Assembly: GCA_051362555.1 (NCBI GenBank)
Contig: CM120641.1
Coordinates: 35,036,401 to 35,100,400, forward strand
Direction of reading: 5' to 3'
DNA from: Lingula anatina
Lineage: Eukaryota; Animalia; Brachiopoda
DNA: 64,000 nucleotides
How positions within the stretch are numbered: position 1 is the first letter of the stretch; each line of letters opens with the position of its first letter. The notes under the pieces are model-generated. The model saw only the letters and a list, made by a program, of their open reading frames with translations, had not been told where the DNA came from and did not search any database. Position numbers and translations under genes: made by a program. Below, one piece after another: positions 1-64,000 of the stretch.

Positions 1-550
1 AATACAATCACCTGCTGTATGTCTATTCCTAAGAAAAATGATTTATAATTTAGTGTGTATGTGAAAATGGCTCTTTTGAATTGTCTCATTTGATAGTTTA
101 TATTGCATTTTCTCATAGAAACGCTACATTTTCACCACACAAAAATGCCAATTTAGACCTTAAAATGTATTTAGTTAATCTAGGAAATGAAAGTGAATGT
201 TTTTGCCATTGATTTCATAACAGATTCTTTCCCAAAGTACCTTACTGCATGTAATATTTATGATGTAATGTAGAAATTAATGTAGACTCATTTTTCAAAG
301 AAGAAAAAAAAAATATCTTGAATGTCTACCATTTGATAGAGGTGTATACATTTTCTCTTTTGAAGTTTGCTATTTAGACTGGAAGGATCACGTGTTAGTC
401 TTAAGCTTACATATGGCTTGAATTTTAATATGTTGCAGTTGTTTTCCATAACGTTCAGACCTCTTCTTTTTGTGTACAGCATTATGTTGTTAAATAAAGG
501 AAATGACAGAAAACAAATGGACACTTATGTGACTATATTTGCTGTTTCAG

Positions 551-735
551 GCAGCTCCAATTTTCTCTTTGAAAAGAGAGCAGTCCCAGCCAAAGTCTTG
601 GTCATCACTTCCTAGAAATCCTTTTACTAGTCTTGACGAGAGTTATAGAAAAGGTTCAAGGGCATCACTAGATGACAATATATTCAATGGAGTAAGTTGT
701 GTTAAAAAACCGAGCCATCACATTGGCGATCAAGT

Positions 736-780
<45 letters not shown>

Positions 781-3700
781 CATTTGTTATGAGAACAAAA
801 TTAAAATAAACATTCTTTGAAATGAACAGTTAAAACATAGTTATAATGAAAATAAAGCTTTTCTCTAAAGGTAAATTTATGTGGACTGCTCAGTGTACAG
901 GAAGAGACATCTGTACTTATTCACATGGTAACTCCCTTGTCTTTGATATCTTCAGTCTAAGGTCACACATGCACCTCATAAAGGACTATTATACTTACTA
1001 GTATATTACTTGTTATCATAGTATAGTAAATCACAAGTTCCAACTTGGAAGATAGGTCATGTCTGCTCTTTTGCCGTCCTTGTGCTCACATAAGCCCCAT
1101 GTCTAGTCGATGGCATTTTGATATTTTTTATTCAGTTGATTTTTTTTATTTTCTTTTTATGGACTTTGAATGTGGCCAACATGATATTATTTGTCCATTA
1201 AAAAACCCAATGTCCCCAAAAATTTAAGGGGCACTGCATGATAAAACAGACAGGGATTTTTTTATCAAAGAGGCAATAAAACAGGAGCATTTAGGCAATA
1301 AACTTCCTGTGGTAAGTCCCATAAAATTTCAAGACAAGCATCAAGGTTTTTCTTTTCTTTAGTAACATGATAATGTGTTTCATTGCCTCATTGAGCACAT
1401 CTCTTTGCCAAGTTAACATGATATAAGGTTTGAACTCTGATATCTCCGAGTGGGTTTCCTGTCAAAAATTCAGGCAAAGAAAACCCAGTTCATACTCTTT
1501 CTTTTCTTCTTCATAAATGTTGGACGCATTACACATGAACTGAAACTTGAAACTAATCATAGTGTAAAACTGGTTATCTTAGAATGCCTAAACCTGTGAT
1601 AAACCACAAGTATGTCAACTTTTCAATATGCCCCCTTTTGTATGAAGTGCTTAAACATTCCAGAGACTTGTCATCAAATCATATCCCATCTATGTCACTG
1701 CCACTATGTGTTGTAGATACAAGTCCGTATAATTATAACTTAAACAACATTAATTTTGAAAGGACCAAAAAATATTAACAAAAGAGAGAAAAAAATTAGT
1801 ACAAATAAATTCAATTTCCCTAAGATTCAGTCAATACCATTTTATTTGTCTATCAGTTATATCCATCAGTGCTTTGGGATCATTTCCCCCCACATTAGTT
1901 ACACTTTTTTATCAAATACAGGTGTGCAAAACCTGATATCTTAACTTGATAATTACAAGCCATGGACAGAGTCAGTGTGCACTGACGCACAATACTTTTC
2001 CAGTGCTTTTGTTGGCATGACAGGTCACCATTTGGGAGCGGCACTATGCTGCACCATATACTAGTCTCCTTGTTCTGTGCACTTGTTCATTCAACCTGTG
2101 GTGACTGTGCATTGCTCTCTCTCTCTCTCACACACACACATTTGGGACATTAAGTATGGGATCGTCCAGAAGCCATTTGACTTATCATGTCACCTTAACA
2201 GTACCCCAAAGCATGAGAAAGCCTATAATGCTTACTCTTCATGTTATTTACTAAGATCTGCTGTAAGTTAATAAAATTCTCATGTGGACCTTGCAAAAAA
2301 ATTATTTTAAGATTACTCGCACACAAACCTCTCATTTATTTACCTGAATATTGCAATTTCCACTCAGGAGTTGCATTCCATTACATATGATGGATCACTC
2401 TAGGCTTTATGCTGAGCCCTACCGGTCAGGGAAATATGTAATCAACCCTGGGCAAGTGTCACTTTACAAGGTGTCTCTCATTATGTGCCATGGGCCACTG
2501 TCATTAAAATAGATGAATATAGGTAACACCATTGAATATTGACTGAGATTGCATTACACATCTCTATGAAGTTCTTTATGGAGGAAATGGGACTTTAAAA
2601 AGTATTCAGCCCCATGGAACGAAAAATACTTCGCGTGCCATTTGTGGCCTTGAGACATAATTTCTCATTTTGTATGATTGATTCACCAATTGAAACTTGA
2701 TTTCTTAATTTTAATTTGTAATGTGAGTGATGGTCTGTTTATTATCCCTTGCATACTTGATATAATTCTTAGTTGTTTAAGACAAGTATCCCTTAAAAGA
2801 CAAAGTCCTTTTTTTCTGAAATTCACAGCTTTTTGCAAAGTCATTTTCCCATGCACCACCTTTAAACCTGATGACAAGAGTATTTTAAATATTCAGCCTT
2901 AGTAAGAACAAGTTCGTGTATATACTTGCATGCATGCATGCAGGGCCTCTCTTGAGTGGTTTTTCAACTCTGCTGCTTATTGAAAAAATGGTTTCAAGAG
3001 AAACCTGAAGAAGTTGCAACAATTTATACAGGATGAAGCTGTATTGTGGGCAGCTGAGGTGTGTTTTTAGAAAATTATCAAAGTTTTTCTTTTAAAAAAA
3101 GTTTAGGTATCCAAAACAGAAAATTTTAGATGGTTGGTTTTACTTTCTTTCATATTTCTCATTTCTTCTTGCAGCACATGTCATAAAATAAGGCTTTGAT
3201 AAGTTGTCCAAGTGCTTCTCTCTTCTCATGAAAGGCATTGCATATCCACACCACCCAAGATCAAACAAATGCCCCTTCCCTCCTCTTGTAACATGCCCTT
3301 TCATCTAGAAGCACAGTATAAAGTTCCTTTCCACAACAGTCTAAAATTTTCTATCTCCTTCTACTGTTGACCCAGATGGGAGCTCATTATCTCGGTTAAT
3401 ATAATCAGGGGACATACCTGTTGTGCATGACATTGTGGCAGTGCCTTGTACAAAGAAGGAAGGGTGCACATGATATCAGGCATTTTATCTCCACCATCAC
3501 TCTAAACTTGACTGCATTGTGAAAATGGTGCCCACGGGAGCATGGCTTAACAGGACAATGATGCAGCTTTTGGGATGAGAAATGGAAGCAAATTTGGCAG
3601 AAGAGGTTCTGATTGAACCGGAAATTGTCTATTTTGGTTGCTTTGTACCATTGATATCGTCCAAAGAAATGGAGGCAGAGTGGTTCCAACAGCTCTCACA

Positions 3701-6700
3701 TTATGGAGCTTTTCATTGGAGCCTCATGGTCATCATGTAAATTGCAAAGTTAATGTGCTTTTCAAATCAAACCTATTTCCTAGAGCCTGTAAAAATTAAT
3801 TCTGATTCGGTTGTTAAAAAACACCCTGCCCTAAAATAAAGTAAACAAATAAAGGTAGCATTAATAAGAAGAAAAAACAATTAAATAATTATAAAACTAT
3901 GTCTAGTCTCTTTTCTGCTCAAATAGCATTGAAAAGTCTTGAATTTCTCAATCTTATTGCATCTAAGTAAGCCAAAGGAATGTTGATCGGAAATTCACAT
4001 ATTTCATATCCCAAAGCTTAATTTTATCCCATATAAAAAGATGCATTTTGAAAAAAAAAAGGAAAAGATATAGGATATAATTTTTATTTTCAGGAGACGG
4101 AGGTGGTGAGTGTATCCCTGCAGAGCAAGGACATCATTGGGCTTGGGTTCAATGTTGCTGGCAGCATGCGTGATGGCATTTTCATCAGTCAGGTGCACAA
4201 CAGAGGCCCTGCCAGTGAATCAGGAAAAATTAAAGTTGGTAAGTGTGTGACAGACAGACAGACAGACGGACAGAAAGACAGGCAGATAGACTGTATGGTG
4301 TATGTTACAGACAGCTATTCACCCTTTTACTTCTTATATGGTTTATTTGTGATATTAATTTTTTCACACTATATGCATAGTTCCATTCTTGTTTTCATCT
4401 GTTACCTACACTCTGAAGTCAAATAAGGTCAACTTATTGCATTTATTCACAATGCAGGTATTTTCATATGGAGATGAATTTGTCTAGATTCCAAACAGCT
4501 TAAAAGTGTTGTCAGGAAGTAAGCCGATCCTCAAAATAGACTAAGGCCCCATTCCCATAGACACCACCGATCTACACAGATCGATCCAACTCTCACTGAG
4601 TGCAATTAGCATAACTAAATGACAAGCTTCCTTCTTGTGTTAATTAAAATATACACCAAAGCTGCTAATTATACAAGTATGTTGGAAACCAGAAGAGGTG
4701 TGTCAGTCAGTTTAGCAGATTGTACTCGGTGAGATTGCCCACAGAGTTGGATCAATCTAAGTAGACCAATGATGTCTATGGGGATGGGGTCTAATAGCCC
4801 ATGTTAACATTTAATGTAATACTGTAACAATGTATTTAAACATATAATGCACATAATGTATGGTCCTTTCAAGATAAGCAGTTCCCATTAATGACTTTTA
4901 AGTAGAAAAATTCCCTTATGTAGTTCAAATTATATTAATAATATACAGGCAATGCATGTATTTAAACTAAAACATATGAAAGAAAGTTTGGAAATGATAC
5001 ACATTATTGCAATAAATAGGAAATTACTTTTCAATTTTGAATTGTGCACAGTCCATGTAATTCTACTTATCAAAACCCACATAAGAAATTGAACTCTTTG
5101 TGGCAGGGCAAATTAGCATGGACATTATGAACAAGCACATGCTGGGGTCAGCCATACATAAAGTAACCACATAACCCCTCCTTCTCCACATTGTATATCT
5201 GCTTTCCTTCAAAGGCCATCATGGAAGGAAGCTCTTCAGGTGTGAGTTTCCTCTTAGGGCTTTTCTACCTTCTTTGGCAGGATGGTATGCAAACTTCAAG
5301 TACTTCTGTTCAACTATTTCACACACATATTAAGTGTATCAATGAGGCATTTCCTTATCACTTAAAGATTTCCAAGTGAAAAATTATCAAAAAGGAATTT
5401 TTTCAGTTTGGTAGCAGGTGTTGAATGAGGGTCCCAGATCAAGGGAAGTAAAATTAACAATTTACAAATTACAGTAAATAAAACTAAATTCATATCTCAT
5501 TGAAAATGCAGGAAATACAAGTTGAAAATAACAAATCGCCAAGCATAATGACTTCGTTTCACAAATAACGAAGAATAAAAAGCTGCATTCACAAGTCACA
5601 GGATTGGGATTATTCACTGAACACACTAAGTAATATGAATGCTTCAGGCATCTCGGGGGGAAATGAAAGTTGCCTTCATAGGTAATGAAAATACCCCTTT
5701 TTAAATGTTGAAGAAAGAGAATTCTTGATAATTCTATGAAAAAACCTAAAACAGCAAAATTCATTCTTAAGATATTTTGTGAAAGAATAAGATATTTAAA
5801 TCCCTCCTGGCAACATCAAATAACAATTATCTTTTTTGTCATTCTTTCTGAAGAAAATTGCGACATGATTTTGCAACATAAATTTATGTTAAAAAAGGAA
5901 AAGGATAAATTTCCAAACCATTCATCATTTTGACAGTTTCCCTCACTTGGAAGATTTCTGAAAAATGTCAAAAAGTCGCATGCTGAGTCCTTTATTTCTA
6001 ATAGAGAGCATTACATGTTTGTCACGTATTGTCTCAAAAGTGATAGGATTTTGGGGACAGGTTGGCATAATGAGGGATGAAAGAACTGTTGATGCTCTAC
6101 ACACAAAATTAATGTGCAGTGAGTTTTACATGCTTAAAATCAGAAGTGGTTGAATTGGCATTTTTACAGAATGTAGTATTTTTTTTTTTTTTTATTCTCT
6201 ACAGTATTTCTTTAAATTTTTCTCTCCTTTTCTTAAACCTGTTGTAGAAAGAAAGCTTCATTGTATGGGGTATTTAATTTCTGAAAGGTACCATAGAAGT
6301 ATAAAGTTATAGTTGTCCTGTCAAGTAAAACACCTTACCGTGAAACTATTTTTGTGAAAGAAAGTGTACATTTGATCATAATACTTGACTTGTAACCAAA
6401 TCTTGCGAAAGAAATTATCGCACAAAATAATACCTGTATATATTACATATTTGAATTTTAGTTGCTGTTGGACCAAAGCAAATACCTTTAAGGATCATAG
6501 GGGTTTTATTTGTAACATTATTACAAGATGTAACATGACCCTGAAAAGTGCTTCTTGTCCAGTCATATCTAAGCTTGGCTTTCTGTTGCACTCTTTAGTA
6601 TTATTTGGTGTGAAAATAAGGCGAGCCTTTGATATAGACACAATGAAAATAGACAAGAATCTGTGGAATGTATTACTATTCAGATGACAAAAGTTGAAGA

Positions 6701-7155
6701 GGTTTGCACACAATGAAAAACATGTTTATCAACCTTCAACTGGACTGCTGTTTTGTTTGTTTACCTGATATACTTCCCTTTCATTAAAACAGGTGTGTCT
6801 ATAACGTTTACCTCAGCTACCACTCGCTCAAAACAGGAAAAATAATAGAAATAACCAGATAAAGAATCTTAAGTTGCTTGACTAAATGTTCATCTTAAAT
6901 AAGAATGCTCTTACATACTCTTGTTTAATCACTTAATATCTTGCAGTAATGTCTGACAGAAATTAGAAATCTTTAATCCCTATATGATGGAATATTGACG
7001 AAAGTGTGGTAACATTATAAATATTGATCATATAACTCGTGGAGTTTACACTGTTGCTCTGTACAGTCTTTCAAATTTGACCTATAGTGAACATTAAAGC
7101 AGATGAAAAGTTTAGCTTGGAAGTATCAGCCTTGCCATAACCCCCCTCCAAAAAA

Positions 7156-7190
<35 letters not shown>

Positions 7191-10100
7191 AGTAAAAAAG
7201 AGGAATACAGTAATTACTCGATCTTTTCAATGGAGGAAAATTGTGAATTTTACAGGTACTGAACTATAGCAGGCTATGCTTTAATTCTATTCCATGCAGT
7301 AAAAGAGCCACAAATGCTATATTTGTGATTATAAAATTATGTATCTGAAAATTTGATAATTTTTGCCCATAGTACCCCGAGTAAATACCATACAAGTGTA
7401 ATAATATTTTCCCACACATGTCATGAAAAAAAGTGGAGTATACTGAAGGTTGTCCACCTGTTTGATTTATGTCTGTCCATCTGTCCATTGGAGGATGAAA
7501 TCTGAACCACCCACCACTCCTACTGTTTACAGTCATTTTGTCCTTTGTGCTTGAAGACCTTCAGGTATAGTTTTGGTATCAAACCATGATCTTTGAGAAA
7601 ATTGTTTGTCCTTCTGCCTATATGACAAATGTGTGAACATGATGTGTTATAAACCTGACCAAAATGACAGCTGTCCAACACATGACATTTGCCCCATTAC
7701 TGCCAAACGGTATTTTTGTTTTACTTAAAATTTATTAAGTTGTTTTGTATGGTAAAAAAGCAGGTTGCTTTCGAAAATCAGCATGATCAGTTTACATATA
7801 TGGTAATTATTCTGGTTTTTTTTTTTTTGGGGGGGGGGGGGGGGGTTTCCACAATTTTGGTGATGTTAGCCTTACGACTGCCAAACCATATTTTTGCTTT
7901 ACTTTACTTAAGTGAGTGGCTTTTTTTTTTTTTTTGTAAAGAATCAAGTTGCTTTCAAAAATTGGCATGATTGGTTTACATTTACGCTAATAATTGTTTT
8001 TTTTTTTAAATATATATATATTTTATGTTTTCACACATACGCATTTTCAGTGGCTTTTATAGCCCATGAAACTGAATCATTTTCTAGTTTTTCAATGTCC
8101 ATTTTACCTATAGTATGTAAGGTAAGATAGTAAGAGTGATTATGCTGTTTTAAAGCAATATGTAATAGTGCATCAAAATTGGCCAAAACATTATTTGGTG
8201 CACTGATCTCTGCCTCTCAATATCTGAACATTTGTCAGCTTTGCTGCCTTGTTTCCTGTATGGTGTCTGTATATTTGTCAGCTTTGCTGTCTAGTTTTCT
8301 CTTGTGGGGGGATAGGCATGGGAGATGAGAATCAGTTTTAGTTTCTGTAGGTAAGATTACATTTTACATCATAATCCTATTAAGAAAAAGCTTCCAAGTC
8401 TTGTTTTTGGGCGTGTGGAAGCCTACAGTTTAAATTCGATCATTTGTATAAAGATAAATGGCCGTGATAAAAAACATGAAGAAAAGGGAAGCCCTATAAA
8501 GTGTAATGTAACAGCAGTTTTGACATTTTGAAAGTATGGCATGCATATCTACATTTAGGTGAGATTAACCCTGACATGTAATGTTAAGCTGGGTAGGAAA
8601 GAATGGGATGTCTTGTCACATACAGAAGAATGAAAGTTCTTTCTTTCTGTTAAGATGATAACAGCTATTTAATTGAAACCTACTTTTAAAATCCAGTTAC
8701 TTGACAATAATAATTTACACCCCATGGCCCCACTTTTTTGTCATATTTCACTGCCTTTTTCATGTCAAACATTGGTTGAATGTACACAGCTATAATTTAC
8801 ACAATTAGAAAGCATGTTACTCACAAGAAAAACTGCAGGCACAAATATACAAAGTGCCATGTTGCCGTTACCATTTGTTGTGTTTCAATTTCTTTTGAAA
8901 TTTTCTTCCATTTTGCTATTATTAATATATAAATTGATAATCGAAGAAACATTTTTGTCTGGAAAAATATAATGCCAAGACTGATATATTGAGGATTGCA
9001 ATGAAAAATCTATTTTATTTTAAAAATCATTTTTTAGGTGACCGCATAGTCAGTGTGACCATCTCCTTTGAGAACATGGTGTATGAGGATGCACTTACCA
9101 TCCTCAGTTATGCCTCGCCATACCCAGTTCAAGTCCAGCTTCAGAAATCCAAGCCAACAAAATCAGGGGCATTACAAGTGAGGAGAACCCCCTCCCAGAC
9201 CAGCTTGCCCAACCTGCACCACCCACTGTACAGAAGCCAGTCCCTTGATGATTTGAGTCGGATTATGAAGGACAGTCAGCCGCTGAAGACACGTAGAGCT
9301 TTCAGTGAAAATCGGAAAGCTAATCAAGCACTTAAACAGGGATCATTAAAATCGGGTCGTGAGATGACATGGGAAACGAATATGAACAGGCCAGTGCTAG
9401 AACTTGATGAAGATTCAAAGTGGGAAAATGTGAAAGAACCCAATATATTCGGTGATGAGCAAGTCATTGATTTAACAGATGGGAGGAGTGAAATATTCAA
9501 AGAAAAACATAAATTTGTTGAACATGACAAAACTGAAGTACAAGCTACTATTGAAATGACAGAATTACAGAAAGAATCTGCATACAACCTGGAGGCAGTT
9601 CATCCAGTGGACAACAAAGTAGACACTGGTGATAAAAGTTTTGAGGAAGTTGACATTGATAGTCCAGAAAGCACACAAGAGGAACTAACTTCTCCATACA
9701 GTCAGTTAACGGAACAAGATAGGAATGAGCTTATTCGTCTGAGTTACGAAGATTCTGCCCCTCCAGTTGTAGAGAATTCATCGTATCATCAGCAACCTGA
9801 AGTAACCCCTGATGAGGACCAACCAGTTGTGAAGTCACAGTTGGTGGTTAGGCTGTCATCTCCAAAGAAACAGGATGATAGTGGAGTCAAGGAGCGAAAG
9901 TCATCAACATCTTCCAGTAGCTCTTCAGAAAAAGAAGAAGAGAGAGAAGATTCAGAAAGCAAAAGAGAAGATGAAGCAGGAGGTGAAAGTAGTAATGAAG
10001 AGGAGGAAGAACAGTCAGAGAGTTCTGATGCTCCACCAGCAAAACTATCCAGGTATGCCGACATATATAATCTTGCAGAGATTGATGACATGGACAAGAC

Positions 10101-11097
10101 GGAAATGATCCTTCATGAAGAAGCAAGCAGCATGACAACAGAAAGTCAACAGGGCTCAATTTCATCTGCTGAACCCAGTCGCTCTCAATCCATAACAGAC
10201 ATAGAAGCCGAAGTACAGGCCGAAATGCAGACACCCATCCCACTGGATGAGGAAGATGCCAATACTGATGACCCTGCCCCAGGAACCATTGAAGAAGACT
10301 GTAAAGAAAACATTGAAGCAACAATCCCTGACACTGACAAAGACTCTACGCATAACTGCTCAATTAAACTCATGTCTGATGAGGAAAAGGTGCAAGCATT
10401 CCTGACAAATGAAAATCCAGATCCTAAATTGTTATTCAATGAGAGTTTAGTCAATGACTCCACTCCAAATGACCATCACAGCCAGTCCTCAGACTCTGAT
10501 AATACTCCCACCCCCGAAACTGCCCAGGAATTTAACTATGAGATTAATGGGGAAGAGAGTGAGGAGCACTCTGACCAAAGCGGACGTAGTAGTCCAAAAT
10601 TTCTTATCGATGAAGATGAAGTGATTCATGCGGTGCCTGCTCAGGCAATTCTGGATGAATCGGAGGAAGAAGCAGCAGACAGTGCAGTCAGTGAAGGTGC
10701 TTTTGTCATTGATGTCAGTGAGCAGGATTTTACGGACAATAACACTGGCCTCACTGTGCCCGAGACGGCATTCACCATTGACCAAAGTACCTCAGATCAA
10801 CAGGACACTAGTAGTAGTTCATCGTCCTCATCCGAGGATGAGGGCACCTGTTCTCCGAACACCAGTCAGTTTACAATAGTTTTGAATGGTGATGAACAGA
10901 GTAGTAGTTATGGCACGTCTCCCGAAGCATCACCAACCAAACCGAGCTTTATCATTGACAATGACACTCAGACACAAGAACAACTTATGAACATGAGGAA
11001 TAATGAGGAGAATCCATTTGGGAACAATATTACTATGGTTGCCACACAGCAGTATAGTCCAGATGCTTTCACTATAACACTCAACACTGATGAGTGA
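551..11097 (+). CDS. PDZ-domain protein (periaxin/AHNAK2-like PDZ) with long acidic Ser/Glu-rich disordered tail; 5' end probably lies upstream of the window
   Basis: In-frame AG/GT-bounded exons at 551-691 (less certain), 4094-4238 and 9038-11097. The spliced PDZ reads ETEVVSVSLQSKDIIGLGFNVAGSMRDGIFISQVHNRGPASESGKIKVG|DRIVSVTISFENMVYEDALTILSYASPYPVQVQLQK, with a GLGF loop and GD motif. Terminal exon corresponds to ORF 8989-11097, stop TGA. Confidence 0.85.
737..775. repeat. (CT)n microsatellite
   Basis: Uninterrupted ct dinucleotide run. Confidence 0.95.
4545..4791. mobile_element. Palindromic MITE, PIF/Harbinger (Tourist)-like
   Basis: Imperfect long TIRs GGCCCCATTCCCATAGACA.../...TGTCTATGGGGATGGGGTC, flanked by TAA on both sides (4542-4544, 4792-4794). 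A related copy lies at 21921-22152. Confidence 0.75.
7153..7190. repeat. (AAAT)n microsatellite
   Basis: Tandem aaat units. Confidence 0.9.
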
Positions 11098-14000
11098 AAA
11101 TGATATTATTGTCATGTTTTAAAGAATGAGACTATGGCTTTCTTATGTTGTGCATATTATGAATATCATTTAAACCATTCTTATGTCTTATTATCATTAA
11201 TTTTGATAGATGTCAGTTTCGTGGTAACTATTTAAATTGAAAACATTTTATTGTCACTATTTTATAAGATAGAATGTCAATTGTAGCCTTCATAGTTGTA
11301 GTTTCTAACAATTTCTGACAGAGAAATTTTAATGCATTTATTTGATTAATATTGTATGTACATGTAAATATATTTTAAGACTTACAAGCATTAATCTATG
11401 TTAAAGCAGTCAAATGACATCAAAATAAGTGTACAGCTGATTCAGCTCACTTATCAGTTGTAAATAAAACTTAGTATTTAGTACTGTAGATGTAAATCTA
11501 ATATGTTATTTATCAGTTTTATAGAAACTGTAACGTGACCTATAGTTAGTGTTAATGGGTGTAGACTGGATATCTATCTACAATACAAAAGTAGATAAGT
11601 TATGTTTATTATCAGTTGTCCATTAGTTTATATTTTAATGGATCAGAGTATGCTAGGATAAGATAAATTATGACTTTACCATTGTGTTCCTGATACGGAC
11701 ATTGCATGTTGCAAACAGTATTACATCTCACCGTGATGACCTCAGTTAGACATTAGTTACAGCTTTAAAAAATAAAAAATTAAAGAAGGCAGTGATTACT
11801 CCAAGCATATATCCCCCCCCCCCAGACACTCAAAAAATTCCCCTACATTGTTGTGAAAAGTCTTGAATTGAATAATTTACCTATAGTTGTATAAACAATT
11901 AACTTTTATAAATTAATATGAATGTATGTCAAACATATTTAATCAAAATATGATAGTTCATTTGTAGTGGACTTGGAGTCCAATATTTGTAAAATTCCCC
12001 ATCTAGTGTATTTCTTTTTATGTACAAGAATTCTTGTATTTTGTAAACCATGGTTACTGACAAATAATACTACTCAGGTATAAGTAACATAATATGCAAA
12101 TGCTCACAGGTGTATTATTATAAATGTTGTATATATTTTTCACATTTTCAGATGATAATGAATGTTCCAGACCTCCAGATCATAAATTCCGAGTTCACTT
12201 AGTGAGTTTGGCTAGCATATACATATCACTATTGTTTTTTCTTCAAGCAGTTCTTTTTCAAACCTCCACAATGTTGTAGTAACAATATGCAGTATATTAT
12301 GATTAATAAAGCCTATGAATTAATATAAACTGATTTCTGCTGAACATTTGGCTCTTTATTTATTTATTGATTTATTTATTTATTTATTTATTTTTATTTT
12401 TTTGCATGCAATATTACCTAAAATCTCTATTTAAATATCTGGTATGTGCACCCCCTTTGCATTTTCTCAAAGTATACAAATTTTTACATATTTACACTTA
12501 GAGGTGGATGGCATGAGAACCTATTATTCACACAATGGTTTATTAATGTGTATTTATGATGATTGCTTTTCTAAAGCTGATATAAGTTTAGATCTCATTA
12601 CTTATTTACTCGCTCATTGTTGAAATTCAAGCCACATCAAAAACTATTAAATTAAATGTAACATGAAATGTCTGAGTACAGTCAATGCCACGTTAATTAA
12701 AATTTCAAGCCATTCCTCATTCTGTAACAGTCTGCAGTCAAAATATACAGTGGTATTTATTATGATACTCTTCAGTCATTCAAAAATGTTTGTTATTGAG
12801 GAAATGTCCATGCCCCGAGGGGTGTTAATAATCTTTGAGCAAAATATTTTGTAGCGGATGATCAAGACTTCTTATCAGACTACCCTCGAGCTGATCTTCT
12901 TCTGAAGGTATCGTAAAATGAGGTTCTCTGAGGCATGTAACCATTAATAAATATCAAAGCATTCAATAGGTGTTCTAAATGCTAAGATATTTTGTTTTTT
13001 AATGCCCCTTTCAGATTTGCTTCTTAGCTTTCTTTTATTTCTGCAATGTAAAATAATTGTGCATGCTCAGACAACCCAAAGAACTTCATCAATCTCTTTC
13101 CATTAGATACTAAAGAAAATTAATTTTCCTTTTGTAAAAAAAAAGTACCTTGCATCATGTTGCTAATTTTATTTAATAGCAAGATTCCAAAACAAAGGGG
13201 GCATTTTGTGACAATTCAGATGTATTCAATCATCAAAATTAAGACTTCATCACCCTTCTCAAGGATACATTATCTTTATTACTAAATCATGGTAGTGCAG
13301 GCCAACAGCAAAATATTCTCTCCTTCATCAAGAATGCATCAATCACGCATACTTGTGGCTAATAAATACATTTAAACAACTAGAAGGCTTCATAAAATAA
13401 GCATTTCCGCAAAACTGATGCACAATTTCTCTCAAAAGATCTACTTTGTTATTCAAATGTTGACGGATAAGTGCTATTAAGATCCAGCAAAATTGTCAAG
13501 GGAAAAACACCTAAGTACAATAATATTGGCAGGTGTATTACAAGGGATGCAGGCACAGACATTTTGTATGAACTTTTAAAAAATCAAACAGAAATGCTGG
13601 ACAATTTAGCCTTCCAAGAACCATTAATTTTCTATCATTATCGTTCATATTATCAGAATATTTCACAAATAAGCTGTTGAAATTGTATATGATCAATATG
13701 CTGTCATAATGGTAGAACATGGATATCAAGGAAATGAGGGGCTATCCAAATAAATGTTAATGCAAGTACATAAAGATGATCTTAACATAAACTGAAGAAT
13801 TCATTTTATTTACAATCTATATATTTAATATAACTGCAATCAATCAACCATTTTCACTTTTATTTTACGTAGATATAAATATAAAAACAAGTCCAGTGCA
13901 CAATTGTTCCCTAAAGTAACAATAAATTAGTGATAGAATAATAATAACTGCCCTAATGATAAGTAATAATAATCATGAAGCATTCCATAAAAATTTTAAA

Positions 14001-14923
14001 TGCTACTTACAGAATTTCTTAAATTGTCTTTTCAAATGATGAAAAAATACAGCAACAAATAAGTATTGCTGGGTTTAAAAAACTAAATAGAACTTCATAC
14101 ATAATAACTGCTCTTCAAAAAATTCACACTACTTCTCTAGCCATTTAAGATTGTATACAGAGATCAATCAGTAAGATCAATCAATAATTTTCTTTTCATA
14201 ATAATTATCGTTCATTTATTTTTTTTCTTCTAATGAATAACAAATGAATCTTCTTCATTTTACTCAATCATTTCATAAACATCTCTTAAGCACATCTGAA
14301 AGAGTTGGTATGGCACAAGCACAAGTAGTATGGCAAATAAGACATTCATAGCCTCTACTGTCTGAAATTGATATGCTGGCTTCCTTAGTTGCATGTGATA
14401 CATGGAGGTGACTGCAAGTGTTTGACATTGTGGTGTACTGGATTTGTTGGATTGTGTTAGTTGTGATATTCAGTTGCGATCTACAGAAATTTAGAAATCT
14501 CCCAAGATAGACATTTGTTGTTCTTTTGAAATAAAGGAGTAGGGAAACTGTTCTTTTGAAATAAAAGGAGCAGATAAACTGGAACTGACAAAGAAAGATG
14601 TTTGACTATTTTTCAATAAGAATGTATTTTTCAAGATTAAATGGAGTCAGCTCAGGGTGTGAAACCGAAACCACACACGCGTTGCAGTATCCAGTAAAAT
14701 ACAAGATATAATTTTGATGTTTAAAATAACATTAAGGTGGTATTTTGTGTCACTTTGCATCATTTTGTTCTATTTGATGTCGTTGCAGTATATAGTGACA
14801 CCCCTGCCTGATACACAAACTCAGGACGTGAAAGATATGGACCAGGAAAGGCAGGCTGCCAATTCCTTTTTTGCTTTGTACTATTTATTCATATCTATAC
14901 TCGCCTGTTACTACGGCATCATC

Positions 14924-15400
14924 ATGGGCGAAGAATTCCAGACCTGGAGGAACAAATATGAACTTAGTGATCAAGCGATGACAATTTTAAGTGAAGCGGG
15001 GTTCAACTTGACGCGATCCTGCAAGATGCTAACAGTCACGCTCATCCAGAAAACGTTGGGCAGCCACTTGGGCAGCTGCTGCAAATGCAGGACATGATTA
15101 AGAACAAAGACATGATTAAGAAATCAGCCAGGACAGAACAAACTGCAGACACAGTAGAGGACGCTGCCAGCAAGAGACACGTAGCAAGGGCCGGCAGCAG
15201 CAGAGGACCGAAAGCTCAGCCACCGTCCTCCTCAGAGTCGGGAAGTGATGTCACCAACATGGCGGAGCCCATAGCAATTGAGGGGGAGTTGGATTACACA
15301 AAATTGTGCCAGCTTCTGGGCACCAAGATGGCAGAGGGAGTTGCTAAGGAATCGATGCCTCCTCAAGGTAAGAGCACCTTTGATCCGTTTGATTCCCCGG
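14924..15400 (+). pseudogene. Frameshifted ORF fragment, possibly the gag/ORF1 N-terminus of a DIRS-like retrotransposon
   Basis: Locally GC-richer coding-like segment MGEEFQTWRNKYELSDQAMTILSEAGFN...LIQK, broken by a frameshift and an 18-bp duplication near 15090. Family assignment is from memory of similar invertebrate TE ORFs only. Confidence 0.3.
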
Positions 15401-15574
15401 GTGCTGCAACTCTGTGTGTGTTTTTAAAATGGTGTAGTACAAGTGTAAGTTGTACCAAAAGAAGAACTACACTGACATACTAGAAGAAGCAATGTTCATA
15501 CAGGACAAAATGAGTAAAATATTATAGGATAAATATATTAGGATAAAAATCATTTATCAAAATATGCTTGTAAG

Positions 15575-15605
<31 letters not shown>

Positions 15606-15799
15606 TGGCTATGTCAAAATTATGAGATAGCTATGTTGAAATTACAAGATAGTTATGTAGAAATTATGAGATACTACGTCCTAATTACAACAATTTTTTT
15701 AACACGATACCTGTCGGCTTCTGTAATTCTTCTATTTGATGTGTTATTTTGTTAATTACTTTAGGTACAAGATGAAACCTGCACTGTCCCTTGGTCAGA

Positions 15800-16784
15800 A
15801 GTCTGACTAAAGAAGGTCCAAGTTTGAGGAGGTCATTTTTATGTTGATCTTGGTAGGCATCCAGGCAGTGATAGACAACCTCATCTACAGCATTGGCAAG
15901 ACAGGTAGGAGTGTCTTTGTAATCCTGTCTGCCTCTACGTCTAAGCTTGTCTGTTTGCCTTGGGGAATCAAGGATTTCCTTTGGGAGACAGTCCCGCTGG
16001 GGATGGGGAGGCATTGCCAAGCATGCAGAAAGACAAGGTATGGACTAAGTTCCACAGTTTAAGGATGGCACTTGACCTTACTGCCAAAATAATGGATTTC
16101 CTTGTACCATTTCGGAAGATTGCAGCAGTGGTGAGCTTACAGCCATCCAGACTTATCAGGTTTTTGTGAGATCCTCCTTTGACCAAGTATTTGAGTATAC
16201 GGACGATATGGGCAGAAAAAAAATGTGTGTGGAGAGGAGTAAACAACAGACAGTGAGCAACAGGTCTTACTTTATGTGGCAGGATACATGTGTCACAAAT
16301 TATCTAAAAAATGTGAAGTAAAAAGCCCTAAGTATGCTGCTGTAATTAAAACAGGTTCAGGAAAGGCAAGTCATCCTCAGATAGGGCAGCATATTTAAAG
16401 ATGTCAAAAACAGTGGACTGAGATGGTTAGCATGTGACAGACATTTTGTTTTTGTTTGTGCAGTTGCTTGAAGAGGTAGTGAGGGAAATATTTTCTGAAG
16501 AAAAGACATATTCTTATCACAACCATGGGGATCTCTGTAAAGGGATAATGAAACTGGCCTTCCACAACAAAGTTTTAATGCATTATTGGGAAGAAATGAC
16601 AACCAGAGAATTTGACAAATTAAAAATGGACATTTTTGGAATGTTTGTAAACCTGTATGTCACTATAAGAGATCATTCATTTCGCAGACAGCTTATAGAA
16701 AATTACCAACAATCAGTGTCTGCATCAACTAAAGAAAAAGAGTTAAGAAATTCTCTCAAAAGAAAGAGTGGATATATTATTTAG
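15800..16784 (+). pseudogene. Decayed transposon-associated gene fragment (unassigned; weakly reminiscent of the P/THAP9 transposase C-terminal region)
   Basis: Broken ORFs containing KVWTKFHSLR, a KYAA segment (ALRYxAGY-like, frameshifted) near 16330, and LYVTIRDHSF...KELRNSLKRK. Multiple frameshifts. Confidence 0.35.
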
Positions 16785-17003
16785 GTTTTCCACAAACAGA
16801 CAGTATGTATCAGTGATTAATTAGTGTACATGATTATGGATCCAATTCTAGAAGTCGGCGTGATATCACATGATGGCTGCCGCCTTACCTCCAAATCGTA
16901 AGGTATAATTTACACATAGTGTAAACCTAACTGATAACATAATTGTGGTTTTTCATACTGTTTTCACAAAGCCTAATTGTCTTTTTTTCTACTCACTTTA
17001 CAG

Positions 17004-18365
17004 GTTAGGGGAGACCTGCTCTCATGTTGGGGCTTTGTTGTTTAAAGTGGAAGCAGCAGTGAGATTAGAAGTGACAACTGCAACATGCACAGACCGTCCC
17101 TGTGCATGGAATGATTTTTATGTTGATTCTGTGGAAGTTGACAAGGTTTCAAACATACAGTTTTATTCAAACAAAAGCAAGATTAGGGTGAGGAAACGGC
17201 AGAAAACCATTCCACAGGCAACCCCCCCAGGCCAAGGCAGCATTTCTTCAGTCTTTGGAGACCCCATGCATAGGACTTACTTTATTTAGACAACATAACG
17301 CAAGATATTTGTTGGACTGGGCCCTACACCAGTGCCAAAGAAACTCCTTGGCACTGGACATTTTGGACATTTTAAAAGAGATTTTTTAGGACAGACGCAG
17401 CAAGGAAATTATACAGCAGTCCTTGAGAGACTTGTACACTATTGGCAATGAACATTTGAATGGCCCTGCCTTGAAGGAAGCATGCGAGCAAGCTAAGGTG
17501 AAGGTGGGCTCGCTGACCAACACAGAGGCCAGGTACGTGGAGGAGGTTACAAAGACTCGGTCCTTATCAGCAGCGTGGCACATGGTCCGTATAGGGAGAA
17601 TTCAGTGGCTGGTGATGTGTTGAAGACAGACCAGAGAGTCCAGCTCCATCTCCGATTAACAAGCTCACTTCAGCTTAACAAGCTCACAACAGTGCTCCTA
17701 TTAGATGGGGACGAGAACATGAAAAGGACGCCCTCACCCGATATCAACAATTGTACACTGATCAGAACCACAATGATATCAGCATCAACAGCTCTGGCCT
17801 CAGATTGGACACTAAGCAGCCATGGCTTGGGGTATCACCAGATGCTATTGTAAAATGCACTTCTTGTTGTGGTGAAGGCACTGTAGAAGTGAAGTGCCCT
17901 TTTGCAAATAAGAACATTTCCGTAAGAATTGCCCCCCCTGATTACCTGGATGAAAACTTTTATTTGAAACAGAATCACAAATATTAGGTCCAGCTCCAGA
18001 TGCTAATTTGCAGTGTGAATTTTTGTGACTTCGTGGTATGGTCTCCCAAAGATTGTATTGTTTTTAGAGTCCTGAGAAGTGACCGGTTTTGAAAAGAAAT
18101 GGTGACTGTCCTTACCGAGTTCTGGGAGAGGCATGTGTTGCCGAAATTGGTTAGTAGAAAGGTGGAGCTACGGGAGGATTGCCCTGTTGTTGAGGCCGCC
18201 GAAGCAGTAAAAGCCCCAATTTACTGTGTATGCAAAACAGCATCTGAGGAGGGTGATATGGTAGGGCGTGACAGATGTGACCAGTGGTATCACCCCAAAT
18301 GATTAGGGCTAAAGGGGCTGCCAAAGAGCAAGAGGTGGTTCTGTAAAAATTGCAGGAAGAAGTAG
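17004..18365 (+). pseudogene. SWIM zinc finger - YqaJ/lambda-exonuclease-like - PHD finger gene, pseudogenised; typical accessory gene of ISL2EU-type DNA transposons
   Basis: LGETCSHVGALLF (SWIM end); WLGVSPDAIVKCTSCCGEGTVEVKCP (PD-(D/E)xK YqaJ core); YCVCK...CDQWYHPK*LGLKGLPKSKRWFCKNC (PHD). In-frame stops at ~17985, ~18090 and ~18300, plus several frameshifts. Confidence 0.8.
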
Positions 18366-18584
18366 GGGTTTTGTCAGTTTTTAAGAATTTCCAGTAATGT
18401 AGATTCCCATGCTCTATTATTTAGAAATGTTTGCACTGCTTGGTTTATTGTGTTGAACTGTTATCAGCATGGTTCTTAATGCCGAGATCTGCTCTCTGTC
18501 ATGTCACATTGTATCTGTACTGCTTGTTTAATTGTATTGTCACATTTTATGGATAGTACTGAGTACTATAGCCCTTTTTTTTTT

Positions 18585-18715
18585 GAACATGAGCACAACT
18601 GCACCAAAAACCACTATGGTAGCAGCAAGGCCATAGAAAAGCAAGGTGCAGTTACTCTTTTTCACGATCGCTGGCTTGCCACAACATGCATTAAACCACC
18701 TTTCTTGTGGACAAG
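18585..18715 (+). pseudogene. Short fragment of a Kolobok/Mutator-like DDE transposase
   Basis: EHNCTKNHYGSSKAIEKQGAVTLF then a frameshift to RSL..HNM.*TTFLVD, matching the recalled CxxNHxGSSxxME...FxRS...Y...GD pattern. Confidence 0.55.
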
Positions 18716-18869
18716 GCTAAAAAAATTACGCTCTCTAATGCGCTAAAGATGGACAAATTGAAAATATTATGAGGGAGAAAGCTATAAGTCTGGAGCATTT
18801 GGAGGTACAAAGATTAATAGCCTGCGAAATGCTTCATTTGCAGAGAACCAATGAAAGACCATAAGCATC

Positions 18870-18872
<3 letters not shown>

Positions 18873-18910
<38 letters not shown>
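18873..18910. repeat. (TA)n microsatellite
   Basis: Uninterrupted ta run. Confidence 0.95.
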
Positions 18911-18913
<3 letters not shown>

Positions 18914-21340
18914 CTTAAACAATGAATGTTTTCAATAACAATCATTTAGTTTATTTGTTCATTATATTCCAATTTTACATTTGTACAAAGAAAGAAAGAA
19001 AAAGAAAGAAAGAAAATGTAATGTTTCACGGTGTCGACAATATCATCGAAATATTGCAACATATTGTGCCGTCTACAGACCCCACTGCTTACTCGTCAAT
19101 AAAGGACATTTTTATGCATAATGTTGTCTACATTAGTACAAACATTGCTTCAATCACCGCCATCATGAACGCTGCTGATGAAGTTAACGTAGATGTAATA
19201 ACAAAGACTATGACAAACGCAGTTAGCATTAAAACATTGACAGACTCAAAGAGTTTAGCACTACATTCAGCTACTGCATGTCGCAACAAAATTGTTAACT
19301 CTATGACTGAATTCAGTAACCTGCACATTGTAAAAACAACTTTTGAGCAGTACGACAAAAATATCTATGCACTATGAAAAACTGTCGGAGGATGCCATGA
19401 CAAAAGAACTCAATGCAAAATTTGAAAAGAGACAGTTCTATGTTAGAATTTTGGTGATTTGTCCCCGACTGGATAAGCAATGCGGAATGTGCTCTATCCA
19501 TTAAAAAAGATTATTGCCTGCCCATAATCTGCTATATCAAGATAAGGGGTCACCATTGAGTCGCTTCCTCCAGCTGCCGCCATAAACATTATTACATCTC
19601 TTCTCCACTTGGCTCTGACTCCCACAACTGCTACAGCACCTTCACATATAAACTCCTCAACACAGACTCCACTCCAACTGCCTGTCATCCATCAGAGCCT
19701 CCAATTTCTACACCAAAAGCTCATAATGCAGACTGTGCACCAGCTAATGAATTTGTCAGTGTCACTCCTGTTTCTGTCATACCTGGCTTACCTCCCCTTC
19801 AACCTAGCCATTGGCCCTTAAATCAACCATCACTTTTCACCCCTGCACCCATGAAATCTCGTGCTTTACCTCTCCTTCAACCCAACTCCCCTCCTCCCTA
19901 CCCTATTCCCCAGCCACATCCTTTCAACAGCGCCCCATGGTATGCTTACACCTTCCACAAGGCCAGTATACACATAGAGCAATCCAAACACCTTAACTGC
20001 ACAGTTCCCTTATAACCCACACCTGTATTTACCACCCATTATACATGTTAGAGGGGTCAAGGTCAAGATGGCGATGGGGTTAGGTTGGGTGAAAAGCTGC
20101 GGTGAATAAGTATGAATTTATCTGACTCCTGAAGTAAGTGGGTAAAACTTTTTTACTTGACAGAAATGATAAACTAATATAGAATAATGTATCAACACAG
20201 AATGGCAGTAAACAAGAACTAAGGTGCACTAACATGGGATTTTAAAATTCGCGCCAATGAAATGTGGCAGACAAAGGAAATCTGCAAAATTATTCATGTT
20301 AGACCCCCAATACTCATCAAATATATACGCCAAACCTACACTGCACATGGGGGATGCAAGCACAAGATGTGCAATCAACCAACGACATTGCCAACACACG
20401 TGACACAGCTTGTGCACAGGCAGCTCTACAACCTGTGTCTACAAGGGAAATTCTGGACATTTAAGTAAAGGCAAGCTGGCTGCAGAGATTTTGTATAATG
20501 CAAATGGAGAAATTATATACAAAAGAGGAAGAAATGGATAGAAATTGTGCCCATAAGTGCGCTACGAGGCAGGAAAACGCCAAGAAAAACTAGCGTATTC
20601 TATGATAATTAATTATATGCATTATATGGAGATTCAGTGCTAAAAGACAAAGAAAGCCATGAGATAAACATCTATCCTAAAATATAAAACCAGATTCTGA
20701 AGTACAGAAAAAAATGGAATATTGCACTAGACTATACAGAAGTACAGATCCTTTTAAGAATAAGACACACAATGACAGTACAATGGGTACTTACAAGATG
20801 AAGAGACATGAAAGAAATGACAATTCAAAACATAGTTCCTTTAACTACTTGATACTTTGTGCATGTAGTAGTAGATGATAAACAAATACTGTGATATCAT
20901 AATAGTCAAGGTTACCATTTTTTTACTTATTAAATGGGTATGTACTGTTGGCACAGATCTTTAACAAGTGTAAAAAGACAAATGTTCATATAACAGATTG
21001 ACAACAAACACCTACTTCTATATCTTTAAGAAAATTAACCATAACAAGCAGTTCTAATGCAAGTTCAAGAAAGATTGTCACTTTAAAAAAAAAAATTTAA
21101 GTGATACGTAATATATAATTTAAATAAGCTAAACACTCAATTTCTTCCACTTAAAGCTTATTGCCTTCACAGTTCTTACCAATGTCCAGGTAAATGGACA
21201 ATTACATGTGCACTGGGACATTTCTTTTTCTCATAATTATAATACATCCATCTTTATGTACATAATTGTGCACCTGTCAACGCTTATCCATGCTCAACAA
21301 ATGCCAATATGAATGATGCACTTAGAAGATGCTTAGTATT

Positions 21341-24300
21341 TCATGAATGATAAACCTTGATGACTTCTGTGATTTCCTTCCTGCATATTGGACAGCTGTC
21401 TCTGCGATTGAGCAAAAGGCGGGCACAGTCTTGACACGTGACCATGTGATGACAGGGACACAGCAGACAGTCTCGTGTGTGGTCCATGCAGATAGCACAA
21501 TCACGATCTGTGCCTTCCATAACATAAGAGGCTAGAAAGAAAACATTTTTATGTTCAGGTTTCCCCCATTTCTTTTTTACTGATTTAAGATAAAAATGAT
21601 CATATTGGAAAATACTGTGAAACTCAGGGGCAGATCCAGAGATATTTTCTGACAGACACTTTCAACGCTTTTTCTCAATTTTCGCAAGTAAATAATAATG
21701 ATAACAACGTCTGATGCAAATTTCTATGAATTATGTGCCAAATGTTGAAGAATAATGTATTCTGGAAACAAAATATTTTCTTATCATCATTCAGTTTTCC
21801 ATCTATCCACCTTTAGCTGCCTCTTCTATTTTGACAATTTTCCAATCATTCATTATATTTAATTAATATTTTAATTAATGAATTAATTAGTAAGCTCAAT
21901 TCCTTACTAAGGTTATCTTAGACCACATTCCCATAGACACCATGGGTCTAAGTAAATCGATCCAAATCTTCAATTCAGTGCAATCAGCTTAACTGAATGA
22001 CCTGCCTCCTTTTGTTTTCATTATGTATAATCACCAGCTTTTGTGTATTCTGCTCAAAACCAGGAGGAGGCATGCCATTCAGTTAAGTTCATTGCACTGA
22101 GTGTGAGTTGGATTGATCAAAGTAGACCGATGGTGTCTATGGGAACAGGGTCTCACTCTCTTGTCATCACCCAGCCCTACCTGTGTCATCATCCTGAGGA
22201 GGGGCAAAGTTCCCCCTGTGGCCCAGAGCTGGGATGGCACTCTCAAAGAAGTAGCCAAGACCAGACTGGTTCTTGATCTGTTGAATACGAGCTAGAAAGG
22301 CAATACAGGTGCACTTTGAGTGAAGAGGTATTAGTGGATAAAAGTAATTTTCCGAAAGGGATAGTTAAAATATGTGAATTATGTTGCAACCTATTATATT
22401 TCCATGCCGTTTTCAGCTTTTGTTAAAAATTAAGAGAAAACAAAAAACATCCATTCCTAACTGCCCCAAAATATATTTAACTAAAAAAAATCGTGCTGAG
22501 CAAGTCTTTCCTTATAAATAAAGTCTTTCTTTCATAAATTTATATATTCTGACCTAATTTTCTTGCTTCTCTTTGTTCTTCTGATAAAATTAGAGGTTCT
22601 CCACCAGATCTGAAGAACAATGTCTTCCCCATCTTCTCTAAAAGAATTCTCACTGTAAACATAAAAACATAAAAGATTCATCACACAGGAATGAGAATGC
22701 CATTTAGTCAAAAAGTCTGAAAACATGGCATGGGGCACAGGGGGCCCTCTGCTTTGATCTCAAAAATGATATTTTTGACTCCCCAAAAAAGTCAGAAATC
22801 TGCTGACAGTCAGAGAAATCTCATCAGTGATCACAAATCACACCAAAGCAAATTGTCCCCACATGATTCTCAACTTACGTACTAGTATCTACATTCTTGT
22901 TGAAAAGAGCATTACCCTGCATATCTTTTCCTCCAAATACATTTTTTAACAATGATTTCTTACTTAATACCTTTTTCTATTACTTCTGCAGAGGTATGTT
23001 TGCCAGGTGTTATTTCCACTTCTGGTATGTAGTACACAGGAAATAAAAACCTCAGTCCTAACGTTCTCTGTTGGGAAAAAAAAGGTCCATTTGATTATCT
23101 CTGCCAGTATTGCAATTTTTAAAATACACAATTTTCAATCCCATGCCTCACTTTTATCTGTATGATTTTGCTTTTTATTTTTATAAAACACATTTGACCT
23201 TTATTTCAAATAAATTATTTAATTTTTCTAAAACCCATTTGACCTGTATTTCAAATAAAGAAATGACCAACAAATGACAAGCTTGTATGTCAAAATAATT
23301 TCCAGTAATATGTGATGGTTACCTCCTTGTATGCTGTTCTCTCAACTATCTGACCCATGTCTAAATTCAGTGTATTGGATGCAATGATTGCATTAGATGT
23401 ACAACAGTGGGATACCCCTGCAAAGAAGCCATTTCAAATAAAAACAAGTTCAACAGAGAAAAGATTTTTTTTTTACATGTCATTCATCATCTCAGAATTC
23501 TGTTCTTCAACATCAGATGGTTTTATTTTCTGAGTTTTATCATTCAATCATAAGCAACCAAACATTACTGAAGTTACAATAGCAAAATTTCTATGTGACA
23601 ATTATGCTTAAAGGACATGAAGTTCTTACTTTCAAATAAATCCTGTTTAACCTTCAAATCATCCACTACTGCCTCGAAGATAAAGTCTGCATCATTGACC
23701 GTCTCTTCCAGCAGACTCATGCACAAAACTTGACCCTGTAGACAAATTATACATTTTCACCAACCCAGACACATACATCATGATATGACAATTTTGATGA
23801 TATTTCAGTACAAAAGTAATTTGTAATAATAGGCTCAGACCTAATAATTGTTAGACAAAGGCTACTAGTAAGCTATTTTAATTACACAATCTATAAGGTG
23901 GCCACAAAAGATGATCCTTTTCTGTATCTTAAAATTACCAAATCAAATTTTATGAACTCCCCATCTGACAGTGTCTATCTCAGATTAAACTATCATGCAG
24001 TTGTAGTATAAAACAGATGTGTTTAAATCTAAAGCAAAAATGATTAATATTTTACAAATTTCAAATATTTAATATAATTCAAGCAAGGAGTTATAACAGA
24101 AGGAGATTACACGCGTGGGGGCGGAGCCCGTATTACGGTCTCTCATTGGTCGGAATGAATAGAACCCAGAGAACAATGGATGCCTATCTCTGTTACGCTT
24201 AATTGTTGCTCTCGTTTAAATCTCGTTTGTTAGTATCTGTGCCTTCGTCTGTTGATTTTAGAGGACAGAAACAGAAACGGAGTCCCAAGTTTCTAAAAAA

Positions 24301-27300
24301 TGAGAGAAATACAGAATTTATATGATATTACGTTGGACAAGGTTTTCAAAAAACAGGTAAGTGCTTTTAAATGCATAACTACTCGAAATATGAAGATAAA
24401 TTGCAACTTTTATGCCGTGGGGTCTCACTGTATAAGTGTCCAGCTCCACGTCGATCTCGCGAGGTGGTGTGTGGAGCATAAATATTGCACGAAAAATATT
24501 TCCCACTCATAACAAGTGCTTATAAATATAGTATCAGATGAAGAAAGTTTGGTCTTTATGCGGTTGCAATTGTTAAGTAATTTGTGGCAATAGCAAAGAA
24601 TAAAACTTAGGTGCACTTTCAGTAGCCGAATAACAAGCAGATGCTTAAGCCGCCATCTTGTTAATATTTCGAAAAAAAATTACTCCAAAAGACATTTTCC
24701 TCCTACTTTTTGAAACTTGTGTCACATGACAGTCATAAAATTTAACTAATTGTTATGTGTGCAACACACTTGCTTGAGCAGTATTGTTTTTTTTTGCGAT
24801 TTTATATGTGGTCTAGCTTGGATACGACAATTGACAATTTTCATGAGTTCCGATCAAAAAGTGTTACGCTTTTTACGGTCAAAAGCCTTACCGCTTTTTG
24901 TACTTTTCAAATGCAAGATTATAAAAAAATTTGGTGTGTTTAGATTCTTGAACATCTTGGTCGTGGCGTGGTATATATTGCATGGATACTGCTCCAATAT
25001 TTCTTGAAAAAAATAACCTGATTTGTTCAGAATACCAATTTTTTACTCTAGTGTTATGGGTAAATGTACCATTTTGGCCTTTACCTTTTTCATGTTTAAA
25101 TCTAAAAAGACTTATCATGACAGTTGGTCATCATTTTTCTTCTCACCATGGTGGGTGGCTTTGGAGTGGTAACTTTGTTGTTAAAGTAAAGTGCTCAGTT
25201 TTTTTGACTGGAAAATTTTGCCTCCACCCAGCATTTTCCATCATGGCGGTCTAACAGGAAGTTTGACTTCATGGCATAGTTATTTTTAACTTATTTAGTC
25301 TTCTTTTTACATATATATGTTTTAATTCATATTAAACCTTTGAAAAAAGAACACATGAATCCTGGTGCTTTTAATTTAAAGTCTTAAGTTCACCTAGGCT
25401 CCACCAATTACTTTACCTGTTATCTCACTACACATCTCCCTTTGAGTCAAGGTGTGTAAGACACACCTTATTGTGTAAGACACCTCTATAATTAAGGGGT
25501 ACTTGCTTCTCTACTTTAATTATACTTCACTACTTTGGCATGTTAGGTGGCAAGCTTGGATGTTTCAGTTCATTTTAAGAAAGAAGCTTTGCCTTGGTGG
25601 TTACAAAAGAATAGAACTCTAAATATTTCATCTTGCAGTGTTGAAACAGAAATTCTCTCAAAATTGATAATGAATTTTACATGCATATCTTAACACTACT
25701 CAAGTTTTTTTTCGTTTATTATAGATATGGGAGAAGGCTGCATTGAATATATGAATTATGGTCAGGCTGGAAAAAATTAAAAAATGTCAATGAAAAAAGG
25801 AGGTCAGCGTGTCTGGGGTAAATTACTTTTGTCATAATGCCTAAGATGCATTAAACATTCACTAACAACAGTACCCTTTTTAATTTTTTTTCAAAATACA
25901 ACAACCTTGGGCATTTTCCTTTTAGCAACCAAGTCTCTCTGAAATCCCCTTATTGTCCTGTCAGAAGAGTAGGAACCAGGGCGGATTTAAATAATTTCTT
26001 GTAATAAGTACAATTTCTTTCAATTTCTTGGGGTTATTAGCTTGTGATCATGAATCTTGATATTCTACATAAATTTAGTTGTAAATTGTTCATTTATGTG
26101 GTGAACATTATTTCAGTCAAGTCATAACAAGACACATTAAACTTCACTGCGTAATACCATAATGTCTACATGGATACTAGTAGTTCATAATGCTATTATT
26201 ATGTTTTTTTTTCTAACCTACAGGTTTCTCTCTTTTCTGAGTGGCATGGCATTGGCAGGCAGAAGAAAAGGCCCTGAAGAAATTCTCACTTGAGTTGTCC
26301 TTTTTGGAGAAGAAACTGGATAAGACTGGCCAACAGAGATTGCATTAAATTAATAGTGCTCCTTCATGACATTTTAAAATATTTTCAGTCACCTAACTGA
26401 CTCTATACATTTCAAAAGTTGACATAAATTTTATGTTACTGTCACATGGAAAAAAATTCAAAACCTATATATAATTTGTTGAGTGCCATGGTATAACAGT
26501 CTACTTGATTGCCAGTAAAATTTGGACTGTTTCAGTGAAATTTCTTTAAAGCAGTCACTTACTGGCCCAGTTAATTTTTTCAGCTGTAACATGTACTCCG
26601 GTTCATTTTATAAATGTTCTTATTATGTGTTGTCTTGATTTATAATAACCTTTTGAAAATCCCATGTTTTTTATCCTATTTGTAAGAATAAGCCACTTTA
26701 TCTTCTAGGGTTTTTTTTTTCATTCAGCTCATTAGATTCTCAGACCTTGCTGGCCTGTGAGTGGAATAGTATCTGGCACAGACTGGTATCAGCAAGTCAG
26801 ATAAAAAAGAATATAATTATTTCTATTTGCACGGTTGAAAAAATTCCAACACAGCCTGCATAAAACTTGGAAAAGTATAGCAACTTAATCATTCTTATGA
26901 CTTCATTAATTACTGCTTATGTGTAAAATTTTGTTTTTGTTCTTCTATTGATTTAATAAAATGGTTTTACTCACAGATGCTACTATCATGATGCTTGAGT
27001 ATAGAGTTGACTTAAAAGATATTTTAAGTTAATATAGTAAATAATAGTTTGAAATTCAAAATTCTCATCTTTATTTGTTTCACTTTAAAGAGCTCAGTTA
27101 ATACTAAAAATTCTGATATATTTTGTACATAAATATATTTATGAATGAATAGAAATTCTTAATGTTTAACACTTTGCACTGGTTTACCGACAAATAAGAA
27201 GTGTTAGTATGTGTCAAAATAATCCTGAAAATAAAAAGGGAGATTTCCAAGATAAAGAAATTTATAACGAGTATTTAGCAAACTGACATGTCGTGGCATT

Positions 27301-28626
27301 GCCTCAACCTTTGATTAAAATTTCACTTTAATGCATTATGATATTAAAATTATACCGAGGGAGAGAAAAAAATACTTAAAGAAATTTAAAACTAGTCACA
27401 AAGCTTAGGCACTGTCTCAATGTATATGTTTATGGGACCAAAGGGCAGGGGGGTCCAAACGTTTATGTATTAATATTATGCCCTTTGGCAGTGAGGACAG
27501 ACGTTCACTTGAATGTCATTTTCACAAACCACAGTTGGGACGTTTTCTGTTGACTTATCCTTGGTGATTTTTCACTGTGTTGTGCAAAAGAAAAGCCATC
27601 TATCACCGACTCAAAAAAAAACTCATGGCGACCATCCTCAGTCACCACCTTATAATCGCTTTCTATGATATCGTTCCCTCCCAGCACATCGTCCAAATAA
27701 CTACCTGTGAAAAAAATCGTCAGCATACAGCGCCGCTTTGACACTACTGATCTCGAATTCTAACGCGAAATAACGCATATAAAATCAATCTCCAAGCGGA
27801 GGAGAGCGACCCAGACGAAACCTTGAGACAGGAGGCCCCCCGTAGCTAGCTCCGCCCACCGTAACAGACATCGGACAATAGAGAGGCTTGCGTGTAATCT
27901 CCTTCTGTTATAACTCCTTGATTCAAGTCACCAGAATGCAAATGTTATAATTCTAATATTTCTCAAACCATGAGGTACAAATATCCCCCTTCCCCAATAT
28001 AAAAGATACACATAGAGAATTACAATAAAATTCCTGTGGCTCATTAGTCCTTCTCGTCGCAAATGTCTCTTGTCTTCTTCTATCCTTTCATAAACGCTAT
28101 TTAACTGGTTAATGTTACTGTCATACATCTTCACACGGTGCCCATGGTAAGCCATCTCACCTACGTAAATAAGGAAATGGTGTCAGAAAAACAAGTGACA
28201 GGGCTGAAAGCTGACAAAGTTAACAACAAAAATTAATTTGACAGTTTCTGACTAAGACATCACTTTTTAAGATACAAAAACACCTGGACAGCCTGTAAAA
28301 CCATGCATGATGAAGCAGTTTTAACTTAGAACGATTTTCGTGCTTTTTCCATCACTGAAAAACTTAATACTTGCTAAAATGCTTCCAGGTTTGCCCAAGT
28401 CTAAATATCACACAATTACAAAAGTATGGTAATATTCGCTGTCTAACTGTACCAGGTCACTAACAGGTAATTTCCATACTCATCTATTCAAGCTTTTTAA
28501 CACCGTAACATCGGGCAGTCGAGGTTTCGTGCTCGTTTATTAGCAAATTATTGTATCTTTCTTTAAAAACCTACCAGCAATTTTGACTCCCATGAGCCCG
28601 CAGCCGAGTACTGCGATTTTGACCAT
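21341..28626 (-). CDS. 3-hydroxyacyl-CoA dehydrogenase-like NAD-binding domain fused to a C-terminal C3HC4 RING finger (putative E3 ubiquitin ligase), 295 aa
   Basis: Eight GT-AG exons: 28575-28626, 28024-28160, 23630-23735, 23323-23417, 22971-23067, 22554-22652, 22181-22291, 21341-21531. They total 888 nt with consistent phases. The protein starts MVKIAVLGCGLMGVKIAGEMAYHGHRVKMYD (GxGxxG), contains DADFIFEAVVDDLKVKQDLF and IIASNT, and ends CAICMDHTRDCLLCPCHHMVTCQDCARLLLNRRDSCPICRKEITEVIKVYHS*. Confidence 0.9.
21625..21660 (+). mobile_element. Truncated end of the CAGGGGCGGAT MITE family
   Basis: CAGGGGCAGATCCAGAGATATTTTCTGACAG is nearly identical to one end of the copies at 59753-59919 and 63344-63512. 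Confidence 0.55.
21921..22152. mobile_element. Palindromic MITE, PIF/Harbinger-like (same family as 4545-4791)
   Basis: GACCACATTCCCATAGACACC.../...GGTGTCTATGGGAACAGGGTC, flanked by TTA/TCA. The interior aligns with the 4545 copy. Confidence 0.75.
24084..27920. mobile_element. Non-autonomous P-element-superfamily DNA transposon (3837 bp) in intron 2 of the Rossmann-RING gene
   Basis: Perfect 31-bp TIR CAAGGAGTTATAACAGAAGGAGATTACACGC (24084-24114 and 27890-27920) with an exact 7-bp TSD ATTCAAG (24077-24083, 27921-27927). No transposase ORF is visible. Confidence 0.85.
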
Positions 28627-29291
28627 GTCTACCGCATTAGTAACTTTCGTTAAGGTGTGTTTTCACGAACTAGAGTAGTCCATGGCCAAGGTGTCACTGC
28701 TAAGTAAAGCCGTAATTTATGATTATGGTTGCAAAATCGGTAACGAAGAGAAACACTGCTCATCGATACAACGTCCATCCATTGTGTTTTGTTGTCTCAA
28801 CTATCGCAACGGGAGCCTTCGCGCAGGTGTTAGAGCCAAGTCATTTCAAATGCTAAAACCTGTACAGTAAAGCTGGTCTTACAAAAATGTGCAGAATTTA
28901 AAAAATCAAAAACGCGTTGTACTGTATAAAGGACATGATCTTAAGCAAAAACTGACCTTTGTGGCAAACCGTCAATATTGAAAATACTCATCAGGTACCT
29001 CTCCCACCCAGTCTCCCACCGAGAAGATGAACACGTCGCGAGCGCGAACAGTTCTCAGTTGCACTTAAACTTCTAGCCAATCATAGTTAACGGGATGAAT
29101 ACCACTTGTACCGCAGACATGGGGAGAAAAAGTGACGAAAAAGAAACCCTGCACATTTTTATTTAACATAGTTGGTCACGAAAAACTATGTCAAATTTTG
29201 AAAATACATATTTTCTCTAGTTGGTTCTTGCAAGAACTTAAGGCGTAAGCAATCTTATTGGCGATTTTTGATATGTAGGCGCACCGTGCTG

Positions 29292-29512
29292 CAGGGGAGG
29301 ATCCAGGATTATTTGAAGGGGGGGGGGTCCGGTTTTTTCAAGAATCACAGACCTCGGATGTGAAGCCGACCCTTGCCCTTTAGCGGGCCCGAAAGAAATT
29401 GGTGTTTTGGAGGGCGAATGGTGCCATTTGGTAGGGTTACCAACTATAATTCAGCTAGTCAAAATTCTAATTTTTTTCAGAAACCCTACCATCCCCCCTC
29501 AATCCGCCACTG
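29292..29512. mobile_element. MITE with CAG...CTG termini and 5-bp TSD
   Basis: CAGGGGAGGATCC.../...ATCCGCCACTG, flanked by TGCTG on both sides (29287-29291, 29513-29517). Confidence 0.7.
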
Positions 29513-30452
29513 TGCTGTACAGCGTGCATATGCAAAATGGTCAATAGATGTGCTGACTCATGAATTTCGTAACGGGGTAACAAACATTTCTTTTACTATT
29601 TTAGTTGCTGGACTTAAAATCCAGAAATACAACTTAGTTCTTTGACCCCAAACCCCAAACTAACACACCGTCATTTAAAGGACAAAAAAATTTGCAGTCC
29701 AGTATAACGTAATATAAAATAAATGCGAAATTGATAAACACTGAACCAAACATTTATATATCCTCAAATAAGTTCAAGGCATTTATTTAATTTAAAAACA
29801 GCTGTACAGAAATTAACAAATCATATATAAAAGGGAAAAGAAACTTTTTCTTTAATTTACACTTGAGTAATACTTGCATTTTAATCACAGATAAGAATAC
29901 CCTTTATTTGGTCTTAGTCAGCTCACAGGATTTTTCTTTGTGTTAAATATTCCCATTGTCTTTTACAAAAGCCTTTGGTGAACAATAGTGTGAATTAAGT
30001 AAGTTGCCTAGGAGTTGTTTCAGAGGGAATTATTTGTCTTCAATCCCATGAACAATTTGTTCTACCAAGGTAATGTCTAAAGCCCAAATTTTAAGGTTTA
30101 AATATGTAAAATGTATATGGCTACCTGGTAGGTTTGGCTTTTATCTTTCCACAATTTCAATTCCAAACAAAGTCAGATTTTATGGAGAAACTCTTATATA
30201 ATAATAGCTTTGGAATCTTATATCAAACATCTTTTAGAGAATCCTCTATAAACATAGCATACTTCTCTGGGCATGCCCTTGACCTTGAAAATTACATACA
30301 CTGAGATAGTGTAAAACAGTTCACAATTCAATAAATATGACCTCAGACTATTTTGCTCTTTGGTTGACTTCATGATTATCTTGACTATTCCAAAACCGGG
30401 CATTAATATAATGCACAGCAGCATCATTTAGCAAATTAGAAATAATTTCACA

Positions 30453-33400
30453 TCATGATTTAACAAGGATTGTATCTCCATCTTCTATTGAGAAATAAGA
30501 CAGTTCTTTCAAATCATCATCAAAATCATATTCTGTGCCTTGTGCCTGAAAAGACGACGATATTTATTTTAAGTTTACATAACTTGAGAAACATTATATT
30601 TTTCAAACTTCAAAAACATACTTAAATGTTTTGCTTACTTCAATTTTTCTTTTCTAAACTTGCCCTTTTTATTAGTTTCAACTAAAAAAAGTTAAAGAAC
30701 TTACTTTTTGGCTTGTGTATACCAATTTAAAGTCTAAATCCCCCATCTTATACAACCGTTGTATAAGAGGCTTCAGTTTTTGAATTTTCATTGTTCCTGC
30801 AATAAAAAAATTCCAGTGCATTTGAATGTTAATCAATCTCATTTCCTTTTCAATCAATGGGAACATAAATTAGGTGCATGTGACACAATAAATAAAACCA
30901 AAATATAATCATGTGCACAGGTTAAAAGTATGTAACTCGAGGCCCAGTCTAACAAATTTTTTTTCAGCAAAAATAGTTTAGAAGGTAATGTGCTGAACTT
31001 GGAATAGCTTACTTGGTAACCTCTTCTTGATACTTGGTTTTTCTGGGAAGTTTGGATTTTTTATTTCAACAGCTGCAGCAGATGCTAAGGAAAAATAGGG
31101 TTCAGAATTTTCGAGTCCAATATTTTCCTTCTTTTCCTAACAAGTGCTGCTCAACCTTTAACTACTGACTTGTAACCACTCACACTTATTTCTTTAAAAT
31201 CATAGTTTCAGCTACAAAAGAAATATATTTTATGCAGGATATCTAACTTTGATTTGATAACTTAAGGATACATAGTAGGTCATGTTTCAATGCACCCATA
31301 TTTTGCTTTTGCATTTCAGAATCTTCTGGGGGACCATATTCTGAAAAAAAAAAAAAAAAAGCAGGAATTATCCCATAGAGCCCCATGTCTCATGACTAAG
31401 CATAAAATCAAGCAAGATTCTTAATGATAATCTAAAGTTCTTGGATTACGTTCTACAGCATAACACTAAAAATCCACAATGTTTTTGGTGTCCCTTTTGT
31501 ACACTGTATAAAGTTTCAGCTTTATTGCTAAATGGTTAACCCCAACTCACACTATTTACACTGTTTTTACTATTTTGATGTCACACAATGCAGGCAGCAT
31601 TATTAGGATAGCTTAGATGATTTCCATTGTATGTGCAAATAACTTTCGCAACTCATTAAAGGTAGCAATAATTTATAATTAGTAATATATTTTGTCAAAT
31701 ATTAAAACATTCACGTCTGTGAAGTGATTTCATTTTTCATTTTATATCACAAACCTGATAAAAAATAAAAAGCATATACTATTAAAAGCCTTTCTTAATC
31801 TCTGCAGTAAAGAACCCCCTGACAAACTAGAGGATCAGAGAGGCGATACCGCCTCCGAATATTGTACCACCAGCTGGAGCAAGCGCATTCGTATAGACCC
31901 CCACATACACAAAATAAGGGACACAGCCACCAGTTTTGTGCTTGACAAGCTGTAAAAATGCAATCAACAAGAATTTTTAAACTATTGCAAAAAATATATA
32001 TATGGTACAATCAAATATAAGTTCTTTGTAAGATAGGTCAAGGGTCAATTTCAAGGTCACAGTAAATTGCCAGTATATGACTTCCTATTCAAGTTCAAGA
32101 GTAACTATGGACCTATCTCTGTCAAGTTTGAAGTTAAAAGAGAAAGAAATTAGCAGAGTTCACTTCATGATAAAAAGTAGGTCAAAGGTCAATTTCAAGG
32201 TCACATTTAGATTGCCAGTATATGACTTCCTATTCAAGTTCAATAGTAACTATGGACCTATCTCTGCTAGGTTTGGAGTTAAAAGAGAAAGAAATTAGCA
32301 GAGTTCAGTTCATGGTGAAAAGTAGGTCAAAGGTCAATTTTAAGGTCACATTAAGATTGCCAGTATATGACTTCCTATTCAAGTTCAATAGTAACTATGG
32401 ACCTATCTCTGCCAGTTTTGGAGATAAAAGGGAAGCAAAATTTGCGAAGTTCAGTTCATGGTGAAAAGTAGGTCAAAGGTCAATTTTAAGGTCACATTTA
32501 GATTGCCAGTATATGACTTCCTATTCAAGTTCAATAGTAACTACGGACCTATCTCAGCCAGTTTTGGAGATAAAAGGAAAGCAAAATTTGCAAAATTCAG
32601 TTCAAGTTCAATAGTCAAAGGTCAATTTTAAGGTCACATTTAAATTGCCAGTATATGACTTCCTATTCAAGTTCAATAGTAACTATGGACCTATCTCTGC
32701 CAGTTTTGGAGATAAAAGGGAAGCAAAATTTGCAAAGTTCAGTTCATGGTGAAAAGTAGGTCAAAGGTCAAGTTCAAGGTCACAGTAAGATTGCCAGTAT
32801 ATGACTTCCTATTCAACTTCAATAGTAACTATGGACCTATCTCTGCCAGTTTTGGAGATAAAAGGGAAGCAAAATTTGCAAAGTTCAGTTCATGGTGAAA
32901 AGTAGGTCAAAGGTCAATTTCAAGGTCACAGTAAGATTGCCAGTATATGACTTCCTATTCAACTTCAATAGTAACTATGGACCTATCTCTGCCAGTTTTG
33001 GAGATAAAAGGGAAGCAAAATCTGCAGAGTTCAGTTCATGGTGAAAAGTAGGTCAAAGGTCAATTTCAAGGTCACAGTGAGATTGCCAGTATATGACTTC
33101 CTATTCAACTTCAATAGTAACTATGGACCTATCTCTGCCAGTTTTGGAGATATAAGGGACTAAATGTTATAATTTTGGAGTTACCATAATGTGCCTTAAA
33201 TTTCGTACAGAAAAAATTAATTTAAATAAAGAAAATGTCATTTTGGTCAAAATTCTTGAAATAGGAGGTGCTCTGAAGTTTCAGAAGTTCAAATTTGATG
33301 AAATAATGTCATTTTTGAACACAAGTTGTCTGCTTTGCCAAGCCTTATGTTTTATTTTTCCAGAGTTCAAAATTTATTATCCATTACCGTACTGCACAAT

Positions 33401-36400
33401 TTGCTTTTACCACCAATATGTACTTTTTGATACAGCGTAACTCGAAAACCGTATGGAATACAAAAAAACCGAGACCACCTCCAGTGTTGGGCTTTACATG
33501 CTCTACAAAATGCAAAAAAGAATGGGTCTCTAGCATTAACGGTTCCCGAATTAGAGACAGTTTTCAGTTTCGGTATCTTATGGCCGCTACTCCCGTGAAA
33601 ATGCACCGATTGACCCCAAATTCATGGAGATGAAAGATGACCTGAAGGGTAACACTTTCCAATAATATTATTGGTTAAGTCTGTGTAGTGTCTGAATAAC
33701 AGGGCAAAAAAAATTTTTTTCGTAAAAAATTTCATTTTTTTGAAAATTTTGACCCATTTGACCTTGAAGTAAAGGTCAAAGGTCAAATCCAAGGGTATAT
33801 TTGAAATCTACACATATGACTTTTGAAAAGCCGTCTATAGAAATTTTACCCATAACTCCTTCCGTAGGGTAGATAATTAGCATTTAATTTTGCCATTTTT
33901 AGACAAGGGTGCATTGTAATGAATGCCACACCCAGACCCCAATACCGACAAAGCCCAAATTTTACGTGGAACGAGTTGAGATTATAGGTGACCTAAATCC
34001 ATGAGATGGGTACGGGGGCCCTTACCGTCTAGGAGGAGAAGCGGTAACGGTAGCCGTCTGGCGGAGCCGGCGGAACGATCCGGACGGGACCGAAACCATG
34101 TGTACCGCCAGCGCTAACGCTGGTGGTACAATTAATAATGTCAAGCTTATTCCAGATTCTTACTGGCAACAAATTCCTGGTATCTTGGGTGTTTACAGAG
34201 GAATTCCTGGAGAGGTTTATTTTTGTCAGGATCTTGATGTCCACCCGCCTGGCGCCACTCCTGACCATGAATCTTAAGATAATCTATCTCAGCACCACGC
34301 CTCTCACCTTCCTCTACCTAATATTTGGTAAAAATGATACATCACCCATTATCTATTCAATTAAATGATTTTACTGCTTGGCAAAGATATTTCTTTTAAA
34401 TTCCGTTTCAGCTGCAGATACGACTAAGGGTATTAAAATGCTAAATTATATGACATAAAAAAATGAAAACATTTCTTTAAAATGTAATTATCAAAATATT
34501 TTCCAAGTCATATTTTTTTAAATATCTATAAATCACTGGTTTCAATATCTTAATTAAATCTGATAATTTTCATATGTAGAATGGTGGTAACAAAGCAAAA
34601 TAAAACACAACTTACCACAGTTCTATTACACATTTTTAATCCCTTTATTCTAGCAACAATGTTTTCCCTAACTTGTTCTATAGTGCCAGTCTCCATTATT
34701 GGATTTCTCTTGATAAGAATGTCCTCCAATACTGAGAGTTTATTCAACTCATTGAAGGAAGACCACTGAAACAAAAAAATTTAAATACTCACTGAAAACA
34801 AGATAAGTTCCTTGGAAGCTTGATAACCACCTGAAGATCATTCAGAAACAAAATCTTGTAAGAAAAGAAAAAACAATTTCCACTATTAATGATAATTAGA
34901 GAAAGGGTCTTAATGCATAAACATAGAAGATTTAATACGATAAAAATACCTCAAATAGACTGAAACAAGATAAGATATGAAAAGATATTTTGTAATCTGT
35001 CGTGATCTGTAATTAACTTATAGTTAATTGTGTGTGAGGAATAAATAGTAAAATCTTAACCTCATGTATCCTGTTATCATTCAAAGACAAACATTTCAGT
35101 GCTGGAAAATAGTGAGTGGTTTCTCCAGGCTGGACATCATTGAAAAAAATATTCACCAGTCCAGTTTTATTGAGATGCAGTGTTTCTAATCTACAATGTA
35201 AAAAATCATGGAAATATAACTACAGTACAAAAATGAAAGAAATTGATTAAATTGTTACCTGACAAAATCATACTTAAACAATCATTATGTGACACTGACA
35301 TTTTTAGGATTTTTTATTTTGCGAAAAATATTCATAAGGAACTTTCTATTATACCTAACCTTTTCAATGTTCCCAGCTGCAACACACTGCCCCAGCTATC
35401 TAACTGGTTTCCCTCTAAATCTATAAGTGTTAAGTTATGTAACTGTGGTGGTGGAAGCTCTGAGATGGTACAGATGTTGTTATAGCAAATCAAAATTTCT
35501 TGGATATCTGGCCACATTTTGGAAAAGTCCAGAACCTTTCATGTGAAATGAAAATTAAACAAAAAATATCTATATAATTAAATAAAATTTTACAGTGACA
35601 TAAGTAACATATTGTAGGGACTCAAAATCTAAACAATAACATAATACTCATATTTTTCTCATTTTCCAATATCTTTTTTTAATTATTTGTATAAATATGC
35701 TACAATCTGTATGTAGAATGTATTAATTATGAAAGAATACTCACCTGTCTCCAACATAACTGCATCCTGTTCAATATAATGGTTTTCAAGCACAAAAATG
35801 CTGAACACAAACCAGTTGGATTGTTTGGAAATCTTAGTTGATTTTCACTGTAAAAAGGAATCATCCATTAATTTTTAGTAAGTATTGCCTTGACGAAGAA
35901 GAGATCCAAGACACTTTATTTTATCACCCTGCATAAAATTCTCATTTACCTTATCACTTTCAAATGCTTTGAAAAATCAAAATGTTAATGAATAAAATAA
36001 CTCATTAAACTTGTTAACAAATAAAATTCTAACAACAAAGGTTTTAAAACCAACCTTAAATTCAATATCTCAAGTTTCTTTAACTGAACTGCTATTTTTG
36101 CAACTTCCTCCCATGATGGGATCAAATTTTGGGATATGTCTAATTCTTCAACATTTGGGCAAGTATTTTCTAATGCTGATTCAGGTCCTGCACCAAAGAT
36201 TTTCATATCCTTTAGAAGAAGGGACTTTAGTTGGTCAAACTGACTGAAATGATAAATCTGCATTTCAAAAAGATGAAATTATTAATATTAGATTTACATT
36301 CAAATAATTCTATTCTAAACGAATGCCAAATTTCCTCTTTCAACACTTTACATTTATATTTTTAAAGCAACATCACCACCCAGTGTTAACAGCAGCTGCT

Positions 36401-37495
36401 TAAACAATATCAAGTTATACTTTTTGGCATATTCAATTACTATTGGTCTTATTTCTGTAAAGATCCCAGTTAAATATGCCTTATTCTCACCTCTGCTGAA
36501 TATTGACCTTCCTTGCTCCCACCACTTCCACCACCGTTTGCTTTCCTTTCCCCTGCACATACATCTCCTCTAGGATAACCCCTGCATGTTCATCCTCCAC
36601 GATCCCATACCTCTCAGACAGAGCCGCATACATACTTATACCAAAGTCTGCTTTCTTAGGCCTGAGAAAAGACCCAGAAGTTGGATATCTGCAAATAAAG
36701 GATGGGTTTGGTTTCAAATATGTTTTTTCTCTTCAAGGTGTATACAGGGAATCACACTGTTGCTGAGTTGGTTGTAATTTAATGACTGCAAAGAGTTACA
36801 TCTATGTCAGACTCATAAAACTAAGTATACTTTTTTTGTCACTAAATTCGAATCTATACAGGAGCTCCATTCATAACCAATATCAGATCTACGTTGTGAT
36901 TACCGTTTTGGCAACCAAGTAGCATTCATTTCTGATGCATGGAAACAACTGATACACCAATTTCAACTTGTCGATCACAAACAAATATTTAGATATCATA
37001 CCTGGCTGTGAAATATCTCCTCCCTTCATGGGAACCATCATGTTTCCCTCTGGTTGCATCATCCCAATCTACACCCAACCAGACACCTGTAAAACAATTC
37101 ATGCTTAGTATTGTTTTTGCCTTTTTCATTTAAATTTCTTGTTCAACTTTATTGCTATATACATTAACAAACTGATGATGAAACATTTGACTTTGATCTC
37201 CATCAATTATAATTTGTTTATAAAATGGAAAAGATCACACCAATCTGTTCGAATTAGTGCATATTTACTGTTAGCCTTTAAAACATGTCAAAAATCTAAA
37301 CAGAGTGTTAAGTCCATCAAATCTTATAAAATTAGCCTTAAGGTCTCTGTGGTATTACTGTACAACCATGTCATGATCGAGTTTACCTTTGGTTGGTGGG
37401 ACTTCACCAATATACATAACAGTACCAAAGTACCCATCACTGTAAAACCTGCTCCCAACTGTCACATTATCCAGGCTGGGCTCCACTTCTCCCAT
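30453..37495 (-). CDS. TBCE: Tubulin-specific chaperone E (CAP-Gly, LRR and ubiquitin-like domains)
   Basis: Exons approximately 37387-37495, 37002-37086, 36491-36688, 36054-36245, 35744-35847, 35355-35535, 35061-35190, 34615-34766, 34163-34317, 31272-31340, 31013-31072, 30704-30796, 30453-30545. Motifs: [20 protein letters not shown] (CAP-Gly), SGSFLRP, LRRs, [11 protein letters not shown], and a UBL end [16 protein letters not shown]. Confidence 0.93.
31824..34135 (+). mobile_element. Non-autonomous Helentron/HINE-like element with internal tandem array, in a TBCE intron
   Basis: AACTAGAGG start, 5' hairpin GAGGCG-ATAC-CGCCTC, 14-bp subterminal inverted repeat ATTGTACCACCAGC (31861-31874) / GCTGGTGGTACAAT (34119-34132), and a 3' hairpin TGTACCGCCAGCG..CGCTGGTGGTACA preceded by a CGGACGG motif. 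Confidence 0.7.
32030..33160 (+). repeat. Tandem array of about 7.7 copies of a 142-146-bp unit
   Basis: Unit marker GGTCAAAGGTCAA (degenerate in two units) recurs at 32036, 32180, 32325, 32471, 32613, 32759, 32905 and 33051. Confidence 0.95.
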
Positions 37496-38128
37496 ACTGT
37501 TTGTTCACTGTAGACCTTGAGTATTAGAATGAAACGTAGATCAAGCTTTAGTTTTAATGAAAAATATTACTCTTATCAGTTATGATGTATTTTTTTTCTT
37601 TTTTGTCTCTGACTCTTACATATATTTACGCTTCATACTGTTTACACCTTTTGAGCAACAATTGCCAGACAAATTCTGGATATCCTCCCAGACCACCTCA
37701 AACAATCAGAGCTAGCTTTCTGACTAGGATGAACACAAAATATCAACAGAATAATATTCAAAAGCAAGGTTGAGAATGGCACCTATAAAGCTGTGTCCTG
37801 GTCACCATACAGCCAAGCCTACTATTACTAGTAAGTTAAGAGTGGATGAAATGTTCCCAAACTGATTCAATCTCTGTATGCAAAATTAAACATAACAAAG
37901 CATAATATAAGTGAGTTCAAATGAACAATGCTACTAATCAATTGTATTTACATATATGTAGATGGAAAATATTTTAGTCATAACTCATATCACATAAAAA
38001 CAAAATTTGTATCACTGCTTGTACACAACAATCAACATCAATTGTAAATTGTGACAAGGAAGGAGTTACAACTGTTGTAACTCCTTGGTATATTCCTTAA
38101 AATAAGCTAGTCTTTTCATTTCTCTTAC

Positions 38129-38742
38129 CGCAAACTACCCAGATCCAACACACCAAACAAAAGAACGCTGCGTCAATGTATTCTGGGCAACTCTCCGAGT
38201 GAGCTCCTTCACTTCACTGCTTCAGTGTTGTCAAGTAACTTGTATCGCCTGCTAATGTTAGAAATGCTACAGCTGTGTGCTACACTATCGCCTTTTGGTA
38301 CTTTTCAACATGACTCATGGTGCAAATTTAAACCTGATGCAGTCAACTGAACTAGTTTAAGCCAAACATAGGTATCGATCGAAATTTTATCAAAATATGA
38401 ATTATCTTATGTTGCTACTAATAAATTGGTGAAGAAAAATTGCTACAGCACAAATCCACATAAGTTTTTTGAACAGGTGATTGTGAAGCTCTGAGTGCGC
38501 ACTCGTTTACTGCGCAGAAAATTACGACAAAAACTTCCGGCTGCAAAATATTTACGCTGTCGCACGTTAGGTGTTCACTTGCTCAGTTTTGGAGTTTAAA
38601 ACACATAAAATAACCTCTATTATAACCCATCATAATGCAAAAACCCTGCTCAAAATCGGTTAAGTAATTTCTAACAATTTTATAAAATTCTGGCTTGAGC
38701 AGGTACGTCTCTCGACTGCAGCTAGCCATCTCTGGTGGGACG
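38129..38742. promoter_or_regulatory. Probable bidirectional promoter shared by TBCE and RAB3GAP1
   Basis: Divergent genes. A minus-strand donor (g|gtaag) near 38128 suggests a non-coding TBCE first exon. The region is CpG-enriched, with an ETS motif ACTTCCGG (~38533) and NRF1-like TGCGCA (~38496, ~38511). Confidence 0.55.
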
Positions 38743-40479
38743 ATGGCAGACGAGGTTGGTAGTATATTCTTGCAATTCTTGATTATTTTCTGGTAGTTGA
38801 ACTTAAAAGTGGTTTCAAAACGTAGAGTTTCTATTTAATATTTTGATAGCATTCAGTAAAACTGCCTCTTATATGCTGTACTGGATTAAGAACCAAATCA
38901 CGCAGAGTTGCAAAATGAACTAAATTCTTTTCTCTAGCAATTTAAAATACACTTTAGCCTGTAGTAGATAAAATATAATATTACTGTTAGTTTTATTAAT
39001 TTTTTTCAGGAGCCTGAGGTTTTTGAGATTACAGATTTTACAACAGCATCTGAATGGGAGAGGTGAATAGAAAAATTACACTAATGAATCGATATTTTTT
39101 CCTTCAATTTTCAATTTACTGTATGTGTAATTTAGCAAACGTCACCCTAACAAAAATTCATAAGTGATGACATGAAATATCTGTAATAAAGGATGTATTT
39201 TACTGTATTTTTACAGCTCGATATTTTCATCCTTCAGGTTTATTGCAAGAATAGAAGAACTTATTCATGAATGGAAATTAACAAGTCCAGTTTCACTCTC
39301 TCCTTTAAAGAAGGTCAGTCTTTTACCCATTCAAAAGATTTATAGAAAATGCAATGTACTTGCAGAGGTACTCATACACAGTCTTTGCCCTACTTATAAC
39401 CAAATCCATGTATATACTACAATCCTATGGAATTAAGTTTCAAATTACCGAAATCAACTTTATTATATATATCATACATTATATCTTGGCTGAATATCAA
39501 CAGGTGTTCTTTATAATGTCTTAACAACTTCTAGATATTGAATTTGAAAAGACAATAATTGAAAGAAAAGTCGATAAAAATATACCATTGAGGTACACAT
39601 ACAAGAAGTAGGTTGTTGCATAACTGTGAGAGGCTGCCAATATCCACATATCTATTTCCGATTCCAAAGTAGCACAGAAGATCATTTCTGTATTATGGCA
39701 AGCATTAAATAAATTTAGATTCATTGCTTATAGATATTTAAGGTATGAAAAATTAACATCGGAAAACATTTATCATGCTAAGACAGTCCATTACCACAAG
39801 TAATTGGACTCAAATATCCTGGAATGTCCCTTTTGATGTTTATCTCCATTACAAGACTTTTATGGCTATGTATTACCATATGTTTATTATATTGAATTAA
39901 TTATTAAAATAATAAAAAATTTATGCAAATTGAATACAAATGAAAATATGAATTTGTGCAGAGCTTGCTAAAACTTCATGGAAAATGCCTACATTTCCTA
40001 ATCTCAATAACATCTTATTTCAAATCTTGTATTATTTTTTTCACTTGTAGGGAGAGTACAGCAGCGGCACTTGGGAAGATACAACAGATACATTGAAATT
40101 TGCAGATTTTCCATTTACTATAGTGAGGCACTGTCTCAAACAGGCACCTAATGGCCCAGATACAGAGGAAGGTGCCACAGCTATGGTGGAGGAGGATGAA
40201 AGTAAGTATGTTGTAGAATGAAAGTAACTTTAGGAAAGGAGGATGAAAGAAAGTATGATGGAGTATGAAAACATTTGTGGCCAAAGAAGGTAAAGGCACA
40301 AAAGCATATATAATTAAGGCAGGCCAGTGGATTTTAAGATAAAATTAAGAGGCAATTTTAAGATAAAATAAGAAGTAAGTCAGGATTGTGAATTCATAAT
40401 ACCTGCATAAATGGACTGTTCTGGAATGGGCCCAGGTTGATCATTTAGTTAATGTAAACAGGGTGTTAGTGCGTGCACG

Positions 40480-40534
<55 letters not shown>

Positions 40535-43500
40535 CTTGTGGCTTGTATTTTTGCGTTTAATGTATATGAGGATGATATTATTTTTGATATCCTATGTTTT
40601 GTTATTGTAGATGCAATACCTCAGCCCCTGCAGGATATACTTAGCATGGAGAATGATTTCCCAAGTAGAGCACATTGTCTGAGTAGATGGTACGTGTACA
40701 CAGTACATGCAGCAATGTGCCTGTGAATAGAATGATGTTCATGTCAACTCTATTTGTGTTTATCTTGTAATTCCCCAATACAGCCAAGGGATTAAGTATA
40801 TTCAATTTGGCATCATTCTCTTGTATGTCTTATATTTTCATAAGTTAATAAAATGTAACAGCTACATTGTATGAAATTACTTTTTGGGAATGTGAAAATG
40901 CATACAGAAGTGGGTGAAAGGACTAAAGGTAAGTCTTTGATCACAAGATCAATGCGCAAGGTGTGCAGACAGGCTCCAAATGCAGTTTCTTATCATTTTT
41001 ACCGGCTGTCAAAGTATTAATATTCTTTGGTGGATAAATGTCTCACTTTATGACACACTGATTCTAGAAGTGACACTTACTATTAGATGCTCAGTTGATA
41101 CATAATGAATTGTATTTTCTAGGTATGGCATACGTGACTTTGTGGTTATTTCTCCTGGGGCTACTTCTGAAGCCGTTACAAGTGAAACTAGGATCAATAT
41201 TCTCATGAGCTCTATTGCTATTGCTGTGAATAACACTGGATGGTAAGTTTTATTTATTTGTTTATGTGCTTAGTTGACTTTTAAACTTTTATAACTCAGT
41301 AAATTGATGATTTTTATAAGACCAAGAATTTTATTTTTATCATGATGTTTATCAGATTTTATGCTTTAGATCAATATGCCACTTGCAAATTAATTTTTTA
41401 AAACCATTTTCAATTGAAGCCAGGTGCCTGTATTTATCCAAGGTCATCAGAAGTGGAGGCGTCTATACTATGGGCTGTGTGAGTTCCCAGGAGTACGGAC
41501 CAGTTTTGACATGGTTCACCTGAAGAGGATCCCGCCACAGTACAATCATCTTTCAGGACTGTTAGATGTATTCAAGGGAAAACTGGTGAGAATGGGGATT
41601 TATTGCTGCATTCACTATGGTGCTAACTTAAACCAGAATTAAACTGAGTAGCATCAAAATTGCCTGAAACCACAATGCAGGCTTTATCTAGTGACATCAA
41701 TAAAGCCAGCTTAAGTTGAGTATTACTTTGATTTTGAACATGCCTAATTTCAGGATCAGTTAAAACTAATGCCATTACTATACCTTTTAGGCATCCCCCA
41801 TCTCCCCTCCTCCTCCAGTCACTGTGTCAGTGAGGTTCACCTATGTGTTACAAGACTGGACACAGTATGCCTGGCCACAGGCACCTCCTGGTAATTATGT
41901 TATTTTTGTCGTAGGATTTGCCATTTGTTGTAAAATGTTTATCAGACTTTTTATCAGGGTAACTGACTATATAGTCTACTTCTTATAAATTAAAAAGAAT
42001 TGACTCTGTTGTTGTGGGGGCCTGGTATTGTTTTGTTTAATGATGAAAATTTGATATTTGGCAGTGCAAACTTGATTGTTTAGAACAGGAAATTCATGTT
42101 CTTATGTTTTTGATAGTCATATTTGTGCTACATATTTTATTTCAGACATTGAATCTGTCACAGAAGATGAGATTGGGTGTACAGACTTTGAGACATTGCC
42201 ATTTGGAGCTTGTGAGGACCCAGTCAGGTATCTTTCATTTAGAAATTGGGTAAAAAAAAAATGGAGTTTACTTTTTCCAAAGTATTGTTGTGAAATTTTA
42301 TTTATAATCAATTTGTAGAACAGCATCATTTCTATGACCTTGTTGGAAATTCAGTTAAATCAGCGGATTTTTTTTCTTTATCATTTTCACTAAACAAGAC
42401 TTATCCTTTCAGATTAGGAAATGTTTTTCATTACATTTTGTCATTGTTTTGTCAAACATGGTTAAATATTGTACCATTAGCATAGGCACTGGCAGTACTC
42501 ATGGTTTTAGTCCCAACCATATATACTTAAAAACTTTTTGAAAAATGTTCCATTCAATTTCAGTGAATTGCATCTTTCTACAACATGGCCAAATTTGTCT
42601 GAAGAAATGATTGTAGACAATGATACATACACGTAAGTATAGATCTTGTCTTTTGTTGTGTAATGGATGTCATAGATGTTTTATTCCAAAATCAGTGCAA
42701 GGTGTGTGTGTGTGTGTGTGTGTGCACGTGCATGCACGCATGTGTGTTTGTGTAACACTAAGAATTGGTCTGTAGTGATGATTTTCTTTGTTTTGTTCCA
42801 GGGACCTTGACCCACTCCAAGCTCCACAGTGGTCTGTGAGGGTGCAGATGTCAGAGGATGTTCTCTGTCTACTTGGTAATATAGGTCTCCTTTGTATGTG
42901 CTTACAGGCATGCTTGTTTGATATTAAGAACATATATGACCATGTGTGACATTTCTAATGCTGTAGGAAAGTGACTTCTTTGGATAACCTATAGAAAGTC
43001 TTTCATAGATTATAAAATTTTTCATTAAAATTTACTCTAATGTATTTTCGCTTTTGTTATCTTATGGTAATGATATTCTGTTTATATTTTTGGGGTATTC
43101 TTATTTTATTGTTACAGGTGATTATCTTGATGAATTTATAGCTGTATGCTACAGAAAGGAGTCAACTGACCAGTTGTTGGGAAGGCATACGTTTCAAGAG
43201 GAGGAAAAAGGTTAGTGTTAGTCTTTCAGATCTTGACCCCAACTTTGGCAAGGTATAGTGCTAACAATCAGAACGTGAAAAAAGCTTTTGAACAAAACAG
43301 TCAGTTTGTGGAATGAAGAGAGAAGACTTTGTCACAAGCTTTTGTGCTCCCATTTTTGTCAGCAGCATCAATTCAATACTGGCAAAAAGTTTGAAATATT
43401 AAGAGTAAAATCTTTATATCCTGGATACTTTTTTCAAAGAGTTAGGCACCTTTTTCTTTCAATCAAAATCATCAGCATTCCATATTTAAGATATTGCAAT

Positions 43501-46500
43501 TTCTGTGAAGGCACAACAACATTCTTCCTAAAAAATTTTAAAAATCCACAGTAAGCTACAATCTTTCTTTCATCTCCTGTGTATTGCCACCATTGGTATT
43601 TCAGATAATGCAGATGTCAGTAAAGCTCTGCAGAGATTAACAGAACCAACAGTAAGCTATAACCTTCCCTCTATCTCCAATGTTATGACCAGTGCATCAT
43701 CCAAGATGAAGATGAAGGCAGAAGATGCACCAATCCCAGAACCCCTGTTGAATAAATTATTGCAGGTTAGGACTTAGCTGAATGAAAAATTAGCATTGTG
43801 TTGTAGAATTATCAACTGTTTACAGTGTAGTGAGTTCACTCAAGCTGATGCTGAGATTGATGTTTATCACTAAAAGAGTAACTAATAAATGTCAGTTTGC
43901 GTTTTAGGTCAATTTTGTGCTATTTTTCTGTGATTCTCTCATATTAAGTTCCCTACCAGTTTAATGGGACTGAAAGTCATTAAATTCTTAATTTCAGTTT
44001 CTATTTCCTGATTCTGTCAATGAGGATAAAACGGAGCAAACTTCCACCATTGGATCCTCCAAATCAGAAACTTCAGATGTCACAAAGGTATGAGTGCATC
44101 ATGACTGGAAAAATTAGAATAGATGAACATCTTTCTTTGAAAGCATTATGCCTATTTTTAATAATCTTTTGGGTGGCAATTGTCCTAACCAAGGCCATAG
44201 AACGCAGTTTTATTTAACTGGGATGCATCTTACCATCTAGCTACATCAAACTACTTTCTAGGAATCTAGTAGTCCATTCATAGGCCGTCACACAAACCAG
44301 CCCATCATTTACCGAAATTTTTGTAAGCTGCCTAGCCATCTTTGATAATATATCTTTTGAGGCCACTGGCAGTCCCAATGATTGCTGGACAGCTCTCTGG
44401 GGAAGGCTTTGGTCTTAACTCTAATTGTTAAAGATAGGAGACTTTATTTTTATTACGTTTCAGGATCTCGGACGACAGTTGAAGTCAGCTCCTGTGGACA
44501 GCCTGACTCACAAACTGGCTATTTGTTGCTGTATACTGAACCACAGTGGTGGCGGCCTGAGAGCTCTGGCCCATCTGTGGCAGGAGTTTGTACTGGAGAT
44601 GAGATATAGATGGGAAAATGACTACTACATTATAGGGTGAGTGTATGGTTCTAAAGTTCTAAATAGGCGAGAAAATGTTTTTAAAGATAGTAAAAAAGGA
44701 AAGGTCAAATTTTTTTGCAAAAACTTTTGATTTTCTTTTATGAGATAAATATCTTCGTAGCAATTTGTTTGTGTGCCATGAAATTGACTAAAGGTAGGCA
44801 CACAGGAAAACGACTATATTACAAAAAATAAATAAAAACAAATTGCCTGGTTTGCATCTTTATTTTACCTACGATGTTATTAAAAGCTCTGTAATTTCTC
44901 AAACCATTGATTCTTTTCAGTTTAGAAAAAGGTTCACCTAATCTAGGGACAAGTTTACTTCATCAGAAGTTACAGGTAATAATGCATAAATTAATTAATG
45001 CACTGCAAATTTCTTTCTAATGAAACGACCAAGTTCAAGACACAAGAATTGTGTTATTGCCTGATGTAAAGATAAAAAAAATCTCAGATCCCATCCTTGT
45101 CCCCATAACTGTAGTTGTAACATGCTTAATTGTATATTGCATAAGGTTTTAGTTTATCGGCTGAGCCTTTGCCCACTGATAAGATTCAACATACTTTAGG
45201 CTCAGGTGTATTTTTTTATGAAGTTTGAAAAAAATTTTTTTGAGCACTTGCATTAAATGCAGCAAATTTAAGTACAGGTGAAACTCAACTTCGTCTTACT
45301 TTCCAGATGTTGAACTGTTGTATTGATAGGAAGAAAACGAGGTCTGCACTTGGTCTGGAGGTAAAACATACCTCTATATCAGACAACATTGAACAGTTAG
45401 GTAAGCAAGTTAAGTCTTCGGTACAGGACACGAAGGGTAAAAACTTTGAGAAAGACACTGGAAAAGATGCAGCAAAGGAGAAAGAGGGGGAAGATGATGA
45501 CGACGATGATGATGATGAATTTTATGAGTGCCAAGAATCTATGAGTCAGGTATCTTTAGCTAAAAAGACATCTGTGGCTGATTCAAGTGACAGTACGTCT
45601 TTGCTAGGAGAAGACTGTGATAATGAAGAGGCTATCAGCCTTGCCTCAGATCTCAGTGGGTCCACAGATGTCAGGTATGAGGACTCGGTGACATTGCAGC
45701 CAGAGGGGCGTCTCAGGCCGTGCGGGGAGTTGAAATTGTTGAGAAGGGACGAGATTCTCTACATTCCCATCACACAGGAACCTGCTCCCATGACTGAGGA
45801 CATGCTGGCAGAGCATGCTGAAGTGCTAGCCAAGTAAGTGGATGCAAATAAGTGGCCTTCACAAACAAAGATCTATCAAGGATGCACACATTTACAACAT
45901 TGTACAGTGGTTGGATGTTTGTTTCTTCATTGCTATTTTGAAATTTTGCTTTTATATAATGTGTTTGTTGCACATGTATGATGTTAGGAGTGGTAGAAAG
46001 AAATTTTTAATCAGCATTGCATTCTGTGTTTCAGTCTGGGGTCATCAGTAGAAGGCACACATCTGAGGGCAAGGATGCAAAGTGCTTGTCTGTTGTCAGA
46101 TATGGAGGCTTTCAAGGTAACTTAGTTAACTGGGATGTGGAAAATTGCACGAGGTCTAGAGTCCAGTGTGTTTTTTTAATGAACATAAAATGGATAATGA
46201 CAAGTTTTTTTTTAATTGTTTTTGTACAAAATGTTTCAACATGGGTAGAATTTATTTAATTTGAAAAAAATTGACATCTATGAAATGTTGCAAAATTAAG
46301 TTTATTTATGAAATATTGCAAAAGTAATAAATATAGATGAAATATATGAAATATTCCAAAAGGAAATGAGAGTTGTTTTTTTTTTTTTTTTTAATCTACT
46401 GCTGTACTCAAAGTGTTACCAGTATTTACTGTTGTTTTTGAGGCTGCCAACCCTGGTTGTATCCTAGAGGATTTTGTTCGCTGGTACTCCCCTAGGGACT

Positions 46501-48734
46501 ATATAGAAGAGGAGGATGCAGACCAGGATTCACAAGGAGAAAAGAAAGGTAAAGAACTTTATATCTACGTATTGGGCGATTTAATAACACGCAAACCTGG
46601 GCTTGCTGTGGTTACTCTTTATGTCACTGAAAGTCATTTGTTTCACTATAATGTTAATTAAATTTGGAACTAGTGTACATGATTTAACAGACTAGTGAGG
46701 TGGATTCGTTATCTTTATTATCATCTTCAATTTATTAAATCTTTAAGCCCTACAGCTCATCAGAATGATATACAGTATAATTATCATCTTATTATTTTTG
46801 AATAGCTGGCTTCAATTCTGTAACACTTGATATGGTATATATATTGATAGTAAGAAGTTTTTTGCTCAGGTCAACTGAGTCAGAGGATGCAGATCCCTGG
46901 TAACATGTGGGTTGAAGTCTGGCATAATGCGAAGCCAGTACCAGTCAGGAGACAGAAGAGACTCTTTGATGATACTAAGGAGGCAGAAAAGGTAGTTTTT
47001 ATTGTCAGATAATTATATTCATGCACTGGCAGTAGGTTAATTTTTTTAATTCAGATTAGTAAGGAGTGTGTGTCAATTGTGAGTACTATGTATTTGATTT
47101 AACTTAAATATTTGAATACATTCAAGTAAAATAGCCTATTTTTATAAAATGGACTGAGTGTCAAACAGAATTGTCATGTTACAACCCCCTTGTTTGTATG
47201 GTATGGATTTGTTAAAATATTTCATTAAAAATATATGTGTTTATTTAAGAATTTTAGATGAGAGAGATATAATATGATGACAGCCTTGTCCTGTTGGCGT
47301 GGTAAAATGATTTTTTTTTTAGGTTCTCCACTTCTTAGCCTCCCTGAAACCAGGTCAGCTTGCCCTTCATTTGATGCCAATGCTTATTCATGGTGCTATT
47401 ATCAAACTACAGGAAAACAGTAAGTATCTACAAGTACATTTACCTATATTATCATTTGGCTCAAAATATGTAGAAAAAAAATTAAATGAAAATGAGTACT
47501 TCAGTTGAGTTTTGTGAATTTTTAGTTGAAATAGTATCATTATTTCATTATGCATGTTAGCAAAATGTTTCTTTTGATTAAATTCCAAATTCATATTGAT
47601 AGCAAATTGCCTTCTCACTGTTTACTAAATTTTATCATGCAAATGTATACATTCTTACAGATGATTCCAGTATACCCAGCTTAAACACATTACTTCAACA
47701 GATCCAGACCAAAAGCAGTAAAGTAACCAGAGCCCCAGATCAGGATGTCAAAAAATACGAGGTGGGCACTATATTTGGATCTGTAATACTTGTCAACCCT
47801 CTTTGTGTAAGCTAGATAAAACAAATTAATGACTATACATTCACTGACATTGTTTGATCCAGGGACAAGAATTAAGAGCTCATTTCTTCTTTAATTACTA
47901 CTTTCATCATCATCATATCCCCCACACAGGATCTCCTAAACCAGCTGAGGCTAGCAGAACTGGTCATAGCTAGGGGCAGGTCTCTGAGGAATAAGTTCCA
48001 GTGGGAGACAGAGGACAAGGCACACCAGGGCCACATAGAGGAGTTTGCCTCCAAATTACTGGAACAGCCAGAGGTTGAGGTGGCGGGAGGGGCCAGGGGC
48101 CCAGCAGGGGCCATCATACATAAATTGTTTGCCGAAGCACAGAAGGTGGGTGAAAGCTGGGACATTGATAGAATCTTTGACAGAGAGTTTGTTGATAGAG
48201 GCTTGGATTAGGAAATCATTTGGATTGAATGAAAAATGGTTCATTTCCAAATTGAAAAAGTGTAAAATACTTCCAGTATGTAGTGTGTGCAAGGAAAACC
48301 TCAATATCTTGAGTGTGGAAAGAGAAAGTCTCTTGCCTAACTTTAAATTGGTGATATTTGGTAATGAGACAAAAGTAGTTTGATCAATGCTCCATCTACA
48401 CTGGTCATGATTCCTTTTGGTACATGGATACTCCCTTTTTATTGACAATGTGCAATGTGCAATATGATAACATTATTTGTGCTAACGTCAATGCATGTCT
48501 TCTGTTTTTCAGAGTGCAAACATGATGGTGAATGGCATGCCTGTGTCTCCCGAGGACAACATCAAGAATGGGTCGGACTTTCCTAGGCCTGCAGGCAGGG
48601 AGTACATCCTTAGGACAGTTGTACCACGACCAGCCCCTTACTCCAGGCCCTCAGCACAGAGGATGTTCTGTGTCCTGTTAAGAGACGAGTTCAGACTGGC
48701 AGGTGCTTTCTCCTCTGATACAACATTTACTTAA
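38743..48734 (+). CDS. RAB3GAP1: Rab3 GTPase-activating protein catalytic subunit
   Basis: About 24 GT-AG exons, from MADE|EPEVFEITDFTTASEWER|FIARIEELIHEW through YIPITQEPAPMTEDML, SDMEAFK|AANPGCILEDFVRWYSPRDY and RRQKRLFDDTKEAEK to FRLAGAFSSDTTFT* (TAA ends at 48734). Confidence 0.96.
40468..40532. repeat. (GC)n(CA)n alternating purine-pyrimidine microsatellite
   Basis: gtgcgtgcacgcgcgcgcgc followed by a long (ac)n run. Confidence 0.9.
42702..42724. repeat. (TG)n microsatellite
   Basis: gt dinucleotide run. Confidence 0.9.
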
Positions 48735-51700
48735 AATTATCACATTGACTGTACTTGCAGCATGCATGCCTTGGGGGGGGGGGGATTCTAATCAGAAGCT
48801 TATGAGCAATTCTGCATGTTTTTTATGAATTCAAGATGTCATACAGACACACAGATGCATTGGTTTTATGTTTTATAATTTGTAATGTACATTGTATTGT
48901 ATTGAATTATAATGTATAAAATGGGCATTTTCAAATGTTAGCAATGATTTTTTTATTATCTGTGCTCATTCTAGATCTGTGTCTGTAAAACTGTAACATC
49001 AAAATCATGTGATTGAAAGATTCTGTAAAATAAGAAAAAAAAAAGGGAAATTAGATCATCTTTATGTGAAATTCACTCCATAAATTAAGTATACACCACC
49101 ATTTTGCTGTCTACCAGTCTTGTATTTGTGAAGCTCTAAGTGTTGAGAGTTAGTTGCTTAAACGTTTTTCCTTTTCAGGTTTCAGAGAGACTTTATTTGA
49201 GGTATTTGGGCAACTTACAATCAAGTCTTGTTTAAACTGATATCCTTGATCTTAAAACTACACAATGAAAAAAGCTTCTCCAGCCTATTTCATGTTATTG
49301 ACTCTTATGGACTTGCAATCTTAAAGATGAAATTTGCTCTTCAAGTACATTTACCCAAAGCAAAATGAGAAGTGATAACCAATAATATCCTCATCATCAT
49401 CATCATCATCAGCTGTGCTTTTGATGTTCAATCATATAAGGCTACTTGTATAACATAGTGTTCAAATACAACAAAAATTGTTTATCATTGATCATGTGTA
49501 CTTCATTCGTTATAGGCAGACTGCTTTTGAAACACTTAAAGAGCATTATTCACCAAAAAAGTAGATCTACATACTTTAAAGGGATAATAACTTTTCATAT
49601 GAGATCTATATTTCACAATAAAAACATTGTTAATAACTCATAGAAACATAATATATTCTGTTTTACCACAAGAAAGGCAGTTATAGCTATTATACTGATA
49701 TCTGAGCTTGTCTTTAGACCACATGACCTCCATTGATGGCTATACTCTCTTAAAATCTCTTAAGAGATTTTAACAAAAAACCAAACTTTTTAGGAAAAAA
49801 CCAGGGACCAACTTTGAATGTAAAAATGGATTCATTAACCATTGGTCAGTATGGGAAAATTGTTGTTTACTCCAGGAAAATTCATTTTTGGCAGAAATGA
49901 AGAGTTATTATCCCTTTAATATAGACTGCAACTTTTTTGACATTTCATTGTGTAGTAAGCATTCATATGATGAAACCATTAACTTAAAGGTTTTGTCACC
50001 TACTAATGTTGAGTTGATAACTCATTTTTCATTTCTCGAAAAAAAGATAAAAGTTATGTTTAAACATGCAAAACCTTAATTTTCTTAGCTGATAAAACAT
50101 GTTTCTTTTGCAACAGGTCAATTACAAGATTAAATGATTCTTAGGATTGAAATAAGGCTCAAATTGGTAAACCAGCTTGATTGGATCATTTTTTTAAAAT
50201 CAAATTTATCCAGTTTTTTCTTATTCTGAGTTTTTCAATGTGTTAATTTAAACTCTCAAGGGCCTGAAGCCTTATGCTGATTACATATTCTTGATATCCA
50301 TGTTACCTGTGGTGTATTATTAAAATTTGGTGTTTTGTTTAGCATAGTGTTATTGCATCAAAATTGACAAAATAGCACATTTTGTTCATTATTGTCTTTT
50401 GTGTGTACATTTGACAGCATTGCTGTGTAATTTAGTATTTACCCCAGAAAGTATAATTCTCCAAGATATGAAATTCTAAATTACATTCCTTTTGAAGATA
50501 TTGGTAAAATAGCTCTGCCCATTTTATTAAAATGGCACTTCTGAAAGAGAAAATTTTTTCTGTTTGTCGTAGTAAAGTATAAATTTTTTGGTTGAGAGCA
50601 TGGCCTCTTTATTAGCATATTCAACTTTTTTAAAATCACAATGTTTGACAACTGCTGAACAAAAGCACCTCAAAACTAAACCTTGTAGAAAAGTGATCTC
50701 CGCAACTTAAAAAGTGTAACATTTCCTTTTTTATTCAAAAATGAATTAAACCTACATAATTTTTCTGGAATTTTTTCCATCTTTCAATGTTGTAATCAAA
50801 GTGCAAGTGCTATAATTTTCCTACACAAATACATAATTACATAAAGAACTTTTCTTGAATTTGTTAAACAATTTAAACAGTCCTAATAAAGAATCTGGGG
50901 TTAATTCAATCCTTACCCATCCATCATAAGGTCTTGTAACCAATGAAAATTTTCTTTCTTTTCCAATGTTTTCCAATCCTCAATAAAAAATAATCATTAT
51001 GCAACCACATACTATACACAATTAACAGTGATATATTTGCATTTAAAAGTGAGATCTAAAAATTCAATGGATTATTTCTTATGTTAACTACAGGTAAACA
51101 GAAATCAATATGTAACATTTACTTGAATATAGCATAGTGCACATCACTTTAAAAGTATTATATAATAATTCACTTTATTTACTTTATAATAGGATATACA
51201 TCATATCCTACAGTGTTAGAATTTCTACCCCGTATCTTATAATTTTAAATGCATTTTAAACACCTCCCCTTTTTGCAGTATGTCTGTATGAGCAGATTCA
51301 TAATCATTATAGTCTGGTTTCAACCTTCACAAGTTATGCCATGTCTTTAATAGTTGCTTTATTTACAAACTGCATAGAAATGTCTGCCTAAGTTGACTTG
51401 GACCACCTTATAGCACACAATTAATTAATTAATAAGCAAGTCGGGTTTGAATTAGACATTTGCTGTCTAGTACTGATATATCTTTACACTTTTCTGTTCC
51501 ACTAAAGATGGGGAAAAATGCACTCTTTTACAATTTATTTGATACACGTTAAAGCTGTTTCCACAAACAAAAGCTTCAGAATCTCTCAAACTTTGGCAGA
51601 TGTCTTAAGTTGCCAATAATCTAAAAATCAGTAACACAGTTACTATATTTATCTTACACAAGACACCCGTAGGTGTATATATATGTATAATACAATTTTT

Positions 51701-54175
51701 CAGATAGTTCACACCCTAAAACCCATATAATAATGACTTCTAAGAGCAATTGCCCATATACTGAAGTGTTCAAGGATTGGTTTTAATAATCAAAGCTATA
51801 TCATTTAAAATAGCAATGTAATTGTTATATATAATAATAATCGTTGCTTATTTACAGTGTTCAAAAATGTTTAACCACTCTTATTTCATCATTTATACCC
51901 AAATTATCTTACTAAAATGTGTGCCAATAAACTAATCAATATCTTTATCATTACAGCAAGGATAACAGTTAAATGCATGCTGTTCAAATAAAAACAGTGC
52001 TATAAAAATAAACAAAACATTTACTACAAGCTCCAGGGTTTGCCTATAAATAACACAATAATAATAAAAATTTCAAGAATTTTAATACAAAACTGCAAGT
52101 GAATTGTACATGTTAATTAGGTTTGCTTTCCTAGTCTGAAATAATTATGAAATTAGGAAGAAAATATTGGGAAAAATCTCAAGATGTCATCCCATACAAA
52201 TTATTTGTGAAGACGGAGAGATATTATTTCCATTACATTCTTCACCTTTGTGTCTGATCTGTAAAAAAAACTAGCAACAATTTTATGTGCTGGGGAAAAT
52301 AGTGTCATCTGAATATTACTGCATAAGCCCTCCCTAGATGAAGTAAAGATATATGTGTACAACCTCATAGAGGGCAGTCCTTTTGTTTTTACCACAAGCC
52401 AAATAACAGGTCTGCACAGACAGCAACTACAGTAATACATAGACTAAAAGCTGGTGTGAATGCAGAAACACCTAGCAAACGTCCAAACCAATTACAAGAA
52501 ATATTTCAGTTAATAAAGAATGCAAAATCTCTGCCTTATGCTGCATTGATAATTGCCCTTTTTATTACTTTTAAACCGTGTTGTGAAATAGTGTTAAATC
52601 CCCTGAGCTTGAAACAAGACCCTGAACCAGGTGAAGCAAAGACGGAAACTGCACCATACTGCTGAAAGTATTGCACAGACAAGAGACAAACCACTAAAAA
52701 AAGTATAATAATAGGAATCAAAAAATGGTAAGAAAATACCAGAGCTACCTTGTATTAATGAACATCACAATTGTGCTGGACTTCACTGTTCACGATCGCA
52801 TTTGCCAAGCTTAAGAGCCAAGAAATGGCACTTCACAGCTGGACTTTCACAAGTCGAGATCAACTTTACAAATAAGAACTGAATACTGAGTAAAAGACGG
52901 CATAATCCACCCTGTTGTCACTTTTTTCCCCCTTTTAAGAAAGAAGATAAGTTAATTGCAAAAGCATGCACAGTGTATATAACATCAGTGAAGAACCTAA
53001 TCCTGTGCTGTAAGCAATGCAATATTCTTGATGTCATTTAAAGTAAATCAGTATCTTCTTTCATCCTCATTTTTTGGGCAAAGAAAATGAAAAAGAAACT
53101 TCCTTAGATACCGTTTGAATGTCTGAATAATACAAACTCATAACCCAATTTAAGACCTCAAAGCCCTCTAAGACTGATATTCTATAACAAATGAAAGTGA
53201 ATTAGCACAAAAACTGAAGCATATTACACTGCACATAACAGTGATACAGTAATAAATCATCGCACATTTAATATAATTACTCAAATATTTGATGTTTATC
53301 TTCATGTTCTGATGAATTACATTTGGTGATTCAGAGCTGGCTTCATCCCTAATAACTATATACATATAAATCTCAACTACAAGTATTTGCTGCATTTCAA
53401 GTGATGTAAATAAAAAGAATACATGGGTTACATTTTTTTTTTTTTTTTTGAAAGAGTACAAAGTCCTGATCTATGAGTACAAGTTCACTTATTTTTTTTA
53501 GCACACTTCACAACATCCTCATTACTTGTTGTGTTACCAACCTATGGCAATATTTGATATGATTTGAAACACATACTGCTATTGGAAATGCAGTCTCGAG
53601 GCAGACAGACATGGATATTGGGAACTTGATTCTAATCATATTACTTGATATGCAGGCAAGTTTGGTTCATCTTGAGTAAATCAAAATGTCTCGGTTTTCA
53701 TGAGGATTTTGTGAAACAAGCCACTTTATTTCACTACCAGAGAGCCATAACGCTTTTCTTGCTATGTTATTAAAGGAAAAAAAGGATTTTTTTATTGCAG
53801 GTATGGTGGTGTGTTCATTTTTCTTTATTAATATAATGTAATAATATTATATTAACAAAATTAAATATATTGCGATGAAAATATCACTGCAAAAAAGTCC
53901 ATGTACTCTGTACTCTAGGCATTTTTTGTTATGCTTAAATACATAAAATACCAAAATTGGTAATCATCTTAAAAGAAATAATAAATCCATAACAATGCAC
54001 TAGTAATAATAATAATATTTGTAAAAATAACAACAAGACTATTTATCAGTTTATTCATCAAGTAGCCTTAACTAGTCAAATATTCAATCCCTGGTGTTGA
54101 GGAAGAGCTCCTAATGACTTGCAATATCACAAATATACACATCTTTTAAAACCTGGTACACCCCTTACAAAAGTG

Positions 54176-57100
54176 TTATACCGTGTCCTCCTGCTCTGCC
54201 GTCATTAAGGGATCTCCCTCCTCATCAAAGATTAAAAATTTAACATTTGGCTTCTTGTCCTGGCCTCCTCCGCCCTCCTCTTTTATACTGTCTAGATGCA
54301 TGGGAGAGTGCTCGCGGGCCCCGGGTTTGGGACTGTGGGAACTTTTATCTTGAGGACCAGGATTAAGTCTACGTCTGTAAAGGAGAAATATTGAAACACT
54401 GATTTTAAGGCAACATTTGTAATGAGGAAAATGACAGGTTTCCGTCAACACAACATGTTTGTTTTTTCTTCCTTTTTATTTATTTATTTATTTTTTTGAC
54501 AAACTTTGACAGAAATGACATCTTAAGCAATAAGTGACTCACTGTGACCTCAAAGTAACCCACATTTTTAATGGGATAAAAAATGATCCCCAAGTTCAAC
54601 ATACAAAACAAATCCTTACTTATGTAACATCAAAAATCTACACTTTGAAAGTTATACTATGGATGGATTTGAGGAAAAAAAACTTATTCCAGCTAGCACA
54701 TAATAAAATTATATTCATTAAAACACTAGAGCAGGCCTTATAAACAGATAAGGCATTTGCAAACATGAGCGTCAGATTTGTGAGCACAAATGCCCACTTT
54801 CATGACTTCAGCCATGGATTAGAACCTGAATGTAAAATTAGTAACCAAGAACAGAGCATTACTACATATGAACTGCTCCCACGCTGTGTTCCTGTCTATT
54901 TATTTAACCTTGCGACACTTAATTTGAGACTAGAGTCATTCATCTGGGCATTTGTGCTCCAAACTCCAAGGCCCGCAGTAGCATAAAGCAATTATCCTTT
55001 ATGTGGCCTGTAGGAGTCAAATATTGTACTTGTCACCAAGTTCTATGCACAATCCATTTCTGCACAGCTCTGTTGAATTCCAAATACAACACTTGAGCTG
55101 GCACTGTGTGTGTTACTCACCTTGTTGTTGGTGACTGGTTTTCTGCAGCTTTCTGGTGCTTATTCATGTCTACCTGACTGGTCTCATTAATGGTCTTCCA
55201 GAGTGAAGATTTGGCTATCCCCTCAGAGATGTTGAGCTGATTGAGTTTATTGGCGGGAATTCTCATGATGTTCCCACTTGTCAGTGGGACCTCTAGGGTG
55301 CCTGTCCTGGTCAATTTAACCTGGGGGTTACTCACTATACTCTCTCTGCGTTCCCGCTGAAAATGCAAAAGGAGAATTCTCATAAGTCCAGTTCCATATG
55401 AGTTTGTTAATAAATTATTATTATTTTTCTGCTGATTTGAAATAAAAGTAAGAAAACTTGATACTTAACTATTTATTTATGTTTTTATTTATTTATTTCA
55501 ATTTTGTCTTTTTCTAACACACTGAAACAGAAATAAAATATCAAATGCAACTGTAATTTTTGAAATATTCAGCATGCTTTGAGCAATAACAAACATAACT
55601 TTTGTATCATAAAATATATGTAACTGTCACTCTATATCCAACAGATACCTCTTCATTTTCCATTTCCTCTTCTTTCTTCTTCAGCTCCTCTTGCTCTTCT
55701 TTCTCCTTCCTGTGAGCGTTAGGCATGACATCGTCCAGCCACATCAGTTCCTCCTGACTGAACAGGTAGTCCATTCCCTTTCTTACAAAACACATGGCCA
55801 GCACCTGGGGAATAAAATTGTCCCCAACATCTTAATAAAGGTAATTTGGCAGATTATTAGTAACTTGGTTTACTGCTTTGTTGGATGTATGTGTATGTCC
55901 TATATATGTAAATGTCATCTTTTAAAAATCACACGACAGCAAAATTGAATCATGGTAAATGTAAGGGAAAAAAAGTGTAAGTAGGTCTTGAAAACGTCTT
56001 CATTTTAAATGAAGACTTGTAAACCAAGTTACCTTAAAATATTTTGGTTTTTACATATAAGTACTACATTTATAATTCAAACAATAAACATTAGAGCTTA
56101 CTTTAAAATACTTTTTACAATCAATCCAGATTCAAACAAACCAAATTCTACAATTTAATTTTCTAAATTTTACTTTGATCCTATTTTAATATTCCTGCAC
56201 TGTGTACTTAATGTGCTTCGGCATGCACTCTTTCAGAAGGAATGTAAATGCATTAACATTAAAACAGTTTCTCTCTCATTAACCAAATAATGATGAGGCA
56301 GGGAATAGCTAATGGTATGCTACTCCAATTAGCATTAATCTACACATATAATGCCTCTAACAATACATAAATGTTACAGTAATTGAGCTAGCAACTAAAA
56401 TTCTAAAATATCAAGCAGCTAAAGATAGGAAGCAAATTAGTTGCTATACACTAAGCTTGCTTTGGTTCACATTGCAAGCATCAGCTACAACCATCTCTAC
56501 GTGTCTACACTACGTGTTAGTGAAATTATAACAAACACCTAAGCAAATTTCTATTAAAAAGGCTAAGTAATTCTACAATTCTGCATATCATATATTTCAT
56601 AAATTTAGTGCAAATTAGTTTTCTTGCAATTTCATACTTTAAATGAACCGAACAGAACATTTCTATTTACTGAAACAGTTTTTTTTTTTCATATTCTCTC
56701 ACTTTTGAAAACATTATAGTGTTCCGTACATCTACATTTTAGCATGAAAAGGATGTGTGAAAAATACTAGGACTACAGCTAGCTTCTTGTTACAATACGT
56801 GCCACTAAAAACCAATCAATCACCTTTTTTGCAATACTAACAGAAATAAATACTGAAATACACAAACTTGGGCAACAGTTTTCACTGTCAACCTTGGGTC
56901 TCAATAAAACAAGGAGCACATCAATACTTATTTGTTACGGATTCAGGTAAATCCAACAAGAAAAATTAGATGAAAATATAGAAAACATCAATTGTAATCT
57001 GGAGAGCATGTTTCAATACAAGATGATGAACAAAGGAGCACAAATAATGTCACATCAAACAGAGGTTTAGTAAACAATGAAATGGCTTACTCCTTAGAAA

Positions 57101-60100
57101 TACTAAGTGTTAATGTAAAACAACGTAGGTGTTTATACAGGTTATACCAAAAGGGCTCAAAATCTACCAGACACTTCGAAAGAAAAACTTTAGCATGCAA
57201 CAGAATCATTTCAATATCCCAACATCCCCAGATGGACCTTACTGGAACCTACCATAAGTGGGAAGGCGATAGAAATGGATTTAATGGTTTTAATAACCCA
57301 CAGGATGATGAGACACAACAGCTGGATAGCTGTGAACAGGTGAACACGCTTCAGAGGCACATGGCGCAGGAAGGTGTAGTCCGGCTGGTACTTCGGTGGC
57401 ATTAAGATGATCAACAGACGGTCTACAAACTGTAACCAAGAGTAATGATATGATTTTTTTCTTTTTGATGTCGTTATAACGAAAAAAAAATACAAGTGGG
57501 ATTTTATCAATTATCTTTGACTTAATAATGAACAAAGCCACAGTGTTTAAATTATGTGTAAATAAAAAATGTAATAACCATTGATTATTATTTTCTTTTT
57601 TTTTTTTTTTTAAGTGATTCTCTTGCTGTCGTAAACTAAGGATAAACACAAGTTAAGATTCCACTGTTTGTTGTTCAAATGGCTGGATAAAATTCCTTGT
57701 TCTTCTTTAGTTATAGATAGTCATGGTTTAAACTGAAACTCACTTGAACAACAAAGTGATACAAGCTAATTCACCTTGGCTTAACCTAAAACTTCTCTAG
57801 ACAGTTACTGAGTAAACATCTCTTACCTGTACTCCCTTAAGAGCAGACACTCCCATGTACAGAAACACACCATATAAAATTGGCAGAGGGAGATGCTGAA
57901 ACAAATAGCAGAATTTTGTAGGGCATAGCTATATTTGTGTAGCAGACAAGAAACACATTAATTTTTTTCAATGAAATATTTTGCAAAGGGGTATCAAAGA
58001 AACATTCAGGGAACAGAATTTCCTAACTCTTCAAATGCATATTTATTCATCTCTCTTAAAAACGAATACCAAAGATTCTCAAAACCATACAACTCTATTT
58101 ACCTTCAGCGCTGATGTGAGAAGCACAGACACCCCAATTAGTAAGAATACTGCTACACCAGTAACTCTCTGTTCTCTGTTTAAATAAAAAACATTTTATA
58201 TTAGTATCAAAAATATATTTCATGAATTCTTATCTTAAACTCGATTATGAATCCTGTACTATTTCTCACTAGGTTGACAACTGCAGATTATGAGTTCATT
58301 AAGCTCTCTTGTAGCTTTTAACACCAAACACAAAATCTAATCATTTTTCCCTTGGTCCTTTTGTGACCTATCTGTAAATTTCATTAAAATTCCTCCGTGG
58401 CATAACGCTGTTAACAGACAAACCAACTAACAGCAACAAAAACATTACCTCATGATGGAGGTAATAAAACTCCCAAGACTGTGTATGGAAATTACTGGTA
58501 ATTTAGTTATTGCTCTGTTATAGTTAGTCATGCTGTCATTGATTGTACCTCGTATGTGAAGGTATTTATCAATAAAGAATCTGAAATCTGGTAATAATCA
58601 TCACCTTATTCCCAGAAATTTGGGTGTCTCCCCAGGTGCTGCACATTCTGACTCTTTCTTCAAGCTTTGTACATGAGTAATGGAAAGCACTGTTGCTGCC
58701 ACAAACCATGGCAGACCCAGGAGGGAACAGACAGCTATCAATGAGGCTATTATGAAGAGATCTAGATGGTAGCCACCTCCTTTCTGAAGACAGAAATGTT
58801 GAATCAGCATATTAATTTGTGTATTATATAATAAGGCCTCAACTAACATATAGCAAAGCTAGCATATATATGGTTAAAAGGTGAATTTTCTTTTAAATTA
58901 AAAGACTTAGGAAAACTTGAAGCACCTTATATAAATTAAGTAACTGACAGAAATATATCAAAGGTAAGAAGGGGAATTTTCTGAAATAAGACTTAGGAAA
59001 ACTTTATATATTCAGAAATCGACAGAAATATATCTATCTTAGACTGGGTTCCCACAGATTTAGATCAATCCATCTGGATCACCTAACTCCCTGGGGGATC
59101 ACGTTAAATTGCTGTCAGATTCCGGGAGCCGAGCCCACACAAAAGTTAATTGCCCTCTTACAGCTTTTAGTAGGCGGGACAGACATTTAAGCTGGTTAAG
59201 CTGACAGCTATCTAGTGAGACTCCCTAGGGGATAGATCGATCTAAATATCAATGGGAATGGTCTCTTTTACTTGGGCATTTGCAAACAAACAATCAATCC
59301 ATCAATCAATGGATAAATAAATAAATAAACTTCCAGTTCTCTCTACAACAAACCCCTGTTCACACATCAGTCTAGCTGAAATGCATGACTCACCACTAGT
59401 TTGTTTTCTCTCCTGTTTACAATGACAGCTGTAATCTGCTGATCCATAAATATCAAGATGGTTGCCAGCAAAGCCGGTATGATGGCTGCTGGGATACACC
59501 ACCATGGGTTGCCCAGTGGGTTCACAACCCACCCCCTGTCATTTGCCCTGGTTGGCTGGAAACGAACAGACTTTATATTAAGGCAAACCAACAATATTTT
59601 ACCAATCCTTTAATCTTTTGGCACTAGGAATTTTTCCAACTACCTACCAAATGCAATTTATTGTTACAGTGAGGAATTGAAGATGCTGTAATTGTTATTT
59701 TTCTTCTTCAAAGGATATGTAAACATGACGTTGTTTCATTTGAAAAAATAAGCAGCGGCGGATTTAGGCCGTCTTCTGGGTCTTCTGGAAGACAGTCAGA
59801 TTTTCAAGTTTACATTGTCAGCCATCTAATGTTTTCTGTCGGAAGACGGTCAAAATTGAAGATGGATCAACAAAGATAATTTGGAAGATTGTCAGAAAAT
59901 ATCTCTGGATCCGCCCCTGATAAGTACATTCTCAAAACAGCTTTGTTAAGTCACAAAAGACCAGAGTTGTGCAGAGTTGTGCAGTATGGAAAATTTTGCA
60001 TTCTACAGTCTTACTCTGACCAAACCCATAAAGCAATTATGGGAACTTGATACACTAACTTATTCAACTGGGTACAAATAAGACAAAATATGGCAATTTA

Positions 60101-61731
60101 TAACTTAACTTACCACAAATGTGTCGGGCACTTGCAGCTTTGGTGTTGGAAGTCCAATAACAATATCCACAACCAACATGACCACAATAGCAGTAAACAC
60201 AGCAAAGTCGCTAACCACAGAACGGACCTGTAAGAGTTAAGCATGTAAATGTTAAGAGTCACAAACACGATGAATAAAGACTGTCATAACTAACAATACA
60301 TATAAAGACTTATATCTAAATAAACGTTTTGTGTAGCATGAAAAAGTCAAACTAAACTAAGCATCTCTGATGCTTAGCAAAATAATGAGACGTCTCAAAA
60401 TAAAAGAAGTGTATGCAATGTGGTAAAATCGCAGTAGGTTTCATTTTTGAAAATATTTCTAAGTGCGAAGTCTCACAGATATCCAATACAATTTCAAAAG
60501 TTAAAATCCAGTGAAATGCCACTTAGTCACTTGATAACATAATAAGCAACAACAAACATTTTTCTCTTGACAAAAACACAATGAACACACTTAATCACCT
60601 TGAGAGGGCAGAACCTGCTCATCTTAAACCCCTTGAGTGCATATGCCAGTACAAATGTACCAAAAAACAGAAGGATGGAGAAGAAGAAGACATCTGCCAC
60701 ATATTCCACCGTATCACAACCTGGACCGACCAGTGTCCCACCATACAGCTTACAGTCCGCCTTGTTCAGAGACGCCCATGGAAATGATGCATTGTGGGTT
60801 GCATTGACGATCACTTCCACTTCGGCGTGTCTATCATAAAACAGGAACACAATGTCCTCTTTCGAGTGCTGAATACTCGCGGGGTCGGTGATGTTGGTCG
60901 AGTTCAGTGTCGCATTTGGGTGGACACAGTGACACTCGTATGTCAGCGGTATCTCTGGGTCCAGATTCACGGGACTTGAGTCCTGGATTTTGAACAACTT
61001 CGCAAATGCCTCGTAGATGAAAATGAGGGAGATGAGAGAGGCGAAGCTCTCCTCTGTGAACCGTGTGATATAGCGGACTAAGGCACTGAGGTCGAAAGCC
61101 ACCATAACCATTAAGAACAAGCATGTCCACATGCCGATCCAGAAGCGAAGACTGAGGTAATGCAGGTGGTTGTCTCTGAAATATAACAAATAAATAAATA
61201 AATAAATAAATAAATAAAATGTTTTAAAAACTATATTACAACAGCTTGTGGTGACTTGGTGTTGTTTTTATTAGTCTGCTCAATGGGCATGGCTTTTATA
61301 TCTAAAAAAAAATACATTGGGCAAAAAAGGTCAAGTTTTAAAATCCTGTCACATGCAAACAAATAAGTTAATTTCTCAGACATATACTGTAGAATAAATT
61401 GTGTACTTTCAAATGACAGATAGTAATGAGTCTATCATACAGAAAATTCAAAACATATTCGTGAAAACAAATCATAATATTTTGATAACATTATTAAAAT
61501 GATGGGCTTAAATTAACCCAAGTGCAGCATTCCAAATTACTACCAAACATTGGAAATTGAATTCGTATAATAAGGTTGCATTTTACTTACTCGCAGAAAT
61601 GAAAAACTATGGTTTCAAACACCAGCACTGGTCCAGTACTGCCTATAATGGTCAGCGGCTGACCAGAGAATAAATGATATGTGATTCCACAGATGGCTCC
61701 AGCCAGGATACTTTCTATGGCAGCCTGTAGT

Positions 61732-61788
<57 letters not shown>

Positions 61789-63644
61789 GTATTTTAACTA
61801 TTCACAAATTTTAAACCCCTTACATATTTAAGATATTTTACTTCTTGATATTTCAATTCTGTTCCACACAAAAACACCTTTTCTAACACAATCCCATCTG
61901 ACCTTTTAAAGAAAATTTCATAGCTTCATAACATTTTTGATGAAAATATTGGGACAAAAAGACATGATCCCAGAAAAAAATCATAGCTATTTTACACCAG
62001 CATCTTACCATGTAGTTGTGAGTTGCATCCCCGAGCAAGCCTCCAAATGTCACAATAGGAGTTAGGCAGGCAAAGTACAGGAATATAAAGGAGGCGACAC
62101 ACTGTATGTGCAATGCGTCCTTTATGTCACTCCAGATCCATGGGATCTTACGCTTGATGTCTTCTCGTAAACCTCCAAAGAATCTGAAAACCAATAACAC
62201 ATGACATAAATAGATCATGAATAAGTAAAATCCTGAATCATGGAATAGAAATAGACTAAGAAACAAAAATGGACTTTTAAGTGTCATTGTCAAGACACTT
62301 TGTTTTCAACATCACTGTATATATTTATATACACATATATACTTTCAGTTCCAGAAGTAGCACCTGAAAGACTATGCTACTTGCGTAAGAGATTTTTCAT
62401 AAAAACAACCCAAAAAGAAGAAAAAGTAAGAGGACATTGAAAAGCTAGGACAAAAAAACTTTATGGCAAGTTAAACTACCATCTATACAACCAGAGAGAC
62501 AAATAAATGTAACTAAACAAAAAACTAAGCACTGTAAAAAAAAAGGGGGTAATAAAAAAGCATAAAGCCAATTCAACAAGAAGGTTCCATAAAGGAATAC
62601 ACAAATATCAAATGATAAGGGGATACTATGCAGCCTTACACTATAAGCACTTCTCTACTGCTAGGAAAAAAATATAAGAATCTTTTGGCCTCAATGAGGA
62701 AGACACAGACAATGAATGTCACTCCCTATTCCAGCACCATGGCTGTTTGATCTTCTTTCTAACACAATAAGCACTGATCACTGGATTTCTAAAAGTCTAC
62801 ATACACTGTCAGTCCACCCATGAACCTCTTATTATTAAGGCTTTCCCCATCTTCCGGTGGTCTTTGAATTAAGATTAAAAAGGCATCCATTATGATTCAG
62901 GTAGACCTCTACCTCTTTCTTGATACCCAACTCCTTCCACCTTTATTTCTATCCATCAACGCAGTGTTGTTATAAGCACTTATAATAAAAAGCACCATCA
63001 AACATTTAGGGGGATTGATAAAAACCACCAGCTTATTTGTAGTTACCATCCCATTTCTTTGTCATGTAAAATCTTCACCTTAGGGCTGAGTTCACAAACA
63101 AGTTAATCCACAGACAAACTGATCCTCGGATCAAATAAGGCCTGACCCACTTGGAGGCATGCTGCATAATTCCCTAATGATTAAAAAAATTTCAATTGTT
63201 CTGCCCCTGCAGGGATGGCAAATGTGGGAGGTGGGCAATCCATTAGGGGATTATGCGGCATGCTTTCAAGTGCACATCATATCTGATCCGCTGATCAGTT
63301 AATCCCCGGATCAACTTGGTTGTGAACGTAGCCTAATCCACTACAGGGGCGGATCAAGAGATATTTTCTGACAGTCTTCCAAATTATCTTTGTTGATCCA
63401 TCCTCCATTTTTTGACCGTCTTCCGACAGAAAAAATTAGATACCCTTCAATGTTAACTTAAAAATCTGACCGTCTTCCAGAAGACCCAGAAGATGGCCTA
63501 AATCCGCCCCTGCTCTAGGGGCCCCACCCTCTGGACTGAACAATACCTTCCAGTCCTGACAAGAGTTGGATCTCCGTGTTCCTCTTCCTGGGGGAGGTTC
63601 CCATTGGTGAGGCAGTTAGCTACTTCTGTGGTCTTTCTGCTTTC
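54176..63644 (-). CDS. SLC4 sodium-coupled bicarbonate transporter (SLC4A7/A8/A10-, NDAE1-like), 3' part; 5' exons lie beyond the window end
   Basis: Exons approximately 63547-63644, 62009-62183, 61591-61724, 60599-61175, 60114-60227, 59394-59555, 58605-58793, 58103-58157, 57828-57895, 57253-57430, 55648-55804, 55121-55357, 54176-54374. Motifs: RTGR|[43 protein letters not shown], four-Cys EL3 loop, [29 protein letters not shown]. Ends EQEDTV*. Confidence 0.93.
58340..58468 (+). mobile_element. 3' end remnant of a Helentron/HINE-like element
   Basis: ACAGACAAACCAACTAAC tetranucleotide-like tract followed by the hairpin ATTACCTC-ATGATG-GAGGTAAT (58444-58465). Confidence 0.45.
59042..59263. 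mobile_element. Diverged palindromic MITE related to the 4545/21921 family
   Basis: TTA|GACTGGGTTCCCACAGATTTAGATCAATC.../...GATCGATCTAAATATCAATGGGAATGGTC. Confidence 0.5.
59753..59919. mobile_element. MITE with CAG...CTG termini and 5-bp TSD
   Basis: CAGCGGCGGAT.../...ATCCGCCCCTG, with ATAAG on both sides. It is the reverse-complement near-copy of 63344-63512. Confidence 0.85.
61188..61217. repeat. (AAAT)n microsatellite
   Basis: Tandem aaat units. Confidence 0.9.
61734..61786. repeat. (AAT)n microsatellite
   Basis: Uninterrupted aat run immediately upstream of an SLC4 splice acceptor. Confidence 0.95.
63084..63333. mobile_element. Palindromic MITE, PIF/Harbinger-like (second family)
   Basis: GGCTGAGTTCACAAACAAGTTAATCC.../...GGATCAACTTGGTTGTGAACGTAGCC, flanked by TAG/TAA. 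Confidence 0.65.
63344..63512. mobile_element. MITE with CAGGGGCGGAT TIRs
   Basis: CAGGGGCGGAT.../...ATCCGCCCCTG. The flanks CACTA/CTCTA are a 5-bp TSD with one mismatch. Inverted near-copy of 59753-59919. Confidence 0.85.
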
Positions 63645-64000
63645 CTTAGCAAAGCAAAATGGGGCAAATATAATATTGAAGCACATACAGAGCAAGCTAC
63701 TACACTAGGCACGTCTGCTTCAGAGTCCAGATTCACAAAAAATGTAACTAATTTTTTTTAAAAAGCTGCGCGTGTAGAATGAACTGCTTACTTAAAGCCA
63801 AGCTAACAAGTACCTTTTCTAAAATCTTTATTTATGTAAAAAATGAAAACTGATAATATAAACACAAGCTTATTGTTAATAAAGGGATAACAATACCTCC
63901 ATTTTTATATTTCTGATAGCCTGTGACTAATTTCAAGTAAATATACTGGTAATTTCCATGACATTTTTACTTGAACACGTTTCTTGGCTTCCTATCACAT

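Follow-up and report, generated by a model that had tools for sequence, protein, structure and literature searches.

The catalytic centre of 3-hydroxyacyl-CoA dehydrogenase (HAD) is formed by His158, Ser137 and Glu170, and its C-terminal domain completes the active-site cleft, as described in two papers (PMC10988713, PMC6333283). The first of these also locates the catalytic site at the dimerisation-domain interface, assigns Asn208 to the C-terminal domain, and shows the residue equivalent to Met/Leu12 of the protein considered here stacking on the nicotinamide (PMC10988713). Among RING-type E3 ubiquitin ligases, one source describes roles for a linchpin arginine and for an aromatic residue in the tail (PMC8897509), and one RING ligase, MARCHF6, is reportedly switched by a dinucleotide, NADPH (PMC9583509). 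A gene of the brachiopod Lingula anatina joins the two kinds of domain in a single protein. No paper on a family combining the dehydrogenase domain 3HCDH_N with a RING was found among the matches listed by a literature search outside subscription journals and bioRxiv supplements. Neither the four supplementary files of an RNAi screen of RING genes in planarians (PMC8807557) nor the body of a survey of plant RING proteins (PMC6118397) contains a dehydrogenase term.

Gene structure and transcript evidence

The gene lies on the minus strand of the window, a 64,000-nucleotide stretch of contig CM120641.1, where eight exons between positions 28626 and 21341 contribute 888 nt encoding a 295-residue protein and its stop codon. 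Every intron of the gene has GT-AG borders. The eight-exon model had been proposed from the sequence, and raw-read RNA runs labelled as the same species bear it out: all seven joints are present in the reads of four runs, with zero reads for the exon 4-5 joint in one of them, and the exon 1-2 joint (28158/28573, cut +2) is found in all four. The joint leading into the RING exon (21531/22181), which the original prediction had singled out for confirmation, is supported in eight of eight runs, by 20, 3, 7 and 8 reads in the first four and by 12, 25, 2 and 3 reads in the others. No exon-skipping joint appears among the joints listed for the four runs, which are all but five weaker ones. These junction reads, together with the orthologues described below, rule out a gene-model artefact.

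Exons of the fusion gene and the elements that they encode (positions in the window)
Feature	Position	Strand	Content
Exon 1	28575..28626	-	ATG, beta-1, GxGxxG loop (G8-G13 at 28605-28588)
Exon 2	28024..28160	-	beta-2 including Asp31 (28122-28120), equivalent to HAD Asp45
Exon 3	23630..23735	-	Glu84, Asp88 (HAD Glu110), Lys93 (HAD Lys115)
Exon 4	23323..23417	-	Asn113 (HAD Asn135); Leu115 (23370-23368) where HAD has catalytic Ser137
Exon 5	22971..23067	-	Arg136 (23052-23050) for catalytic His158; Phe139 for Asn161; Glu148 (HAD Glu170) kept
Exon 6	22554..22652	-	Rossmann end; family-specific conserved strand/loop (R177, P182, L185); start of helix 187-204
Exon 7	22181..22291	-	Helix end; predicted flexible linker; P216-x-L218 conserved in animals
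Exon 8	21341..21531	-	C3HC4 RING from C244 (21499) to C282 (21383); linchpin Arg283; tail Tyr293; stop codon

At 293 of 295 residues the encoded protein is identical to a database entry for L. anatina whose annotation is that of a beta-oxidation enzyme. Read differences were taken as the best 40 of 223 in the first run set and the best 40 of 42 in the second; among those listed, 29 of the 32 in coding sequence are synonymous, including six of six in the RING exon. Of all possible changes about 21% are synonymous, and the excess points to purifying selection. Pieces of PDZ, LRR, Rab3GAP and bicarbonate transporter genes make up the neighbourhood, which suggests no functional link between the fusion gene and the genes around it.

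Domain architecture and distribution of the family

In a near-identical database protein, P0001, Pfam places 3HCDH_N at residues 3-173 (E 4.6e-41) and zf-C3HC4_3 at residues 241-289 (E 3.5e-13). Spliced reads, orthologues and domain matches agree on a Rossmann domain fused to a C-terminal RING. The helical dimerisation domain of the enzymes (PF00725), whose replacement had been anticipated, gave zero matches in seven of seven proteins; where it would lie, the structural model has a single helix and a linker of low confidence besides the RING. The linker is longer than the short one originally predicted, at about 70 residues: a conserved strand/loop is joined in it by a helix at 187-204 and by a segment of low confidence at about 209-237. 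Its length is highly variable in the family, whose members range from 294 to 528 residues in total. The Lingula model superimposes on the NAD domain of a HAD-family structure (9fbd_A) with a Z score of 27.3 and an rmsd of 2.0 A over 183 residues. Its predicted fold begins at residue 2 and exon 1 carries no N-terminal targeting extension, and the early start of the fold argues that the protein has no mitochondrial presequence. The pTM values are 0.82 for the Lingula AlphaFold model, 0.71 for a choanoflagellate AlphaFold model and 0.67 for an Atlas model, against an estimated expectation of roughly 0.65-0.73 for a floating RING.

The RING has the spacing that had been claimed, from C244 to C282, with 13 residues between its end and the C-terminus. 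Residue counts are given below either out of 56, for non-redundant fusion proteins de-duplicated at 60%, or out of 105, for a mostly animal alignment. The eight zinc ligands in C3HC4 spacing are invariant in 105/105 rows, the linchpin arginine (R283) is present in 52/56 proteins, and the E2-site residues are retained as Ile/Val (I246) in 52/56 and as Pro (P280) in 50/56. A 13-residue tail follows the RING in 39/56 proteins, and Tyr or Phe occupies position 293 in 102/105 animal-dominated rows but is missing or shifted in many of the members from protists and of the distant, unnamed ones. Y293 aligns with the tail aromatics of MDM4 and MUL1, and the closest solved relatives of the RING are MDM4, MUL1, MEX3C, cIAP and XIAP (E 1e-8 to 5e-8), in keeping with its earlier assignment to the IAP/MDM2 class.

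Orthologues carrying the fusion range from algae to lancelets, and named proteins with this architecture come from 13 animal phyla, from choanoflagellates and prasinophytes, and from one haptophyte and one euglenid. A rapid tree built on the Rossmann domain, with the trait columns included, separated 27 fusion rows from 36 enzyme rows with an SH-aLRT of 98, a split which indicates that the fusion proteins form one family. A profile search with distant members returned mostly bacterial enzymes and gained only lancelet names. A mutual-information analysis of covariation in 139 sequences (effective number 72) gave no usable signal, since invariant columns dominated it. Vertebrates, insects, nematodes, fungi and land plants seem to lack the family, an absence that would account for its having gone unstudied.

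Replaced catalytic residues and a retained dinucleotide site

The position of HAD His158 is occupied by Arg in 55/56 fusion proteins, and Arg136 is found in 105/105 rows of the animal-dominated alignment. Serine at the Ser137 position occurs in 0/56 fusion proteins versus 92/94 enzyme rows; the fusion proteins have Leu, Met or Ile there and mostly Phe, Tyr or His for Asn161. The residues that contact NAD are retained: the GxGxxG motif in 52/52, Asp31 in 52/55 (with Ser in 8/103 rows of the animal alignment), an acid at position 88 (HAD Glu110) and Lys93 each in 56/56, Asn113 (HAD Asn135) in 39/56, and Met or Leu at position 12 in 50/52. Also kept are Glu84, in 56/56, and Glu148 (HAD Glu170), in 50/56. 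P0001 carries all of the equivalents of the HAD NAD contacts (G8/G10/G13, D31, D88, K93 and N113). From this pattern of residues, the dehydrogenase domain of the family looks catalytically dead in a fixed manner, which is a new finding. Arginine at the His158 position alone does not prove that the chemistry is lost, since P0228, a protein of the enzyme lineage, also has it.

The arginine of the fusion proteins could instead belong to an oxidoreductase with altered chemistry, in which it would act, for example, as a general base or as an anchor for a substrate carboxylate, with the RING as a second activity or a scaffold. Arginine serves as a base in a few enzymes; here it is absolutely fixed rather than drifting, and is accompanied by an intact NAD site and Glu170. 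We consider this very unlikely, however, because Ser137 and Asn161 are lost too, because the fusion lacks the C-terminal domain from which Asn208 comes and by which the active site is closed, and because P0001 scores far under every NCBIfam dehydrogenase cut-off, cut-offs that themselves require full enzyme length. The original prediction had put the ligase under the control of NAD(H) or acyl-CoA, and the residues divide the two: the NAD(H) half gains from the retention of NAD contacts at a mean column identity of about 21% while the catalytic residues were replaced, and the acyl-CoA half is weakened by the replacement of His158, Ser137 and Asn161 and by the loss of the cleft-completing domain. 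Descent from 3-hydroxyacyl-CoA dehydrogenases speaks for a sensor of acyl-CoA, but other residues now stand where the 3-hydroxy/keto group would be held, the dimerisation domain that borders the catalytic site is missing and the protein lacks a mitochondrial presequence, so that such a sensor appears highly improbable.

The conserved NAD residues would indicate a ligand site rather than sensing as such, and a cofactor there could have a structural role or stay bound permanently. It is conceivable, if somewhat unlikely, that the protein acts as an E3 ligase and uses its dead Rossmann domain to receive substrates, with no redox sensing, the dinucleotide perhaps being a constitutive structural cofactor and the Arg/Leu/aromatic pocket binding either a degron peptide or a partner protein, for example a metabolic enzyme. 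The same pattern of replaced catalytic and kept NAD residues fits such a receptor, R136, L138, P140 and V141 are invariant (105/105) as a binding pocket would be, the long variable linker suits a module that recruits substrates, and one of the two AlphaFold models, that of the choanoflagellate, has no sign of the RING docking onto the Rossmann domain. On the other hand, HAD enzymes exchange their cofactor freely, and the equivalents of Glu110, Lys115 and Asn135 on the nicotinamide-ribose side are also kept, which suggests selection on the entire dinucleotide site. A reader-writer of ADP-ribosylation is unlikely: the Rossmann domain would bind ADP-ribose or ADP-ribosylated proteins, whose protein side chain would sit in the reshaped nicotinamide pocket, and ubiquitination by the RING would follow in the manner of RNF146 or DELTEX. 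Conservation is highest in the ADP half of the site (GxGxxG, Asp31), the catalytic half has been remade, and RING E3s that read ADP-ribose are known (PMC7442474); yet the nicotinamide-stacking residue at position 12 is kept, a Pfam domain search found no WWE or DTC domain, and nothing in the present data links the gene to PARPs.

We estimate an about even chance that the protein, with its likely dead HAD-type NAD domain and terminal RING, is a likely cytosolic E3 ubiquitin ligase in which NAD(H) binding would gate ubiquitin transfer. The Rossmann domain would bind NAD without turnover, in preference to NADP because Asp31 is acidic, and an acidic residue at this type of position selects NAD over NADP. 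The RING would bind E2~ubiquitin, primed by Arg283 and, in a dimer, by the aromatic residue in the tail of the other RING. Next to the nicotinamide, the re-lined pocket (Arg136, Leu115, Phe/Tyr139) may read the redox state, or may recruit a substrate only when cofactor is bound. With Arg136 fixed there, binding might be biased towards NADH, which is neutral, and away from the cationic NAD+, though the kept Glu148 may cancel the charge of the arginine. More tentatively, the family could be a very old eukaryotic ubiquitin ligase, found from algae and choanoflagellates to lancelets, that reads the cytosolic NADH/NAD+ ratio directly, a beta-oxidation dehydrogenase domain having been turned into an NADH-preferring sensor by the His-to-Arg replacement and coupled to a RING of the IAP type.

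If NAD(H) gating is correct, a Rossmann pseudo-dehydrogenase joins the few known ligand-reading modules of RING ligases, and a small (33 kDa), likely soluble single chain couples redox cofactors to protein degradation, a system that could serve as a biosensor or as a scaffold for conditional degraders. It would also be a clean conversion of enzyme to pseudoenzyme, fixed across several eukaryotic supergroups. Even without gating, the names under which many invertebrate proteins stand in databases (3-hydroxybutyryl-CoA dehydrogenase, AIM1-like, L-carnitine dehydrogenase) would be incorrect and could misdirect omics work on molluscs, ticks, corals and echinoderms.

Relation to known enzymes and ligases

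The fusion protein shares its NAD-binding domain with the family of L-3-hydroxyacyl-CoA dehydrogenases (HADH, Hbd/PaaH, MFP2/AIM1, CRYL1 and FHMPC dehydrogenase), and the domain matches Arabidopsis MFP2 with an E value of 8e-22. The NAD contacts and Glu170 are common to both, whereas the His158, Ser137, Asn161 and C-terminal dimerisation domain of the enzymes are all replaced, the last by a RING. The enzyme names given to family members, with lambda-crystallin alongside the three above, look like mis-transfers. With the RING E3s of the zf-C3HC4_3 type (IAP, MDM2-MDM4, MUL1, MEX3, MGRN1 and MYLIP) it has in common the RING sequence type, its terminal position, the linchpin arginine and the tail aromatic, but where C-terminal RING E3s carry a BIR, KH or FERM module or a membrane anchor at the N-terminus, it has a dehydrogenase-derived Rossmann domain. 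CtBP, Rex and NmrA/HSCARG are sensors of NAD(P)(H) that likewise use an enzyme-type dinucleotide fold; they belong to other Rossmann families, have transcriptional or scaffold outputs and contain no RING. RNF146 and DELTEX also set a RING beside a domain that binds an ADP-ribose-type ligand (PMC7442474), but do so with WWE or DTC domains instead of a Rossmann fold. The precedent for a dinucleotide-gated RING E3 is MARCHF6, as described in a commentary (PMC9583509): it is an ER membrane RING-CH protein that engages NADPH through its C-terminal MarA region, whereas the fusion protein would use a soluble Rossmann domain.

Gene model and intronic transcription

Eight spliced exons with GT-AG introns throughout give a 295-aa frame in which exons 2 to 5 each match 3HCDH_N, in colinear order, in a single-exon domain search, and exon 8 alone matches zf-C3HC4_3 (E = 1.8e-14), its RING being of the C3HC4 type (residues 244 to 282). 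All seven exon joints were seen in RNA reads. The joint linking exon 7 to the RING exon, which the original prediction had marked for checking by RNA sequencing, was found in 8 of 8 runs (80 reads in total). The eight-exon Rossmann-RING fusion is borne out by introns, domain matches, and RNA joints. Among the best-supported coding differences listed, 29 of 32 were synonymous, as were all 6 in the RING exon. Whole-protein analyses were all run on P0001, a 295-aa database record from Lingula anatina that differs from the window product at 2 residues.

The antisense transcript inside intron 2 exceeded its host gene in read depth in two RNA runs. Its joint at 24354/25723 (GT..AG) drew 146 reads in RNA run X1, and further joints extended to about 26222. 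No ORF of more than 43 aa was found in three trial splice forms, and the transcript is likely non-coding or repeat-derived. The inverted repeats bounding the 3.8-kb segment that contains it may mark a non-autonomous DNA transposon, or they may be a small repeat present twice in opposite orientations; in two RNA runs, 24100 was joined with 27901 by reads whose short side spanned 21 letters. The repeat in intron 7 drew hundreds of partly matching reads in all RNA runs.

Other features in the window
Feature	Position	Strand	Remarks
PDZ gene exon	4052-4423	+	neighbor gene
YqaJ-like nuclease piece	17679-17984	+	with other ORF pieces within 14600-18000, probably a transposon
Dispersed repeat	21624-21655	both	intron 7; partly matching reads on both strands
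Inverted repeats	24078-24114 and 27890-27926		37 nt, 95% complementary; flank 3.8 kb of intron 2
Antisense spliced transcript	24200-26860	+	inside intron 2; RNA reads
LRR gene exon	35988-36278	-	neighbor gene, presumably TBCE-like
Rab3GAP catalytic-subunit gene exon	45244-45834	+	neighbor gene
Bicarbonate-transporter gene exon	60530-61267	-	neighbor gene

Spread of the fusion family

The fusion gene is real and ancient. With the RING exon as query, 56 proteins were returned: 53 have PF02737 together with PF13920, confirming that orthologues with the fusion exist, and 3 are short RING-only pieces. The whole-protein query retrieved 137 proteins, 120 of them listed. Over all the searches, named two-domain members span at least 13 animal phyla, including brachiopods, annelids, molluscs, nemerteans, priapulids, rotifers, flatworms, lancelets, hemichordates, echinoderms, cnidarians, sponges, and, within the arthropods, chelicerates and one myriapod. 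None of the named matches listed came from a vertebrate, insect, nematode, fungus, or land plant, and neither humans nor model organisms were represented, which does not itself prove absence. Thirty distant representatives from a HMMER search were looked up (some name on 16 clusters, an organism on 11) and added 3 choanoflagellates, 2 prasinophytes, Emiliania, and Peranema. The database proteins P0204, P0236, P0077, and P0185 are variants of the family: two have part of a kinase domain at the N-terminus, one, from a millipede, has a PX domain there and may be a merged gene model, and one is a tandem duplicated form.

In a quick, unrooted IQ-TREE tree of the Rossmann domain, one branch parts 27 chosen fusion rows from 36 chosen enzyme rows (SH-aLRT 98), and this separation would fit a single early fusion. 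No publication on the 3HCDH_N-RING family was found in the open-access literature searched, and the family is apparently unstudied; the architecture, however, is already catalogued automatically, as a named ESM Atlas cluster of 152 members, all of them eukaryotic.

Rossmann domain

The AlphaFold2 model (105 sequences; mean pLDDT 88.9) comprises a Rossmann domain (1-176), a helix (187-204), a low-confidence segment (209-237), and the RING (241-293), and both Foldseek and VIA group the N-domain with HAD-family enzymes. The Lingula model has a pTM of 0.82 against a rough ceiling of about 0.73 estimated for a floating RING, hinting that the RING may be docked on the Rossmann domain, whereas a choanoflagellate member reached 0.71; covariation was uninformative on such coupling. 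The absence of a presequence before beta-1 in the predicted 295-aa protein and a C-terminus unlike the PTS1 consensus together suggest a cytosolic location.

In 3-hydroxyacyl-CoA dehydrogenase (HAD), the proton acceptor His158 is anchored by Glu170, and the active site sits between the NAD and dimerization domains (excerpts of PMC10988713); Ser137 and His158 mark the catalytic center (excerpt of PMC6333283). Alignment to pig and human HAD places Arg136 at His158, Leu115 at Ser137, Phe139 at Asn161, and Glu148 at Glu170, and on the cofactor side Asp31 at Asp45, Asp88 at Glu110, and Lys93 at Lys115. A mostly animal alignment of 105 members has Arg136 throughout, nothing but Leu, Met, or Ile at position 115, and nothing but Phe, Tyr, or His at position 139. 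Across all 402 proteins, near-copies included, Arg occupies position 136 in 210 of the 212 RING-bearing rows covering it; among the 172 RING-less rows the residue is His in 136, Arg in 33, Tyr in 2, and Asn in 1. The family motif occurs in 32 of these 33 Arg rows, which appear to be mostly fragments; the remaining one, P0228, groups among the enzymes in the tree, and its Arg is apparently an independent change.

De-duplication at 60% left 56 fusion and 94 enzyme rows. Ser at the HAD137 position was found in 0 of 56 fusion rows versus 92 of 94 enzyme rows. Because the 33 RING-less Arg rows were removed before the enzyme set was defined, the count of His at the HAD158 position (91 of 94 enzyme rows) is partly by construction, unlike that of Ser. 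The fusion rows keep GxGxxG (52 of the 52 with letters there), Asp31 (52/55), Glu84 and Lys93 (56/56 each), an acid at position 88 (56/56), and Met or Leu at position 12 (50/52). The fusion protein departs from the active HAD family in three tested features (His158, Ser137, and the C-terminal dimerization domain), and an enzyme with altered chemistry is improbable. Since catalytic residues are lost while the cofactor site is kept and a new pocket lining is fixed, we infer a repurposed ligand-binding domain rather than decay.

RING domain and proposed mechanism

The nearest solved structures to the RING are MDM4, MUL1, MEX3C, cIAP2/1, and XIAP. A linchpin Arg directly after the last RING Cys primes E2~Ub, and dimeric RINGs touch ubiquitin through a tail aromatic (excerpts of PMC8897509). 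The linchpin Arg is present in 52 of 56 fusion proteins, whereas MDM4 has Lys there, and 39 of 56 have a 13-residue post-RING tail. Tyr293 matches the tail aromatic (Tyr or Phe in 102 of 105 in the mostly animal alignment), which is less regular among distant members. These RING and tail features make E3 activity highly probable.

Our favored reading, an NAD(H)-gated RING ligase, has about an even chance of being correct; on purely electrostatic reasoning, Arg136 might favor NADH. A substrate receptor whose cofactor is structural is an unlikely but appreciable alternative. An ADP-ribose reader is rather improbable, slightly less so than altered chemistry, and an acyl-CoA-sensing ligase is very improbable. 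The family is cheap to test experimentally. Coupling of a nucleotide ligand to a RING, as proposed for the fusion protein, has analogues in MARCHF6 (excerpt of PMC9583509) and in RNF146 and DELTEX (excerpt of PMC7442474), although none of their ligand domains is common to the fusion protein.
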